Shown here in pieces: positions 1 through 64,000 of a stretch of 64,000 nucleotides of DNA. The notes beneath the pieces were generated by a model. It was not told the origin of the DNA. It saw only the letters and a list, made by a program, of their open reading frames with translations, and searched no databases. The DNA comes from a virus, in IMG/VR virus record IMGVR_UViG_3300026118_000002, positions 13,333 to 77,332 of that record; one strand, written 5' to 3'. Positions within the stretch are counted from its first letter, which is position 1. Each line of letters opens with the position of its first letter. Position numbers and translations under genes: made by a program.

Positions 1-2
1 TG

Positions 3-383
3 GCCTATGTTACGCAGCAGGAAGCGGGGGGTGCCGTAAGTGCTGCTGTCTCTCGCCTAAAGGGTGAAGATTCGGGCAATAAGGATGAGCCGCGCCGGGC
101 ATTACTTATCACAACCGAGACGGTTAAGCGCCCGATCGCGCGACTCGATCTTATGCAGGCTGGTCGGCGCGGGCTACTACGCCTCGTCAAGAAATACTCG
201 CTTGACGACAAGGGTAAGGTCGCAATCGAGTTGTATAGCGCGCAAGACGCACTGAACACGTCAGCGAAGATACACGGACTGCTCAAAGAGCAGTCAACGA
301 ATCTGAATGTGACACCCGATGAACTCAAGAACATGAGTGACGAGGATTTCAACGAACTTGCTCGGAAGCGTGGCCTCCTCTAA
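3..383 (+). CDS. Terminase small subunit, 5'-truncated by the window edge
   Basis: Frame is open from base 3; C-terminal KVAIELYSAQDALNTSAKIHGLL resembles TerS tails; overlaps TerL start. Confidence 0.65.
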   Translation, partial: AYVTQQEAGGAVSAAVSRLKGEDSGNKDEPRRALLITTETVKRPIARLDLMQAGRRGLLRLVKKYSLDDKGKVAIELYSAQDALNTSAKIHGLLKEQSTNLNVTPDELKNMSDEDFNELARKRGLL

Positions 384-1881
384 CGGTCTCAGCGACCTTG
401 ATATTCTCATTGAGCGTGAGCGTAGGCGACGTATCGCTCTGGCGAACGTGGTGCTTGACCCGTACCGCGCCGATCCTACTGCCTTCATCGATGAGTGTGT
501 CTCGATTGACAATGCGCAGAGCGGCGACTCGGCTGATGCGCAGCATGAGACGATGCCGTTCCATCTCTGGCCGGCGCAAGCTGATCTGCTTGCCGCAATC
601 CACACCGAACGCCTGCTGCTGATCTTGAAAGCACGCCAACTCGGTATCTCCTGGTTGGTGTGTGCCTACGCGCTCTGGCTGTGTCTGTTCCGCCCTGGTC
701 GCCTGGTGCTGATGTTCTCGATCGGGCAAGGTGAAGCCAATGAGATGCTGCGCCGCGTCAACGTGATGTACTGGCGGCTGAGCAGCGCGTTGCGCGATAG
801 TTTGCCGCATCTTGTCAAGGAGAACACTGAGGAGATGACATGGGCTAACGGCTCACGCATCCAGTCGCTTCCCGCGCGTAAGACGGCGGGCTCTGGCTAC
901 ACGGCGTCGTTGGTCATCCTTGACGAGTTTGCCAAGAACACGAGCGCGAGAGAGATTTACACCGCTGTCAAGCCAACCGTGGATGGAGGCGGGCAGATGA
1001 TCATCCTCTCGTCTGCGCACGGCGTCGGCAATTTGTTTCACGAGATGGTCACACGCGCACTCGCGCGCCTCGGTCGCTTCGCCTTTCGTTTCCTGCCATG
1101 GACGGCGCGGCCTGGTCGTGATGCGGCGTGGTACAGTGCTGTTGCGGCGGATGCGGTGGACTCGTCGCTAATGAAGCAGGAGTATCCCGCGACGCCGGAA
1201 GAGGCATTCGAGGCGACGGAGGTTGACTCGTTCCTGTCGAATATCCAGCTCTGGGATGCGTGCCGAGACGACACGCTGCCGCCGCTCGGACCGCATGAGC
1301 CGTGCGTCTTGGCGATGGACGGCTCAGAGAGTGACGACACCTTCCCACTGGTGCTGATCTCGCGCCATCCTGCCGACCCGGTGCGGTTCGCCGTGCGCTA
1401 CTGTCATATCTTCACGCCGGTTCCTGGTGTGGTGCTGGATGACACCGAGATTGAGGCGGAGATACGCGATCTGTGCCGGCGCTTTGCGATTGTCGAAATC
1501 GCCTTCGACCGCGCGCTGATCGGCCAACTGATGCGCCGGCTCACGACACAGACGGTCAATGGGCCACCACCAATTCCGGTCTCAGCGGAGAAGTTCAATC
1601 AGGGCGGTGATCGACTTGTCGCCGATAAGTTTCTCTACGACCTGATTCTTCAGCGCCGGATCGCGCACAACGGACAGGAAGACTTACGCCAGCACGTCGC
1701 GAATGCGAATAAGAAGAAGGACGCGAGCGGGCGTATCCGCATCGTCAAGCGCACGCATCGACTCAAGATCGATGCGTGTGTGGCGACGGCGATGGGCGTG
1801 ATGCGTGCGTCGGAGGTGCTGTCGTTCGTTGCGTGGGACTCCGCGCAACTTGAGCCATTAAGTACAGGACGGAACGTATAG
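337..1881 (+). CDS. terL: Terminase large subunit
   Basis: Walker A-like LILKARQLGISW, Walker B LVILDEFA, coupling motif ILSSA, C-terminal nuclease acidic residues (LAMDGS, KIDACVA). Confidence 0.95.
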   Translation: MTRISTNLLGSVASSNGLSDLDILIERERRRRIALANVVLDPYRADPTAFIDECVSIDNAQSGDSADAQHETMPFHLWPAQADLLAAIHTERLLLILKARQLGISWLVCAYALWLCLFRPGRLVLMFSIGQGEANEMLRRVNVMYWRLSSALRDSLPHLVKENTEEMTWANGSRIQSLPARKTAGSGYTASLVILDEFAKNTSAREIYTAVKPTVDGGGQMIILSSAHGVGNLFHEMVTRALARLGRFAFRFLPWTARPGRDAAWYSAVAADAVDSSLMKQEYPATPEEAFEATEVDSFLSNIQLWDACRDDTLPPLGPHEPCVLAMDGSESDDTFPLVLISRHPADPVRFAVRYCHIFTPVPGVVLDDTEIEAEIRDLCRRFAIVEIAFDRALIGQLMRRLTTQTVNGPPPIPVSAEKFNQGGDRLVADKFLYDLILQRRIAHNGQEDLRQHVANANKKKDASGRIRIVKRTHRLKIDACVATAMGVMRASEVLSFVAWDSAQLEPLSTGRNV

Positions 1882-3345
1882 ATGCTCGGTACCTCGACCA
1901 ACTGGCTTGCTGCCGTCTCGCGCCTGCTTCGGCGCGATCATCGGCAGACCTCGTGGGCCTGGATTGATCGTCAATCCTCCTATCTGTTGTTCGACTCCTA
2001 CTACGCCAACACTGCCTACGAGCGCCTGTTCGACGGCGGGCAGCGCGACGCGATCAACGCCTCACTTGGCAACGCCGCCGCTGCGGACATTGCTGGACTG
2101 TACAACCCGGTCGCGAACGTGGTTGACCTATATCTGAACGTGTTCGGCGGTAATTTCGGCGATGAGATTCAAGTCGAGCCAACCGGCAACGCGACACCAG
2201 CGCTCGTCAATGTCATCGGTCAAATCTGGCGATGGTCGAATCTCTCCGTCGAAAAGCAGCCACTGTGCCGCTATGCTGCAACGCATGGCAACGTCGGGCT
2301 ACGCATCGTCGCGCGCAATGACCCCGATCTGACGAAGCGCCGTGTGTATCTCAAGCCAGAGCACCCGCGCATCATTCGTGATCTTGAGCGCGACGAGCGT
2401 GGCAACATTACTGCGATCCAACTCGAATACGACGTGACCAGCGGGCTCGCCGAGAAGGCCACGACGATCACGGTGCGCGAAGAGTTGACCACGGAGATGA
2501 TCCGCTCGTGGCGCGTATCCGGCGGCACCTCGCTCGTCCCCTACGATCTCTTTGCCAAGGCCGATAACGGCCCGCGTTGGGAGTACCCGAACGCGCTCGG
2601 TATCGTCCCGTACGTGCTCCTCAGGCACGAGTACACCGGTGATACCTGGGGGCGTAATGCCTTCTATAAAGCGCTGAGCCCACTGAACCGACTGAACGCG
2701 CTGATCACGCATGTCGATGTTCAAGTGCATAGGCACGTCAACGGCGTGCTGTTCATCGCCGCGAGTGGCGCGGCCCCGACGACCATCGATCTGTCTGGGC
2801 TCAAGGTCGCATACGTCGATACGCGCAACAGCGCCACGACGCCATTTATGCAGTGGATGGTCGCGCCGCTCGATTTGCTTGGCGCAATCGCCGAGATCAA
2901 TCTTCAGCTCGACATGATCGAGGATAGCTTGCCGGAACTCAAGGCGACGGCGGGGAAGTTCCTGTCAGGCCAGAGCGGGCAGACAATCGCAGAACTGCGC
3001 AAGCCGGCTGAGGAGAAGGTCAATCTCGCGCGGGCGAACTACGAGTCGGCACTGATCGATGCACAGAAAATAGCGGTTTCATGGATGGTGCTGCTTGGTA
3101 TGGCTGATGTGGGCACCGGGATGGGCACGCGCGCCGCCGCCGACGCTGCATTCGCGGGCGGCTATGAGGATCATCGCTTCAATACGCGCCCGCTGCTTTC
3201 GCTGACGAGCCCGCCGCCCGCGCCACTGTCAATACCAGGAGCCGCGCCTGTTGTAGCGACACCCCCGGCTGTACCGCCAGCGCAGGGCGGGACGCCACAG
3301 CCGGTGTCGATGGATATGACGACAAAAGCCGGGGGTGCGTCATGA
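1882..3345 (+). CDS. Portal protein (SPP1 gp6-like)
   Basis: 487 aa directly after TerL; YPNALGIVPYV and SGQTIAEL motifs typical of portals. Confidence 0.85.
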   Translation: MLGTSTNWLAAVSRLLRRDHRQTSWAWIDRQSSYLLFDSYYANTAYERLFDGGQRDAINASLGNAAAADIAGLYNPVANVVDLYLNVFGGNFGDEIQVEPTGNATPALVNVIGQIWRWSNLSVEKQPLCRYAATHGNVGLRIVARNDPDLTKRRVYLKPEHPRIIRDLERDERGNITAIQLEYDVTSGLAEKATTITVREELTTEMIRSWRVSGGTSLVPYDLFAKADNGPRWEYPNALGIVPYVLLRHEYTGDTWGRNAFYKALSPLNRLNALITHVDVQVHRHVNGVLFIAASGAAPTTIDLSGLKVAYVDTRNSATTPFMQWMVAPLDLLGAIAEINLQLDMIEDSLPELKATAGKFLSGQSGQTIAELRKPAEEKVNLARANYESALIDAQKIAVSWMVLLGMADVGTGMGTRAAADAAFAGGYEDHRFNTRPLLSLTSPPPAPLSIPGAAPVVATPPAVPPAQGGTPQPVSMDMTTKAGGAS

Positions 3346-3806
3346 ACGACACCATCCACGAATCAGTGCCCGCGCATCGTCAGCCATCAGATGAGGCAAT
3401 CGCCTATTTTCAAGACTGCCGACGCTTGCTCGGCATCAGCGATACATGGCACCTCTGGCTTGAGGTCGCTGATGCGCCATACGGCAATGAGGAAGCAGAC
3501 GGCGCGGCTGATCTTGAGGCGCGTTACCTCAAAGGCACGATCATCTATCGGCGCAATTTGACCGATGCGCGTCGCCCGTTCGTGCTGATGCATGAGGCGT
3601 TCCATGTGGTCTTTGCGCCACTCCAACTCGCACATGATCGCGTGGTCGAACTACTACCAGAGGCGCTACAGACGCACGCACGCGAGCTGCTGTGTGATGC
3701 GGAAGAGCAGATCATTGAGCAACTGACCCGTGCGCTGCAAGCACAGATTACGCCACCGAAAGACGATGCGGTTACACCTAGCGATACGGACAAGGAATCG
3801 TCATGA
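3342..3806 (+). CDS. HExxH zinc-metallopeptidase-like protein
   Basis: VLMHEAFHVV motif with downstream EEQ; ATGA-coupled to portal. Confidence 0.5.
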   Translation: MNDTIHESVPAHRQPSDEAIAYFQDCRRLLGISDTWHLWLEVADAPYGNEEADGAADLEARYLKGTIIYRRNLTDARRPFVLMHEAFHVVFAPLQLAHDRVVELLPEALQTHARELLCDAEEQIIEQLTRALQAQITPPKDDAVTPSDTDKESS

Positions 3807-4018
3807 CCACACTGAACAGCACCGCAATCCCGCTTCACACACACACCGCGCCAATCATTGCCGCGCCGGTGCTGTTCCTCTGCCCCTACTGCGGTCATGG
3901 CGTACGCGAGCATATGCGCTTGTCCTATCCGCCGTCGGTTGTGGGGGCGTATCAGCCGGTCTATCGGTGTGTGTGCGGACGGCATTTCGGGCTGCCGATC
4001 ACGCGGGATGAGGAGTGA
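3803..4018 (+). CDS. Small zinc-finger protein
   Basis: CPYC...CVCG; RBS AAGGA; ATGA overlap. Confidence 0.5.
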   Translation: MTTLNSTAIPLHTHTAPIIAAPVLFLCPYCGHGVREHMRLSYPPSVVGAYQPVYRCVCGRHFGLPITRDEE

Positions 4019-4068
4019 GGCGGCATAGATGTGGGCTATGTCTATCGCCGTTACCATAGAATTGTCAC

Positions 4069-4097
4069 TTGACACCAGCGTGCGCGCGTGCTAGACT
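4069..4097 (+). promoter_or_regulatory. Sigma70-type promoter
   Basis: TTGACA (4069-4074), 17-nt spacer, extended -10 TGc-TAGACT (4092-4097). Confidence 0.75.
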
Positions 4098-4107
4098 AAA
4101 GGCTACT

Positions 4108-4185
4108 GATCAGGGTGGCAGTGTGAGTTGAACACGCTGGCCTAACAGCACGGAAATGCAGGTGGAATGCCTGCCCGCCCTGATC
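4108..4185 (+). ncRNA. Non-canonical tRNA-like cloverleaf RNA
   Basis: 11-bp closing stem GATCAGGGTGG/CCGCCCTGATC enclosing three hairpins: GTGT/ACAC, GCTG/CAGC and T-arm-like GCAGG-TGGAATG-CCTGC; starts about 10 nt after the -10 box. Confidence 0.5.
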
Positions 4186-4198
4186 TCCTAAGTTCATC

Positions 4199-4252
4199 CA
4201 TCCGACGATCCAACGGGTCGCATCTCTTACGAGACGTGACCCGTTTTGTTTT
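4199..4252 (+). terminator. Leader terminator/antiterminator element, copy 1
   Basis: CATCCGACGATCC, then a 15-bp hairpin (4212-4245) and T-tract, just upstream of the scaffold RBS; second copy at 24514. Confidence 0.65.
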
Positions 4253-4272
4253 GCCCAGAATAAGGAACCACC

Positions 4273-4860
4273 ATGAGCGACCCCACACCGCAGCCGGCGG
4301 GTGCCCCGGCGAACGAACCCCCGGCCCAGCCGCCGGCCCCGATTGTTGCGGCGATCCCACCGACGCCTGCTCCGGCAAGCGCGGGATTTACCCAGGAACA
4401 GTTGAATAGTGCCATCGCCGACGAGAAGCGCAAGTGGAAAAAGCAGCAGGACGATGCGGCTGCCGAGATCAAGCGCAAGGCGGATGAGGACGCGGCGGCA
4501 GCGCGCGGCGAATTTGAAAAGCTCGCCAACGACCGCGCGACCCTGATCGCGAAGCTCGAAGCTGATCACGCGACGGTGACTGCGCAACTTACAGCGTATC
4601 AAGAAGAGATGGAGCGCCAGATCAAGGCGCGCGTCAAGGTGCTGCCGGAAGAGATTCGTGAGATGAAGCCAGACGGCGATCCGTTGGTCGTGTACGCCTG
4701 GCTGACGAAAGCCGAGGCAGCGGTGACCAAGCTCACGCCCCCGACGGCGACGGTACTCGGCACACCGCCCGGCCCGGTCGGCGGTGGCGCACAGCCAAGC
4801 GCGTTTGCGAATGGCGATCTGCTCGCACAGAAGCGCGCGAGTGGCGACTATGCGATCTAA
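4273..4860 (+). CDS. Capsid scaffolding protein
   Basis: Pro-rich N-terminus, FTQEQLNSAI motif, coiled coil, position before capsid genes. Confidence 0.75.
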   Translation: MSDPTPQPAGAPANEPPAQPPAPIVAAIPPTPAPASAGFTQEQLNSAIADEKRKWKKQQDDAAAEIKRKADEDAAAARGEFEKLANDRATLIAKLEADHATVTAQLTAYQEEMERQIKARVKVLPEEIREMKPDGDPLVVYAWLTKAEAAVTKLTPPTATVLGTPPGPVGGGAQPSAFANGDLLAQKRASGDYAI

Positions 4861-4872
4861 CAGGAGTTCTTC

Positions 4873-5274
4873 ATGGCTCTGATTACGAAAGATGCGAATG
4901 CGAGCTTGGACGCGGCCAGCGCCGCCGACGCGCCGCAGCGCTCAAGTCTGACGGCGGGCGAGGCGCTCGACAGCCTTGCGCCGTGCTATATCAAGGGTGC
5001 CGATGGACTCGTGTACATGTCCAACGGCACGGCAGCGAATGAGGCGTCGGGCTTTGACGGCTTTACGCCGAAAGCCTACGCCATCGGCGCGTCCATGGTC
5101 ACGTTGTTCGGCATCGGCACCAAGATGCGCTATGCAACCGGACTGACCCCCGGCGCAAAGCTGTACATCGCCGCAACCAAGGGCCGGCTCGATGACACCG
5201 CAACCACCGGTGACGCGGTGGGAGTCGCGCGTGCTATCAACGCAACCACGATCCGCATCACGCGCGACGTGTAG
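4873..5274 (+). CDS. Capsid decoration/cement protein
   Basis: 133 aa Ala/Gly/Thr-rich; TAGEAL...LTPGAKLYI pattern; lies between scaffold and capsid. Confidence 0.65.
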   Translation: MALITKDANASLDAASAADAPQRSSLTAGEALDSLAPCYIKGADGLVYMSNGTAANEASGFDGFTPKAYAIGASMVTLFGIGTKMRYATGLTPGAKLYIAATKGRLDDTATTGDAVGVARAINATTIRITRDV

Positions 5275-5295
5275 CTGGCAAAGGAAGAATAGACT

Positions 5296-6363
5296 ATGGC
5301 TCCGATCGTTGGCACATACGATATTAGCTCACTCCTCAGCGTGCGCTTTCAGTCCATCGATGCGTTCGGCATCGATACGGTCGTGCAGGTGCTCAAAGAC
5401 GACCTTGCGGCGCATAACGCGATCGTGCAGGAAATGATGGCCGATCTGTGCTTTAGCACCGTCGATACACAGGGCATCTACGGCACCGGCACGACCGGCG
5501 AGATGAATGAGGTTGACGAGTACGGGCGCACGGAGACGCAAAAGCAGACACCCGGCGCGCCGGTGGCCTGGCCGTTGCGCCTATTCCAATTTGCCGTCGG
5601 CTGGACGGCGAAGTACATGGAGATCGCCACGCCCGCTGATCTGGCCTTGCAGCAGATCGATGCCGAGAAGGCGCATATGAAGGCGCTCCGTCGCGATGTG
5701 AAGCGCGCGATCTATGGCAGCGCGAACTACACCTATATCGATCACCTGATCAATAACTATCCGCTGCTGGTCAAGCGCTTCGTCAACGCCGACAGCGCGG
5801 CGATCCCGGATGCCCCCGACGGTTCGACGTTCAACGCATCCTCGCACACGCACTACGACGCATCGGCGACGCTGACCACTGCGGTGGTTGACGCGGCGAT
5901 CACCGACCTGATCGAGCACGGCCACGGCGGGCGCGTCAAGCTCGCCATTCACTACAGCAACGCCGCCGCGTTCGCTGCGCTAACCGGCTTCGTCGCCGCG
6001 CTGCCGCAGTATATCCAGGTGCCGGCCTACAACGTCGCAACGCCAAGCGTCCGCACCGATCTCGGCAATCAGTACAACCGGCTCGTCGGCTACTACAACA
6101 CCGCTGAGGTGTGGGTCAAGCCATGGGCAATCGCGGGTTATATGTTCCTGTGGGATAGCGCATCAAACGGCAAGCCGCTGGCGTATCGGCAGCGCAACAC
6201 GCTAGCTACCCGACAAGGTCTGCGACTTGCGGCGGAACTGCCCGACTACCCGCTCTACGCCAAGTACTATGAGGCTGAGTTCGGCATCGGTCAATGGGTA
6301 CGCACCAACGGCGTGGTCGTGCAATTCACCAACGCGTCGTATCAAGACCCAGTTATAACCTAA
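5296..6363 (+). CDS. Major capsid protein
   Basis: 355 aa, synteny, strong RBS, biased codon usage. Confidence 0.85.
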   Translation: MAPIVGTYDISSLLSVRFQSIDAFGIDTVVQVLKDDLAAHNAIVQEMMADLCFSTVDTQGIYGTGTTGEMNEVDEYGRTETQKQTPGAPVAWPLRLFQFAVGWTAKYMEIATPADLALQQIDAEKAHMKALRRDVKRAIYGSANYTYIDHLINNYPLLVKRFVNADSAAIPDAPDGSTFNASSHTHYDASATLTTAVVDAAITDLIEHGHGGRVKLAIHYSNAAAFAALTGFVAALPQYIQVPAYNVATPSVRTDLGNQYNRLVGYYNTAEVWVKPWAIAGYMFLWDSASNGKPLAYRQRNTLATRQGLRLAAELPDYPLYAKYYEAEFGIGQWVRTNGVVVQFTNASYQDPVIT

Positions 6364-6376
6364 TCGGAGGCGTGCG

Positions 6377-6454
6377 ATGGGCAAGCCGAGTAAGGGCACC
6401 AAGAAGGATATGCGCCTCAGTGAAAACAAGCGCGTATCTACAAAGAAAAAATGA
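6377..6454 (+). CDS. 25-aa basic peptide MGKPSKGTKKDMRLSENKRVSTKKK
   Basis: GGAGG RBS 6 nt before ATG; fills the gap after the capsid gene; below the ORF-track cutoff. Confidence 0.55.
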   Translation: MGKPSKGTKKDMRLSENKRVSTKKK

Positions 6455-6463
6455 GGCACCACT

Positions 6464-6769
6464 ATGCCGGATACCATTCTCGGCGGCGCATACCTCGCCG
6501 CTGATGGCAAGACATGGCACAACGCAAACGGCGAGCCGTTGACAGAAGATCAGGTGCATGCAGCCAAGCGCCTGCATACCCGTCGCGCGAATGATCTCGC
6601 AGCGCGCGAGTCGGAGCGTGTCAACCAGGCCGTGCGCAACGACCCGATCGCGCAGGCGCTCTTGACTCAGGCGGCAGCGCAGATGCCTGTCGCGCAACTC
6701 CCGCACCCGACGCAAACCAGCGAGCCGCCGCCCGATCCGCAGGGCGGCAAGGGCAAAAAGAGCGAGTAG
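6464..6769 (+). CDS. Hypothetical head-associated protein
   Basis: RBS GAGG; operon position. Confidence 0.55.
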   Translation: MPDTILGGAYLAADGKTWHNANGEPLTEDQVHAAKRLHTRRANDLAARESERVNQAVRNDPIAQALLTQAAAQMPVAQLPHPTQTSEPPPDPQGGKGKKSE

Positions 6770-6776
6770 AGCACGC

Positions 6777-7178
6777 ATGTCTTACTCCGATACGCTCGAA
6801 ACCGATACGGATCGCATCCGTGCCTACATCGGCGATACGTCGAATGACCCGGCGACAGAGATGGTCACCGATGACCACATTGACACGGTGCGCGGCTTCT
6901 CATCCACACTATCAAATGCGGTCGCATTTCTGGCGAATGAACTAGCAGTACGCTACGCACAAGAGCCAGGACGAGTCACGTTGCCGAGCGGCCTAACCGT
7001 CGCGTGGCAGGATCGGGTCAAGACCTGGCTCGACATCGCCGCGCTCGCCCGCACCGGCGCGCTCATTCCGCAGACCGGCGGCGTATCGTTCGTGCCGGCG
7101 ACGTTTAGCGATGGCTCCGTGGTGCCGGACGAGTACGGACGGGCGACGATCTTTAACTGGTGGTATCCGCGATGGTAG
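6777..7178 (+). CDS. Head-tail adaptor
   Basis: DRIRAYIGD...TDDHI pattern; synteny. Confidence 0.65.
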   Translation: MSYSDTLETDTDRIRAYIGDTSNDPATEMVTDDHIDTVRGFSSTLSNAVAFLANELAVRYAQEPGRVTLPSGLTVAWQDRVKTWLDIAALARTGALIPQTGGVSFVPATFSDGSVVPDEYGRATIFNWWYPRW

Positions 7179-7534
7179 CGCTGATCAGCGCCGCCACGAT
7201 TGCCAAGCTCACACAGATCGATGAGCGGGCGATGAACGAGTCGTTCACTATCACGAGCGTCACGCGCGTTGACGACGGCGGTGGCAGCAGCACGGAGACG
7301 ACTAGTACCGTTACGACGCCGGGTTACATGTGGAGCGTGAGCGGTGACGAGGCGGGGGCGGATCAGATCAAAGCGCGCGGGCGACACCGTATCGCTGTGC
7401 CAAAGGACGTGAGCGTATTGGCGACGGCGCGGATCACGCAGGTTGCGACCGGGCGACAGTTCGTGGTGAAGTACCCGTTTCCGATCAGTGCCTATTCAAC
7501 CAGTCTGATCGTCGGCGTCGAAGACAAGGGCTAG
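7172..7534 (+). CDS. Head-closure (stopper) protein
   Basis: VDDGGGSS loop, beta-rich, follows the adaptor. Confidence 0.6.
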   Translation: MVALISAATIAKLTQIDERAMNESFTITSVTRVDDGGGSSTETTSTVTTPGYMWSVSGDEAGADQIKARGRHRIAVPKDVSVLATARITQVATGRQFVVKYPFPISAYSTSLIVGVEDKG

Positions 7535-7537
7535 CGT

Positions 7538-8209
7538 ATGTCGATCACGATTGTCAGTGACCAATTTACCGAAGCCTCCACGATCGCGCTCACGTCGCAT
7601 GTGCCCAGCACCGCCGGTGCCGGCTACACGACGATTGACTCGACCGGCACGTCCGTGCTGAATAACGATGCGGCGGATGTGGTGATTATCTCGCTCACGG
7701 CGACGGCGGCGGGGCACTTCGTTGCATCCGCGCCCGATCCGAGTGGTGCGGAGTACACCGTCAGCTTCACGGTCCCCGTCGGCGACACCGGCTCGGCAAC
7801 CCGCCCGCTGCGCCTGATCGCGCGCTGGACGGATGTGAGCAATCACTATCATTTTCGCCTGTTACCGGACGCGCACGCGAGTCCATCGCAGCGGCTGGTC
7901 AAGGTGGTTGCGGGCACCTTGACCGAACTGGCGAACGCGGATAACCCGACCGTCGGCGGGGATGTGTTCCAGCTTATCATCACGGACGCGCTGAAGACGG
8001 TGACACAAAACGGCGTGGTCGTGTTATCCAGCACCGATAACAGCATTACAGCGGCGGGCAAGGCCGGGTTCGGCATGGGCAAATTGACGGCGGGCGATAC
8101 CAGCGGCAACGTCAATACCGGCTCCTGGCAAATAGATAACTATAGCGTGACGATGCCGGGGATGTTTCCGCCCTTTCCGCCCGCGATGGGCACGTACGCG
8201 CGCATGTGA
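7538..8209 (+). CDS. Virion accessory protein, ConA/lectin-like fold suspected
   Basis: SDQFT...TDNSITAAGKAGFG...IDNY pattern. Confidence 0.5.
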   Translation: MSITIVSDQFTEASTIALTSHVPSTAGAGYTTIDSTGTSVLNNDAADVVIISLTATAAGHFVASAPDPSGAEYTVSFTVPVGDTGSATRPLRLIARWTDVSNHYHFRLLPDAHASPSQRLVKVVAGTLTELANADNPTVGGDVFQLIITDALKTVTQNGVVVLSSTDNSITAAGKAGFGMGKLTAGDTSGNVNTGSWQIDNYSVTMPGMFPPFPPAMGTYARM

Positions 8210-8215
8210 GGCGAT

Positions 8216-8665
8216 ATGGCACGCGGTTCCTATAGCGTCTCGGCGCAAGCGCAGACGATTAGCACGGCGATAACCATTCTGGAGATCACCGCGCCAGCAG
8301 CGGGCGTGATCTTCGTGACCGATGCCTGGCTTTCCGCCGCGACGGTCACGGCGGGCACGGCACGGCTTCAACTCTTGCGCAAGACCGCAACCGTGACCGG
8401 CACTGCCAGCCCGCCGACGCCGGTGTGTCTCGACGGGACGGCGACGAGTGGCGTAACGATCAAGTGGAAAGCAACCGCCGAAGGCACCGACGGCGGCATC
8501 ATCCGTGAGTATAACCTGCGGCTTGACGGCGGTGAGGTGCTGTATCTGCCCATCCCTGATAAGCAGGTGTTTGTGCCGCCATCGGGGATTATCGCGCTGA
8601 AGTTTCCTGCCGCGCCCACATCAAGCGCGTACACCTTCGGCATTGAGTATACCGAGTATGTCTAG
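8216..8665 (+). CDS. Virion accessory protein
   Basis: Operon position, RBS GAGG, beta-rich. Confidence 0.55.
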   Translation: MARGSYSVSAQAQTISTAITILEITAPAAGVIFVTDAWLSAATVTAGTARLQLLRKTATVTGTASPPTPVCLDGTATSGVTIKWKATAEGTDGGIIREYNLRLDGGEVLYLPIPDKQVFVPPSGIIALKFPAAPTSSAYTFGIEYTEYV

Positions 8666-8696
8666 CACGATCTGCGCATCGTAAAGGATAGCCGTC

Positions 8697-9344
8697 ATGG
8701 CCGTTACTGCACAACTCTATCGAAAAGCCCCGATCAACCTGGCTGGCTCAACCGTCTCGGGCAACGCGCCGATCGACTGGCTTACCGATACGATCAAGGT
8801 CATGCTCTGTACCTCGGCCTACACGCCGAACGCCGATACGCATGTGTTCAAATCCGATGTCACGAATGAGATCAGCGGCACCGGCTATACCGCAACCGGC
8901 GTCGCCTTAGCGTCGCCGACCGTCGTGTACACCGCAGCAGGCTCGTGGGCAACCACCTGGGCCGCAACCACCGCCTATACGGTTGGGCAGATCGTGCGCA
9001 AGGTCACGACCAACGGACACCTCTATGTGTGTGTGATCGCGGGCACATCCGGCGGCACGGAGCCAACATGGCCGACTACGAGCCGCATGACCGTCGTTGA
9101 CAGCACGGTCACCTGGGCCGAGTGTGGCGCGGGCATCAATATCTTCAGCGGCGCGAACACATCATGGACCTCATCGACGTTGACCGCGCGCTACGCCGTG
9201 CTGTATGACAGCACACCCGCGACGGATGCCACGCGCCCGCTGATCGCCTATGTGGATTTCGGCGCGGACCAGACGACGAATAACGGTACCTTTCAAATCA
9301 ACTGGGATACCACGTACGGTATCTTCTACGTGACCGTCGGCTAG
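8697..9344 (+). CDS. Virion fibre-base protein with an inserted carbohydrate-binding-like module
   Basis: IDWLTDTIKVML...PLIAYVDFG frame interrupted by WAATTAYTVGQIV...YVCVIAGTSGGTEPTWP. Confidence 0.6.
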   Translation: MAVTAQLYRKAPINLAGSTVSGNAPIDWLTDTIKVMLCTSAYTPNADTHVFKSDVTNEISGTGYTATGVALASPTVVYTAAGSWATTWAATTAYTVGQIVRKVTTNGHLYVCVIAGTSGGTEPTWPTTSRMTVVDSTVTWAECGAGINIFSGANTSWTSSTLTARYAVLYDSTPATDATRPLIAYVDFGADQTTNNGTFQINWDTTYGIFYVTVG

Positions 9345-9357
9345 ACCGGAGGGGGCT

Positions 9358-11343
9358 ATGCCCTTCGTCTTCCGTCGCCCGCCGGACGTACGCCAGCAGC
9401 ATAGTGCGATAGCACTCATGGGCGGCGCGTCGCCGGATGTCACGATTGCTGCGCCTGCCGCGTCTGTCGATATGCAGGGCAACTCACCGGGGCTCTCCGC
9501 AGGCGCAACGCTGCTGTTGGTGGCGGTGTTCGCGTTTGCCGTCGCTGCGCCCCCGGCGGTGTCGGCCAGCACGACAATTAACGCACCGCCCGCCGCATCC
9601 GCTCGCGCAACCGGCAGCGCGCCTGCGATCAGTACTGGTGCAACCGGCAGCGCGCCCGCATCATCGGCCCGAAGCGACGCCCGCCCGGCAAGCCTGAGCA
9701 CAGGGATAACCATAAGCCCGCCCGCCGGGGGCATGAGCACCTACGCCGCGCCGGGGACGATCAGCACCGGGGCAGCCAGCAGTGCGCCTGCTGGCGCAGC
9801 GACTAGCCAAGCGACGCCGTCCAGCATCAGTACTGGGCTTACGCTCGGGGCGGTGTCCACCGGCGGTACAGGGCAGGCTCGTGCGCCGACGCTGATCGTG
9901 GGCAGCAGCAGCAGTATCCCCGCGAGCGGCATGCGCGCCGAGAGTAGCGCACCTGCGATCAGTACCGGCGTTGCCCTCAGCAGCCCAGCACCTAGCAGCA
10001 GCGCCCGCGCGAACGTGCCCACACTCACGAGCGGCAGCACGTTGCTTGCCCCAGCCGGGGGCGGCGCAACGACGGCGAGCCCGCCGAGTGTGAGTAGCGG
10101 CGTAGGCATGAGCGCCACGCCGAGCAGCGCCGACACACGCGGCAACGCGCCGAGTCTTGCGATTAGCAGCACGCTTGCCGCAGTATCCGGGAGTAGTGCG
10201 ACACAGGCAGGCGCACCCGCCGTAGTGCTGTCGGTCATGGTGAACGCACCAGCATCGGGGTCGAATGCGCGCACCGGCATAGCGGCACTCCTCAGTAGCA
10301 GTCTGTTTGCGAGCCCAGCGGGGTCTGGCGCGGCGTATACCATCCCGCCGGCGGTCGTGACGGGCATCGTCGCCCCAGCCCCACCAGCCGGGGCAAGCGC
10401 CAATAGTAGCGCGCCGCTTCTCAGTAGCGCAAGCACGTTTGCCGCGCCGGGGGCATTTGGCAGCGCCGGTACGGGTATCCCGACGATCAGTAGCGGGCTT
10501 GCACTAGCGGGGCCGCCGAGCACTGCCACTGGACAGAGCCGCCCGCCGAGTCTCAGTATCGGCGTTGGGCTGCCCAGTAGTGCGGCGACGGCGAACGTGG
10601 GTAGCGCGCCGCCGGGACTGACAACCAGCAGCGTCCTGCCCAGTGGTAGCGCAGCGGCGCAGAGCTACGCCGCATCGCCGCTCGTCGTCACCGGAGCGGT
10701 CGCCGCCCCATCAGGCGCAGGGCTCGCCGCCGTTGCGGTTGCTCCTACGTTGCATACCGATAGCGCGTTCGTCGTCACGAGCGGCGGCGCGTACGCGGGA
10801 GCGGGAGCGCCGGCCGTATCGGTTGCTACTGCCACCCTGGTGGGCGCGCCAGCGGGCGTAGCGGCGACAGGGACGGTGAGTCCAGCCCTAGCCGTCGGTA
10901 GCATCAGCAGCGCAGCACCGATACCGATCAGTGCTGGTGTGGGTGCGCCGGGGTTGTCGCTTAGCGTAACGATCCGCCCGCCCGCCGTGTCATCTGCGGC
11001 CGGGTGCGCGATACCAGCGACGGTAAGCGGCAGTGCGATCGGCGCATTGTTCGCGAGCGGGGCCGCGTACAGCGTAGCGCCGGGACTGCATGTATCGCTA
11101 GCGCTGGAGGGTATTGGGGGTGCATGCAGGGCAGAAGCCACCGCGCCGACGATCACGAGTGGTACGCCGGTGTCTCACGGTCGCATCCGTGTCGCTTGGC
11201 ACACGGCGCAGCCGCGCACGACATGGCGCGCGGCGCAACCGAGGGCACCAGGGAGCGCACGCCAGCCCGGTAGTGCATGGCGTATGAGCGCGCCGGGGGC
11301 GACGTGGACAGCCACACAGCCGCATATTGAGGGTAGCGAGTAA
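9358..11343 (+). CDS. Ala/Ser/Thr/Gly/Pro-rich 22-aa-repeat fibre-like protein
   Basis: P-x-(I/L)STG motif recurring every 22 aa; RBS GGAGG. Confidence 0.65.
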   Translation: MPFVFRRPPDVRQQHSAIALMGGASPDVTIAAPAASVDMQGNSPGLSAGATLLLVAVFAFAVAAPPAVSASTTINAPPAASARATGSAPAISTGATGSAPASSARSDARPASLSTGITISPPAGGMSTYAAPGTISTGAASSAPAGAATSQATPSSISTGLTLGAVSTGGTGQARAPTLIVGSSSSIPASGMRAESSAPAISTGVALSSPAPSSSARANVPTLTSGSTLLAPAGGGATTASPPSVSSGVGMSATPSSADTRGNAPSLAISSTLAAVSGSSATQAGAPAVVLSVMVNAPASGSNARTGIAALLSSSLFASPAGSGAAYTIPPAVVTGIVAPAPPAGASANSSAPLLSSASTFAAPGAFGSAGTGIPTISSGLALAGPPSTATGQSRPPSLSIGVGLPSSAATANVGSAPPGLTTSSVLPSGSAAAQSYAASPLVVTGAVAAPSGAGLAAVAVAPTLHTDSAFVVTSGGAYAGAGAPAVSVATATLVGAPAGVAATGTVSPALAVGSISSAAPIPISAGVGAPGLSLSVTIRPPAVSSAAGCAIPATVSGSAIGALFASGAAYSVAPGLHVSLALEGIGGACRAEATAPTITSGTPVSHGRIRVAWHTAQPRTTWRAAQPRAPGSARQPGSAWRMSAPGATWTATQPHIEGSE

Positions 11344-11687
11344 TGCCAACAACGATCAACACACCCGCAGTCGAGCGCAGTACCTATGTGCTCACGGCTG
11401 ATTTTACCGACGAGACTGGCGCGGCGGTGGTACCAAACGCGGGACTCAACTGGACGCTCATGACGAAGGCGGGTCGGGTAATCAATAGCCGGTTGAGTGT
11501 GCCGATTACGCCTGCTTCGTCAATCACAATCGTGCTGAGCGGTGACGATCTGGCGCTGGTGGATGGCGAGACCAAGGGGCGTCGCGTGCTGATCGAGGGC
11601 ACCTACGACAGCGATCTCGGCGCGGGTCTCGCGATCCGCGATCAGCTGACCTTCTCAATTGTGAATCTGACGGAGGCGATCTCATGA
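11343..11687 (+). CDS. Ig-like virion adaptor protein (putative)
   Basis: TAATG coupling; beta-sandwich pattern; follows the fibre gene. Confidence 0.5.
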   Translation: MPTTINTPAVERSTYVLTADFTDETGAAVVPNAGLNWTLMTKAGRVINSRLSVPITPASSITIVLSGDDLALVDGETKGRRVLIEGTYDSDLGAGLAIRDQLTFSIVNLTEAIS

Positions 11688-12034
11688 CGCTGAATATGGC
11701 GGGACTCCAGACCTTCCGCGCGGGGCTGGCCGACGCGATCGATGCGGGCTGCGAGGAAACCGCTGATCAGGTGCTCGCGATCCGCGATCCGCTCACGCCG
11801 GTGCTCTCGGGGGAATTGCTCGACACGGGCACGGTTGTTCAGATCGCAAGTGGGCATTGGCAGGTGCGCGAGGGTGATGGACTGCCGGATGCGCGGGCAA
11901 GCTATACCGAGTATGGCACCTCCAAAGCACCCGCCCAGCCGCATATGACGCCAGCCGCAGAGCAGGGGCGCGAGTTGCTACCAGTGAATATCGCCGCCCG
12001 GCTTGCCGCGCTCGCAGAACAGAGCAGCGTATGA
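11684..12034 (+). CDS. HK97 gp10-like tail completion protein
   Basis: TPVLSGEL and YTEYGTSKAPAQPHMTPA motifs. Confidence 0.85.
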   Translation: MTLNMAGLQTFRAGLADAIDAGCEETADQVLAIRDPLTPVLSGELLDTGTVVQIASGHWQVREGDGLPDARASYTEYGTSKAPAQPHMTPAAEQGRELLPVNIAARLAALAEQSSV

Positions 12035-12255
12035 AGGTGATCGCAGACAAGACGCTCGGATGGCAAAAGGCCATTGCTTACCTGAACGGTGAACGGATGG
12101 ACTGGTGTACCGAGGCGGATGATGTTGCCGGGTATGTGATCGTCCATGTCGCCGAGCGAGCGCCTGATGGTCGTGTGCATTTTCAGCTTGACGAGCATGG
12201 CGAGCCGGTCACCCGCATGCTGTCGGGCAATGTCGAGATCAGGATGAACGGATGA
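12031..12255 (+). CDS. Hypothetical protein
   Basis: ATGA-coupled on both sides. Confidence 0.55.
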   Translation: MKVIADKTLGWQKAIAYLNGERMDWCTEADDVAGYVIVHVAERAPDGRVHFQLDEHGEPVTRMLSGNVEIRMNG

Positions 12256-12677
12256 GTCCAACACCGATCTTGGACGCGATCACGCTTGTGCGTGTCGCCA
12301 TCCGCAACGCGCTAAAGCCGCTTGCCGCACCGCATGGTGTGTACTGGCTACAGGCTGATCAGAGTACGCCCGATCAACCGGTTGCCTATCCCTACATTAT
12401 CTTTCAGTCGCAAGACCTGGGCGGAAAAGATGTGAAGCATCTGGGCGATTACGGTTGGCAAGGACTCGTGACGATCCGCGCGCTGGCCGATGGACCAGCG
12501 GGAAAACTCCGAGGGGCCGAGGCGCTGTTAGTAGCGGTCTTACCAGGGATGGATAGCCTTGCATCGGCGGGCTATGGATTCTTTGTCGAGCATGAGCGCC
12601 CGCTGGTCTTGCCGCCGGATGTGGATGGGATATGGCAGGCGGGATCGATCTATCGCGTGGGGATGTATAGCGCATGA
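12252..12677 (+). CDS. Tail terminator protein
   Basis: VY...QA...YPYIIF motif; synteny. Confidence 0.65.
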   Translation: MSPTPILDAITLVRVAIRNALKPLAAPHGVYWLQADQSTPDQPVAYPYIIFQSQDLGGKDVKHLGDYGWQGLVTIRALADGPAGKLRGAEALLVAVLPGMDSLASAGYGFFVEHERPLVLPPDVDGIWQAGSIYRVGMYSA

Positions 12678-14677
12678 CGGATCGCACACTGAACATCACA
12701 TGGGGCGGCACGGCACCCTGGCTAAACTACGGATACGGCGTCACGACCGAACTGGTTGTGCCGCGCCTTCGTGATCGCCTCGGTCACGAAATGAGCATCA
12801 GCGCCTACTACGGGCTGCCGGGTGGCAAGCTGACTTGGCGCGGCATCCCGGTCTATCCATCCGGCTTTGCGGCCTTCGGTAACGATATTCACGCTGCGAA
12901 TGCCAGGCAAGCGGGTGCCGATCTGCTCATAACGCACCAGGACGCCTGGCCGCAGTCGCCCGCGCAACTCACCGCGAACGGCACGCGCTGGTGTGCGTGG
13001 GCTCCCATCGATAGTGAGCCCATCGCACCGCAGATCGCGATCCGGCTGAAAGAGTGCTATCAGGCGATTGCGCTCTCACACTTCGGTCAGCAGCAGGCCG
13101 CCGCCGCCGGACTCGATCTACCGCTCGTGGTCCAGGGCGTTGACACCGGCGTCTTCACGCCCGGCAGCAAAGCCGAGGCGCGCGAACGCCTCGGATGGCC
13201 GCAGGATGCGTTTATCGTCGGCATGGTCGCGATGAACACCGGCTACCCGTCGCGCAAAGCTTATCCGCAGCAGTTAGAGGCGTTCGGTCAGTTCTTCCAG
13301 CGCCATAGCGATGCCATGATCTATCTGCACTGCTTTGGCGAACCGGAACTGGATGAGAACGCGATCCCGCTCGTGTGGCACCTGGAGCGCTACGGCGCAC
13401 AGCACGCGGCGCTGTGGGCCGATCCTTATCAACTCGCCGTCGGCTACACGCAAGCGCAGATGGTGGACCGCTACCGCGCCTTTGACGTGCTCTTGTGTGT
13501 GAGTATGAGCGAGGGTTTCGGCATCCCCTTAATCGAGGCGCAGGCGTGTGGCTGCCCTGTCATCGTCGGCGACTGGACGGCGATGAGCGAGAACTGCTAC
13601 ACCGGCTGGAAGGTCGCAAAAGAGGATAGCGAGCCGTGGCCGACATCCCCGCTGCGCTGCTTCTGGCGCTTGCCACATATCGGCGCGATTGTTGAGAAGT
13701 TAGAACTGGCGTACATCACACAACACGTCGCTGGTCCTGATCACCCGTCTAGCAGGCGGGCTCTTGGTGAGCGGGCACGCGCTGCTGTTGTTGCTAATCA
13801 CGATCAGGACATGCTGATCGATACGCAATGGCGCGCGGTGCTGAACGACCTTGCGCAGCGCATCGCTGATGAGCCGACGCCCTGGCACCGCCATCAGTGG
13901 GCTGCCTATGGGCATCAGAACGGGCGCGGCGTGATTATGCCGTGTACGGTCAGGGATTGCCCGGCTGAGAGCACTGGTGATGCGATTGCACCAACAGGCT
14001 TCCCGCTCGTGATCGACGGCATCACGCTCGACATCGCCGACGATCCGAACGGTGGGGTCAAGCACGCGATCGCACACGAGATCACCTCGGTCTACCGGCT
14101 GCAAGACCTGGTCTTTCAGCCCGGCGATGTGGTGATCGACGTGGGCGCACATGTCGGCGTGGTGAGCTGTTATCTCGCAAAGAAGTGGCCGCGCATTTTC
14201 ATTATAGCAATCGAGCCTGTTCCTGCAAATTATGATCGGCTCGTGCGGAACGTGGTAACGAACGGCTGCGCGAACGTGAAACACATCCATTCCGCTATCA
14301 CGAGTGATCGACGCGATCTACTGCTCTCTGGCGATCCGGGAGTCAACAGCGGTCACTACAGCGCCTTTGCTGAGACCGGGCCAGACAGCATACTCGTTGC
14401 CAGTATGACGCTTGGCGATCTGCTAGAGACCTATGGCATCCCTTACATTGCCATGTTGAAACTCGACTGCGAGGGCGCAGAATACGAGATCGTCTATGGA
14501 CCAGAACTACTCCATCGAATGGATACGCTTGTGATGGAGGTCCATGAGAACGCGCGGCTGATTGCCGCGCATGGCACCGGCGCGGCACTTGTGGAATACG
14601 CCAATCGCTTCATCCCGATCGTGCGCACGAGCGTGATCACGATTCCTGATGCGGAGGAGGTACCGCATGGCCGTTGA
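12674..14677 (+). CDS. GT4/GT-B glycosyltransferase fused to an FkbM-family SAM methyltransferase
   Basis: GVDTGVFTP, RKAYP and SMSEGFGIPLIEAQACGCPVI (EX7E); C-terminal VIDVGAHVG, AIEP, LKLDCEGAEY. Confidence 0.9.
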   Translation: MTDRTLNITWGGTAPWLNYGYGVTTELVVPRLRDRLGHEMSISAYYGLPGGKLTWRGIPVYPSGFAAFGNDIHAANARQAGADLLITHQDAWPQSPAQLTANGTRWCAWAPIDSEPIAPQIAIRLKECYQAIALSHFGQQQAAAAGLDLPLVVQGVDTGVFTPGSKAEARERLGWPQDAFIVGMVAMNTGYPSRKAYPQQLEAFGQFFQRHSDAMIYLHCFGEPELDENAIPLVWHLERYGAQHAALWADPYQLAVGYTQAQMVDRYRAFDVLLCVSMSEGFGIPLIEAQACGCPVIVGDWTAMSENCYTGWKVAKEDSEPWPTSPLRCFWRLPHIGAIVEKLELAYITQHVAGPDHPSSRRALGERARAAVVANHDQDMLIDTQWRAVLNDLAQRIADEPTPWHRHQWAAYGHQNGRGVIMPCTVRDCPAESTGDAIAPTGFPLVIDGITLDIADDPNGGVKHAIAHEITSVYRLQDLVFQPGDVVIDVGAHVGVVSCYLAKKWPRIFIIAIEPVPANYDRLVRNVVTNGCANVKHIHSAITSDRRDLLLSGDPGVNSGHYSAFAETGPDSILVASMTLGDLLETYGIPYIAMLKLDCEGAEYEIVYGPELLHRMDTLVMEVHENARLIAAHGTGAALVEYANRFIPIVRTSVITIPDAEEVPHGR

Positions 14678-14879
14678 TGCCACGGTCGTCTTGCGACTCG
14701 ACCCCGCCGATGTGGAGCGTATCCAGGCGATTCTGACCCAGCAGGTCGAAATCATCGGCCTACTCAACGAGCTGCTGAAACGGCAGCCTGCGAACGCCGA
14801 TCTCATTGGCCCATTTCTGAACGATCCGGCAGCGACTATCTTTCATCCCCGGCGCGAGCCGGAAGGCAACGGCGAATAA
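14667..14879 (+). CDS. Hypothetical protein
   Basis: GGAGG RBS; operon position. Confidence 0.5.
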   Translation: MAVDATVVLRLDPADVERIQAILTQQVEIIGLLNELLKRQPANADLIGPFLNDPAATIFHPRREPEGNGE

Positions 14880-14894
14880 CCAGAGGAGATCATC

Positions 14895-15290
14895 ATGCCA
14901 CTTCCGATCCAAGGCCCCAACGGCAAAGTTCTGGCCGGCACCGTCCCGCTCATCTTCATCCAAGACTGGACCGGCGACATTAAGCAGGAAAAACAGGTGC
15001 TTGGCCCGTTTCTGAATGACGCGGGCAATCTCTACTACTCGCGCACGTCGCGCAGTCTCGCGTGGTCCATGAAGGGCATCGTGCCGAGCGGGCGTGATGC
15101 GAGCCAGACCGGCATCATCACCGCGCTCACCGGCGGCACCGATACGCCGATCACGCTGATGTCAACGGCGGGGTACACCGTCACGATTACCAACGCCTTT
15201 GTCGAGAGCGTGAAATTAGGCCACGACGCAAAAGGGACGGCAACATTCGAGGCGTCGGGACTCGATGACGGCGGCTTTGTGGTCGTATAA
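14895..15290 (+). CDS. Major tail tube protein
   Basis: 131 aa beta-rich; precedes the chaperones and tape measure. Confidence 0.7.
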   Translation: MPLPIQGPNGKVLAGTVPLIFIQDWTGDIKQEKQVLGPFLNDAGNLYYSRTSRSLAWSMKGIVPSGRDASQTGIITALTGGTDTPITLMSTAGYTVTITNAFVESVKLGHDAKGTATFEASGLDDGGFVVV

Positions 15291-15320
15291 GCTAGATACT
15301 AGCTTTAGATACTGTTAGGA

Positions 15321-15794
15321 ATGTGTGTGTCTGACTTTGATGAGTTCAACCCCTCGTCGCAACTGAACGGGGCGGGCGGCGACTATGCGACCGCCGACGA
15401 TCTGCTCACGCTCTCGGATATGTTCGAGCAGGACGTGACGATCACCCGCTGGCACAAGAACGGCAAGCCGCTCAAGATTCGTGTACGGGCGCTTGACCTT
15501 GATCAGCAAGAGCGCATCCTGAACGACGCGCTTATTCAGAATGCGAAAACCGGGCTGTGGGAAACCAGCGACGCGGCCTATTGCGCAGCGACGTTGCGCG
15601 AGATGTGCGTGGTACCGAAGCTGAACGACGATCAGGCGCAGCGCATGCGCGGACATAATCCGACGATCATCAAATCACTCGTGCGCTACGGATGGAAGCT
15701 CTCTACGCTCGATGACAGTCGCCTGGAAGCAGAGGCCGCGAAGCTTGCCGAACAGCACGCCACAACTGAGTCTGTCACTGAAAGCGGCGCATAA
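15321..15794 (+). CDS. Tail assembly chaperone (start may be GTG at 15327)
   Basis: KIRVRAL motif; synteny. Confidence 0.7.
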   Translation: MCVSDFDEFNPSSQLNGAGGDYATADDLLTLSDMFEQDVTITRWHKNGKPLKIRVRALDLDQQERILNDALIQNAKTGLWETSDAAYCAATLREMCVVPKLNDDQAQRMRGHNPTIIKSLVRYGWKLSTLDDSRLEAEAAKLAEQHATTESVTESGA

Positions 15795-16209
15795 TACGCA
15801 GCGTTGGGTGCGTGTGATCGCGAAACGCTACCACTGCCCCGCTGCGGTTATGCGTCATCAGCTCCGCACCGCGCGCAACCTCGAAGAAGAGGTTGCGCCG
15901 ATTATTGCCGACTACATCCTGGCTGAGGCCCGCGCGCTGAACCAAGGCGATAACACACTAGCGGATGATGATGTCAGTGTGCTGAGTGTGGCGATCCGGC
16001 GCTGCGCGGCACTGCTCGCGCCGACGCAGGCACTGCCGACACGCCAGGCGCTGTTCGGCGGCACGCCGGTGAAGACGCTGAAAGACTATGAGACGGATGC
16101 GCCGGTTGTGCCGCGTGAGCAGCAGGACTCAGCGACACAGGCGCGCTTGGATGCGCAGACGAACGATATTCTGGCGCTGTTGAAAGCTGATCAGCGACCG
16201 ATGGAGTAA
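15712..16209 (+). CDS. Second tail assembly chaperone ORF (GT-like); start uncertain
   Basis: Overlaps the chaperone end in the +1 frame; lies before the tape measure gene. Confidence 0.5.
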   Translation: MTVAWKQRPRSLPNSTPQLSLSLKAAHNTQRWVRVIAKRYHCPAAVMRHQLRTARNLEEEVAPIIADYILAEARALNQGDNTLADDDVSVLSVAIRRCAALLAPTQALPTRQALFGGTPVKTLKDYETDAPVVPREQQDSATQARLDAQTNDILALLKADQRPME

Positions 16210-16216
16210 ACGCACT

Positions 16217-19111
16217 TTGGGTCAAGTTGCCGCAGAATTGGTCGTAGAAGTCCAGGGCCGTGCCGTCAACGTTGACGAGATACTCGCGCGCGTGGAGACG
16301 GAGGCACGACAGACCGATGCGGCGGCGCAGCAGCTTGCGGCGACGTTTAGCAGCCAGCTCGCCAGTGCAGGGCAGGCGGGTGCGGCGTCAATCCAACAGG
16401 TAGTGGAGGCGTTGCGCACGGCAAGCGCGGCGGCGGGACTTGATGAGTCGCAATTCCTCACATTAGCCGGGGCGCTCTCGCAAGAGGCGCTCGCGGCGGG
16501 TAATGCGGCGCAAGCCGATCAGATTCTTGAGCAGGCACTCCTGTCCGAGTCGCAACGCGCGCAGCAGGCAACAAGTGCGATCACGCAACTCTCACAGGCT
16601 CAACAGCAGCAATCGCAATCGGCTGGGCTTGGCGCGTCCTACGGGAATGCGTTCGCGGGCAGCCTGACCAGTATCATTGGTCCGGCAGCGGCAGCGGGCG
16701 CAGCGATTCAACTCGTACGTAGCGCGATCGGACAGGCCGAAGAGGGATTCAAGCTTCAGGCGTCATTCGACCAAGCGCATGCCTCACTTGCGATCCTGCT
16801 TAACGGCGTACGCGATAGCGGCGCGGTGTGGGCGGGCGCGGCAGCGTTTGCGGATCGCTACAAGCTGACGCAGCAGGAAGTAACCGAGGCGGTTCAAGCA
16901 TCCTCTCGCGTCATCCGGCAGACCAAAGCGCCAATCGAGGATGTCTTAGGCGCATTCGCACGACTCAAAGTGCTAGCTCCCGAGAAGTCGTTTCAGGACG
17001 CGGCGCGTGCGCTTGGCGAATTGCAGGCAGGACAGACCGGCAGCCTAAATAAGATGTTTAACGTGCCGCTCGCCTATGCGCACAAGATGAAACAGGAGAT
17101 CGACGGCGGCGCGGATGCCGTGGTGGTGCTGAATAAATATCTGGATACCACCGGCGTCACGATGGGCGCGCTCGACGCGCAGACGAAGGGCGCGACCGGC
17201 AAGCTCAAGGAAATGGCGCAAGCCAGCGAGCGATTGCAACTTGCTTTGAGCGGCGGATCGGGCGGGCCGGGACTGGCTCTTATTGACGAGAAGATCGCAA
17301 TCACGACTGGATTGACCCGCGTGCTGTCGGCAGACACGGCGCAAATGGGACAGAGCATCGTCCAGGCCGGGCAGCAGGGCAGCACGTCATTCCAGGGACT
17401 GATCTCCGCGCTTGGTCCGTTAGGCCCGCTCATCTCACAAGCCACTGGCTACGCGGGCGCGCACGCCGATGCACTACGGGCCGATGCGGCAGCGGCTCAG
17501 GCACAAGCCACCGCTGCGGCGGAAGCATCACAGGGGATCAATCTCCAATCGTCGGCGATGATTCAGGCTGCCGCTGCCGCTGAGGCTGCGCGTCAGGCTG
17601 CCGCCGATCACGCGATTGCTGTGCAAGACAGCGCGCAAGCATCCGCTGCCGATAGCATCGCTAAGAACGAGCAGGCGTCTGTCACCGAACTGCTCACCCT
17701 CCAGACCAACAACACGGTTAGCGCCTTTCTTGATCTGAATCCGAATCTGAGCGCGAGCGCGGCGGCGGCGGCGGCGGCGGCAGCGGGCTACGCCCCCGAG
17801 ATCGCCAAGCTGATCGAAATGGCGGCGCGGGCGCGAGACGCACGAGGCGAGATCGCAGCACTGAATGCGCAAGCTGGCATTGCGTCGCGCACTCAGCAGG
17901 ACTTTCGTGCGGGCGAGAGATCGGGGGGCGAATTTAACACTGCCGCTGATCAGGCGCGCGCGGCGGGCGCGCGACAGGCACAACTCCGCATCACACAAGA
18001 GGCCACCGACGCGGAAGACAAGTACAACCGACAGATCGGTAACTTCGGCCCAGTGCGGGCGCGGATCGAGTCTGAACTTGCGCTTGCGCGGGCGCGCGGC
18101 GACAAGGCAGCCGAATTTAACGCACTCACACAACTTGATCAGCTTGACGATAAAGTAGCAAAAGCGCACAAGGCGCGCGGTGGGGCCAAACTCTCCGACA
18201 CACAGAAACTCGACAACAGCCTCCTTGCACAGCAGGACAAAACCAACAATCAGGCTGAAGACGCCGCGCTCAAACACGAGAAGAAAATCGAGGCCATAGA
18301 ACAGGCAGCCTACCAAAAGCGCCTTGACGCTGAGAAAGCATTCAATCAAGACGAACTTGACGCGAACGCTTCCTTCTACGAGCAACTGGGCTCCGTCGGT
18401 AGTAGCGGCAACGCCAAGATCGATCAGCAGCTCCGCAAAGAGTTGAGTGCGCGCCGTGAGAACGCGGTACTGGAAGCGCAGAAACTGGGCGGCGATCAGG
18501 GCGATGCGTTTCTCAAGGCGAGTGAGGCGGCGATCTCCAAAGAAGGCCAGATCCAAGACAAGATCAACAAGGCCAAACAAGAGAAGAACGGCGGGGAAGC
18601 GGAGTACCAGGCGGGCATTCTCGCACTGCAAAAGAAGGCTGACGATGCGCGACTCGAATCAATCCGCACCGGCGGCAGCCAGATCGAGAATGAGCGCAAG
18701 AAGCAACTTGCGGACGAGGATAGCGCGTACCAGGAGCAGACTGGTAAGATTCAGACAGCCGCCGAGCGCGCACGCGATGCCAAGATTCTTGCCGCCGAGC
18801 GATCCGGGAAAGCCATTGACGTAGAGAATTTGAAGTTAGGCAAGCAAGCCGATCTACTTGACCGCATTGGCGGTGCGGCGGGCGGGCGAACAACCACGCC
18901 GCTTGGCACCCCAACGACTGCCGGTGCTGCCCCGCCGGCAGCGCTCGGCGGCGCAACGGTCGCTGGGCCATCAGGACCGCTTGACCTGAGTGCGCTCTTG
19001 TCTAAGCTTGACGAACTGAAAGACGCAGTCGTGGCAGCGGAGCGGCAAGGGGCGCAACAGGTCACAAGTGCGGTCCGTGGTGCGCAAGCGAGCGGCGGGG
19101 TCGCGGGCTGA
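16217..19111 (+). CDS. Tape measure protein
   Basis: 964 aa Ala/Gln-rich, helical; N-terminal VAAELVVEV; synteny. Confidence 0.9.
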   Translation: MGQVAAELVVEVQGRAVNVDEILARVETEARQTDAAAQQLAATFSSQLASAGQAGAASIQQVVEALRTASAAAGLDESQFLTLAGALSQEALAAGNAAQADQILEQALLSESQRAQQATSAITQLSQAQQQQSQSAGLGASYGNAFAGSLTSIIGPAAAAGAAIQLVRSAIGQAEEGFKLQASFDQAHASLAILLNGVRDSGAVWAGAAAFADRYKLTQQEVTEAVQASSRVIRQTKAPIEDVLGAFARLKVLAPEKSFQDAARALGELQAGQTGSLNKMFNVPLAYAHKMKQEIDGGADAVVVLNKYLDTTGVTMGALDAQTKGATGKLKEMAQASERLQLALSGGSGGPGLALIDEKIAITTGLTRVLSADTAQMGQSIVQAGQQGSTSFQGLISALGPLGPLISQATGYAGAHADALRADAAAAQAQATAAAEASQGINLQSSAMIQAAAAAEAARQAAADHAIAVQDSAQASAADSIAKNEQASVTELLTLQTNNTVSAFLDLNPNLSASAAAAAAAAAGYAPEIAKLIEMAARARDARGEIAALNAQAGIASRTQQDFRAGERSGGEFNTAADQARAAGARQAQLRITQEATDAEDKYNRQIGNFGPVRARIESELALARARGDKAAEFNALTQLDQLDDKVAKAHKARGGAKLSDTQKLDNSLLAQQDKTNNQAEDAALKHEKKIEAIEQAAYQKRLDAEKAFNQDELDANASFYEQLGSVGSSGNAKIDQQLRKELSARRENAVLEAQKLGGDQGDAFLKASEAAISKEGQIQDKINKAKQEKNGGEAEYQAGILALQKKADDARLESIRTGGSQIENERKKQLADEDSAYQEQTGKIQTAAERARDAKILAAERSGKAIDVENLKLGKQADLLDRIGGAAGGRTTTPLGTPTTAGAAPPAALGGATVAGPSGPLDLSALLSKLDELKDAVVAAERQGAQQVTSAVRGAQASGGVAG

Positions 19112-19491
19112 TGAGCTACTTGACGATGTATGGCAACGTATTCGACGGACTGCCGAATGGCACAGATGGGCAGGCGCATTGGCAGCCCACGAGTTATGCC
19201 GTCAAAGAGAAGCGGGTCAACGTCGTCCTAGAGGCAGCCAACGGCACGCGCAATCTTGTCGAGCGTAGCGTCTTGAAGCATGTTTGGGAGATCGGATGGG
19301 AGCCGACGAACAACGCGACGATGCTGACCTTACGAGGGATCGCGCGCCTCTATACCACATTCACGCTGATCGACATAGAGGCGGTATCGTTCACCGCGCA
19401 AATCGAAGACGAGTTCGCGCCAGAATGGGCGTTCAATACCCCGGCAGGCGCGGCGTTCTGGAAGTGCAAACTCGTTATTCACGAGAAATAA
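19111..19491 (+). CDS. Distal tail protein (putative)
   Basis: Directly after the tape measure gene; 126 aa. Confidence 0.6.
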   Translation: MSYLTMYGNVFDGLPNGTDGQAHWQPTSYAVKEKRVNVVLEAANGTRNLVERSVLKHVWEIGWEPTNNATMLTLRGIARLYTTFTLIDIEAVSFTAQIEDEFAPEWAFNTPAGAAFWKCKLVIHEK

Positions 19492-20988
19492 ATGCCGCTT
19501 AGTGACTATCTGCTTGAGATCAAACCTGCCGGTACCTGGATACCCATCGCCGATGGGGATGTGCTCAGCGTGCGCGGCTCGTGGTCTGTATCGAGCAACG
19601 AAAACAGTGGTGTGGCGTTCGGCGACGATACGGATGCGTCAATCTCAGGTGAACTCACACTGAATAATTGGTCAAATATCAACCACTTCACGCCAATCCG
19701 CTATACCACGACGATGGATGCGGATACAACCAAGACCTTTACCGGTGTGATCACGCGACACGCGCGCGACATGAGCAAGATCAGCCTTGACGCGACGGGG
19801 ATGAAGGCCCTTGTAGCCGCAACCAAGGTGTACTCACCCTCATTCGCGCGCCGACCCGTCGCCACGAAGACGACAAGTAGCAGCATCGAGAATCCAGCGA
19901 CAGCCGGCTATGTGGCGGGGCATATCAACTATTTGCTCTTTACCGCCGGCGGATGGCCGTACGAGCAAGCAGGCAGCAACCCCACAGCGACGTTTTACTA
20001 CAGTTGCGACCATGCCGTTCTCGCGCCAGACTGGACGTGGGCTGCCGGGGAGGATGCGTGGGCCGAATGTTTGCAACTCGCCAAGGATAGCGGCGGGCAG
20101 ATGTACCAGGACGCGAATGGCGTCGTGCGCTATCGGCAGATCGTCGGCTATGGCGGGCAGACAACGAGCGACACGTTGACCGAGGGCGACTATGCCGAGA
20201 TCGAGCAGGTGATTGATCCGGGCTTGATCTTCGCGACCAAGATCACCTGTCAGTACGTGCCACGACGACGGCTGGGCTTGCAAGAGATCGCCGACGACAC
20301 CACACCACACCATATCGAGCCCGGCGAGACGGCGACGATCGTGATCGAACAACAGAATCCCATTGCCTTCAACGCCGATGGCACACACTCACTTGAAGCC
20401 GCAACACCGGGCGGCTCGCAACTCAAGCCGGCAGCGCTCGTGGTTGCGCAGCAGGACGGCACGACGATTCAGCAAGGCGCGGGCGGCTATGCGCACACGC
20501 TCGACGTGAAGGCTGCGCGGGTCACCATTACGGTGACGAACAATTCAAGCAAGGCATGTACGGTATGGCGCGTGCGTCTGAACGCCTGCCCGATCGTCGT
20601 AGGGGAGGCGGGCAGCGTGTCAGCCGATAGCGGCGCAACGCCGGTGGTTGAGCGCATCCTAGAGCAGTCGCCGTACATTCAGAACGCGAGCGCGGCGCAG
20701 AGAATAGCCGATATGACGCTTGCCTTCTACGGCGCGGCCCGCCCGATGGTGACTGCGCGCGGCTGTGTGCATATCCCGAGCCGCGCAATCGGTAATGCGC
20801 TGTTGCTGACGTGTACGCCGTGGTCTATGAGTGCGCAGAAACATGTCGTGCTCAGTAAATCACATGATGACACAGGCGTGAAGGATGATCTGGTTTTGGC
20901 GTACGTGGAGGATTTGCCCGCTACGTCGGCGTTTTTCATTGTTGGACATACCTATGTAGCGTCGGATAACCGGCTGTTGGGGTGGTGA
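19492..20988 (+). CDS. Tail tip hub (Tal-like) protein
   Basis: LQLAKDSGGQMYQDANGVVRY and SPYIQN motifs; synteny. Confidence 0.65.
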   Translation: MPLSDYLLEIKPAGTWIPIADGDVLSVRGSWSVSSNENSGVAFGDDTDASISGELTLNNWSNINHFTPIRYTTTMDADTTKTFTGVITRHARDMSKISLDATGMKALVAATKVYSPSFARRPVATKTTSSSIENPATAGYVAGHINYLLFTAGGWPYEQAGSNPTATFYYSCDHAVLAPDWTWAAGEDAWAECLQLAKDSGGQMYQDANGVVRYRQIVGYGGQTTSDTLTEGDYAEIEQVIDPGLIFATKITCQYVPRRRLGLQEIADDTTPHHIEPGETATIVIEQQNPIAFNADGTHSLEAATPGGSQLKPAALVVAQQDGTTIQQGAGGYAHTLDVKAARVTITVTNNSSKACTVWRVRLNACPIVVGEAGSVSADSGATPVVERILEQSPYIQNASAAQRIADMTLAFYGAARPMVTARGCVHIPSRAIGNALLLTCTPWSMSAQKHVVLSKSHDDTGVKDDLVLAYVEDLPATSAFFIVGHTYVASDNRLLGW

Positions 20989-21078
20989 GTGTGGGCAGGA
21001 TTCTAACCTACCTGACATTGACGGTTCGCGCTCCCCGTCGCATCTGCCCGCATCAGCATAGACTGCGCGATCACACTC
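20983..21078 (-). ncRNA. tRNA-like RNA with encoded 3' CCA, antisense to the tail operon
   Basis: Acceptor stem GAGTGTG/CACACTC then A-CCA; T-arm GGTAGG-TTAGAAT-CCTGCC; two internal hairpins; own promoter. Confidence 0.6.
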
Positions 21079-21088
21079 ACTTGAGAGG

Positions 21089-21099
21089 ATTATAGCACA
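21089..21099 (-). promoter_or_regulatory. Extended -10 promoter for the tRNA-like RNA
   Basis: TGTGCTATAAT on the minus strand, 10 nt upstream of the RNA 5' G. Confidence 0.65.
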
Positions 21100-21101
21100 A
21101 A

Positions 21102-22583
21102 ATGCCAATCTGGGAGCAATTGCCGGCCTTCTACGCCAACAGTGAGCAGATCGATAGCTCGACTGACCTGAACCTGATGCGTGTTGCGACTGGGCTGATC
21201 GATCGCTGGTCGTATCGCAACGAGCCGGCCTTTGACTCGTCTACAGGCGTGGATCGAATTAACACGCCTGGCTACTATGATCTTACGACTCCACTCCGTA
21301 TCTGGTGGGGGTCGGCGCTCTACGTCACTGGCTGCACAACGCTGACAATCGAGGGCTTCGGCGCAAAGTCCAGCGCCGAACTGCTCAAGGTCTATATCAA
21401 CGGCACGGACGTGTCGGGGAGCGGTACCGCACTGGGCACGATTACCTTGCCCACTGGCTCGTCTGCCGCGTTTAGCCAGGCATTCACGGTCACTGGCTTG
21501 ACCGATGGCACGGTGGTACCGATCGAGATACGGGCTGAGGGCACGCACCTGTCAACGGCGACGTGGGTGATTATGGATGTCTATTTCAGCGCGATCACGA
21601 AGAGCGGATGGGTCGCTGCGCCGTCGTTCGCCGCCGTCGCCGATGCGACCGATCCCGTCAAGCTGAACGGGCTGTGCTTCTCACTCCAATGGATGTTCGA
21701 GCGCATGCGGCTCATCCCGATGGTGCCCCGACTCGCGCTCTTTTACAACTTAGGCCCGTTCAAAGACCCCAGCAGTGGCGATCCACAGCACACCAACCGC
21801 CCGATGTGGTATGGCTCGATTGGCCGCTACTATGCCAATGCCGAACTACGGATCGCGGGCGTGATCCAGAGTTTGACCACGACGGGCTACAACTTCACAG
21901 TCTATCTGAACGGCACACTCGCCTACACCAGCCCGACCTACGGCATCGGCAGCACCTACCCTGACGTACGAATCGCGCTCTCATCCTACACGCTTGGCAG
22001 CCGTGTGCGCGTCCACATTCTCGCCAGCGCAACGAATGGCGGGACGAGCAACCCGCTGCGCTTCACCCGATGGACGTTAGGGATATGCCACGCCTACGCC
22101 GATAGTAGCGGCTGGCCGTATGCAACACTGCCTGCGAAGTTCGTGGGACCATCGGCAAGTACGAACGCCGATGCGCTACGCATCAAGCTCGCGAACCTTG
22201 CGACGATTGTGAACAATGCCAAGGCGCGGATCGATGCACGGCCTGAGCAGTGGGCGCGTTCACGGGCGATGCGGCGCTACTACACACGCAATACCTTCAC
22301 GGAGCAGTTACTGGTTGCCCGCGCCCGCCCGCATGTACCACAGCGATCAGGGAGTGAATTGTTTGTCAAAGGCAAGGATATTAAGGTCGGCTACGGGCCG
22401 ATCACGGTCACCGTGGATGCGGCGGCGAACGGCTTTGAGAACTACCAATATCAACGCCAAGAGAGTGTGAGTGGGGCGGAAGCGGGGGCGCTCGTGGCGA
22501 TGGATGGGCTGAAGGGGCTCGACGTAGGGGAAGCCTACGCGATTTTAGGCGATCCGCTCTACGCTGCCGAATATATTTCCTAG
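21102..22583 (+). CDS. Minor tail protein
   Basis: 493 aa beta-rich; RBS GAGAGGA; tail module. Confidence 0.65.
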   Translation: MPIWEQLPAFYANSEQIDSSTDLNLMRVATGLIDRWSYRNEPAFDSSTGVDRINTPGYYDLTTPLRIWWGSALYVTGCTTLTIEGFGAKSSAELLKVYINGTDVSGSGTALGTITLPTGSSAAFSQAFTVTGLTDGTVVPIEIRAEGTHLSTATWVIMDVYFSAITKSGWVAAPSFAAVADATDPVKLNGLCFSLQWMFERMRLIPMVPRLALFYNLGPFKDPSSGDPQHTNRPMWYGSIGRYYANAELRIAGVIQSLTTTGYNFTVYLNGTLAYTSPTYGIGSTYPDVRIALSSYTLGSRVRVHILASATNGGTSNPLRFTRWTLGICHAYADSSGWPYATLPAKFVGPSASTNADALRIKLANLATIVNNAKARIDARPEQWARSRAMRRYYTRNTFTEQLLVARARPHVPQRSGSELFVKGKDIKVGYGPITVTVDAAANGFENYQYQRQESVSGAEAGALVAMDGLKGLDVGEAYAILGDPLYAAEYIS

Positions 22584-22987
22584 GGAGCAGGATGCAACAC
22601 ACACGCACGTTTCAGCGCGTCAATCAGCGCCATGAATGCGGCGGCACTGCGAATATCAGGATCGGTGCCGTACAGCTCTCGCCAGACAGCACGCGCCCAG
22701 CGCACCGGTTCGGCATCATCGGGGATCGGCGGGTCACCACGCATCACGGAGCGGATCATACTCAGCCATACGGCACGCCAGACTGCGGTATTCGGCAGCA
22801 GAGTCATCGGGCCGACCGACTCGGCGATAGTAGACATGCGCGCAATAACCAGGTCTGGCATGCGGCCCATGCGGGCCTGTAGTATAAATTGCTCGCGCTC
22901 TACGAGCAAAGCGGCTCGCGCACGAGACTCGGGATTATGACTCAGGGCGAGACCGCCAATGATCACTGTTAGTTGTTCGATGTTCAT
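22580..22987 (-). CDS. Antisense moron, hypothetical protein (probably leaderless)
   Basis: Fills the gap between tail genes; TGTGCTATACT lies 6 nt before its ATG. Confidence 0.55.
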   Translation of the reverse strand: MNIEQLTVIIGGLALSHNPESRARAALLVEREQFILQARMGRMPDLVIARMSTIAESVGPMTLLPNTAVWRAVWLSMIRSVMRGDPPIPDDAEPVRWARAVWRELYGTDPDIRSAAAFMALIDALKRACVLHPAP

Positions 22988-23012
22988 AGCACCAGTATAG
23001 CACAAGAACACA

Positions 23013-24446
23013 ATGCCACCTAGACCCATAGGTAAAAACCGCACCATTCGCCGGATCGACGGTGCCTCACAGCAGCCCTTCTCGCTCGCATCGGGCGACG
23101 GCGGCGTTATTCCGCAGACCGCACCGCCATCGCCGCCGACGATCGCCGCGCCGACGGGTCTTGCGTTGACTACCGCGCTCTACTCAGCCGTCACCCCAGC
23201 CGCGCGCATCAGTGCGACCTGGAATGGGCTTGAAAGCTACGACAACGAACTGTACGCCGTGCAAATCTCCACCGATAGCGCGTTCGCGGTCGCACTGACA
23301 GAGACCTATCGCACCGGCGTCAACCAGACGAGCATGCTGATCGACAATCGGCGCGTGAACACACTGTACTATGTGCGCGTGGCGGTGATTGTCGGCGACA
23401 CACAGAGCGATTGGAGCGCGGCGGTCAGTACTACAACTGGGATCGATACGGTCGCACCAAGCCCGCCGACGGGCATCACGGCAGCCTTTTTCAATGCTGG
23501 CGATCTGCTCATCACATGGACAAATCCAACCGAGACGAACTTCAGAGACGTGGAGGTCACGATCTGGACGAGTTCCGCCAAGACAACCCAACTCTGGATT
23601 GCCAACACCGCAACCGGGCGCTTCGTCTTCACATCGGGGATGAACGGTCAAGCGACGGCGGGTGTGTACGATCCGGCGCTGTATGTCGAACTGCGGTCGC
23701 GCAACTGGAATGAGGCGTACAGCGCTGCCGTGAACGCCTCAGCGACGCTCGCGCGACCGACAACCCCTGCTGGACTCACGTCGAGTTGGGCAGGTGACAC
23801 CGGGGCGGCTGGCCCCGATTGTACCGTGCGCTGGACCGCACTCGTGAACTACCGCTATTGGCTCACGATTGACAGTGTCGCGCGGGCGCTAGGTATCACG
23901 GATCAATTTACCGAGACGCTCGACGCGAATCGCACCGATCATAGTGGCACGCCCGATCAAGTGCTGAGTCTGTCGCTCGTGGCAGTTGACGCGTTAGGGC
24001 AGACCAGCGCCGCGCCCGCAATCGCCACAGCGACGAATGCCGCGCCCGCCGCGCCGACCGTCACGCTCACACCGGGGTTTTCATTCCTGATCGCAAACGT
24101 GACCAGCGCCGCCGCCGCTGATTTCTTGAGTTACGAATATGTCTGGAAGCGCGACGGCACGACCGTGCGCACGCTACCGAGCCCAGCCGCCCAGCAGCAG
24201 TACGAGTTGACTACGACTGAGGATGGTGGACAGCATAGCTGGACGGTCGCCGTACGCCAGAAAGACGTATTTGGGCAATTCAGCAGCGCCACCACAAGTA
24301 GTGCGGTTGTCTTAGAGGCACTGACGCTCGGCACACTCCGCGCGGGCGCGTACTACTCCGATAGCGACGGCGGCACATCGGCGACACTCAAGGCTGCATT
24401 GGCAGATGATGTAAGATCATCGGGGGGGGTCGTGTATAGCGCATAG
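23013..24446 (+). CDS. Fibronectin type III-repeat tail protein
   Basis: APTGLAL...ATW...YYVRV...SDWS and DTVAPSPPTGI...TW FN3 patterns. Confidence 0.8.
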   Translation: MPPRPIGKNRTIRRIDGASQQPFSLASGDGGVIPQTAPPSPPTIAAPTGLALTTALYSAVTPAARISATWNGLESYDNELYAVQISTDSAFAVALTETYRTGVNQTSMLIDNRRVNTLYYVRVAVIVGDTQSDWSAAVSTTTGIDTVAPSPPTGITAAFFNAGDLLITWTNPTETNFRDVEVTIWTSSAKTTQLWIANTATGRFVFTSGMNGQATAGVYDPALYVELRSRNWNEAYSAAVNASATLARPTTPAGLTSSWAGDTGAAGPDCTVRWTALVNYRYWLTIDSVARALGITDQFTETLDANRTDHSGTPDQVLSLSLVAVDALGQTSAAPAIATATNAAPAAPTVTLTPGFSFLIANVTSAAAADFLSYEYVWKRDGTTVRTLPSPAAQQQYELTTTEDGGQHSWTVAVRQKDVFGQFSSATTSSAVVLEALTLGTLRAGAYYSDSDGGTSATLKAALADDVRSSGGVVYSA

Positions 24447-24460
24447 CGGCACGCGGAATA

Positions 24461-24469
24461 TGCTATAAT
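24461..24469 (+). promoter_or_regulatory. Extended -10 promoter
   Basis: TGCTATAAT in the intergenic gap upstream of leader copy 2. Confidence 0.6.
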
Positions 24470-24513
24470 ACACAGCAGGGGCAGCACGCGCGCTGTCCAC
24501 ACACAACTGAATT

Positions 24514-24565
24514 CATCCGACGATCCAACGGGTCGTAACTCTTGCGAGTTACGACCCGTTTTGTT
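24514..24565 (+). terminator. Leader terminator/antiterminator element, copy 2
   Basis: CATCCGACGATCC, then a perfect 15-bp hairpin (24527-24560) and TTGTT. Confidence 0.65.
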
Positions 24566-24587
24566 GTGTCTGAAAAGAGAAACGCAT

Positions 24588-24773
24588 ATGAAGCCCATCG
24601 CACCCACACCGCCCGCCGCGCCGGTCATCCCGGCTCCGCAGGTGCCCGCACTTACGGCGCTACGCGCGGGGGCGATCTATAAAGACAGCACCGGCAGAAG
24701 TAGCGCAGTCTTGGCGGTGCTGAAAGACGACAATCGTGCGGCGGGCAGCCCCGGCATTACCTACGGGCCGTAG
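24588..24773 (+). CDS. Small protein paralogous to the C-terminus of the FN3 tail protein
   Basis: LRAGAIYKDSTG...LKDDNR...GITY versus LRAGAYYSDSDG...LADDVR...GVVY. Confidence 0.6.
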   Translation: MKPIAPTPPAAPVIPAPQVPALTALRAGAIYKDSTGRSSAVLAVLKDDNRAAGSPGITYGP

Positions 24774-24782
24774 AGGAACAGT

Positions 24783-26570
24783 ATGACCAGCATCCCGATC
24801 TCGATGCTCCGTGATGACTTTTCCGATGGTGCGTTTGCGCTCGCGTGGGGCGCATCGGCGACGCTCGGCAGCGCGACATTTACCGAGGCAGCCGGGCGTG
24901 CGACGATTACGCTCCCCTCATCCGTCGCTGGTAGCCACGAAGCGGCATTCGCGACCGGCGCGGTGTACAACCTGACGGGCGACGGCTGCACGATCAACAT
25001 TCAGACGATGGTTGCGACCGGCGTTGCGGCGACCGCCTATTTCGATCTGCGGCTCGATAACAACAACTACCTCCGCTGGCGACAGGTCAGCAACGTCATC
25101 ACAGCCCGCTCGATGGTTGCGGCGGTCGATACGCAGCTTTTCACCGCTACGTGGAGCGCAACGACCTACCAGTATCTGCGCATCCGTGAGTCGGGCGGCA
25201 CGATCTTTTTCGACAGCAGCACGAACGGTACGACATGGACGAACCGCGCATCCGTCGCGAACCCATTCGCGGTCACAAGCCTAGCGGTGTGGCTTGGCGC
25301 GCTGTGCGGCACCGTCGCCAGCCCCGGCACGTTCAAGATCGAGGATGTGAATCTGATCCTGCCTGCACTCACGACGAACTGGCACTGGACACAGACGGAG
25401 TGGCCGCTCTTCAACCGCTATCGCAACATCACGATCGCGGCGACGAGCGGGCAAGGCTATCTTGCGACCGCCAGTAGCGTGGATGCGAGCGGCAACCTCG
25501 TGTCGCCGCAGTATTGGAGTGGCCCGCTCGCGGGCGATGCCGAGACCCTGACCAGTCAAGCAACACAGACTGCCGCACAAGCGATGGCGGTCAACTTGCC
25601 ACTCGACGGTCGCTGGGGCTTGCCGCAGATGGTGGAGGCGCGCTACGTCCGCCTGTACCACCGCTCGATTACCGGCAGTAGCTACACACTCCGAGAGGAC
25701 TATCCGCGCCGGCTGTTGCAGGCTGATGATGTGGAGGCAGAGGTATTCCGTGGGCTGCGCTACGAGGGGCACCAGTTCATCTGTGATCAGCTCTCGGCGC
25801 TCAGCGCGAACGTGGGCGTGCTCACGGCGGGCGTGATCGATGGGGTGACGATCTACGCGGGCGGACAAAAAATACGCCTCGACGCGACCGGTCTACAGAT
25901 CAATACACATCTCACATCGGTTTTTGACTCCGCTCGCGCGATCTCCTTTACGGACAGCACACGCAAGGTTAGTCTAATCGAGTCCTATACCGACGGCATC
26001 TTTGATGACATCCGCATCGGTGTCTATAAGGCCGGCACTTTTATGAATCTCGGCTCACGGATGATCATTGCGGACGATATTACCGCAACGAATGGAAGCT
26101 CGATCACCCTTAGTCTCTTGAATGCACCCGGTGCATTCAACTTCCGTAATGGCGGCTTGAACATCGGTACAACAGCAGCTGGTGCGGCAGATGGACAGAT
26201 CGCCTCTACGGGCGTATCGGCGCTCGGCGGCGCGACGCTCGACGCCAACATTGCGCTCGGCGTGAAAGGCCCCGGCACGACGACGGCGACGCGCGGGCTG
26301 CGTGTCACCAACGCAGCCGCCGCGATCTCGCTGGACGTGTATGACGATCGTACCGTCGCCATTCCTGGTGGACTCAACGTTGGAACTGCCGTTGGCGCAG
26401 TTGCGGGGCAGATCAAAATAAGCGGAGCCATATTGGTAGGAACAACGATTCAGACGAGCCAGAATATACCATGGAGCTTTGGTGGAGTTACTGCCGGCAA
26501 CCCCGGCACGCCCACCAAATACGCAACTGTCGTTATTAGTGGGGTTACGTGCAAAGTCCCACTTCTATAA
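24783..26570 (+). CDS. Tail fibre / receptor-binding protein
   Basis: Lectin-like N-terminus, ARYVRL, LSALSANVGVLTAG, repeated GGLN(I/V)GT...GQI. Confidence 0.7.
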   Translation: MTSIPISMLRDDFSDGAFALAWGASATLGSATFTEAAGRATITLPSSVAGSHEAAFATGAVYNLTGDGCTINIQTMVATGVAATAYFDLRLDNNNYLRWRQVSNVITARSMVAAVDTQLFTATWSATTYQYLRIRESGGTIFFDSSTNGTTWTNRASVANPFAVTSLAVWLGALCGTVASPGTFKIEDVNLILPALTTNWHWTQTEWPLFNRYRNITIAATSGQGYLATASSVDASGNLVSPQYWSGPLAGDAETLTSQATQTAAQAMAVNLPLDGRWGLPQMVEARYVRLYHRSITGSSYTLREDYPRRLLQADDVEAEVFRGLRYEGHQFICDQLSALSANVGVLTAGVIDGVTIYAGGQKIRLDATGLQINTHLTSVFDSARAISFTDSTRKVSLIESYTDGIFDDIRIGVYKAGTFMNLGSRMIIADDITATNGSSITLSLLNAPGAFNFRNGGLNIGTTAAGAADGQIASTGVSALGGATLDANIALGVKGPGTTTATRGLRVTNAAAAISLDVYDDRTVAIPGGLNVGTAVGAVAGQIKISGAILVGTTIQTSQNIPWSFGGVTAGNPGTPTKYATVVISGVTCKVPLL

Positions 26571-26582
26571 GGAGGAAGTACC

Positions 26583-26897
26583 ATGTCTGCGCCTTTTGAG
26601 AACACCGCAGTAAAAATCCAGGCGTCGCAACGGGTGGAGAACATCCCCGGCATGTTTAGAACCATCAAACAGATGGCGGATGAGGTGGTTGTGCTCATGG
26701 ATCAGTATGTCGCAACGGTCGGAGCTGATCCGGCTGATATTGTGCTCCATGCAGCAATGGACTATCTCTATGACGATCCAGACGAGCGGGCCGCGTTTAT
26801 AGATATGCGTGATGACTGCTTTGCGCTCGCTGCCAATTGGCATACGAATCACGCGGATGTCCTCGCTATCACAGAGCCACCTCCACCCGCTCCATGA
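26583..26897 (+). CDS. Hypothetical protein after the tail fibre
   Basis: AAGGAGG RBS. Confidence 0.65.
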   Translation: MSAPFENTAVKIQASQRVENIPGMFRTIKQMADEVVVLMDQYVATVGADPADIVLHAAMDYLYDDPDERAAFIDMRDDCFALAANWHTNHADVLAITEPPPPAP

Positions 26898-27121
26898 TCA
26901 CCACCAACGGCACGCACGCCGCCATCCTGGACGCGGAAATGCGCCTCACCACGATTCGTGAGGCGCTGGCGATCCGCGCGCGCCTGCTCGCCCGCATCGC
27001 CGAACTAGAAGCCGCCGAGCGTGAGACCGAGATGCAACTGATTGTCATCCGTAATCTGCTGGCGGATGAACGACGGTTACTGACTCCACCCGCACCGCAA
27101 GCGACGATCTTCGAGGCATAG
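26894..27121 (+). CDS. Small coiled-coil protein
   Basis: ATGA coupling; heptad pattern. Confidence 0.5.
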   Translation: MITTNGTHAAILDAEMRLTTIREALAIRARLLARIAELEAAERETEMQLIVIRNLLADERRLLTPPAPQATIFEA

Positions 27122-27147
27122 GGCGCACTCCGCAACGGATCGCGGCG

Positions 27148-27402
27148 ATGCGCGGCACGCCCGATATGGTTGGGATCATCCAGACCATCTATCAGCAGAT
27201 TCAGGTGCTTGCGGCCTTGCGCGTGCCGTACAACAACGTTGAGGACGGCGGCACCGACCCAGGCGACATCATCATTCACGACACGATCAATCTCGCGTAC
27301 GGGGGCGGGGAGCGCGCGAACATCTTCGATAAGGCTGGCACCTTGGAGGATGCGGTGTCGGCATGGGACCCCTCTGATGAGTTGCTGATCTTTTCGTTCT
27401 AA
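27148..27402 (+). pseudogene. Probable 5'-truncated paralog of 26583-26897
   Basis: Shared GxDPxDI..H......Y....ERA...D....W motif; no clear RBS. Confidence 0.5.
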
Positions 27403-27535
27403 CGGAGATCGGGCTGAATCAGGCGCTCTCGGAACAAGCAATCGCCGCTCGCGTCGCACCGAGGCGCGGGCGACGATCATCGCAGCTATTCAGCGCGTAC
27501 TAGGGGTGACTGAGGCGGGGTAGCGGAGACATAGA

Positions 27536-27563
27536 GCAGCCCCCTGGATTACCAGGGGGCTGC
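27536..27563. terminator. Hairpin between the convergent late and early arms
   Basis: GCAGCCCCCTGG-ATTA-CCAGGGGGCTGC, 12-bp perfect stem. Confidence 0.7.
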
Positions 27564-27595
27564 GGTGGCATGTTTAGGCACGAGGGCTGGACTGA

Positions 27596-27838
27596 TCATT
27601 TGCTTTCTTTCGACGGCCACGGTCGCCCGTGCGCCGGTGGCGTGAAGGTATCGAGCGCGTCCTGCTCGATCTGCCACGTCGCCCGCGTACCACTACCGAG
27701 CGATGTGGCAGGCAGCGCGCCAGAGCGACACCAGGCGGCGATGTGGCGGGCGCGCGGTGGGTAGGTCTCACCATGGACTCTGATGAGTACACCGCGTGCG
27801 GCGAGCAGCGCGGCGGCTTCGGCAGTGGTCAGCTTCAT
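27596..27838 (-). CDS. Excisionase-like HTH DNA-binding protein
   Basis: LTTAEAAALL...IAAWCRSGALPA...WQI...GRP. Confidence 0.7.
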   Translation of the reverse strand: MKLTTAEAAALLAARGVLIRVHGETYPPRARHIAAWCRSGALPATSLGSGTRATWQIEQDALDTFTPPAHGRPWPSKESK

Positions 27839-28311
27839 TGCGCCACCCTTGTTTTGTTGGCTTCCTGCATGACCAAGTCCCGATAACTGTACGTGCTGGA
27901 ACTCCATCGTCCCTCCCCGCCAACCAACTCAACGCTCCCGTATTTATTCAGAATAACCTGCACCAGATCGCCACCGTAGCGACGAGCGACCTTGTCAGCG
28001 CGGCGCTGAAGAAACCCAGCCGAGTAACTACGGCTGCAAAAGATAAAATCAGCGCCGAAATGCACTGGCTCGCCGTCTAACTCGCCCGTGCGGGATGACT
28101 TGAGATCGATCATACCGTCAAACGTCGCGCCCTCGAACCGCCCAACCACCTGCTCAACATCAGCCAAGAGCGGTCCGTCAGTCCAGCCGATGCTGATGGA
28201 TGCGCCGCCGCTATATGTCTTACTCTTGACCCTGAATGTAATCGTCGGGAAACTCGCTTTGAGCGCGACACGGACGAGTTTGGCGGTCTCTGCACAGGTG
28301 ATGTATTTCAT
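27835..28311 (-). CDS. LPD29-like domain protein (polyvalent-protein-associated)
   Basis: ETAKLVRVALKASFP..FRVKS.TYSGGASISIGWTDGP...FDGMID. Confidence 0.65.
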   Translation of the reverse strand: MKYITCAETAKLVRVALKASFPTITFRVKSKTYSGGASISIGWTDGPLLADVEQVVGRFEGATFDGMIDLKSSRTGELDGEPVHFGADFIFCSRSYSAGFLQRRADKVARRYGGDLVQVILNKYGSVELVGGEGRWSSSTYSYRDLVMQEANKTRVAQ

Positions 28312-28343
28312 TACTTTATGCTTTCGCTATGTCACTTCTTACT

Positions 28344-28377
28344 CTTTAAGTATAACACAGTATCATACTTAAAGCAA
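28344..28377 (-). promoter_or_regulatory. Promoter with overlapping palindromic operator
   Basis: TTGCTT-17-TATACT; inverted repeat CTTTAAGTAT (28344-28353) / ATACTTAAAG (28365-28374). Confidence 0.7.
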
Positions 28378-28481
28378 GCGAATAGCCCGTTATACAGGCG
28401 CGGATTTTCGGCTACTTCGGGCAGCGCAGCCGAGGCGACGCTCACCGCCATCCGCGCGCTCGTTGCGGCGTAGCGCAACAA

Positions 28482-28511
28482 AGCGGCCCCGGCGAGTTCG
28501 CCGGGGCCGCT
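28482..28511 (-). terminator. Intrinsic terminator
   Basis: GC-rich perfect inverted repeat followed by TTTGTT on the minus strand. Confidence 0.75.
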
Positions 28512-28530
28512 GCTATGAGGAGGCGAGGGG

Positions 28531-28785
28531 CTAGAGCAAGCCGCCGTCCTCTTCGATCATGCCGTCCAGAAAGGCATCTGCGGTGTCGGGGTGCCCAAAG
28601 CATCGCACCCCGGTGGGATCGCCCGCCGCATCATAGAGCGCGGCCCGGATCAGGCTCCCGTCCCCCGATGCCGAGGGGACGATTTGGACAATAGCGGATC
28701 GCATCTTCGTTCGCACGCCGCTGCGCTGATATGCGCGGCATGCCTCGGAGTCGGACTGAAACTGTGTCCATTCGGTTGCGTTCAC
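28531..28785 (-). CDS. Hypothetical protein
   Basis: GAGG RBS; cassette position. Confidence 0.5.
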   Translation of the reverse strand: MNATEWTQFQSDSEACRAYQRSGVRTKMRSAIVQIVPSASGDGSLIRAALYDAAGDPTGVRCFGHPDTADAFLDGMIEEDGGLL

Positions 28786-28819
28786 TTTGATTCCTCTCTG
28801 CCGCTATTCGGCGGCACTG

Positions 28820-29233
28820 CTACCATCCCCAGCCGCGCCGTCGTCGCTCCGCAGCATAGACATCCGAGCGCGCCTGCTCTGCCTCATACGACGCATCCCC
28901 GCGAAGCCGCGCCGTCTCCTCGTCGCGCTGCTGCGAGCGCGACCACGTTGCGAGATCGCCATCCGTTGCGAGCCGCAAGTCGAAATCTTCTTTCGCCGCC
29001 GCTAGGCGCGAATAAACCACCGCCACGTCATCGGGAATAGGCGCATTCGAAGACCAAAGATCAAGTACTCCATCTGGCAGACGAACAACCGCTGCGTCGT
29101 CTGGTTGTGATGTCGGATTTCGCTGTAAGAGCGAAATCAACTCATCCCGTGTAACTGGGTCCATCATTTTTTCCTCTCTGCCACATTGTACTGCGCGTCT
29201 CCATACGACGCGACCGCTTGTTGGAGTTGTCAT
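28820..29233 (-). CDS. Hypothetical protein (start may be downstream)
   Basis: Co-oriented ORF with RBS. Confidence 0.45.
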   Translation of the reverse strand: MTTPTSGRVVWRRAVQCGREEKMMDPVTRDELISLLQRNPTSQPDDAAVVRLPDGVLDLWSSNAPIPDDVAVVYSRLAAAKEDFDLRLATDGDLATWSRSQQRDEETARLRGDASYEAEQARSDVYAAERRRRGWGW

Positions 29234-29267
29234 CGTGCTCCCCTTACTCTCGCCGCCTCTGCGGCGC

Positions 29268-29978
29268 CTACGCCGCGTAGGCGCCGCTCTCGCTAGTCCG
29301 TCGCTCTTCGTCTAGGCAGATTTGCTGCACGCGCTGCCTTGAGATACCATAGGCTGCGCCTATTTTTTCAAGTGTCTCGCCGTTCCGGTGACGTTCGGTA
29401 ATAACGCGATTCCGAACAACCAACTGCTGTTGGCGCGACTCTCGATCCGATAGTCTCTTTTGTGCCTCTTGGCTCTGGCAGTCAGCACATGTCTTGCGTG
29501 TGGCTACTTTACCCACCATCTGCCGCCCGCAGCTTTGGCAGAGTTTCACCGCAGCGTGGTGTTTAATTGTGATGCGACGAATAAACACCGGGTCTGGTTC
29601 TGCCGGTACAAATGAAGCGAGATCGATCATGCAGAAATAGGCACTCATCCGTGTCTCGTATATTCCGGCCATAAGACCGAGCCTTACAAGCGTGGCCTCA
29701 CCGACCGAGATGCGCGGAATACTGTTGCTCGCAGGGCCGACGATCGCGTAACTTGATTCCGAGTGCGACGGGCGAATACAGACAAATCCCCCACGACGAT
29801 AGATGCTTACCCGCGCTGGCTGACCCATCGCCTGCCATCGCGCGCGGCCAATGAACACCCGCGCTGCACCTGTTCCAGTCTCGCTGGCGCGCTCTTCTAC
29901 GCGCACGAATGTCGCCCCTGTGCCTTCGGGTCTCCCTGCGTTCGGGGCACCCTTCTGCGGTCCGCGCTTACCCATCAC
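29268..29978 (-). CDS. Putative DNA-binding protein: AT-hook-like, beta-domain, Zn finger and sigma-region-4-like HTH
   Basis: GRP; CQSC...CADC; TLEKIGAAYGISRQRVQQI. Confidence 0.7.
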   Translation of the reverse strand: MMGKRGPQKGAPNAGRPEGTGATFVRVEERASETGTGAARVFIGRARWQAMGQPARVSIYRRGGFVCIRPSHSESSYAIVGPASNSIPRISVGEATLVRLGLMAGIYETRMSAYFCMIDLASFVPAEPDPVFIRRITIKHHAAVKLCQSCGRQMVGKVATRKTCADCQSQEAQKRLSDRESRQQQLVVRNRVITERHRNGETLEKIGAAYGISRQRVQQICLDEERRTSESGAYAA

Positions 29979-30267
29979 ACATCACCCGTGCTGTCCAAAG
30001 CGCCGCTATGATCCGATCGATCTCGCGACACAGCGGGCTATTATAATCAAGCGTCTCGCGCTGCTCATTTAGCCAGGTCAGCAGGATCGGCGTCTCTTCC
30101 GTCATTAGCAGAACTACCGCACGTCCCTCAGCAATCGCCACGTCGAGCTGATAGGCACTACCGGTGCCGGGGTGCGGACCGGTCTTCGCAACAAGCCCTG
30201 CGGCGGCGGCGGCGGCTCGCTTTGCCGCCGCCTGCTGCTCGGTAAGATTCTGGTTGCGCGGCATCAC
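29968..30267 (-). CDS. Hypothetical protein
   Basis: Coupled ORF in the cassette. Confidence 0.5.
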   Translation of the reverse strand: MMPRNQNLTEQQAAAKRAAAAAAGLVAKTGPHPGTGSAYQLDVAIAEGRAVVLLMTEETPILLTWLNEQRETLDYNSPLCREIDRIIAALWTARVMCDG

Positions 30268-30449
30268 AGCGCAACCAAAACCAACTCACGCCAGTTCGTC
30301 GGGGCTGCAACGAAATCACCATCCTCATCACTGTACGGCATGACCTGTTCGCCATCGCATTCGCCGAGCCACGCGCCTTCACCATTCTCGTAAATACCGT
30401 CCGCATCCGCGAACCCCTCAACCGCCACTGGCTTGATTTGATAGTCCAT
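30264..30449 (-). CDS. Small acidic protein
   Basis: First gene after the promoter at 30489-30517. Confidence 0.55.
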   Translation of the reverse strand: MDYQIKPVAVEGFADADGIYENGEGAWLGECDGEQVMPYSDEDGDFVAAPTNWRELVLVAL

Positions 30450-30465
30450 TGCTGTGCCCTTTCGT

Positions 30466-30517
30466 AACTATATAGTTTAGCTACCTGTATGATACACCTA
30501 AACTATATAGTTGTCAA
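30466..30517 (-). promoter_or_regulatory. Promoter with two palindromic operators
   Basis: TTGACA-17-TATCAT; AACTATATAGTT at 30466-30477 and 30501-30512. Confidence 0.75.
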
Positions 30518-30546
30518 GCACTTTATCGTATTCTTGCGATATTGCG

Positions 30547-30846
30547 CTACCCCATCCACCGCGCATAAACCGCGCTTTCCTCAACCCACGCTTCATAGCT
30601 CCCCTCGCGCAAGCCCAGCTCTTCGGCGGGCTGCTCGCCGATGCTCAAGCGCGGCATCGCCTTGCGCGGGTAGTTGACCTTGCGCGGCTTGCCACCTGCG
30701 CGGGGATCGCCTGGCTGATACAGCACGATCTCCGTGTCGCCGATGCGCTCGGCAATCAGCATCGGCGGGAAGCCGAGCGGCTTCAGCAACTCCTCGCTGA
30801 TCGAGAGATGGCGCGTTCCCTCATTCCACCGCAGCCGAAGGCTCAT
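30547..30846 (-). CDS. Hypothetical protein paralogous to the N-terminal domain of 29268-29978
   Basis: PRLSIGE...LGL.EGSYE versus PRISVGE...LGL.AGIYE. Confidence 0.6.
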   Translation of the reverse strand: MSLRLRWNEGTRHLSISEELLKPLGFPPMLIAERIGDTEIVLYQPGDPRAGGKPRKVNYPRKAMPRLSIGEQPAEELGLREGSYEAWVEESAVYARWMG

Positions 30847-31304
30847 GATACGCCCCCTAAGCGCCGCGCCCGCTCCTCTAGAATGAGCCGCGCCACGAAC
30901 TGCGCGGCGGCAGCGTCCTGCTCAATGCCGAGGCGCACGGCGTCCTCAGCAGCCATCACGGAGAGGGCGGTGCGGGCGTCGGGGCCGATGGTGCCCGCCC
31001 AGATTGCCGCCTCTATTATGTCGTGCGTGCAATCGGCGGCAGCATGGAACAAGTCACGCGGCGCATGCAGGATGAGTTCACTTAGGATTGCGTCTCGCTC
31101 ATCCTCAGCGGCCCATCCCAGTTCGTCGCTGAGGCGTTTTGCAGCATCCTTGCTTATCCGCCGACGCACGCGAGTGGGCTTCCCGCGTGCGGCTGTGCGA
31201 TTGCCACTGCCTGGCTTACTGGGCATTGTTGACCCATGTTGCAGCGCACCACGTATCAAGAGATTCGCGCCCACCCGCATAGTCAGAGACATCAGGCAGC
31301 CCAT
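30843..31304 (-). CDS. Hypothetical protein (start uncertain)
   Basis: ATGA-coupled to the downstream gene. Confidence 0.45.
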   Translation of the reverse strand: MGCLMSLTMRVGANLLIRGALQHGSTMPSKPGSGNRTAARGKPTRVRRRISKDAAKRLSDELGWAAEDERDAILSELILHAPRDLFHAAADCTHDIIEAAIWAGTIGPDARTALSVMAAEDAVRLGIEQDAAAAQFVARLILEERARRLGGVS

Positions 31305-31487
31305 TGAGCGGGAGCCCCTGCCGACTTGCTTCTGCGACCATCTCCTCGACCGCTTGGCGTTGGCTCACGCCGCGCCCGATAATCGTCAACGTGCCTGGCA
31401 TTTCCGACACAACCTCGACTGCCCCGCCGCGTGTGATGTCGTGGATATATGCTCGCTCAGAGCGCCACGCCACATGATCAAGCTGCA

Positions 31488-31697
31488 TTACTTTACTCCC
31501 TTCAGAAACGCATCTGCCGTCTCTGCAACTGGCCCGGTCGGCCATGCCGCTTTCGCCTCCCTACACATCTCAGCAACGTCTTGGCGATCATCATCCATTA
31601 CCACACGAAGTCGCGCCAATCCGTTGATTGCCCGATCTAGCGCCCACTGCGTTCGCTGCTCGTCTGCGATTGTGTCTGCCGTGAAGTGCTTGCTCAT
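31488..31697 (-). CDS. Hypothetical protein
   Basis: First gene after the promoter at 31742-31770. Confidence 0.5.
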   Translation of the reverse strand: MSKHFTADTIADEQRTQWALDRAINGLARLRVVMDDDRQDVAEMCREAKAAWPTGPVAETADAFLKGVK

Positions 31698-31735
31698 TGC
31701 CGTGCTCTCTTTCGTGTCCTTGTTTGCTTCCTGTG

Positions 31736-31770
31736 ATTATCATTATACACGAATGATAATGTATTGTCAA
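31736..31770 (-). promoter_or_regulatory. Consensus promoter with inverted-repeat operator
   Basis: TTGACA-17-TATAAT; ATTATCATT (31736-31744) / AATGATAAT (31752-31760). Confidence 0.75.
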
Positions 31771-31813
31771 TAGGCGATAATGATAGTCAAGCCCCACTTT
31801 CGCCACACACAGC

Positions 31814-31840
31814 GCAGCCCCCGGCAGTGCCGGGGGCGGC
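31814..31840 (-). terminator. GC-rich hairpin, probable terminator
   Basis: GCCCCCGGC-AGT-GCCGGGGGC downstream of the gene ending at 31890. Confidence 0.55.
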
Positions 31841-31889
31841 TATGACGACGGCGCATACGACGCTGATCAGCGGCGCGTAGGGATGCGGG

Positions 31890-32582
31890 TTAGCGCAGCA
31901 CCGGATGGCTGTCTTTGTCGAGATCGCGGAAGCGAGGATCGACAGGTGGGCTGAAAGCGATTACACGCTCGCCGGTTGCATCACGCACACGCAGGGTGCG
32001 GTCGGGCTCAGGCAAGCCCAAACGTTTGCGAGTCTCCGCGACTTCCTGGCTGACGGCGGCGTTGTCACCTCGCAGGATTCCCTCGCGCCGTAGGTCGGTA
32101 ATCGTCCATCCATGTGTCAAGAGTTCGTCAAGAACCGCCTGCCGTGTTCTGTCAAGTGCGGAGCGCGGCGGCTTTGGCGGATCGGCAGACAGATTGACCA
32201 GGACCGCGCTCCGCACAGTCGCTCTCAGTGTCCATGGGTGCAACCGCTTCCAATAAGGCGGCGCACATGGGAGTTCGCCACAGTCTCTTAGTTCAACTGC
32301 CCTACGAATCAGAGTATCCATATAGGCATTGCTCCATACCCAAAACCATTCACCACGGATGCGTCGATGCTGTAATTGCTCATGAATCCATTGCTCGACA
32401 TCATAGGCCCGTACACATTCGATGCATGTTATGTATCGAATCTCAAGAGGGCAATCCGTCTGGGACTGCTTTAGTCGGCGAGCGGGATTGGTGGTTATGC
32501 CTACTTTAACGAATCCGCCGCGTCCTGCACGGGCAACATAGAGATGGGTAATCTGATCTTTTGTTTGTGGTATACTTTGCAT
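31890..32582 (-). CDS. T5orf172/MUG113 (GIY-YIG-like) domain protein
   Basis: LYV...VKVGITTNPARRL..Q...EQWIH...RIRGEWF; GGAGG RBS. Confidence 0.8.
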   Translation of the reverse strand: MQSIPQTKDQITHLYVARAGRGGFVKVGITTNPARRLKQSQTDCPLEIRYITCIECVRAYDVEQWIHEQLQHRRIRGEWFWVWSNAYMDTLIRRAVELRDCGELPCAPPYWKRLHPWTLRATVRSAVLVNLSADPPKPPRSALDRTRQAVLDELLTHGWTITDLRREGILRGDNAAVSQEVAETRKRLGLPEPDRTLRVRDATGERVIAFSPPVDPRFRDLDKDSHPVLR

Positions 32583-32658
32583 TGTTGCCCTACCTCCATA
32601 GGGTGACAATAATAAGAGGTGTGGGGAAGATATTCCCCACACCTCTTATTATAGCACA
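32567..32658. promoter_or_regulatory. Convergent extended -10 promoters flanking two hairpins
   Basis: TGTGGTATACT (+, -10 at 32571-32576); TGTGCTATAAT (-, -10 at 32653-32648); 20-bp perfect inverted repeat at 32609-32652; RBS-containing hairpin at 32581-32610. Confidence 0.55.
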
Positions 32659-32704
32659 AATGCACTGAATGATCAATGTTTTATGGCGTTGTTATGCCAT
32701 AAAA

Positions 32705-33238
32705 CTACTCTAGCGGCTGATAGGACAGATCGGGGTCATTGTGAAATATCGCCCGTGTCGGGCGCTGTGCAATCGGAGTTAGAGTCTCGGATGACTCTGC
32801 CAGCGCTTCGTCTTTTGCGCGTAGTTTTCGCATCAATACAGTGAAGTCGTTATAGTTGCCACCAACCAAGCTGTAAATCTTTTTGCCGCTGTACGCGGGC
32901 TTCCCCGTTGATATCATCTGTCCTGCAAGGATCGTGACTATCTCCTCATATGTTAAGTCTGAAGGAACGGATGCGAGATCGAAGCCCGCTGTATCAGTAC
33001 CAGATACCGATACAGATACCGGTACCTCTTTTTTGATACCAGACCTCTGTGGCTGGGTCGCTACCTGCTGATCGAATGCCGGAGAACTACACACACACAT
33101 CGGTTCGCCCTGATAAGGCCTTACAACCTCAGCATCATGAATAATGCCATAGTCCTCTAAAATAGGCCGCGCGATATAGAACCACAGCCAACCGGCAATG
33201 ATGATCGCGACGAAGATACCGAACAAAGCAGCGACCAT
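32705..33238 (-). CDS. Membrane-anchored protein
   Basis: N-terminal hydrophobic helix MVAALFGIFVAIIIAGWLWFYI. Confidence 0.6.
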   Translation of the reverse strand: MVAALFGIFVAIIIAGWLWFYIARPILEDYGIIHDAEVVRPYQGEPMCVCSSPAFDQQVATQPQRSGIKKEVPVSVSVSGTDTAGFDLASVPSDLTYEEIVTILAGQMISTGKPAYSGKKIYSLVGGNYNDFTVLMRKLRAKDEALAESSETLTPIAQRPTRAIFHNDPDLSYQPLE

Positions 33239-33248
33239 AGCGACCCCC

Positions 33249-33773
33249 TCAGTCGTGCCGCACCGCGATGAACTCTGGCAGGACATCTCCCGCGACGATT
33301 AGCAGTGCGGCAAGGTACCAGGCGACAAGCGCATTCAGTGGTGTCCAATATGCCTGGACATTATAGTACACTGAAATGCCGAGCGCCACAAGATACAACG
33401 CCCACCAGCGCTTGTCACGGCGCGAGAATTGACGCGCACCATACTGTACCAGAGTTAGGACAACCTGAACACCGACTGCCAGCACTAGCATTATCGGCGC
33501 GGCGGCTACGTCCTGAATAAGGCGGAACGGCGCGGCAAGCGGTGCGGGCTTGCCGATCTGTCCGTAGAATGTGCCGAATACAGACAGGATGACGAGCGCA
33601 ACAACCGCAGTATAGAGCAGTGCGATAAAGGCGCGCTCGATTGCTGCTGGCCGCAAGAAACCTAGACGTGATTTCCCGTGCTGCTTAGACTCTATCGCCT
33701 CACTCCGCACCGGCGATGCATGGCGCGGCTTCTCCGCTGCCTGTCGGCGCTGCTCTGCTGCCTGATCGACCAT
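33249..33773 (-). CDS. Multi-pass membrane protein
   Basis: About four hydrophobic segments; GGAGG RBS. Confidence 0.65.
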   Translation of the reverse strand: MVDQAAEQRRQAAEKPRHASPVRSEAIESKQHGKSRLGFLRPAAIERAFIALLYTAVVALVILSVFGTFYGQIGKPAPLAAPFRLIQDVAAAPIMLVLAVGVQVVLTLVQYGARQFSRRDKRWWALYLVALGISVYYNVQAYWTPLNALVAWYLAALLIVAGDVLPEFIAVRHD

Positions 33774-33785
33774 ATACTTGCCTCC

Positions 33786-33995
33786 TTAAAAGCTCACATC
33801 GCGCCAAGAGTAATACCGAATGTCGCCGCCATAAAGTTGCACGCCTATCTGTTCACGTCCGTCGGGATTCAGATCAACGATCGCGCCGTAACCGTCTGGC
33901 GTCAGAACATCCTCATCACCGACGGTGTAGTCGGTCCTGCCAATAGATATACGGGCGGGCTTACCTGTTTCTTGGCTCGGCCTGTAGGTCAGCAT
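33786..33995 (-). CDS. Hypothetical protein
   Basis: AAGGAG RBS. Confidence 0.5.
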   Translation of the reverse strand: MLTYRPSQETGKPARISIGRTDYTVGDEDVLTPDGYGAIVDLNPDGREQIGVQLYGGDIRYYSWRDVSF

Positions 33996-34019
33996 CGTTC
34001 TATTTCTCCTTCGTACTGC

Positions 34020-34835
34020 TCACCTTGCTATCAACTCAGGCAGTCGCCGCCGAATGGTGCTCACACTCGCGCCGCTTAGTGTCGCCAACTGCTCATAGGT
34101 CAGTCGGTAGCGTGCCACTTCGATTATCTCAACTTCCATCGGTGCCGGGCGATTGCTCATCTCACGCCGCAACCGCTCAACCTCCTGTCCGGCAAGTGCG
34201 CAGGCATGTTCAGCCGCCCCCCGCGTCTGCTCAATAAGTGTTCGCGCCTGTTCAAGCTGCTGCTCATAGCTGCTCAACTGCCGTTCAGTCAGTGCCAGCT
34301 TCTGCTCAAGCTCTGCTCGCGCCTGTTCACTCGCGCGCACCCGAATATCCACATACTGCCAGAAGATCATCAGCCAAAACGCGAGCACCTTCATCGGCGC
34401 GTCATAGCCGCCGCGCAGCATGCGCCAACGCGCCGTGAATGCCGTCAAGAACACGAACAGCAGCGCAGGGAACACCCCCGCCGCAATTGTCGCCAGTAGC
34501 CAGCCGTAGCCGCCCGCGCGTAGTGCGGCATACGTGCCCGGCAGCGATGCCTGCACAAACAGATCAGCGCCGTGCGCGTAGTTCGTGCCGCTCGTTGCAA
34601 CCAAGAGGACGATCGTCAACAGCGTCAGCCGACGACGCCATTGCGGGATGGCGATCGTCGCCAGTTCCGCGCCGACCGCGCCGATCTCGAACACGACCAC
34701 CGCCGGCTTGCCCCACGTCTCGCCGTGGAATAACTCCATGGCTATCAGTGTCGCCGGGATAGACACTGATAGGCACAGAAAGGCAACGATGCCAAAGAAC
34801 CAGAGCGCCATATCTTTACGCGGTTGTGTGGTCAT
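34020..34835 (-). CDS. Membrane protein with coiled coil and C-terminal HTH (DUF2637-like architecture)
   Basis: Four to five TM segments, heptad region, TYEQLATLSGASVSTIRRRL. Confidence 0.65.
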   Translation of the reverse strand: MTTQPRKDMALWFFGIVAFLCLSVSIPATLIAMELFHGETWGKPAVVVFEIGAVGAELATIAIPQWRRRLTLLTIVLLVATSGTNYAHGADLFVQASLPGTYAALRAGGYGWLLATIAAGVFPALLFVFLTAFTARWRMLRGGYDAPMKVLAFWLMIFWQYVDIRVRASEQARAELEQKLALTERQLSSYEQQLEQARTLIEQTRGAAEHACALAGQEVERLRREMSNRPAPMEVEIIEVARYRLTYEQLATLSGASVSTIRRRLPELIAR

Positions 34836-35287
34836 TCACTCTCTCCATTCGCCTGTCGTACCGCCTTCTCGAACATCGCCCGCATCTCGGCAGCATTCGC
34901 CTCCAGATCGCCGCCGGGCATGCGCTGGATTGACGGGTCGCTCGTGATCATCCGCTTGCCTCCTGTCCCTTCTCGCCTTCTTCAGCCTTCGTCCGCAGGC
35001 CCGCCGTCGCCCGCCGCACATCGTCGTTTGTCGGCGTGGCAGCAACGGAGTCATCGTCTACTTCACCACAGGCAGCCAGCGCATCAGCCACAATCCGCCG
35101 CGCGCCGATGATCGACTTCATCTGTCCTGTCTGCCGAAGCGCTGCACATAGCCATGTGATCTCCGTATCATGGCGCGCAAGCTCAGCGATCAGATAGTCA
35201 ATATCAGCAGGCGCATTGCGGGCGAACACACCCGCAGCATGATAACTGCCTCGTTCAACGCGCGCCGCATCTAGCCGCGCCTTGATT

Positions 35288-35725
35288 TCATCGATTCTGT
35301 TCATTGTGCTCCTCGCATGCTTTATACGCCGCGCGCCCGATGGCGAGCGCCAGCGTTTCGGCGGATGTCCACTCGCACGGTGACTCGTCTTGGGGAGCAC
35401 CGCGTGACCGAAAGATACAGCGATAGAGATCGGTAGGAAGTAAAAGCGGCGTTTGTAGTTGACACCGGTACCCGAGCGCTTCCATGCGATCGATGATCAA
35501 GAGCGCTGTCACGCGATCTCCACTCAAAGGACGTGGCGCATCCGCCCGACGCGTCGGTACAGGACGCAGCGAACAATCACCGGGCAGGCACCCGATGCTC
35601 TGCTCTGCCGACAGCGGCCAGCCGCAGACCCGACAGAGCGACTCATCCCACACGATGCCCATCACGACCCGCTCGATCAGCGCGTCGAACTCAGGACCAG
35701 CAGGCATCTCGTCTATGTTGATCAT
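35288..35725 (-). CDS. Phage ABA-sandwich-like domain protein
   Basis: DEMPAGPEFDALI..VMG...AETLALAIGRAA pattern. Confidence 0.5.
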   Translation of the reverse strand: MINIDEMPAGPEFDALIERVVMGIVWDESLCRVCGWPLSAEQSIGCLPGDCSLRPVPTRRADAPRPLSGDRVTALLIIDRMEALGYRCQLQTPLLLPTDLYRCIFRSRGAPQDESPCEWTSAETLALAIGRAAYKACEEHNEQNR

Positions 35726-35954
35726 TGGCTTTTCTCTTTTGCTATACGCCGATACACCGCCATGCACCGACGGCAGTCATTGAAGTCGGCAGGCGCATAA
35801 TCGTGCGTCTCGAAATCCCACCATACACGCATATACGAAACCCCACAAAGCGTATGCCCCGGCTTGCCGTAATCATAGCCCTGCATGTGGATGACCGTGC
35901 GATTATCAGGGTTGCCCCATAACGGGCGCTGAGACCAACACACTGGCGTACACA

Positions 35955-36122
35955 TCATCGTCCCTCGCTCACGCGCGGCCAGCCCGCACCGAACCCGTAA
36001 TGGTTCTCAGCCCACGGCGACGCCCACACCGCACGCCGCGCCGCCTCTGGATCGTTCGCTAGCAGCGCGGCGACGATCTCACGATAGGCGGGATACGACA
36101 GCGTCTGAAGTGTCGCCGCCAT
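35955..36122 (-). pseudogene. Stranded original 3' end of the lysozyme-like gene
   Basis: Translates MAATLQTLSYPAYREIVAALLANDPEAARRAVWASPWAENHYG..., which aligns with the C-terminus of 36613-37230; its stop overlaps the next ATG. Confidence 0.75.
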
Positions 36123-36136
36123 GCCATCCACGTTGA

Positions 36137-36628
36137 TTATTCAACAGTAATATCTTTCCACTTCTTGTTGCTTACAATAAGAAAGATATTAGCCTGCGTG
36201 ACACCAAACATTCGCGCTAGTTCAGTTTGTCGATAACATCCCGTCGCATACAATCTTCGGATATCACGAACCCTTGACCAGTCAAGGACGGCTGCGGGGT
36301 TTAGCTCGCCGGACAACCCAACCGCACGCCCTTTTGCTTTTTTGTCTCGGTTATTGTCGCTATATGTACCTTTGAACAAATGTGCGGGATTACAGCATGA
36401 GCGGTTGTCACATCGGTGCAGGACACATAAATCAGCAAGATCATTATGTGTCAAGATATAGGCAATACGGTGGGCGTACTGAACCCTACCGTCCCACCGG
36501 ACATGTCCATATCCAGACTTACCATGTGCCCCCATCCAGTTCCAGCATGCATCACTACCCTTACCACAATCAACCCTTAACCAAAAGTTATCCTGTATAC
36601 ATGCACGTTTTTTCACTTCTTCCTCCAT
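36137..36628 (-). CDS. HNH homing endonuclease with C-terminal HTH
   Basis: CWNWMG...GYG...AHRIAY...VLHRCDNRSCCNPAHL..GT.SDN; visibly lower GC. Confidence 0.9.
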   Translation of the reverse strand: MEEEVKKRACIQDNFWLRVDCGKGSDACWNWMGAHGKSGYGHVRWDGRVQYAHRIAYILTHNDLADLCVLHRCDNRSCCNPAHLFKGTYSDNNRDKKAKGRAVGLSGELNPAAVLDWSRVRDIRRLYATGCYRQTELARMFGVTQANIFLIVSNKKWKDITVE

Positions 36629-37230
36629 TCCTGTCCAAACAAGACACCGCCACCATATCTATTACTTGACCAGGGGCTTGCGATAAGTGCCCGATAAGCG
36701 AGGTCGGGGTTGTTCGTCTGTAGTCCGGTAACAATATCGTCGTAAAGGCCGTTGGTGAGTGTCGCTACCGTGGCCGCCATACCGCTTTCATAATCAGGAT
36801 AGGCCTTTACGCCGTCACTATCAATAGTCGCATATGCCCCATAGCCGGGCATGGTTGAGTTTAGCCAGTTATTGCGTTCCCATGCGCTGCTATATCCGCA
36901 GTTATGCATACATCCATCTTCAGCAAGCGACCATTCCACAAGCATCGCCACTGTCGTCGGGCTGGGCTGCGTATTGCCGAGATGCCGCAAGAGATCGACC
37001 GCCCACGCATCCCGCGATACGCTTCCATCGCCCGCCGCCGTCTCGGCATCGCTCTGCGCGACCGAAGACACCGCACGGGGCACTGAGGTGGCTTGGCGTG
37101 GCGATATGCGCACGAGGTAGTTGCCGAGCGGCGTAGCGACCTGATAGGCGCTGGCGCAGCTTGTCAGCAGGAGTGCGAGTGTGAGTGTGGTGAGGGTGCG
37201 AGTCACGAGTCGCCTTTCCAGGTATTCCAC
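36613..37230 (-). CDS. Lipoprotein with a lysozyme-like domain (start may be GTG near 37206)
   Basis: Lipobox LLLTSC; W..AE...NNWLNST...GVKAY...GMAATVATL.NG.Y...ASPW. Confidence 0.6.
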   Translation of the reverse strand: MEYLERRLVTRTLTTLTLALLLTSCASAYQVATPLGNYLVRISPRQATSVPRAVSSVAQSDAETAAGDGSVSRDAWAVDLLRHLGNTQPSPTTVAMLVEWSLAEDGCMHNCGYSSAWERNNWLNSTMPGYGAYATIDSDGVKAYPDYESGMAATVATLTNGLYDDIVTGLQTNNPDLAYRALIASPWSSNRYGGGVLFGQEWRKK

Positions 37231-37910
37231 ACAGGCGGCTCCCTGCTAATTTCGGGAAGATAGATGCCATCGATCTTGTCAGGACGAACGTACTTCACAA
37301 GGAAGTCAACGACACCGCGCCGCTCAACGCGCCAAACTACACCCTCGACAACATCAAGCGCCCCGTGACCAGAACAGACAACCGCGTCTAATGCCTGCTC
37401 TAACCCGAAAGCACCCCCTTGATGGAGGAGTCGTGGCGTCACAACTTCAGCCCGCCCCGCAACTGACAGTAGCATCTCGTAAGGAAGTCGTTGTGCGTCA
37501 ACCATCAGATCAAGAGCAACGAAGGGCTCGTGCGGTAGCGCGTATCGTGTGCTATGCGCCTGTATTAGCCACTCCCCCACCAAGCGCTCACCATCGTTCA
37601 GTACCGAGAGGAAGCGCCGTTCGTTCGCCTCTACCCACCGTGCAAAGCGATGGTGCTGCTCATGTGGCGATGTATCGGCAAGATAACCAGCGCGGGTGAG
37701 CGCGAATAATTTCCCGCCGAGCCGCGCAACGCCGACGTTTGAGCCGTCAAGCTTTTCAGTAGCAATGACAACATCGTGTCGATCTCGCGTGCGCTCACAC
37801 GCGATTCGCGCTTGCCCTTCATGGCAGTGATGATCGCCCGGCCCCATCCGACTGCCTGGCAAGTGCGCAATCGACCCGTAGTTCTTTCTGTTCAGTGGCT
37901 TGTTCGCCAT
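37203..37910 (-). CDS. RNA ligase-family nucleotidyltransferase
   Basis: Motif I TEKLDGSN, III LVGEW, IV EGVVWR, V VKYVR. Confidence 0.8.
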   Translation of the reverse strand: MANKPLNRKNYGSIAHLPGSRMGPGDHHCHEGQARIACERTRDRHDVVIATEKLDGSNVGVARLGGKLFALTRAGYLADTSPHEQHHRFARWVEANERRFLSVLNDGERLVGEWLIQAHSTRYALPHEPFVALDLMVDAQRLPYEMLLSVAGRAEVVTPRLLHQGGAFGLEQALDAVVCSGHGALDVVEGVVWRVERRGVVDFLVKYVRPDKIDGIYLPEISREPPVWNTWKGDS

Positions 37911-37938
37911 CACACATCCCTTCGGAAATCTTCGGATT

Positions 37939-38646
37939 CTACGTGAGCCGCCGGAAGGCGATGACCCACACAAACCGATTCGACTCAAATGAATAGCCGG
38001 GCTTGCCGTGCATCGAATCCCACGCTAATTGGAAATAGGCGCGTGGATACAGTTCGTCTTGCGGATCGCGTGGGCAGTACGCGGCTGCCCACGCCCCGAT
38101 GCCTTCCGCCTCAGCGTCTTCGTCTGTGATCGATTGAATCCGCTGCACACTCACGCTCATGACTTCGTGTGTGATGCGCGATGCCCAACGCGGCATGAAG
38201 ATAGATGCGCAGTGCGATGTCTGCTTGTGGTGCGTCCATACGATCATCGCCGCATCGTCGGCGCGGTCGCATCCAACCGGTTCATCATCGGCACGAAAGC
38301 GCCATTCGCCCGCTTCGTTCTCGTACATAGACTCACGAGTCCAGAGATGGTCTCCTACGACGCCGTACGGACACCGGGCATGCCACAAGCCACCCTCGCA
38401 GTACCATTCGCCCGATTCCTCGTCAAACAGGATTTTGTCAGTATCCGGCCCGGTGAGTCCGATGATGATGCCGCGATCTCGAATGGTCAGTCCTTTTATG
38501 ATTCGCCGCGTCTGCCACTTGAGAGGCAGTGCTGCATTGATCGACTGCGCAGGCCATGTGCCGATCTTCGTGTTCAGAATCGCGCGTATCATCTCGCCTC
38601 GGAAGAGGATCGGACGCTCGCGTACCTTCGTTGCTGTTGTCATCAT
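37939..38646 (-). CDS. ASCH/PUA-like phage protein
   Basis: ERPILF..EMIRAIL...QTRR...CPYG..GD.LW.RE...SIFMPRWASRI. Confidence 0.7.
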   Translation of the reverse strand: MMTTATKVRERPILFRGEMIRAILNTKIGTWPAQSINAALPLKWQTRRIIKGLTIRDRGIIIGLTGPDTDKILFDEESGEWYCEGGLWHARCPYGVVGDHLWTRESMYENEAGEWRFRADDEPVGCDRADDAAMIVWTHHKQTSHCASIFMPRWASRITHEVMSVSVQRIQSITDEDAEAEGIGAWAAAYCPRDPQDELYPRAYFQLAWDSMHGKPGYSFESNRFVWVIAFRRLT

Positions 38647-39374
38647 TTCCCCACTCCCACGCTCACACGCGCGCCATCACTTCCGACATGGGCCTGCACA
38701 TCTATCCCCGCTACGGGCGTACACCCCGCACCGCCATACGCCAGATCGAGCGCACACGCTGCCGCCCGCTCATCCGCCTCATGCTTGCGCCAATAGTCGC
38801 TATTCGCCAGCGCCCGCGCCATCAGCGCTGTGTCACCGCCCGATGGATCGACCGGGCGAATGACGACCGTCGGCAGTTCAGCGCCGATAGGCACCGGCGT
38901 CGCAGCAGCAGGATTGCCGCCGCTCGCCTGATCGACCGCGTTCGCCAGCGTATCCACGTCTGAGACGCTCGCCACATCCGCCGTCGGCAGCGGTAGCGCG
39001 GTCGGCTCTGCGAGCGGCGCGGCAGTGACGACAATGTACACCGGCGCTGACGTGGGCTGCGCTGACACAAGCGGCGCACTCACGGGCTGCTGTGGCGCGC
39101 GGGGCGGAGTCGGCGCTGCCGCTGTCGCTAACGGGACGGTCGTCGGTGCGGCATCCACGCGCGTGATACTGATGACGCCGCTCGTGCTCAGCGCGGCGAA
39201 GATGAACACCACAAGCGCCATAAGCGCGAGCAGGCCGAACACCACGCCGAACAGGCGCGCGGGGCGGCTTGTGCGGGGCGCTGACTGCGGTGAAACTGCG
39301 GTGGGCTGCGGCGGCGCTAAGAGCACCTGGATAAGCGCCGCGCGCTGCTCTGGCGTGAAGTCGGATATTGACAT
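38643..39374 (-). CDS. Single-pass membrane protein with Pro/Ala/Thr-rich region
   Basis: Hydrophobic LFGVVFGLLALMALVVFIFAAL followed by a PT-rich linker. Confidence 0.6.
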   Translation of the reverse strand: MSISDFTPEQRAALIQVLLAPPQPTAVSPQSAPRTSRPARLFGVVFGLLALMALVVFIFAALSTSGVISITRVDAAPTTVPLATAAAPTPPRAPQQPVSAPLVSAQPTSAPVYIVVTAAPLAEPTALPLPTADVASVSDVDTLANAVDQASGGNPAAATPVPIGAELPTVVIRPVDPSGGDTALMARALANSDYWRKHEADERAAACALDLAYGGAGCTPVAGIDVQAHVGSDGARVSVGVGK

Positions 39375-40929
39375 TACGCATTCTCCTTATCAATCAACTC
39401 TGTAAGCGCGGCGATGCACTCCGCCGCAGTTACACTGCCATCTCGTCCATCGACCGCGTGAACGAAACGAGCAGTCCAGGTAGGCACGCGACCCACGACA
39501 GTGCCACGCGGCCCCCACGCGGTGTCGAAGGAAATGCCGACGCACTCGCCCAGTGAGCGCTGCCAGCAGGCAACTGGACATCCATGCGGGGCACCGGTGG
39601 TGCCGAGCACATCTGTCGGCGCGTGAGAATCTACCCACGCGCGAAAGTCTTCCGCACTCCAATCCAGTCGAGACGTCATTACTCACGCGCCCTTCTCGCC
39701 CGTAAAAGATTAGGCATCGCCAGGTCTCAGTTACCTACAACCTTCGACCAATTAACCTCGCTGATCGTCGCATCGGCATTCCCCGCGCGCAGCAGCGCCG
39801 CAAAGCCCGCCTGGATATGTGGCGCTAGCAGCATGCATTCGCCGTGAGCACGGATGCCGATCATCAGCGCGGGATTGCTCTTGATAAACTGCGTCACCGC
39901 GCACTCCACACACATGCCGCCGTTCGCGACCGTGTCGCGCCGCAGCAACTGCGCATCGGCGTTGTGCGACGACTGCTCTTGGAGCGCGACGTTGCAGCGC
40001 GGGCAGTGGACGGCGTTAGACATCACGGCTTCCTCTTCCGCGCCAACCGAGAGGCGCGAGACAACGCACGTAGCCGATCTGTCGGCGAGAGTGTGCCCCA
40101 TATCGCGCGATTCATCCCTTTGGACTCAACAACGTCCATGACAATCTCAAGCTCACTCCGCGCCGAGTCTGTGTTCGCGCGGATTGCCTCTGCGATGACT
40201 GCGATCAGTTGCTCTCGAAACGATGACCGCATGCGCCTACCCCCCCCTACGCGCTCATCGTGAGCGTCGCTGACTGCTGCGCTCGCACACACGCACAGAA
40301 CAAGCGCGCGTAGTGCTCACTTACAAAATCAGCGACCGGATTCATTGGCACGCCGTCATCGTCATCGAACACCATCCAGCCGCTCAATTCTTCGTTGCAG
40401 CCAGCGTCTGGCGCAAAGAGCCAAAAATCACCAACCTTCTCCGGCTCGTCATTGTCCATCGTACTCCCTCCGTAGCGGCTCCTGTTGCGGATGCTTTAGC
40501 CGCCATTCGAGATAGTCAGCGTACTGCTCTAGTTCGCGTAGATAGACGAAGAGCCGCGAGCTTTCCCACGTGCCATTCCTGGCACGCTTAGGGCGCGGCA
40601 TCGACATCGGCGGTGCGCCGTCCGTATTGCGTTTCATAACCGATCAGTCGCTCTCGTTCTCTGACAAGCCCCTCGGCGTACATCAGAAGATCGTCGTAGT
40701 CCCACAAGGCATCGGCGTTGCGCAGTCGCCCTGCGCGATTGCGGAGCGAGCGAATAATCACTAGTAGACGATTGATCTCACCACGGAGATATGCACGTCC
40801 AGCGGCATCATCTGAGCAAAACCAAGGTCGTCGCTCCGTATCATAGACAACCGTGTGCGCAACCCCATCACGTATGGCGACGCTGTGCGCGCTCAGCGCC
40901 ATTCCACACATAGCACACTGATCACTCAT
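39374..40929 (-). other. Array of small coupled hypothetical genes
   Basis: ORFs 39374-39679, 39727-40023, 40247-40459, 40449-40637, 40588-40929 with overlapping start/stop codons. Confidence 0.5.
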
Positions 40930-41023
40930 GTCTCTCGCCTCCGATCAACACCTCTCGCCCGCCCGTCGCGGCATGCAGCGCGTACGTTGCGGGGCGGTGT
41001 GGTGCCTAGTCACAGGCTTGCGT

Positions 41024-41437
41024 TCAAGCGCGCCATCCGGCATTCATACCGAATACCATCGGATCGTGCGTTGACTCAGTAAGGTATGGACGGATGACGC
41101 CGAACCGATCCATGTGCCATATTCGCAGGTGATAATAGGCAGTGGCATCGAAAATATCCCACAACCAACGGTACCAGTCATCTTTTGATTCTGTTACACC
41201 ACTTGTCACTTCAACTTCCAGAAACCCCAAGACCAGTAGCTTCCCCTCAATAACGATGCGCCATGCGTCGGGTCGTGGCAAGGCATCACTAAACCCCTCT
41301 GAAAGTTCAGACCACTCACCTACCCATGATGGGGCTGTTTGCGCCTGATCGCAGAGTGCGGCACGCCACGCATGCCCACGTATCCAGCCGTCTTGAATTG
41401 CACGGTTGATCAGAGCATCGTGATGTGTAACTGTCAT
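41024..41437 (-). CDS. PD-(D/E)xK nuclease-like protein (putative)
   Basis: RPDAW...LEVEVT motif. Confidence 0.45.
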   Translation of the reverse strand: MTVTHHDALINRAIQDGWIRGHAWRAALCDQAQTAPSWVGEWSELSEGFSDALPRPDAWRIVIEGKLLVLGFLEVEVTSGVTESKDDWYRWLWDIFDATAYYHLRIWHMDRFGVIRPYLTESTHDPMVFGMNAGWRA

Positions 41438-41450
41438 GATGTATTCCTTC

Positions 41451-41716
41451 CGTGGGTAGCGTTGTGGGTAATGTCTTGTCAAAAGACGTTCGGTATGCTA
41501 TCATACCGCCTAACACCCCTCGGCACTCCAATGCCACAAATACCATAGCCGTTCTGTGTCGAAACCCCTCAATAATATGGCCCTGCTGTTTCGTAAACAG
41601 CAGGTCAAGGGTTCAAGTCCCTTCACCGGCTCCAGCATCAGGGCGCTGTAGAGGCGTCCTTTTTGCTGTCTGCTGTTCAGGCAGTGAGGTGCCTGCGTGG
41701 GTAGGGTTGTGGGTAA
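41451..41716. repeat. Integrase arm-type sites flanking the attP core
   Basis: CGTGGGTAG(C/G)GTTGTGGGTAA at 41451-41471 and 41696-41716 (20/21 identical). Confidence 0.7.
41585..41634 (+). other. attP core = 3' half of tRNA-Thr(CGU)
   Basis: GCTGT-TTCGTAA-ACAGC anticodon arm, AAGGG-TTCAAGT-CCCTT T-arm, CACCGGC-T-CCA; 5' half absent; 270 bp from the integrase stop. Confidence 0.85.
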
Positions 41717-41843
41717 ATTCCATGTTGACCGCTTGCTCGATCCTCCATACCACTTCTCGGTTGATCGAGCGCTGATCTTTCCGCGCCAACGCCGCAAGGT
41801 GCTCATGAAGCTCGTCGGATAATCGGATAGTCAGCTTCTTCAT
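41613..41843 (-). CDS. Arc/ribbon-helix-helix DNA-binding protein
   Basis: MKKLTIRLSDELHEHL..LA....RSINREVV. Confidence 0.8.
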   Translation of the reverse strand: MKKLTIRLSDELHEHLAALARKDQRSINREVVWRIEQAVNMEFTHNPTHAGTSLPEQQTAKRTPLQRPDAGAGEGT

Positions 41844-41905
41844 ACACTCTCTGCCGTCATTTTGCCGTCTAGTACAGTATACCACGGCTGTCAAGATCGT
41901 ACAAG

Positions 41906-43030
41906 CTATGCCGCATGCCTGAGTACCTTGATCGACTCTAGCCGCTCCAATGCCTCTCGCATCGCTACCACTTGCACCTTGACATAGCTCGATGTGACAT
42001 CGGCATCAGCGTGACCCGCAATCGCCTGGATAATGTCGTGGCTTGCACCGGTATCACCTAGCCAAGAGAGGCAGGTGCGGCGTAAGAGGTGGAAATGAAC
42101 ATTGCGGATGCTGGCCCGTTTGAGCGCGGCCTTAAAATGCCGATCAAGATTGCGCTCACTCATTGGCGTGCCGCGCTCTGATGCGAACAGCAACCCGCTT
42201 TCTGGTACGCCTTCCGCCATAATTTGCTCAAGTCGCATCCGCAAAATACCGCACTGGCGATGCGTGAGTGGCAGTACGCGGATGCGACGGTTTTTCGTGT
42301 ATTGCTCAATCGACGGCCTGCCGTCTATGTCCAGCACCTGCTGTCGGATCGTGATTGTACGGGCTTCGAGATCAAGTCCAGCGATCTCCAATCCGAGCAA
42401 CTCGCCCTTGCGGATGCCTAATTCGACCGCAAGTACATACAGACCAGAGAGACGGTGTGATGTGACCGCTTCGAGAAGTGCGGCGGCTTCGAGGGTTGTT
42501 AAAGGATCAGGCTTCTCGTCATGCACAGGTGGTGTTTCAACCGCCAGGATCGGGTTGTATCCGATCCGTCGATCATCTGTCGCCTGAGTCAGTGCTGTTC
42601 GTAGGACGGTGTACGCATGACGGATCGTGCGTGGTGAGAAATTGCCGACTTTCATGTCGGCCAGCATTGCGCGGATATGATCGGCGGAAAGCGCTTCGAG
42701 CCTGATATGTCCGATACGAGGGGAGATGTAAAACTCACATATCTGTTTGTAGAAACGCAGTGTTTTGGGCTTTTTGTTCGGGGCGACGATGGTGGAAAGC
42801 CAGTGCGCAAGCCAATCATGGAGCGGGATTTTGCCACCGGGGATATTTACGCGTCCGTCTTTTTGCTGTTCAAGTTCCTTGCGTTTGGCTTTGGCGGCTG
42901 CTTCCGAAGCACAACGATAGTTGTATTGCTTGCCGTTTTGCGAGATATAGGCCCACCATTGTCCGTTTTTGTCCTGGTAGTAACCGCGCGCCCGGCGAGC
43001 GGGGCGCTTTGCATTCTTGGAGCTTCCCAT
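41906..43030 (-). CDS. int: Tyrosine integrase
   Basis: LGIRKGELLGL (R), TKN (K), FHLLRRT (HxxR), AGH, VTSSYV (Y). Confidence 0.95.
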   Translation of the reverse strand: MGSSKNAKRPARRARGYYQDKNGQWWAYISQNGKQYNYRCASEAAAKAKRKELEQQKDGRVNIPGGKIPLHDWLAHWLSTIVAPNKKPKTLRFYKQICEFYISPRIGHIRLEALSADHIRAMLADMKVGNFSPRTIRHAYTVLRTALTQATDDRRIGYNPILAVETPPVHDEKPDPLTTLEAAALLEAVTSHRLSGLYVLAVELGIRKGELLGLEIAGLDLEARTITIRQQVLDIDGRPSIEQYTKNRRIRVLPLTHRQCGILRMRLEQIMAEGVPESGLLFASERGTPMSERNLDRHFKAALKRASIRNVHFHLLRRTCLSWLGDTGASHDIIQAIAGHADADVTSSYVKVQVVAMREALERLESIKVLRHAA

Positions 43031-43215
43031 TTGTCGCCTCCTTGTTCCATCCATGCCACGAGCGCGTCAACGGACTTCGCAGACACGAGCGTTCCTTTTC
43101 CGCGCCCACTGGAAACAAGGATGCGTTCATGGATGAGCCGACGCACGGTTTGATAGCTGAGATTCAGGATCGCTTGTGTCTCGCTCATTTTATAAAAAGC
43201 TGACTGAATTGTCAT
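42847..43215 (-). CDS. Excisionase-like HTH protein overlapping the integrase 5' end
   Basis: YKMSETQAILNLSYQTVRRLI. Confidence 0.65.
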   Translation of the reverse strand: MTIQSAFYKMSETQAILNLSYQTVRRLIHERILVSSGRGKGTLVSAKSVDALVAWMEQGGDKWEAPRMQSAPLAGRAVTTRTKTDNGGPISRKTASNTTIVVLRKQPPKPNARNLNSKKTDA

Positions 43216-43312
43216 CTCGCCCTCACCCTCACACACCCGACGCCGCGTCACGCCGCGCCAGCAACGTCTCGCGCGGCGTCGTCATCGTCGCGCCGCCAGT
43301 ATCTGCGATGCG

Positions 43313-44239
43313 TTAAACAGCCAATTCCATTACTTCCTGAGAGAGACGACGAACGGCAACCTCCACGTACTCTACCCCAATCTCGATCCCGATCGCGCAA
43401 CGGCCCAGGTTCTTGGCTGCCCGTAGTGTTGTGCCACTGCCTGCTGTGAAGTCCAATATCGTGTCGCCGGGGTTTGTATGCGTCGTGATAAGATACTCCA
43501 TAAGCGCGAGCGGCTTTTGGTTAGGATGAAGTCCATCGAGCCGATTGCCGTTATTCATTGATATAATGGTTGTTGGATAATACTCATCACTGATACGGGT
43601 CGTTGAGTGGTGTTGCCCCCAAACGGACGAGGTGCGCCGCATCCCGCCCTTGGTGCGTAATGCTCCCTTGCGAAGAAGGGGATTGTAGGTTGCTACGCCG
43701 CTACAAAACACGGAGATTAGCTCATGCTGTCGTAATGGCTGATGTTTTGCGTTTAGATAGCCTGTCGGCATATGCTTATCCCAAATCCAATCGTATTTGT
43801 ACCAACTAGGATTACTTGTTCGCAGTAGACTACTAAACGGCTCCTGTCCGAACAGCACGATTGCGCCACGCGGCTTGATCAGTCGCTTTAACTCTCTCCA
43901 CATCGCATCAAGCGGGATCGGACTATCCCACTCACTTGCTGTCGTGCCGTAGGGTGGATCACAAATGACGGCATCAAGGCTGTGATCGGGCAGCGTCGGC
44001 ATGACCTCTAGACAGTCACCGTGATAGATCGTGATACCGTTATGTTCATAGTAGGGCTGCATCGTCATCTCATTATCCGTCTCGTCCGTCTCACTCACAA
44101 CCGGCATCCCCGTCGCCCTATCGTCACTACTGCGATAGTAGCCCGCCCTCACCCCGCCACACTGCGGACTGTACCAGTACCACGGCACGCCACTGCGCAG
44201 CACGCAGAGCGGCCAGGAGGTGCGCTGTGTCATAGCCAC
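43313..44239 (-). CDS. DNA amino-methyltransferase, beta class (core domain from about 44068)
   Basis: GDCLEVM, CDPPYG, HPNQKP, LDFTAGSGTT. Confidence 0.9.
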   Translation of the reverse strand: MAMTQRTSWPLCVLRSGVPWYWYSPQCGGVRAGYYRSSDDRATGMPVVSETDETDNEMTMQPYYEHNGITIYHGDCLEVMPTLPDHSLDAVICDPPYGTTASEWDSPIPLDAMWRELKRLIKPRGAIVLFGQEPFSSLLRTSNPSWYKYDWIWDKHMPTGYLNAKHQPLRQHELISVFCSGVATYNPLLRKGALRTKGGMRRTSSVWGQHHSTTRISDEYYPTTIISMNNGNRLDGLHPNQKPLALMEYLITTHTNPGDTILDFTAGSGTTLRAAKNLGRCAIGIEIGVEYVEVAVRRLSQEVMELAV

Positions 44240-45179
44240 AACTCCGTACTGACCAGTTGCACACCATCAGTTCTGCGCGCCTGCATATCGCCATAGCCAA
44301 GATCGACGCCGATTGCGTTGCGCTGGAGCTTTGTCGCGGCACGTAAGGTTGTGCCGCTGCCGGCGAACGGATCAAGGATCGTGTCACCGGTGCCGCTGCC
44401 TGCGAGAATGCAGCGTTCGGCGAGTGCCTGTGGCATCGGCGCGTAGTGCTCTTCAGCGGGAGCCCGTGCGATGGAATATCCCAGACAGTGCGACAGTGCC
44501 GATCAATGAGCGGGGCAAGTTGCGCGGTGCTGGGTTCGCGTCGCCCGGAATTGAGCGGCGCATTTACAACGCCCTTCGATCCGCGCGGGGAGCGCGGATC
44601 GCCGTTGACCGCCGGTACCTTGACGGCATCCATATTGATATAATAGTTGCCCTGCTTACTGAATAAAAAGACTGTTTCATGGTCGCGACTGAACCGATCA
44701 CCAGCCGCATTTCCCTCTGGCATCGCATTTCTTTTCCACCAGATGATCTCATTTCGCAGTACCCAGCCCTGATCTTGCAATGCAAACGCCACGCGCCACG
44801 GCATGCCCATCAGCGATTTTGGCGGCAATCCGGTCGTCACCCGCCGCGCACCGGGCCGATCTTGCGTCTGCTTTCCATGCAGACCGTCGGCGTGCTTGCC
44901 GCCTGTCGAGCCGCCCCATTTGCCGTCATTCGCGTAGCAGTCGCCTAAATTAAGGAACAACACACCGTTGTTTTTGAGTACGCGCCAGCACAGCAGGAAC
45001 ACATCTGCAAGCGCGGCGACATACTCGATATGCGTTTGCTCTTGGCCGATCTCGCGCGGGTCGTCTGTGTACGATCGCATCCTCCAATATGGGGGCGATG
45101 TGCAAATCATCTGCACGCTTCCAGTAGCAAGCGTCGGAAGGAGTTCACGGCTGTCGCCTTGTAATATTTCAATACTCAT
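44230..45179 (-). pseudogene. Second beta-class DNA methyltransferase with a -1 frameshift near 44460
   Basis: TSPPYW in one frame; HYAPMP and LDPFAGSGTT in the -1 frame (44230-44436). Confidence 0.8.
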
Positions 45180-45378
45180 CCCAGTTCCATCACTTCCTGC
45201 TTCGTCTTCATCGCCTCAAGCCGCGCTATCGCCTCCGCCAACTCCTTGCGCGTCTCCGATGCTCGCACCGCGCTTGGCGAGTCCAGTCCCATTCGCTCGT
45301 GCAACGCAGCGTCTACCGCGTATCGTCGGCGCTCACGCTGCATGGCGGCGATAGCAAGGTCGATCGCGCGGTTGTTGG

Positions 45379-46266
45379 TCACGTGCGCGCCGCCTCTAGT
45401 GTCGCCAGCCATTTTGTATAGTTGCGGATGTTCTCAATCGCGAGCTGCGCTGGCTGATACGCCGTGAATTTCTCGTCCTTCGTGAAGGATTTGCGCTGCA
45501 CACCGTCGCCACCAGCGTAGGACCGACCGAACACCGCCGCCATCTCCGTACCCGCGCTGTCGGTCGAGAGACGGACACCTTCACACATGCGTTCATATCC
45601 CGCTGCAAGCTCGATCGCCGGCGGATAAAGCACGCCGAGAATATGCACACGCGTGACCCCCGTGCGGCGCACCCGAGGGAGCACTCGGCGCAGCACCTCG
45701 TCAAAGATTGGCATCATTAACGTAGGCATGCGACCTATTATGCAGAAGCCGCCCAGCGCCAGCCAGTCGCGCCCTGGACGCATCAGCGGAAGGAGTGAGT
45801 CTACACACGCAAGATACTGGCGCGGCGTAGCGCCTTGTGCAGCGTAGGCGATCGCGCCACGTACGCTGCCACGTAGACGATGATACTCACGCGCGCTACG
45901 CAGCGTCTCGGCGACAGCGGGGGCGGCGCTCGTCTCGTCGCCGCGCACCTTGACGCGCTTACCGTTGACGATCGCCTCGTCTACGCCGACAAGACAGTCA
46001 TAGGTCACAATCGCCTCAGCATGCGAAGGCCCGCCGCTGTACTCGATCTGCGCTTCTAGCCGCAACTGCCGTTCAAGCGCCGTCCAAGGCTGAAGACGCA
46101 GCAGCATATCCCTTTCTTGAAAAGCTCCGCTGTCAATAACGTAGCGCGTGTGCGGACAGAGATCGACCCGATAGTGCGGGTTGACCATCGCCAGCCCACT
46201 CACACACTCAGGCGCAAACGCAAGGCAGTTCAGTTCGTTATTGTTTTTCGAGGGATAGAACATCAC
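45379..46266 (-). CDS. TGT/DpdA-like transglycosylase
   Basis: VIDSGAFQ, TYD, AQG, LALGG, VHILGV, STDS motifs in TGT order. Confidence 0.7.
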   Translation of the reverse strand: MMFYPSKNNNELNCLAFAPECVSGLAMVNPHYRVDLCPHTRYVIDSGAFQERDMLLRLQPWTALERQLRLEAQIEYSGGPSHAEAIVTYDCLVGVDEAIVNGKRVKVRGDETSAAPAVAETLRSAREYHRLRGSVRGAIAYAAQGATPRQYLACVDSLLPLMRPGRDWLALGGFCIIGRMPTLMMPIFDEVLRRVLPRVRRTGVTRVHILGVLYPPAIELAAGYERMCEGVRLSTDSAGTEMAAVFGRSYAGGDGVQRKSFTKDEKFTAYQPAQLAIENIRNYTKWLATLEAART

Positions 46267-46799
46267 GCCCGCACCGCCTCTTTCGCCATTCGCGCGCGCC
46301 TCAGCTCACCTTCCACGAACAGCCCGCCGCCGATGGCATGTGCGATATGCTCAGATGGCAAATCCGTCAAAACAAACCGCGTGCGCGCTGCCCGACGCAT
46401 CGCATCGGCATCGGCGTGTCCATTGCCAACCAGTGCCGCTTTGCCCTGCGTCGGCAGAAATGGCCGCACCTCAAGGCCGAACGACGCGCCAATGCCGATG
46501 ATTGCACCGCCCGCGTTCGCCAGCTTTTTGAACGTCTGTGGATTGACGCCCTGCCAGGCATCCTCATAGCACAACACAAACTCACCACACGGCACAAACG
46601 CCTGCAACTCAGCAGTGATCAGGCGTGCGATATCCCAGATGCGCTTGTGCGCGGCTTTCGAGCCCTTATTCGGCGACCACAGCCACGTCTCCACCAGGCG
46701 CTCCTCGCCGTGATCGAATGCTAGCAGCGCGCCGCCAGCGGGGTTGTCGCCGCGCGTACCAGGGTCGATACTCAGGATGTATAGTGTCTCACTCGCCAT
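46263..46799 (-). CDS. ruvC: RuvC-like Holliday junction resolvase
   Basis: ILSIDPG, YED, PTQGKAALVGNGHA, EHIAHAIG. Confidence 0.75.
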   Translation of the reverse strand: MASETLYILSIDPGTRGDNPAGGALLAFDHGEERLVETWLWSPNKGSKAAHKRIWDIARLITAELQAFVPCGEFVLCYEDAWQGVNPQTFKKLANAGGAIIGIGASFGLEVRPFLPTQGKAALVGNGHADADAMRRAARTRFVLTDLPSEHIAHAIGGGLFVEGELRRARMAKEAVRA

Positions 46800-46925
46800 C
46801 GGCTTCCTCGATATCCACGCACTCCGCGCCACATTCGGGACACACACCCGCATCCGTCTCATTCCAACGACCTTGCCAAGGACAATCGGTGCATTCGCAC
46901 TCGGCTGGCCTTCTTGGTATTACTT

Positions 46926-49900
46926 TCATCCCAGCGCCTTCTTTCCCTTATCCGTCAGTTCGTAGCGATCCGTGCTGCCCACACGCGCAATCAGCCCACG
47001 TACCGCCAGCCCGCCACAGCTATTCCCGTTCACCCCATAACGCAACTTGCGTACGCTGACGAACCACCACACGCTCTCGCTGCGATACAACTTTGCGCCG
47101 TCGCGCAGCGATCTCAGGATGTCGCGCTGGACCGCGCCGATACGCGACGTAGTCATAGCGATAGTTCCTGCTGAACCGGACCCACGCGAGCCTCTTTCGC
47201 CGCAACCGCGTCAATCGCGGCGCGGGCTGCTGTGAGGTATTCGCGGCTTGGCTTCTTATCGATCTCTTGCCCATTCCTGTACGTTGCCCATACCGCGCGC
47301 TGTAACTCCCTCGGGACACGTCGCCAGTGAGCAGCACACATCAACAGTTTTGGTGATACGGGCTTCTCACAGCCACGCGCGTGGCATGTGTGCGGTTGCT
47401 CGATTGGTGTTGTCATCATCGTCCTCTCAGTTCACGTCGCTGCTTGTTGTACATCCGCATGTAGTGATTACGACAGCGCCCGCCGCGCGTCGCCGGCTGC
47501 TCACACTCTCGACAATGCTGTCCGCGCGGCTCGTACGTCGGCTCAAATGCCTGTGAGCGCCACCAGGACAGATAGCAGGCATTGCAGCGACGCGCAGCCT
47601 GGATAGGCCGCAATCCACAGACCAGACAGAGCATCATCGCCCGCATCCTTCGTTTGCCCGTATCGGCTGCCCTGTATTCCACGCGGCAAGCTCGGCAAGC
47701 TCTTGGTTGTGTTGCCGTGCCGCCTCTTGGTCAGCCTGACGCTGCCGATAGCGATCCTCTTGGCGTATACGAAAGCACTTCACGCACACAAGTTCATCGG
47801 ATTCGAGATCGTAGACCTCGTCAAAGAAGCCGAGATGAGAATCGACGCAGTACACCTGACGAACAATGCTGTACGTTCCGCCGATATTCCCCGCCTTAAC
47901 CCAGTCATCCGCATCGTCGTATGTCTCGAAATACACGTCGCCAATGCGATATTGATACAGGCCGCTCATTGCCCGCTCTCCTTCACCGCCATCCGCGCAC
48001 ACGCCGCGCCGAGTCTCGCCATTCGCGCTCGTCTACATCCTGTCGCTGCCACTCATCAGTTCTGACGCGGCGGGCGTTCGGGCAGCCACCAGCGCGATGG
48101 ATGACAGCGGATTCAGTGTGCTGTCCTGCGACTTTGACGAGGACGGTGATCATTGGCGTTGTCTCAACTAGCATCGTCATTTCCTCTAATCGCCCGCCGC
48201 AACTCTGCCACCGTCGCCGCGCGGCGTTCCATTGTCATCGCAGCGCGTGCTTGGAGCGTTGCGGCAGCATGCATCGCCTCAGCAGGCAGGCTGTACAAAA
48301 GCGTTGACCAGATATTCGCGCTATGCCGCATGTAATAACGCTGCAAGACAGGACTGAACAAAAGTTCCCACCCGTCGCTTTCAAGCGCGGCGAGCGTCGT
48401 CGTTGGCACCGGCGCAACCGGCGTGATCTCGGCTGGTGTGCTGGCGGCGCGCTGTGGTTGTGTGGCGCGGCGTGCGGTGAAGGCGCGCTGGCTACTTCGT
48501 GTCATTGTTCGCCTGCCGGAATGCGTTGACCGCTGCTACCACGAGGTACGCATCGGCGATGTCTCGCGCCTCGCAATTCTCCATATCGCCAAAACACATG
48601 ACACATCGGCCATCGCCGGCAAAGACGGCGACCATACCCACATACCCATCTCGATTATCATCCACAACCCACGGCAACGGGCTGTGTGCTTGCATCAAAT
48701 CAGTCGTCATAATCCGTCTCGCTCTCCAATACCAGAAACTCGTCTGTGCAATATCCGCACTGCACACACTCGTAAAAATACGACTCGCGCCCGTCATCGC
48801 CGCACTGCTCGTGTCGCATCATCGGCGTCTCATAGCACACCGGCCCTGCATAGTCATCCATATCCCGCTCCCGCATCTCGTCCATCACCCTCGGATGCAC
48901 ACATCCCTGAAACGCTACACCACACGTAGGACACACGCCCTGCCCGCGCCCGTACAGCCGCTCGGCATTGCCTGGCAGTGGACTCGCGGCAAGCCCGGTG
49001 AAGCCGACGTATGCCAGCGACGTACCGCGCCAGCCGCAGTGATTGCAGTCATACATCAGAACTTGCTCCATGTCTCTATTGCACATGTGCGATGGTACGG
49101 ATACCCGGTCTGAAACGCAGGCACTTCGCCTGTATATTCAAAATAGCGCTCGCCGACTCCTATTCCCTTCTCGCACGCTCGGCACACGTGGGACTTTCGG
49201 GCTGTACGCCACTGTCCTGGCACATTGAAAGTCGGCTCGTTGTTTCGCTCATCCATGCCCCACTCCCTTACACCGCTCCATCTCCCTCAGCGCCCGCTCG
49301 CGTCGTCGCAGTGCCGTCTGCAACGACAGCGCCGCCTCCATCAGCGAGTCCTGCGAATGACCGTAGCCACCGATGATGGCCGTCCAGTGTGCTACGTCGC
49401 GCTCTGCGGCAGCGAGGCGGCAGCGCGGGCAGTGGCAGGCGTGTGGGGCGTGCTGCTGGGCGATGGCTGTCATTCTGCGGCTTCTTTCTCGCACACAAAA
49501 CCATCGATCGCATAGCAGGCGTCGAGCGCTGCCTGCAATATCTCTGTGACCGATGCGCTGACTGTCGGGTCTGCGAGTGCCGCTTTGATCGCGACAGTTA
49601 GATTATGCTTGTCGAACTCCAGGAAACTCGCCTGATCAACCCAACCGCTCGCGTACTCGTCAAGACGTTTGATTCGTTCGCGCAAGGCGTCGAAGAGTCC
49701 CGCGCGCTCGCGCAGCCCGTCGCACTCCGCCCGCAAGAAGAGTATTCTTGCCCAGCGTAATTCGCTTTCGCGCGCGATTGGTTCGAGCCGTGAAACCTCC
49801 TGCAATGCGGATTTGCGCCGTTCGTCAAAAATGGCAACCGATTTGAGTGCCGAATCGAGTTGTGCCCGTAGCAGATCGCGCTCTGCGCACACACGCGCTA

Positions 49901-50164
49901 GTTGTTCGTGCGCCTCAAATATCATCGCAACACCTCGATCGTTCGCTGATAATCCCAGCCGCGCCGCCTACACAGCGCCCTCAGCCGCCCCAGCGCCGCC
50001 GACTCCATCGCTGCCTCAGCACGCCAGTAGTCGCGCACCTCGGACCAACAGCCCGCCGCTGCTGCGGCCCACGGCGCGACAATGCGATCATCGTCGGCGT
50101 GGCTCATGCCAGTACCTCGATCTCGCGCTGGCGCATTAGGTACTCGCGCGCCCGACGCCCGCAT
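46926..50164 (-). other. Array of small hypothetical genes, many Cys-rich
   Basis: Tightly coupled minus-strand ORFs with CxxC motifs (e.g. 47153-47419, 48700-49086, 49056-49256). Confidence 0.55.
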
Positions 50165-50634
50165 GCCTCATCACAAAACACATTCCACTTGCTCACAGGA
50201 CGCCCGCGCTTGCCGACGCCAGCCATAAGCTGCGCCTTCGTCGGATGCCCATCGAGCAGTTGCCACGAGCAGCCGCTGAACCAGCCGTCGCGCTGCATGC
50301 ACTGAAGTCGCACGATCAGCCAATCCGGTACGTTCGCAAGTTTGGCAGCCAGAAAGACGCGCTGAAGTGACACCCAACTGTCGCTGTAGATCGCGCCTGT
50401 CCATGCATACGGAAGGCTCGCGCGCGCATTCAGGATGGCGAGCAGTTCTGTCAGGTTGTTCGTGATTGCGGGCAGCCCAGCCTCTGTCGGCGTGATGACG
50501 CTGCTTGCGCTTCTGACGATGCTGCCGTCGCGTACCTGGCACCATGCCCATGTGCCGCCGATCGGGCTTGGATTCGCGCCGATAACCCCGCCGTCGGCGT
50601 ACACAGACTGAATGTCAATTAGTGATTCACTCAT
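50104..50634 (-). CDS. RNase HI-like protein
   Basis: YADGG..G.NP, TNNLTEL.A, YSDS, GH, N.FCD. Confidence 0.8.
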   Translation of the reverse strand: MSESLIDIQSVYADGGVIGANPSPIGGTWAWCQVRDGSIVRSASSVITPTEAGLPAITNNLTELLAILNARASLPYAWTGAIYSDSWVSLQRVFLAAKLANVPDWLIVRLQCMQRDGWFSGCSWQLLDGHPTKAQLMAGVGKRGRPVSKWNVFCDEACGRRAREYLMRQREIEVLA

Positions 50635-50648
50635 CACACACACTCACA

Positions 50649-53204
50649 CTAATAGCCTTCCGGCGTACGGTGCGATAGGTCGCTAAATCGTGTCGTTGCC
50701 GCGTCGAAGCGCAGCGGCACGACACCGATCGGGCCGTTGCGGTGCTTGGCGACATGCAATTCGGCGATGCCCTTCCGATCGGTCTCTTTGTCGTATAGCT
50801 CATCTCGATAAATAAAGATGACGATATCCGCATCCTGCTCCAGCGCGCCGCTGTTGTGGGCAATGATGCCGTTGCCCACAAAGTTCCCACATCCTGGAAC
50901 AGAGATGTCAAAAACCTCTTCTTCTCCAGCAGGCTCGATCGATGCTATAGGTTCCCACAACAGATCGCTATTTGCCCATCGTCGCAGCTCGTTGTCATCT
51001 AACCGCTCTGCCCATTCCGCGCACACATCACGCCGCATGCGCTTCCCTTGATCGCGTCGTCTCGCCTTACTTGCCAAGAGCGACGATACCTCTTTGGGTA
51101 GCGTGAATAGATGATTGCCCGTTTGTCTTTTTGTCAGGCTTTCGAGCATCACCTTGAGTAGTTCGCCCTTCCTTCCAATGGCGGGGACGATCTGCGCAAA
51201 GCGCCGCAGGTTATGTGCAGATGTAGCCACATTGATCCGATAGATTGGCTTTGTTCTTTTCACGGACATATGCCCGCCATCGACGCAAGCAATGACGCCA
51301 AGGATAAGCAATAGCGCCTGTATGTCTTCTGCGAGCGCGCGACTTACTGTATCGAAGTGGATTGCCCACTTCGGTGACTTACTCCCCTTGAACCGTACCT
51401 TGACACATCCATCAGAACTGAGATACCCCGCAACAAACTGTGCTGCATTTAGCACGTTCTCAAAAACAAAAGGAGGGACGTGTTTTGTCGAGTCGCGCTG
51501 CCCTTCCACGCCAATTTCACGCAACCACTCACGAAGCGGATTGCCATGTGGTTTTCCGTAGCCATTCTCCTGTAAGCAGACGAAATTAGCTTCTTGGTAT
51601 CGTTGATCGTCATGTTTCATTCGCACTGAAACATCGGGAAAATGATGACTAACAATAGAAACGACATCCGCGAACGTCGCGGGGTCAGATGAAATAAACC
51701 CAACGGCACGGTGGTGTTGATAGGTTCCGTCGCCAGTAAGGTAACCGAGCAGCCGACAAAGATCGGGGCTTAAATCAGCCGTTCCGTGCGACTGGAGTTT
51801 CATGGTTGTTGCAATAAGATCACCCGGTTGGAGATAACCAACCGCACACCACCCCGTTGCAGTTAAGAGCGGGTGATTAATTGTTGCGGTGATGCGCCGC
51901 CCCGTACGTGTTGTAACCGTAAACACCGGTTTAATCCCGGTAGACCAAACATCACCAACAACGAAGGGCGCGGTAAGATCGTCGGTATTCAGCCCAAGCA
52001 CTTTATCGCCCGGCTTTACCTCTCGGATGGGAACCCAATGACCGGTATCTGCATTGATCAGACGAGTTGAGCCTGTTACACACTCTCTCAAATCTGAGAG
52101 CATCGGCACATGCGAGGTGCGACCTTCGACCGCGCGCGAGAGCTGCGAAAGCGCGATCAGTGGCACATTCGCATCGCGGGCGATCTGCTTGAGCCCGCGC
52201 GAGATTTGACTGACCTCCTGTACGCGGTTCTCACTCTTGCCGCCGAGCATCAGTTGCAGGTAGTCCACAATCACCACACTGTTGGGATACTGCTGCAAAT
52301 GACGCATCACGCGCGCCCGCACCCCCGCAATCGACATGGACGCGTTATCGCAGAGAATGATCGGTAGTTCGCTCACAACGCCGAACGCATCTGCTAATCG
52401 CGCCATTGGCTCGCCTTCTTGCACGAGTCGATCGCGAATATCTCCGCTATTGATGCCGCTGTGGATGCTCGCAAGGCGAATCGCAAGCTGATCTTGATTC
52501 ATTTCGAGACTAAAGAGCAGTCCGGGCTGGTTATACCGAGCCGCGATATTGTACAGAAGCGACAGCGCGCAGCTTGTTTTGCCGACCGACGGACGAGCTG
52601 CTAGGATAATCAGATCGCCGCGCTGCAATCCGCCGGTCATCTCGTCAAGGTCACGAAAGCCGGTCTTGATCCCCGGCGCGTGCGCGCTGTGGATCGATTC
52701 CCACACGCGCATCATCACGTCACGAATATGGACTAAATCCTCACTGCGCCCGCCCTGCGTTGCCTGAGTCAGGATCGTCTGTGCCTTGGCACGAACGGAC
52801 TCTAGTTCGTCCTGCTCGTCGTAGCCCAGCGCCGCGATCTGCCCACCGGCAGCAATCAGCTCGCGATTGCCGGCCAACCGCTCGACAATCCGCGCGTAAT
52901 ACCCGACGTGATAGCTCGTCACAAGCGTGTCGTCAATGCCGTAGAGATACGACATCCCGCCGATGATCTCAAGCTGATCGCGCCGGCGTAGTTCCTCAGA
53001 GACCATGCGAATATCCGGCGGCTCGCGTCGGCTAAAGCATGCCAGCACCGCCTCGTATACCCAGCGATGCTTTTCGAGATAAAACATGCTGGGCTGTAGC
53101 CAGGACACGACAGCGGTTAAGGCATCGCGGTTGCGGAGTATCGAGCCTAAAACGTCGCGTTCGGCGTCAATGTTCGCCGGTAGCATGTGTTCGTGGTCGG
53201 TCAT
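50649..53204 (-). CDS. dnaB: Replicative helicase DnaB containing an intein
   Basis: AARPSVGKT, FSLEM, IVDYLQL, LSQLSR, SDLRE|intein|SGALEQDAD, AKHRNGP. Confidence 0.95.
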   Translation of the reverse strand: MTDHEHMLPANIDAERDVLGSILRNRDALTAVVSWLQPSMFYLEKHRWVYEAVLACFSRREPPDIRMVSEELRRRDQLEIIGGMSYLYGIDDTLVTSYHVGYYARIVERLAGNRELIAAGGQIAALGYDEQDELESVRAKAQTILTQATQGGRSEDLVHIRDVMMRVWESIHSAHAPGIKTGFRDLDEMTGGLQRGDLIILAARPSVGKTSCALSLLYNIAARYNQPGLLFSLEMNQDQLAIRLASIHSGINSGDIRDRLVQEGEPMARLADAFGVVSELPIILCDNASMSIAGVRARVMRHLQQYPNSVVIVDYLQLMLGGKSENRVQEVSQISRGLKQIARDANVPLIALSQLSRAVEGRTSHVPMLSDLRECVTGSTRLINADTGHWVPIREVKPGDKVLGLNTDDLTAPFVVGDVWSTGIKPVFTVTTRTGRRITATINHPLLTATGWCAVGYLQPGDLIATTMKLQSHGTADLSPDLCRLLGYLTGDGTYQHHRAVGFISSDPATFADVVSIVSHHFPDVSVRMKHDDQRYQEANFVCLQENGYGKPHGNPLREWLREIGVEGQRDSTKHVPPFVFENVLNAAQFVAGYLSSDGCVKVRFKGSKSPKWAIHFDTVSRALAEDIQALLLILGVIACVDGGHMSVKRTKPIYRINVATSAHNLRRFAQIVPAIGRKGELLKVMLESLTKRQTGNHLFTLPKEVSSLLASKARRRDQGKRMRRDVCAEWAERLDDNELRRWANSDLLWEPIASIEPAGEEEVFDISVPGCGNFVGNGIIAHNSGALEQDADIVIFIYRDELYDKETDRKGIAELHVAKHRNGPIGVVPLRFDAATTRFSDLSHRTPEGY
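50853..52082 (-). mobile_element. 410-aa intein with LAGLIDADG endonuclease
   Basis: Starts CVTGSTR, block B TINHPL, LLGYLTGDG and FVAGYLSSDG, ends VFDISVPG..NFVGNGIIAHN followed by Ser. Confidence 0.95.
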
Positions 53205-54175
53205 GTCGTGTTCTTTGCCTTTGCAAACGGATTCAACTTCTTGGCAGCGGCAGCCATCTCGTCAGGCGTGCCGCGTGGCTCGGTCGGCGGCTGGTAGAGC
53301 GGAAGCGACGGGCGCTGTTGCCCCTGCGGCGCGGGTCCGTTGGCGTGTGCGCTATTGCCGTTCAGGCTGGGCGGGATAACCGCAGTCGCCTTCCCCCAAA
53401 TCTCAATAAGCTCATAAGGCTCTGGCGGGCGCTTTTCTTTTTTGGCCCGCCAGTCGTAGTCGTACCACCAGCGTTCGCGGATACGCACATCGTCGGGTGT
53501 TGCATCGGCTTTCTTGAGTGTTCGATATGCTTCGTTCAGTTCCTTACGCTGTCTTGAAATGGCGATCTTTGGGTCAATCTTGCAGGCTTCCGCAATAGCA
53601 AGTGCTAGTTCATTTCGGGTGTGTGTGTGTTCACGCGCGGTAACTGGTACTGATTCACTCACACACACATCTGGATTCTTAACATGTTCTTCTTCTTGTT
53701 CATACAGTGAACACTTCACGTTCACTGTATGAACACTTTCGTCTAAAGCGTTCGTGTGGTGAACGCTTTCCGGTGTAGCTGTTCGTGTGGTGAACGCTTC
53801 TTTTGTAGTGTTCACTGTATGAACACTTTCGTCTGTGTCTTCTTTGCTGTATTTTCTGAAGTTCTCAGGCCAGAGATCAACGATAGTTATCTGGTCTACT
53901 TGCCCGCCGCGCGTGGTTCGCGTCGTCTTCTCTATCAGGTGCTTATCGAGTAGTTCTTGCTTGGCTTTCGATACCTGTCCCATAGACATACGACACGCTG
54001 CTGCGATCGCCCGCGTCCCTTCCCAGCATGCGCCATCGTCGCCAGCTCGTCGCTTGAGATGGACGTAGAGACGAAATGCGTAGACAGAGAGATCGGAATC
54101 TGCTATCAGGTTCGGCAGTTCGGTACGATAGCGATGTAACGAACTTCGGTCTTTGATGCGCGTTTGGTCGGTCAT
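53201..54175 (-). CDS. Replication initiator (lambda O-like, N-terminal HTH)
   Basis: LSVYAFRLY..L...AG...CW....IA..C.MS...V; directly upstream of dnaB; internal iterons. Confidence 0.8.
   Translation of the reverse strand: MTDQTRIKDRSSLHRYRTELPNLIADSDLSVYAFRLYVHLKRRAGDDGACWEGTRAIAAACRMSMGQVSKAKQELLDKHLIEKTTRTTRGGQVDQITIVDLWPENFRKYSKEDTDESVHTVNTTKEAFTTRTATPESVHHTNALDESVHTVNVKCSLYEQEEEHVKNPDVCVSESVPVTAREHTHTRNELALAIAEACKIDPKIAISRQRKELNEAYRTLKKADATPDDVRIRERWWYDYDWRAKKEKRPPEPYELIEIWGKATAVIPPSLNGNSAHANGPAPQGQQRPSLPLYQPPTEPRGTPDEMAAAAKKLNPFAKAKNTT
53698..53834. repeat. Iterons / replication origin inside the initiator gene
   Basis: Five GTTC-N7-GAAC(A/G)CTT units; 25-bp direct repeat at 53720 and 53810; 19-bp direct repeat at 53750 and 53781. 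Confidence 0.75.
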
Positions 54176-54182
54176 AGGGTGC

Positions 54183-54533
54183 TTATCGCGCGCCCTTCCG
54201 GCTATTACAGGAGCGGCATAGTGTCTGTAGATTACTCTTATCGAGTGTGCCGCCGGCGATTTCAGGGATGATATGATCGACTGTTAAATCCTCATTCGTC
54301 CCGCAATAGCAGCAGGTGTATTCATCTCTTGAGAATATTTCTATTCGGAGCGTGTGCGGTATCTTTCGTTTTGCCCTTCTCGCGGGGGCCGGTGTATCAA
54401 TCTGCTTGCGCAGACGATCTAAAAAGTGCTTTATGTCTGATGATCGGGAGCGGGCGGCAAGAAACGCGGCCCCCTCATATGACCATCCGAGCGACATGAG
54501 TAGTTCTGTTGCGTGCAGTGCCTGCTTGGTCAT
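54183..54533 (-). CDS. HNH endonuclease
   Basis: RD.YTCCYCG...LTVDHIIP...GG....NLQTLCRSCNSRKG. Confidence 0.9.
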   Translation of the reverse strand: MTKQALHATELLMSLGWSYEGAAFLAARSRSSDIKHFLDRLRKQIDTPAPARRAKRKIPHTLRIEIFSRDEYTCCYCGTNEDLTVDHIIPEIAGGTLDKSNLQTLCRSCNSRKGAR

Positions 54534-55383
54534 AGCCCCGATATCCTAATAGTCAGCTTCTGTCATCACAACCGGTCCACGCATCAGCCTATCGAAGATG
54601 TACTGATTACACAGCGCCTCAGCGTCCCACTGCCAGCGCCGACTGCCAAGATAAATCATTGTTCGCCTCGCACTCTCACCTGTGCAGCACGAGCGATCGT
54701 GTGAGCAGAGTCAATGTCCTGAGTTGCCGCAATGCGCGTTAGCGCGTCGGTCATAATATCGGTGCGGAGTAGAATCCACTGACGCTCACCAACCAGCGTC
54801 TCTATCTTCCTGATCAGTTCCTCCACCTCGTCTTCCCAGTCATACGGCGGGAAGGACCTTAGCTTTGCGCGGATTCGATCAAGGTCGGTCGTCATTAAAT
54901 CACCTAGAAGGGAATCGCGTCGTCATGTGCCTTGACGCGTGCCTGTTGCGCATCGCATATTTCAGCGCTACCACACCCGCACGGGCAAGAGGTATATCGC
55001 ATGTCCCGCAGCGCCCGAACAGGAAGCGCCGATCCGATCTCGCCGCAACCTCAGCCGCCGTATCCCACGAGCAGGCCCAGAAGCCGGGGCGTGCGCTGTG
55101 AACGCCGCAATAGTCGGCGCTCTTGTAGCCTGCGAAGCCCGCCCGTAGGCCGTCGGCGAGATAGACCGGGCCGCTTTCCACGAGGGCCTTGCGTTGCGCT
55201 TCGTCCATTATTGCGTCCTGCCTCTCTGTATCCGGTGATTCATCACAATGGCGGCAATGCCGCCGACGCCGATCGCCACAAGCAGGAAGCCCGGCAGCCG
55301 AGCGGGTGTAACGTTACCGCCTGATAGCTCGCCGGCGAATACAGCGACGGTGAAGCCGATGAATAGCAGGATACGATTTCTCA

Positions 55384-56250
55384 TCACGCCCCCTGCTCTG
55401 CGGCAGCCTCTTCGCCTGCCGCGATCTGCTGCGATGTGGCGATACTCCATGCGATCGTCGCGTCCATCGCTGCCTCGATAACGGCTGCCCATGCACGCTT
55501 GCACCAGTGCGCGAGAATGTACTCGCGCGTGATCTCCTCTGGGATTGCCGTCCGCATCGGCGTGATCTGCTTCGTCTGCGATCCGCTGCCGCGTGTCACC
55601 TCGTCGCCGGCGCAGAGCGGGATTGAGCAGGCGTAGAACGGCGGGCCGAGCGGTGGCTTACCGTCGGCGCGGCGGAAGGCATCGATCGCGTCCAGCACAT
55701 CGTACTGCCGATTCAGCGCGCCTAGCATATCGTCTGTGAGTGTGGACTTGACACTGATGGTCAGGGGCAAGTCGTAGCCTATCGCCAGTAGCTCCGCAAG
55801 GCAACCGCGCAGCTTCAGCACCGATTGCGCCCGACCGCCTTCGAGCGTACGCCAGCCGTACGCGATACCGAAGCGTTCTGGCGTGCTGCGCATCTCAATA
55901 GGTGACTGCACGCCGTCGGCGATCACGAACACATTCGCGGTCTCAATCGCCCAGTGCGTCACGAGCTTGCCACTACCGTGGCGGATCGTAATGTCTGTGA
56001 ATCCCGCGCGAGCCATCGCGTCGTCAAGGTCAGGGTCTTTGCAGCACTCAAGCATCCAGCCGACATAGATGCTGCGATTGGTCGTGGGCAATCCGGTTGC
56101 CCATTGCAACACCGCGTCGTTGACTTCGATGGGCCGTCGCGCCGGGCCGCGCGTGAACGTTGGTGGCTCGCCGTTAAAGATGCGCTCGTGGGGTGGTTCG
56201 GCGTGTGCAGCGGCGGCGCTGATTGGCGCGCGGGATGTCTGTGTGGTCAT
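55384..56250 (-). CDS. Hypothetical protein, possibly recombination or replication related
   Basis: 288 aa, AAGGA RBS, upstream of the replication genes. Confidence 0.6.
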   Translation of the reverse strand: MTTQTSRAPISAAAAHAEPPHERIFNGEPPTFTRGPARRPIEVNDAVLQWATGLPTTNRSIYVGWMLECCKDPDLDDAMARAGFTDITIRHGSGKLVTHWAIETANVFVIADGVQSPIEMRSTPERFGIAYGWRTLEGGRAQSVLKLRGCLAELLAIGYDLPLTISVKSTLTDDMLGALNRQYDVLDAIDAFRRADGKPPLGPPFYACSIPLCAGDEVTRGSGSQTKQITPMRTAIPEEITREYILAHWCKRAWAAVIEAAMDATIAWSIATSQQIAAGEEAAAEQGA

Positions 56251-59142
56251 TGCGATTCCTTTGAATCAGGCACGAACACATGCGGTGGCTCCTGCTTACC
56301 GCGTGCCTTGGCGACGGCAGTTGTAGCATTGCGTATCACGTTATTGCGATGTTGCTCCCATTCATCGTCAGGGAGATCATCGAATGTTCCGAGCTGAAGT
56401 TCGCGTAATGCTATCAGTGCCGCTAGAAGGTCTGACTCGGCAGCGCTCGTGTTAATAGCAGCACTGAATACCTTACAGATACTGCTATGAGTCCATCCTT
56501 CCCCCGTCTTCTTGACCGACGGGCAATTCATACCGCAGATCATCTCTTGTATGGTTGCGGCGTCCTTTGCTGTGAGTCGCAGCGTTATCGTTGTGTCTTC
56601 TCTACGTTGCCTCATGCTGCTTTTCCTCATGGCCGCTCGCGCGTGCTTTCCAGACCGCATCAAGCAGTGCGTCAGTGAGATCAAGAGATGTGCCGGAATA
56701 CCTCACACCGCCAGTAATCCAGTCGATACACCACAGATGATCATCCTCAGCCCAGTTCATCGTGAGACTAGAGCCCAGTTGTTGCATGCGTCCGATCAGT
56801 TCCTCAAGATCACGCACGTTAATAAGCTTCATTGTGTCTCCTCTGTCTCGCGCGACTGAGGATTCAAAATCGCGTCAAGTTCCCAAACAGCCTGTCCAAG
56901 ATCGGTGAATCCGTGATCGGCTTCGTGACGATCTCCGCCGCGCTTTTGATTGCGCTTCCATCGGCGAAAGCCATTTACAGCTAGTTGTGCCATCTCGCGC
57001 AACTGCTCATTCTCAGCTTCAAGCGCATCCCGCTCGCGCATTGCCTGCTCAGTCAGCGCGGCGATCTGCGCGAACGTCGCATTCGTCGGCACCGGGCGCG
57101 TCAGAGCGAGATCGAGGATGCGACGTAGGGTGTCGCTCATTGCGAGGACTCTTCTACTGCTGCGCCGCAGTAATACCAGAGATAGATCGTCTGTCCGTTC
57201 AGTCCAATATCTAATTCGCGATCGACCATCCCACGCTCCCGCGCTAGGTTCAGCGTACCGCGCACCGTTGTGAACGACAGTTTTGTCTTTCGTGCAATTT
57301 GATTTGCCGAGAATGTGTGCGGGTGGTTCTCTAAGAGAAACCGCATGACCTGATCGTTACAGAGCCTCATCCTCGTGTCTCCTGCTCGTCGCGTGCTTTG
57401 GCGATGATAGGGCGGGCACTATCTAGTGTGTTCGCTAGCGACACATAGGCGCAAGCCACCGGGGAATCTTGTATAATTCCGCCGACCCACGGGGACTCTC
57501 CATGGTCGATAAAGTCTATTGCAGCCTGAAGCGCGTTAAGCAGATCGGGTGCGGTGATCATCAGACGAGCGCGCGCCTCGGATTCCTCTGGCGTTGCTCC
57601 ATACCCCGCCCCGACTTCGCTTCCCTCGCACATGATCGCCGTTCGCCACTCCTGCGTTTCGTAATCAATTGCTACGTCTTCCGTCTCGCCGATCTTCCAC
57701 TCTTCCTTTGTCATCCTCGTGTCTCCTCTGTCTCGCGTGGCTGAGACGATGCAAGCGCAGCGCGGGCTACGTCATAGGCCGCCTGATAGTAGTGTCGGCT
57801 TGGTGTTTTGGGATCGTGGTTTCGCGGACTCTTTCCTAAGTAGAGAGCCACGAAATATTCACACGCATCGCGCAACTCATCCCGCTCCGCCCCGATGCGC
57901 TCGATTGTGTCAGCCGCTGCGCCGTGCCAGTATTCCAGCTCGTGTATGCGTGCCGTCGCCTTCACCAGTGCCGCTTGCGCCATCTCCACATCCCCGCGCA
58001 GCTTCGCGTTCTGCTCACTCAGCGCCTCGATCCGCAGCAGCAGCTCGCGTTTCCCGCATGCCGCACGGTCGCAGCAGACGTACGCCGCGCCGTCGTCATA
58101 GCAGTCGCCGCGCGCTCCGCAGATAGCGCAGTCGGCAGTGAATGGCTGACATAGATACAATCGACGGAATGGTCCGTCTTTTGCTGAGGCGGCACGCGCT
58201 GACAGACATAACCCGCATTCGCGAGTATGATGAGTATGCTCGATAGATACGCCTCGAATGCCGTCTCATCGTGTCGTCCTTGACTCATCGGCCACACGAC
58301 AAAGCCATCTCCCTGCGGCTCGACCGCGAAGCCGATCTCGTCATTCGTGCTGTCCTGTTCAACGAGTCCAGTGGCTTTGAGCACCGCCTCGATTTCGGCC
58401 TTCGTCATAACTGCCTCATCACAAGAAAGCCCGGTATCACCACGCCGTCGCATATCGACCCCATCGGATACTTCTCACCCACATAGCCCGCGTGCCGCAG
58501 CGTGTTGTACGCCCGCCCGATCGCAAATCGGTACTGCGCCTCGGTATGCGCGTCATCGGGCACGCAGTATACGAGGAACGTGCCGCCGTCATGCGGCGCA
58601 ACACCGAAGGCCACCGCGCGGCCCGATGCAAGCTCGTTGGCGTTCCAGGCACTGCGGAGTGTGGCTTCGATCGCGGATTGCTTCATTCCGCGCCCCGATA
58701 TCGCTGAACCGGATACGGGTTCGTCTTGCCGTACTCGGTCCGTAAGGCGGCTTCCTTGGTGCGGTTCTCGCGTTGCATGGCGGTAAATGCTGCGCTTAGT
58801 TCGGCACTACTCGACGGGCTGCCGTTCGCCCGTATCCATTCCAGCGGGTTGATGAGGCCGTTCGTTTGGGCAAAGGCCCACTCGTAGTATGCCGTGTCCC
58901 ATGCCGCGATCCGGTCGGTCAACCCCTTGCTGTACATCTGGTCAATCATTCCTAACTCCCTCTCGTGTCGGCACAACCATCGCCCGGTACCACCGCGCCG
59001 CGTCCGCGTACCGCTTCTCTTCCCACAAGAACTCCCAATTCGCCATGGCCGTCTCTGCCGTCTGCGCTCGCAGGAAGGTCAGCGCCTTCTGTGCCTGCTG
59101 CGCGTCGGTCAGCGCTTGGTCGATGATGGCGGTGGTGGTCAT
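56247..59142 (-). other. Array of small early genes, including a winged-HTH protein (57137-57370)
   Basis: ATGA-coupled ORFs; FSANQIARKTKLSFTTVRGTL. Confidence 0.55.
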
Positions 59143-59336
59143 TGCTTTCGGCTTTCCTGTCGCTCGCGAACGTATTTCTCTATCTTCCTTGGTGTTATGT
59201 CGTCACGTACGCCAAGCCGAATAGCGAGGTTGTACAGTACAGTACTTGCCGGCGTCGGGGGATTCTCGTTGCGAAGATCGTCTTGTACGCGGGCGAGTTG
59301 CCGAGCTATCTCGTTTGCTACATCTGTTGCTTTCAC
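59139..59336 (-). CDS. First gene of the leftward early operon, Cro-position small protein
   Basis: GTG start with AAAGG RBS just after the consensus promoter. Confidence 0.55.
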   Translation of the reverse strand: MKATDVANEIARQLARVQDDLRNENPPTPASTVLYNLAIRLGVRDDITPRKIEKYVRERQESRKQ

Positions 59337-59372
59337 TGCCGGTGCCTTTCGTGTATCAATTCCTATGTGAGG

Positions 59373-59447
59373 ATTATAGCACGAAAGTGTGTACTTGTCA
59401 ATACTATTACACAAAGATATTGACAAGTCTGTGAACTCGTGTATAAT
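59373..59447. promoter_or_regulatory. Back-to-back consensus promoters (genetic switch)
   Basis: Minus: TTGACA(59401)-17-TATAAT(59378). Plus: TTGACA(59420)-16-TATAAT(59442). Inverted repeat ACTTGTCAATA/TATTGACAAGT. Confidence 0.85.
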
Positions 59448-59484
59448 AGGAAGTGAATTCATGCATGACGGGAGGTGATTACGA

Positions 59485-59688
59485 ATGAAGAAATCGGAGA
59501 CATCCGCACTTGACCGCTTCCAACTCGTCATTCCAAAGGTATTGCTCGCAGAGATACGCGACCTCGCAGAGCGGGATCGGCGCAAGACGAGCAATGTTAT
59601 GGTGATGCTGTTGGAGCGGTCGCTGAGTGATTTGAAGGCGTCCGGTGCTTCGCTGGGGAGTTCGCCGGTGACTTCGTCCGTCCTGTAG
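59485..59688 (+). CDS. Arc/ribbon-helix-helix repressor
   Basis: RFQLVIP..LLAEI..LAERDRRKTSNVMVMLLE; GGAGG RBS. Confidence 0.75.
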   Translation: MKKSETSALDRFQLVIPKVLLAEIRDLAERDRRKTSNVMVMLLERSLSDLKASGASLGSSPVTSSVL

Positions 59689-59792
59689 ACAAGAAGTGAC
59701 GAAGTCACCGGCTGGCGGCGCGCTGTCAGATTGGACCCCGCCAGCGCACCACGAGAACAGTATACAATAGCTATGACAAAGAGAGGTTCATT

Positions 59793-61290
59793 ATGAAGAT
59801 CACTGTCAGGCGAGTAGCGGATTTTGGGTCTCCTGGTAAAGAAATCGATGTGGATGGCCTGCTCGCTATTGAGTTCGATTTTGGCAACGGACAGGTATTG
59901 TCGGTCGGACAGGTCGCGCTTGGCGACGGTATCGGCGTACACGCGAACGGTGCGATGAATCAGTTCGTCATCGAGCCGGTCGCGTCGAATGCCGTGCGCA
60001 TCAGCGCCAAGCGGTGAAGGAGCAAAGCAATGGCAACAACGCAAAAAGAGCGCATTATCCAGGAGTTGGTATATTCGGCATCGGGGCGTTTTTCTGCCTG
60101 TGAGACGACGGAGGATTTCCGAGATCAAACGCGGCTGTATACCGCACTGTTGACCGAGCGCATCGCAGATATTCTCGGCATGCAGTCCGAGCGTATCATC
60201 GGGGCGCTTGAGCAGTGCGCTGCGGATGGCGGCGATCGAGAGACGATTGAGTCGGCGATCTTCGCTATCCGGCAGGAATTGAAGGCGATGGGGTAAAGGA
60301 GCAAAGCAATGGCATTTCAAGTCGGTGATAAGGTGCTGGTGCATCGGGATACCTGGGATAAACTCCCGATCGCTGATCATGTCGCGCGCGTCAGTAAAAC
60401 ACAAGTGACGCTGCAAAGTGGCGGTCGCTACACACAAGACGGGCGGCATTGGGGCGCGGGCGACGACAGGACTGCTGGCTATATTCGAGAGGCGACGGAT
60501 GAGCAGATCGCAAGCGCGATCAAGGCCCGTCGCACTCATCGGTTGCGAAATGATCTGATCGGTATGATCGAGAAGAGCAACGCCTTGACGCTGGATGACC
60601 TCGAAGCCGTGGCGGCGCTGCTGGCGGCGCGCGGCGTGATCACGAATAGCCGATAGCCGATAGCCGATAGCCGATAAAGGAGCAGGACAATGGCAAATAC
60701 AGAGATGTGCAGTACATGCCGCTTCTGGCAGACGTTTACGAATAATGCAGAGGCTGGTACATGCCAAGCGCTTGGTGCGGTGTTGTGGCCGAAGAGCGGC
60801 AACATTACTTGGCGAAACAGAGGAATATCGGTGCGCGACGGTGTGGTACAGTCCGATGTTGCGATCGTCTCCGCTGGTAGATTGCCGCCCAGCGACTCCG
60901 ATATTGTTGGACGAATCGTTCTTGGTGTCGCGGGGATTCGGACAGCAGCCGACTTCGGTTGCGTCCTGCATGAGCCGCGCGATTAGCGAATGTGAGTGTG
61001 TGAAAGGCTGTGTCATGTCCAATAATCCTGAGCAGCGCCTAGAGCGCCTGAAAGCCGACTTCCCCGGTACGCTTGCGCCGTATCCGGCACTCTGCGATGC
61101 GATCCTTGCTGCGCTTCGTGAGACGGCGATGGCTGAGCGCGAGCGATGTGCTGGCGTTGCGAATGAGCACAAGAGGCTCTATTCCCCCAAGAACGCCGTT
61201 GACGACGAAACTTTTGATTACTTCACCGGCGCTGCTACATGTGCTGAGCGTATCGCCGATGCCATTCGTGCGCTCCCTGACGACGCCTAG
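59793..61290 (+). other. Rightward operon of five small hypothetical genes
   Basis: ORFs 59793-60017, 60030-60296, 60309-60656, 60690-60986, 61015-61290; repeated RBS AAGGAGCAAAGCAATGGCA. Confidence 0.65.
60646..60676 (+). repeat. 7-bp tandem repeat (ATAGCCG)x4
   Basis: Read directly from the sequence. Confidence 0.9.
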
Positions 61291-62307
61291 CGGCCCCTTG
61301 GCACCCCGCGAATACCATGTGCACGCTGACGTGCCACTTCCCGCACCGCGTACAGTGATACGCTTCCCCGCCGAGCCGCTGTGCCTCTGCGAACGCCGCT
61401 GCCGCTGTGTCGTACGCCGCTGCCGCTGTGTCGTACGCCGCTTTGGCCGCGCAGTTGTGATAGCGACGAGCGCGGGTGCGGGCGGCATCGATGCGTTTGG
61501 TGTTGCGGCTAGGCATCATGGTTCGCCTCTCGTGTGTTCCAGCAGGTAGCGTGTGCGTAGCTTGCGTGTTCGCGATCTCCGGCATAGACGACGGCTTCCA
61601 TGTCTTTTGGCTCAAATGGCCTTTGGCAAAACACACACACGCTACCTGCCAACATGTTCGCTAGCGCAAGGCGCGCGATCTGGCGGTCCTCGTCTGTGAT
61701 TGGTCGATTACTCTTCATCATCCTCATCGCTTTCGTGATCCCAGTCGTACGGCAGCATAACCTCGCACTCGCCGACGACGATGCCGTCAACCGCGTACGC
61801 CCCGCCGCAGTGCCTGCCTTCGACGCAATCGAGGCAAGGACATGTACAGACCTCGTCATCGCCCTTTGCGGGTTCGCTCCGCCCCATCACGCGCCTCCAA
61901 CGGACAGATAGTAGATATTGCGCCGTACACCGCTGTCGATGCCGACCGCTGCTCCTGCGAAGCCTTCCAGTGCTGTCTCTGCGCGCTCGGCTTCGTTCAT
62001 CAGGATCGCTGTCGGCGTGTGTCCGTAGCGCTGCTCGAAGGCGGCGATTGCGGCGGCGAGCTTGTCGGCGATGGGCTTCTTGCTCTCGTCTTGCCACGCG
62101 AAATAACTCATCGCCACACCGTCGGCTGAACATACTCTTGGACGATCTGCCACAGCGCATTCATCCCCATCGCTGCCTCAGCACGCGCTAGGAAGGTCGC
62201 TGCGCTCGTCGGCGCGTCGGACTGCCTCAGTGTCTCGGCAACGCGCGCCACGACTGCGCTGGGGGCTGCGATGCCGCGTAGGTCGCACGCGGGGCGGTCG
62301 GTGGTTG

Positions 62308-62799
62308 TCATGCCCCCAACTCCTTGCGTAGCGCCACAATCTCCTCAAGCGCCTCCTGGGGTCGATTGTGCCGTAATAGCGTCTCTACGTCCCGCAGCCG
62401 CTCCCGAATGAGCACTAACGGATCACGGGGCAGTGCCCCCGGCTCGGGGTTGCCGGGCTCGGCTTCCGTACTCTCCTCATCAAGTGGATGAGACTCGATG
62501 GGCTGTCCGTATTGCGCGCAGATGGCCTTGAGCCGCGCAATGTCTTGGCGCTCACTGCGAATGCTGTTGACGATATACGTCGGCGCATTTGCTCCGAAGT
62601 GTGCGATCTGACGCAACTGATGGGACAGGTTGGCACGATGGATGTCTATCAACTCCATCTGTTGTATCACGACGTTTAGTCGCTCTAGCTCGGTGGTGAT
62701 GCTCGGGTCGGCGTAGATGCCGAGTTGCGCGCTCTGTAGTGCTCGTGCCTGTCGTCGGCGTTTCAGTTCAGGGAGTTGCGCGATTGTCGTTGTCGTCAC
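62308..62799 (-). CDS. Protein with two tandem helical-hairpin modules resembling Chloroflexota effector-associated domains
   Basis: RRRQARALQSAQLGIYADPSITTELERL and HRANLSHQLRQIAHFGANAPTYIVNSIRSERQDIARLK. Confidence 0.55.
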   Translation of the reverse strand: MTTTTIAQLPELKRRRQARALQSAQLGIYADPSITTELERLNVVIQQMELIDIHRANLSHQLRQIAHFGANAPTYIVNSIRSERQDIARLKAICAQYGQPIESHPLDEESTEAEPGNPEPGALPRDPLVLIRERLRDVETLLRHNRPQEALEEIVALRKELGA

Positions 62800-63328
62800 T
62801 GTTTTACTTCCTCTCGTCTGTGTTCAGTCGCCATGCCGCATCGCCTCCGGCCACACTAGCGCCTCGCTTGCGCATGAACTGCACATCGGTTGTCCGTCGA
62901 TCTGGTACGTCGCCGCGCGGTCACGATGGTACATGCAATGCACGGCAGCGGTTTCGTCGGTCAGGTCACTGACGGCCTGGCTATACGCCGCGCACGGCGC
63001 AAGCGCGAAGCCGTTATGCGGCTGGCGATAGTGCGTGTGGAGCACGGTGATCGCCTGCATGTCCAAGTCGTTGTCAATAGCGCTATTGGTTCGGAGGGTC
63101 ATTGATCTTCTTCCGTTTCGCCACTACGGGCGAGCACTAAATAGCGCTCGGCATCCGCGAGGCTTGTCTCGGCATCGGCAGCCATCATAATCACAAGGTC
63201 TGGGTCTTTTTTGGCTTCTTTGCGAATCTCTTGAATAAGCCGCCGCGCTTCGCGAATCATCATAATCGTTGATCGTCGGTGATCTTCGGCCTTATCAGGC
63301 CATCGCCGCCGCTGTGCCATGGACACCT

Positions 63329-63637
63329 CTACCGTCGCTGCCGGGCGTAGTCCCGGCGCTTTGCCCGCTGCGTGAGCCACTGCGCGATCTCGCCGACGAT
63401 GATCGGCGCACCGCCAAGCATAAACGCTCGCCACACACGCCGCTCGTGATCCTGCCAGTCACCGCCAGCGATACGTCCCTGAACACCCGCTGCCCCCAGG
63501 CACAGCGCGGTGCCTGCAACAACCCCGGTCCACACCCAGTCTGGCTCATGTTTCTTGTGATCCCACAGCCACGATGCGTAGGCACTCGCAGCACTGACAA
63601 GTGCTGCGTCAACGGCGGTAATGGCGTATTCGTTCAT
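63329..63637 (-). CDS. Small membrane protein with a basic C-terminus
   Basis: Two to three hydrophobic segments; AGGAAG RBS. Confidence 0.55.
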   Translation of the reverse strand: MNEYAITAVDAALVSAASAYASWLWDHKKHEPDWVWTGVVAGTALCLGAAGVQGRIAGGDWQDHERRVWRAFMLGGAPIIVGEIAQWLTQRAKRRDYARQRR

Positions 63638-63774
63638 ACTTCCTATCGTCCTCTACGTGACCTATACGTGCCTGTAGTATCGTGGTAATCTCTAGCTAGG
63701 GTATTGAGCGCGGGAGCGGGTCATCCGGTCAAGCGTGTGTGAGAAGCCCCGCGCTGGACTAAGCACCTTACCAA

Positions 63775-63999
<225 letters not shown>

Positions 64000-64000
64000 G

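Follow-up and report, generated by a model that had tools for sequence, protein, structure and literature searches.

A gene whose 3´ end has been exchanged, followed by an endonuclease gene and then by the displaced original end, is a design already known from fungal mitochondria and from yeast nuclei. The mitochondrial form is represented by the mORF gene hybrids, found in atp6 of Allomyces macrogynus and in atp6, atp9, cox2 and nad3 of Glomus (PMC3630166, citing Paquin et al. 1994). In these hybrids the host gene carries a foreign C-terminal part, the endonuclease ORF comes next and the native C-terminal part is stranded downstream. The enzymes belong to the LAGLIDADG or GIY-YIG type, the hosts are mitochondrial respiratory genes and the ORF is sometimes fused in frame to its host gene. 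The two copies of the gene end are strongly diverged (64-81% DNA identity), the native one resembling relatives and the inserted one coming from elsewhere (PMC3630166).

The nuclear form is represented by the WHO elements, whose homing target is FBA1 in yeasts of the genera Torulaspora and Lachancea (PMC7282813; bioRxiv 10.64898/2026.08.13.744650). Their mobile unit combines an endonuclease gene with a 3´ half of the host gene that is resistant. Homing results in a chimeric full-length gene, the old 3´ end is pushed downstream, and the host gene differs in history between its 5´ and 3´ parts. WHO enzymes derive from inteins, belong to the LAGLIDADG proteins and bear a zinc finger; the setting is that of meiotic diploids, and several elements and fragments form clusters. 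Cleavage and allele specificity are known from experiments. The WHO donor carries an old fragment of the host gene behind its endonuclease gene, which provides homology on the right side (PMC7282813).

In phages, intronless homing with co-conversion is associated with free-standing HNH enzymes such as MobA and MobE of T4 and the I-HmuI-like enzymes of Skunavirus (PMC2988022, PMC2790892, PMC12724721), where flanking host sequence is as a rule co-converted (PMC2988022). Both flanks recombine homologously in the described cases, and therefore no duplicated gene end is left behind. When homology exists on one side only, as in the one-sided homing demonstrated by experiment for T4 introns, the event is completed illegitimately at microhomologies after resection (PMC2988022, citing Parker et al. 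1999). We found no description of a stranded original gene end in the literature on phage homing endonucleases, which we covered with the T4 review, the listing of the mobE paper, the HNH survey in Skunavirus, the study of nuclease genes at exchange boundaries and full-text searches; this search was limited and is no proof of absence.

The locus analysed here is, as far as its sequence can tell, a clean phage example of this design. It lies in a stretch of 64,000 nucleotides (the window), which is part of a complete IMG/VR virus record of 77,332 bp with direct terminal repeats. The record originates from a rhizosphere metagenome and represents an uncultured soil phage. All features at issue are located on the minus strand. 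An RNA ligase-like gene (37988..37203; Pfam RNA_ligase, 3.6e-21), mentioned for context only, is the upstream neighbour of the affected gene, which we call X (37230..36613, 205 aa). The product of X ends with ...GMAATVATLTNGLYDDIVTGLQTNNPDLAYRALIASPWSSNRYGGGVLFGQEWRKK directly before the stop. Next comes a free-standing gene for an HNH_3 endonuclease (36628..36137, 163 aa counted from its ATG), and five bases (TCAAC, 36132..36136) separate its stop from the first codon of an orphan ORF (36131..35955, 58 codons and a stop) that represents a second 3´ end of X. The three ORFs are contiguous, so an endonuclease ORF stands directly 3´ of a complete X and is itself followed by another X end, as in the mORF hybrids. 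The ATG of the next gene (35958..35722, 78 aa, matching no Pfam or PHROG family) overlaps the TGA of the orphan as ATGA. Because of this overlap, the original gene-to-gene junction has evidently been kept. A preliminary description of this DNA had already named the order of X, HNH gene and orphan and the overlap with the next ATG, and our coordinates and alignments bear it out. No terminal repeats bounding the cassette were found, nor any promoter or terminator signals above background.

The relationship of the two gene ends is far beyond chance. X residues 150-204 align with orphan residues 3-53 over a segment of 55 residues with 26/55 identities (47%; BLASTP, E 3e-14). The replacement copy occupies 36616-36785 within X. 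At the DNA level the copies are only ~50% identical, which is a still deeper divergence than in the mitochondrial hybrids; GGnATGGCGGCnAC, with which the duplicated part opens, is an exception.

Base composition sets the in-use gene end apart from its surroundings. GC content is 0.45-0.53 in 36075-36950 and 0.60-0.69 on either flank; over the ~820 bp of 36132-36950 it amounts to 48%, against 59-60% in neighbouring DNA and in the whole window. The low-GC tract is a single contiguous block that takes in the HNH gene and, within X, everything from about codon 96 on. Its right edge falls exactly at the HNH stop, where GC rises from 0.45 to 0.62-0.69. Its left edge lies at ~36943, that is ~55 codons (~160 bp) upstream of the duplicated part, which starts at ~36785. 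Third codon positions tell the same: GC3 is 0.74 in X codons 1-96, 0.51 in X codons 97-205, 0.43 in the HNH gene and again 0.74 in the orphan. The best change-point within X is after codon 96 (permutation p 0.02, Fisher p 0.001). These data support one compositionally foreign block made up of the in-use gene end and the HNH gene. The preliminary description had placed the end of X in AT-richer DNA, which is correct as to composition; however, the AT-richer DNA starts at ~36943 and not with the duplication at ~36785.

X can be divided accordingly into a native 5´ part (36944..37230, codons 1 to ~96-105, with a lipobox-type signal and the start of the conserved domain) and a foreign 3´ part (36613..36943, codons ~97-205 and the stop). 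The crossover between them can be placed only within codons ~96-106, inside a conserved block V-x-W-[ST]-x-A-E-D.

The two ends belong to different branches of a large family without a family name, for which a profile search yielded 2,694 representatives at E<=1e-3. The foreign 3´ part of X bears the subfamily motifs CxxxCGYSS and RYGGG..F.Q.WR. Its closest counterpart is the homologue P0002, to which X is 85% identical in residues 97-149 and 74% in residues 150-192, compared with 61% in residues 69-96. The in-use end and P0002 form a clade with support 97/93 in a first tree, based on a set of 22 homologues; in a tree of 57 sequences made after wider sampling, the clade falls within the RYGGG...WR subfamily and has support 94. 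In the subfamily of the orphan, the Cys pair is absent, V-E-W often precedes the AED motif and proteins end with ...SHYGxGxxWP. The orphan itself ends with ...NHYGFGAGWPR and shows homology to the family from residue 2 on (DGMAAT...). Its identity amounts to 73% with the P0030 end (E 2e-26) and 69% with that of P0031, but to 47% with the X copy residing next to it, and the 57-sequence tree places it inside the WP-type clade with support 82.

The orphan frame contains neither a stop nor a frameshift. Decay of the orphan was suggested by its branch of 1.22 in the first tree; this idea was dropped when, with its own subfamily sampled, the terminal branch shortened to 0.43 (median 0.30). We read the orphan as an intact end of X of the native type, which its GC3 and its 73% identity to the P0030 end support. 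When the 58-aa orphan was compared with a set of 5.8 billion proteins in search of other orphan-like small proteins, it matched only itself.

The evidence on the 5´ part of X consists of GC3 and two signature residues, M96 and E99 ("VEW"), which otherwise occur in the homologue sample only together with WP-type tails. Tree segments were short (37-56 columns). The 37-column tree of the 5´ part gave no resolution, and an AU test in which this part was grouped with P0002-5 was not significant (p 0.75). On the basis of GC3, subfamily tails and the M96/E99 signature, X is supported as a chimera, its 5´ part and the orphan being of one type and its in-use 3´ part of another. The X originally present in this phage was a GC-rich gene of the "Cys-less / VEW / HYGxGxxWP" subfamily with its stop overlapping the next ATG. 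Into it came a block of ~820 bp from an AT-richer relative, consisting of the 3´ half of the other X subfamily (CxxxCGYSS ... RYGGG..F.Q.WR) coupled to an intact HNH_3 gene. The two parts of X appear to have different histories, as do those of FBA1 in the WHO case, and as in the mORF hybrids it is the native copy that resembles relatives while the inserted one comes from elsewhere. The claims that a GC-rich original end was stranded and that the 3´ end of X was replaced together with an HNH element are both supported by the GC3 and the P0030-like end of the orphan on one hand, and by the low-GC block and the P0002-type end in use on the other.

The HNH protein matches Pfam HNH_3 with 26.6 bits (cut-off 24.8), as well as phrog_59 (1.7e-27) and other PHROG HNH families. 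Its true start is probably the GTG at 36616 behind a GGAGG (36626-36622). This start would overlap the X stop as GTGA, and the GGAGG lies within the last codons of X. The in-use X end and the HNH gene have the appearance of a unit whose parts are adapted to each other. Being a separate ORF that overlaps the X stop, the HNH gene differs from those mORFs that are fused to their host genes. Of the columns without variation among 15 relatives, all 17 are kept, including H-x-CDNRSCCNP-x-H, and the catalytic and zinc-binding residues are intact. According to the structural model (pLDDT 86), a His-Me finger makes up the N-terminal domain (I-PpoI Z 7.1, I-HmuI Z 5.0; I-HmuI is also the top match in Foldseek), and residues ~100-163 form a three-helix HTH with modest matches to the HTH of Tc3, Hin, resolvase and DeoR (Z 4.6-5.6). 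No relative of the protein was found in PDB by sequence. From these sequence and model data, the HNH gene looks intact and functional. Its HNH_3-type His-Me finger with a C-terminal DNA-binding domain, and its place between or beside conserved genes, correspond to the free-standing phage enzymes. The mitochondrial and yeast enzymes are of other types, and their hosts are respiratory genes and FBA1, in contrast to the cell-wall-hydrolase-like gene discussed below.

The same phage possesses a T5orf172 gene and a second HNH gene, both without flanking duplications. A scan for flanking duplications covered 29 loci with relatives of the HNH gene, and the 28 other than L015 are mostly without them, which speaks against the homing-driven reading proposed below. 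One candidate duplication (L010) proved to be a false lead, being a domain repeated in two structural genes. At another locus (L015), an HNH relative is flanked by a recoded duplication of eight codons from the start of the downstream gene. Judging by its layout, L015 is a putative mirror-image miniature of the arrangement of X, HNH gene and orphan.

As to the function of X, its N-terminus contains a lipobox-type signal (LLTSC, residues 21-25). X has no Pfam or PHROG match and Foldseek found nothing for its domain, which was modelled from residues 70-205 with moderate confidence (pLDDT 71). An exhaustive search by structure put cell-wall hydrolases in all seven top places, each below Z 8 and therefore no more than suggestive: the FlgJ glucosaminidase 5dn5 (Z 6.9), Thermotoga GH73 4qdn (Z 6.8), AtlA (Z 5.4), then an amidase entry, and phage endolysins at Z 4.0-4.2. 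In longer relatives the domain is fused to Peptidase_M23, CHAP or VanY. Because of the fold matches, the domain fusions in relatives and the lipobox, X is likely a membrane-anchored, peptidoglycan-hydrolase-like protein. The label "lysozyme-like" previously given to it is thus reasonable in view of the GH73 and endolysin folds and the M23, CHAP and VanY fusions, but with no Pfam match and Z below 8 it is unproven.

We propose that replacement of the 3´ end of X was driven by the homing endonuclease, either by one-sided illegitimate repair or by homing of the WHO/mORF kind, and we consider this course of events probable, with some reservation. The HNH enzyme of a co-infecting donor would have cut or nicked an X allele lacking HNH, at some point within native codons ~96-150. 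Resection of the left end would then proceed until homologous repair could take place at the V-x-W-[ST]-x-A-E-D block (codons ~96-106), where even diverged alleles can invade. Subsequent synthesis would copy the donor's X 3´ half together with the HNH gene. On the right side, two routes are imaginable. The newly made strand might be joined illegitimately to the broken end, as in one-sided homing, or it might pair with an older X fragment already present behind the HNH gene of the donor, as in the model of WHO elements. Either route would yield a full-length chimeric X that the enzyme presumably no longer cuts, and behind it the HNH gene and the old 3´ end of the recipient as an orphan. Translation of the downstream gene may be kept coupled by the orphan frame, which opens five bases past the HNH stop and overlaps the next ATG.

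As to the cleavage site, the preliminary description had put the target near ATGGCGGC, a placement narrower than the evidence allows: the foreign tract starts ~160 bp upstream, and the cut may have occurred anywhere in native codons ~96-150. Under the proposed scheme, ATGGCGGC would mark the right limit of the possible cut region rather than a mapped site. Homing had also been described as "caught in the act". The sequence shows no more than an intact HNH gene that is not phage-like in composition and an undecayed orphan; the event may have been recent.

A search for HNH-free alleles in relatives, suggested earlier as a check, found none. Neither such an allele nor a donor or a close phage relative turned up in IMG/VR (searched with the X family, the RNA ligase and a 159-aa neighbour), JGI metagenomes, GTDB genomes or GenBank phages. 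The database searches returned only distant X homologues without shared gene order. Five loci encode an X homologue with a single gene end and lack any HNH gene, which suggests that HNH may be present only sporadically; at 60-68% aa identity they too are distant, and they have no gene order in common with this phage. Consequently, unlike in the mitochondrial cases with their known element-free sister species, we infer the states before and after the event, and with them the role of the HNH enzyme as the cause of end replacement.

Could the cassette be the phage counterpart of yeast WHO elements, a self-contained unit in which HNH is paired with the resistant 3´ half of a cell-wall-hydrolase gene and which homes repeatedly into the X family? 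The mobile unit (with resistance being presumed here), the chimeric full-length gene and the old 3´ end pushed downstream are alike. On the other hand, one element and one fragment are found here instead of clusters, there is no intein-derived LAGLIDADG enzyme with a zinc finger and no meiotic diploid, and the phage case is known from sequence where the yeast one is experimental. We offer this narrower idea only tentatively and would rather doubt it than assert it.

Several explanations do without homing. Ordinary mosaic recombination of two phages could have brought in the HNH gene as a passenger, the initiating break not being made by its enzyme, by a homologous crossover in X and an illegitimate one after HNH. 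This would fit the same compositional and subfamily evidence, and phages are known to have nuclease genes at the edges of exchanged segments (PMC10448857). However, the foreign block stops precisely where the HNH gene does and holds nothing but a gene end and that gene, the smallest set with which a homing element would be expected to be self-sufficient (PMC7282813). In addition, the orphan begins at the sole DNA stretch still common to both copies. We thus regard a passenger HNH gene as unlikely, yet deserving serious attention. In-place tandem duplication of the X 3´ end, followed by insertion of HNH between the copies and by their divergence, is a good deal less probable. Its best argument is that the AU test does not reject the two end copies as one clade (p 0.21, not significant), but the constrained tree is 18.7 log-likelihood units worse. 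Moreover, sister copies made in place are hard to reconcile with DNA that is ~50% identical and has a GC3 of 0.54 in the copy in use and 0.74 in the orphan, with a low-GC tract that extends ~160 bp upstream of the duplicated part and continues into HNH, and with tail motifs that belong to two different widespread subfamilies.

The possibility that HNH resides in a self-splicing intron, or in another RNA or protein splicing element, with the orphan as the true second exon deserves mention, as position and frame of the orphan would allow a full-length protein if it were joined after codon ~149. Against this, a search of both strands of 35500-37500 brought no match to an Rfam intron model at E<=10. 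The overlap of X with HNH and the gap of five bases between HNH and orphan leave no room for a non-coding core, X already has a complete end of family length with its own stop, and the HNH protein is encoded by a separate ORF and lacks a Hint/intein domain. An intron is very unlikely, and the same is true of other splicing elements. Finally, a chimeric contig was considered: the record is a metagenome assembly, and the sequence occurs only in its probable source run. The two copies are nevertheless too different to mislead an assembler, a contig assembled independently by Logan covers 35000-38000 without a break, at depth 13 and with 0 differences, and 2 contigs each are on record for chimeric X and for the orphan (the latter as a 55-aa protein). 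The contigs of the source run contain a single form and no alternative joints. One DNA run, probably the source, is listed with the locus and no RNA run. We find an assembly artefact scarcely credible.

Returning to end replacement driven by the HNH endonuclease, such a process, if true, would mean that free-standing homing endonucleases of phages can enter a gene without intron or intein by bringing along a spare, presumably cut-resistant gene end. This would be a natural "cleave and rescue" design. It would also provide a concrete route from homing endonucleases to chimeric phage genes and small orphan ORFs. The latter are easily mis-annotated as hypothetical proteins; the orphan of X was itself called as a 55-aa gene. 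The boundary of the orphan would give a hint to the target region of the enzyme, and a simple search rule would follow from the layout: an endonuclease gene between two diverged copies of its neighbour's end.

Taken together, the X locus hints at a class of cut-and-rescue homing cassettes that may be general among prokaryotic viruses. If the comparison with WHO elements is true, subfamily-specific C-terminal halves would be shuffled between phages, and an arms race would be driven at the target site. If it also turned out to be general, such cassettes would make up a third general category of homing elements in prokaryotic viruses, beside introns and inteins.

The HNH gene that lies behind the chimeric cell-wall-hydrolase-like gene X appears to take its translation signals (window 36616-36628, minus strand) from the end of X itself. 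The codons TGGAGG, which specify a family-conserved W-R near the C-terminus of X, supply the GGAGG ribosome-binding site of the HNH gene. Because 5 bases separate this GGAGG from a following GTG, itself overlapping the stop of X, the HNH gene probably starts at this GTG rather than at the upstream ATG.

A related arrangement is found in IMGVR_UViG_3300020044_006011 (locus L015, region 2880-3480), where an HNH_3 relative (ORF 2947..3438), 37% identical to the HNH of the window, is located upstream of a methyltransferase-like gene. The first 8 codons of the latter (MGKRSDFE) are duplicated, with one copy on each side of the HNH_3 relative; the copies differ only synonymously, and the upstream one is preceded by a GGAGGGG ribosome-binding site. 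This locus looks like a mirror image of the X case, with a recoded 5´ end carried by the cassette.

Two further genes of the window were checked for duplication in their flanks and none was found. One encodes a 250-aa T5orf172/MUG113-domain protein (31890-32642, minus strand), of a GIY-YIG-like family of homing-endonuclease genes, and lies within a separate low-GC island (GC 0.48 over 32401-33000), with the HNH cassette 3.3 kb upstream of the gene. The other is a second HNH gene (54183-54533, minus strand; 116 aa, Pfam HNH/HNH_5), unrelated to that of the cassette, adjoined by an HTH_36 protein and a further low-GC stretch (53401-54000, GC 0.48).

Among the homologues of the X domain from the profile search, two short database proteins, P0105 (76 aa) and P0042 (113 aa), match only its C-terminal part; they could be contig-edge truncations or additional stranded gene ends. 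The domain has 2,694 representatives in this search, yet no Pfam family, and Peptidase_M23, CHAP or VanY is often fused N-terminal to it (P0026, P0038, P0068, P0077, P0114, P0116). It may represent an uncurated family of peptidoglycan-hydrolase domains that deserves definition.
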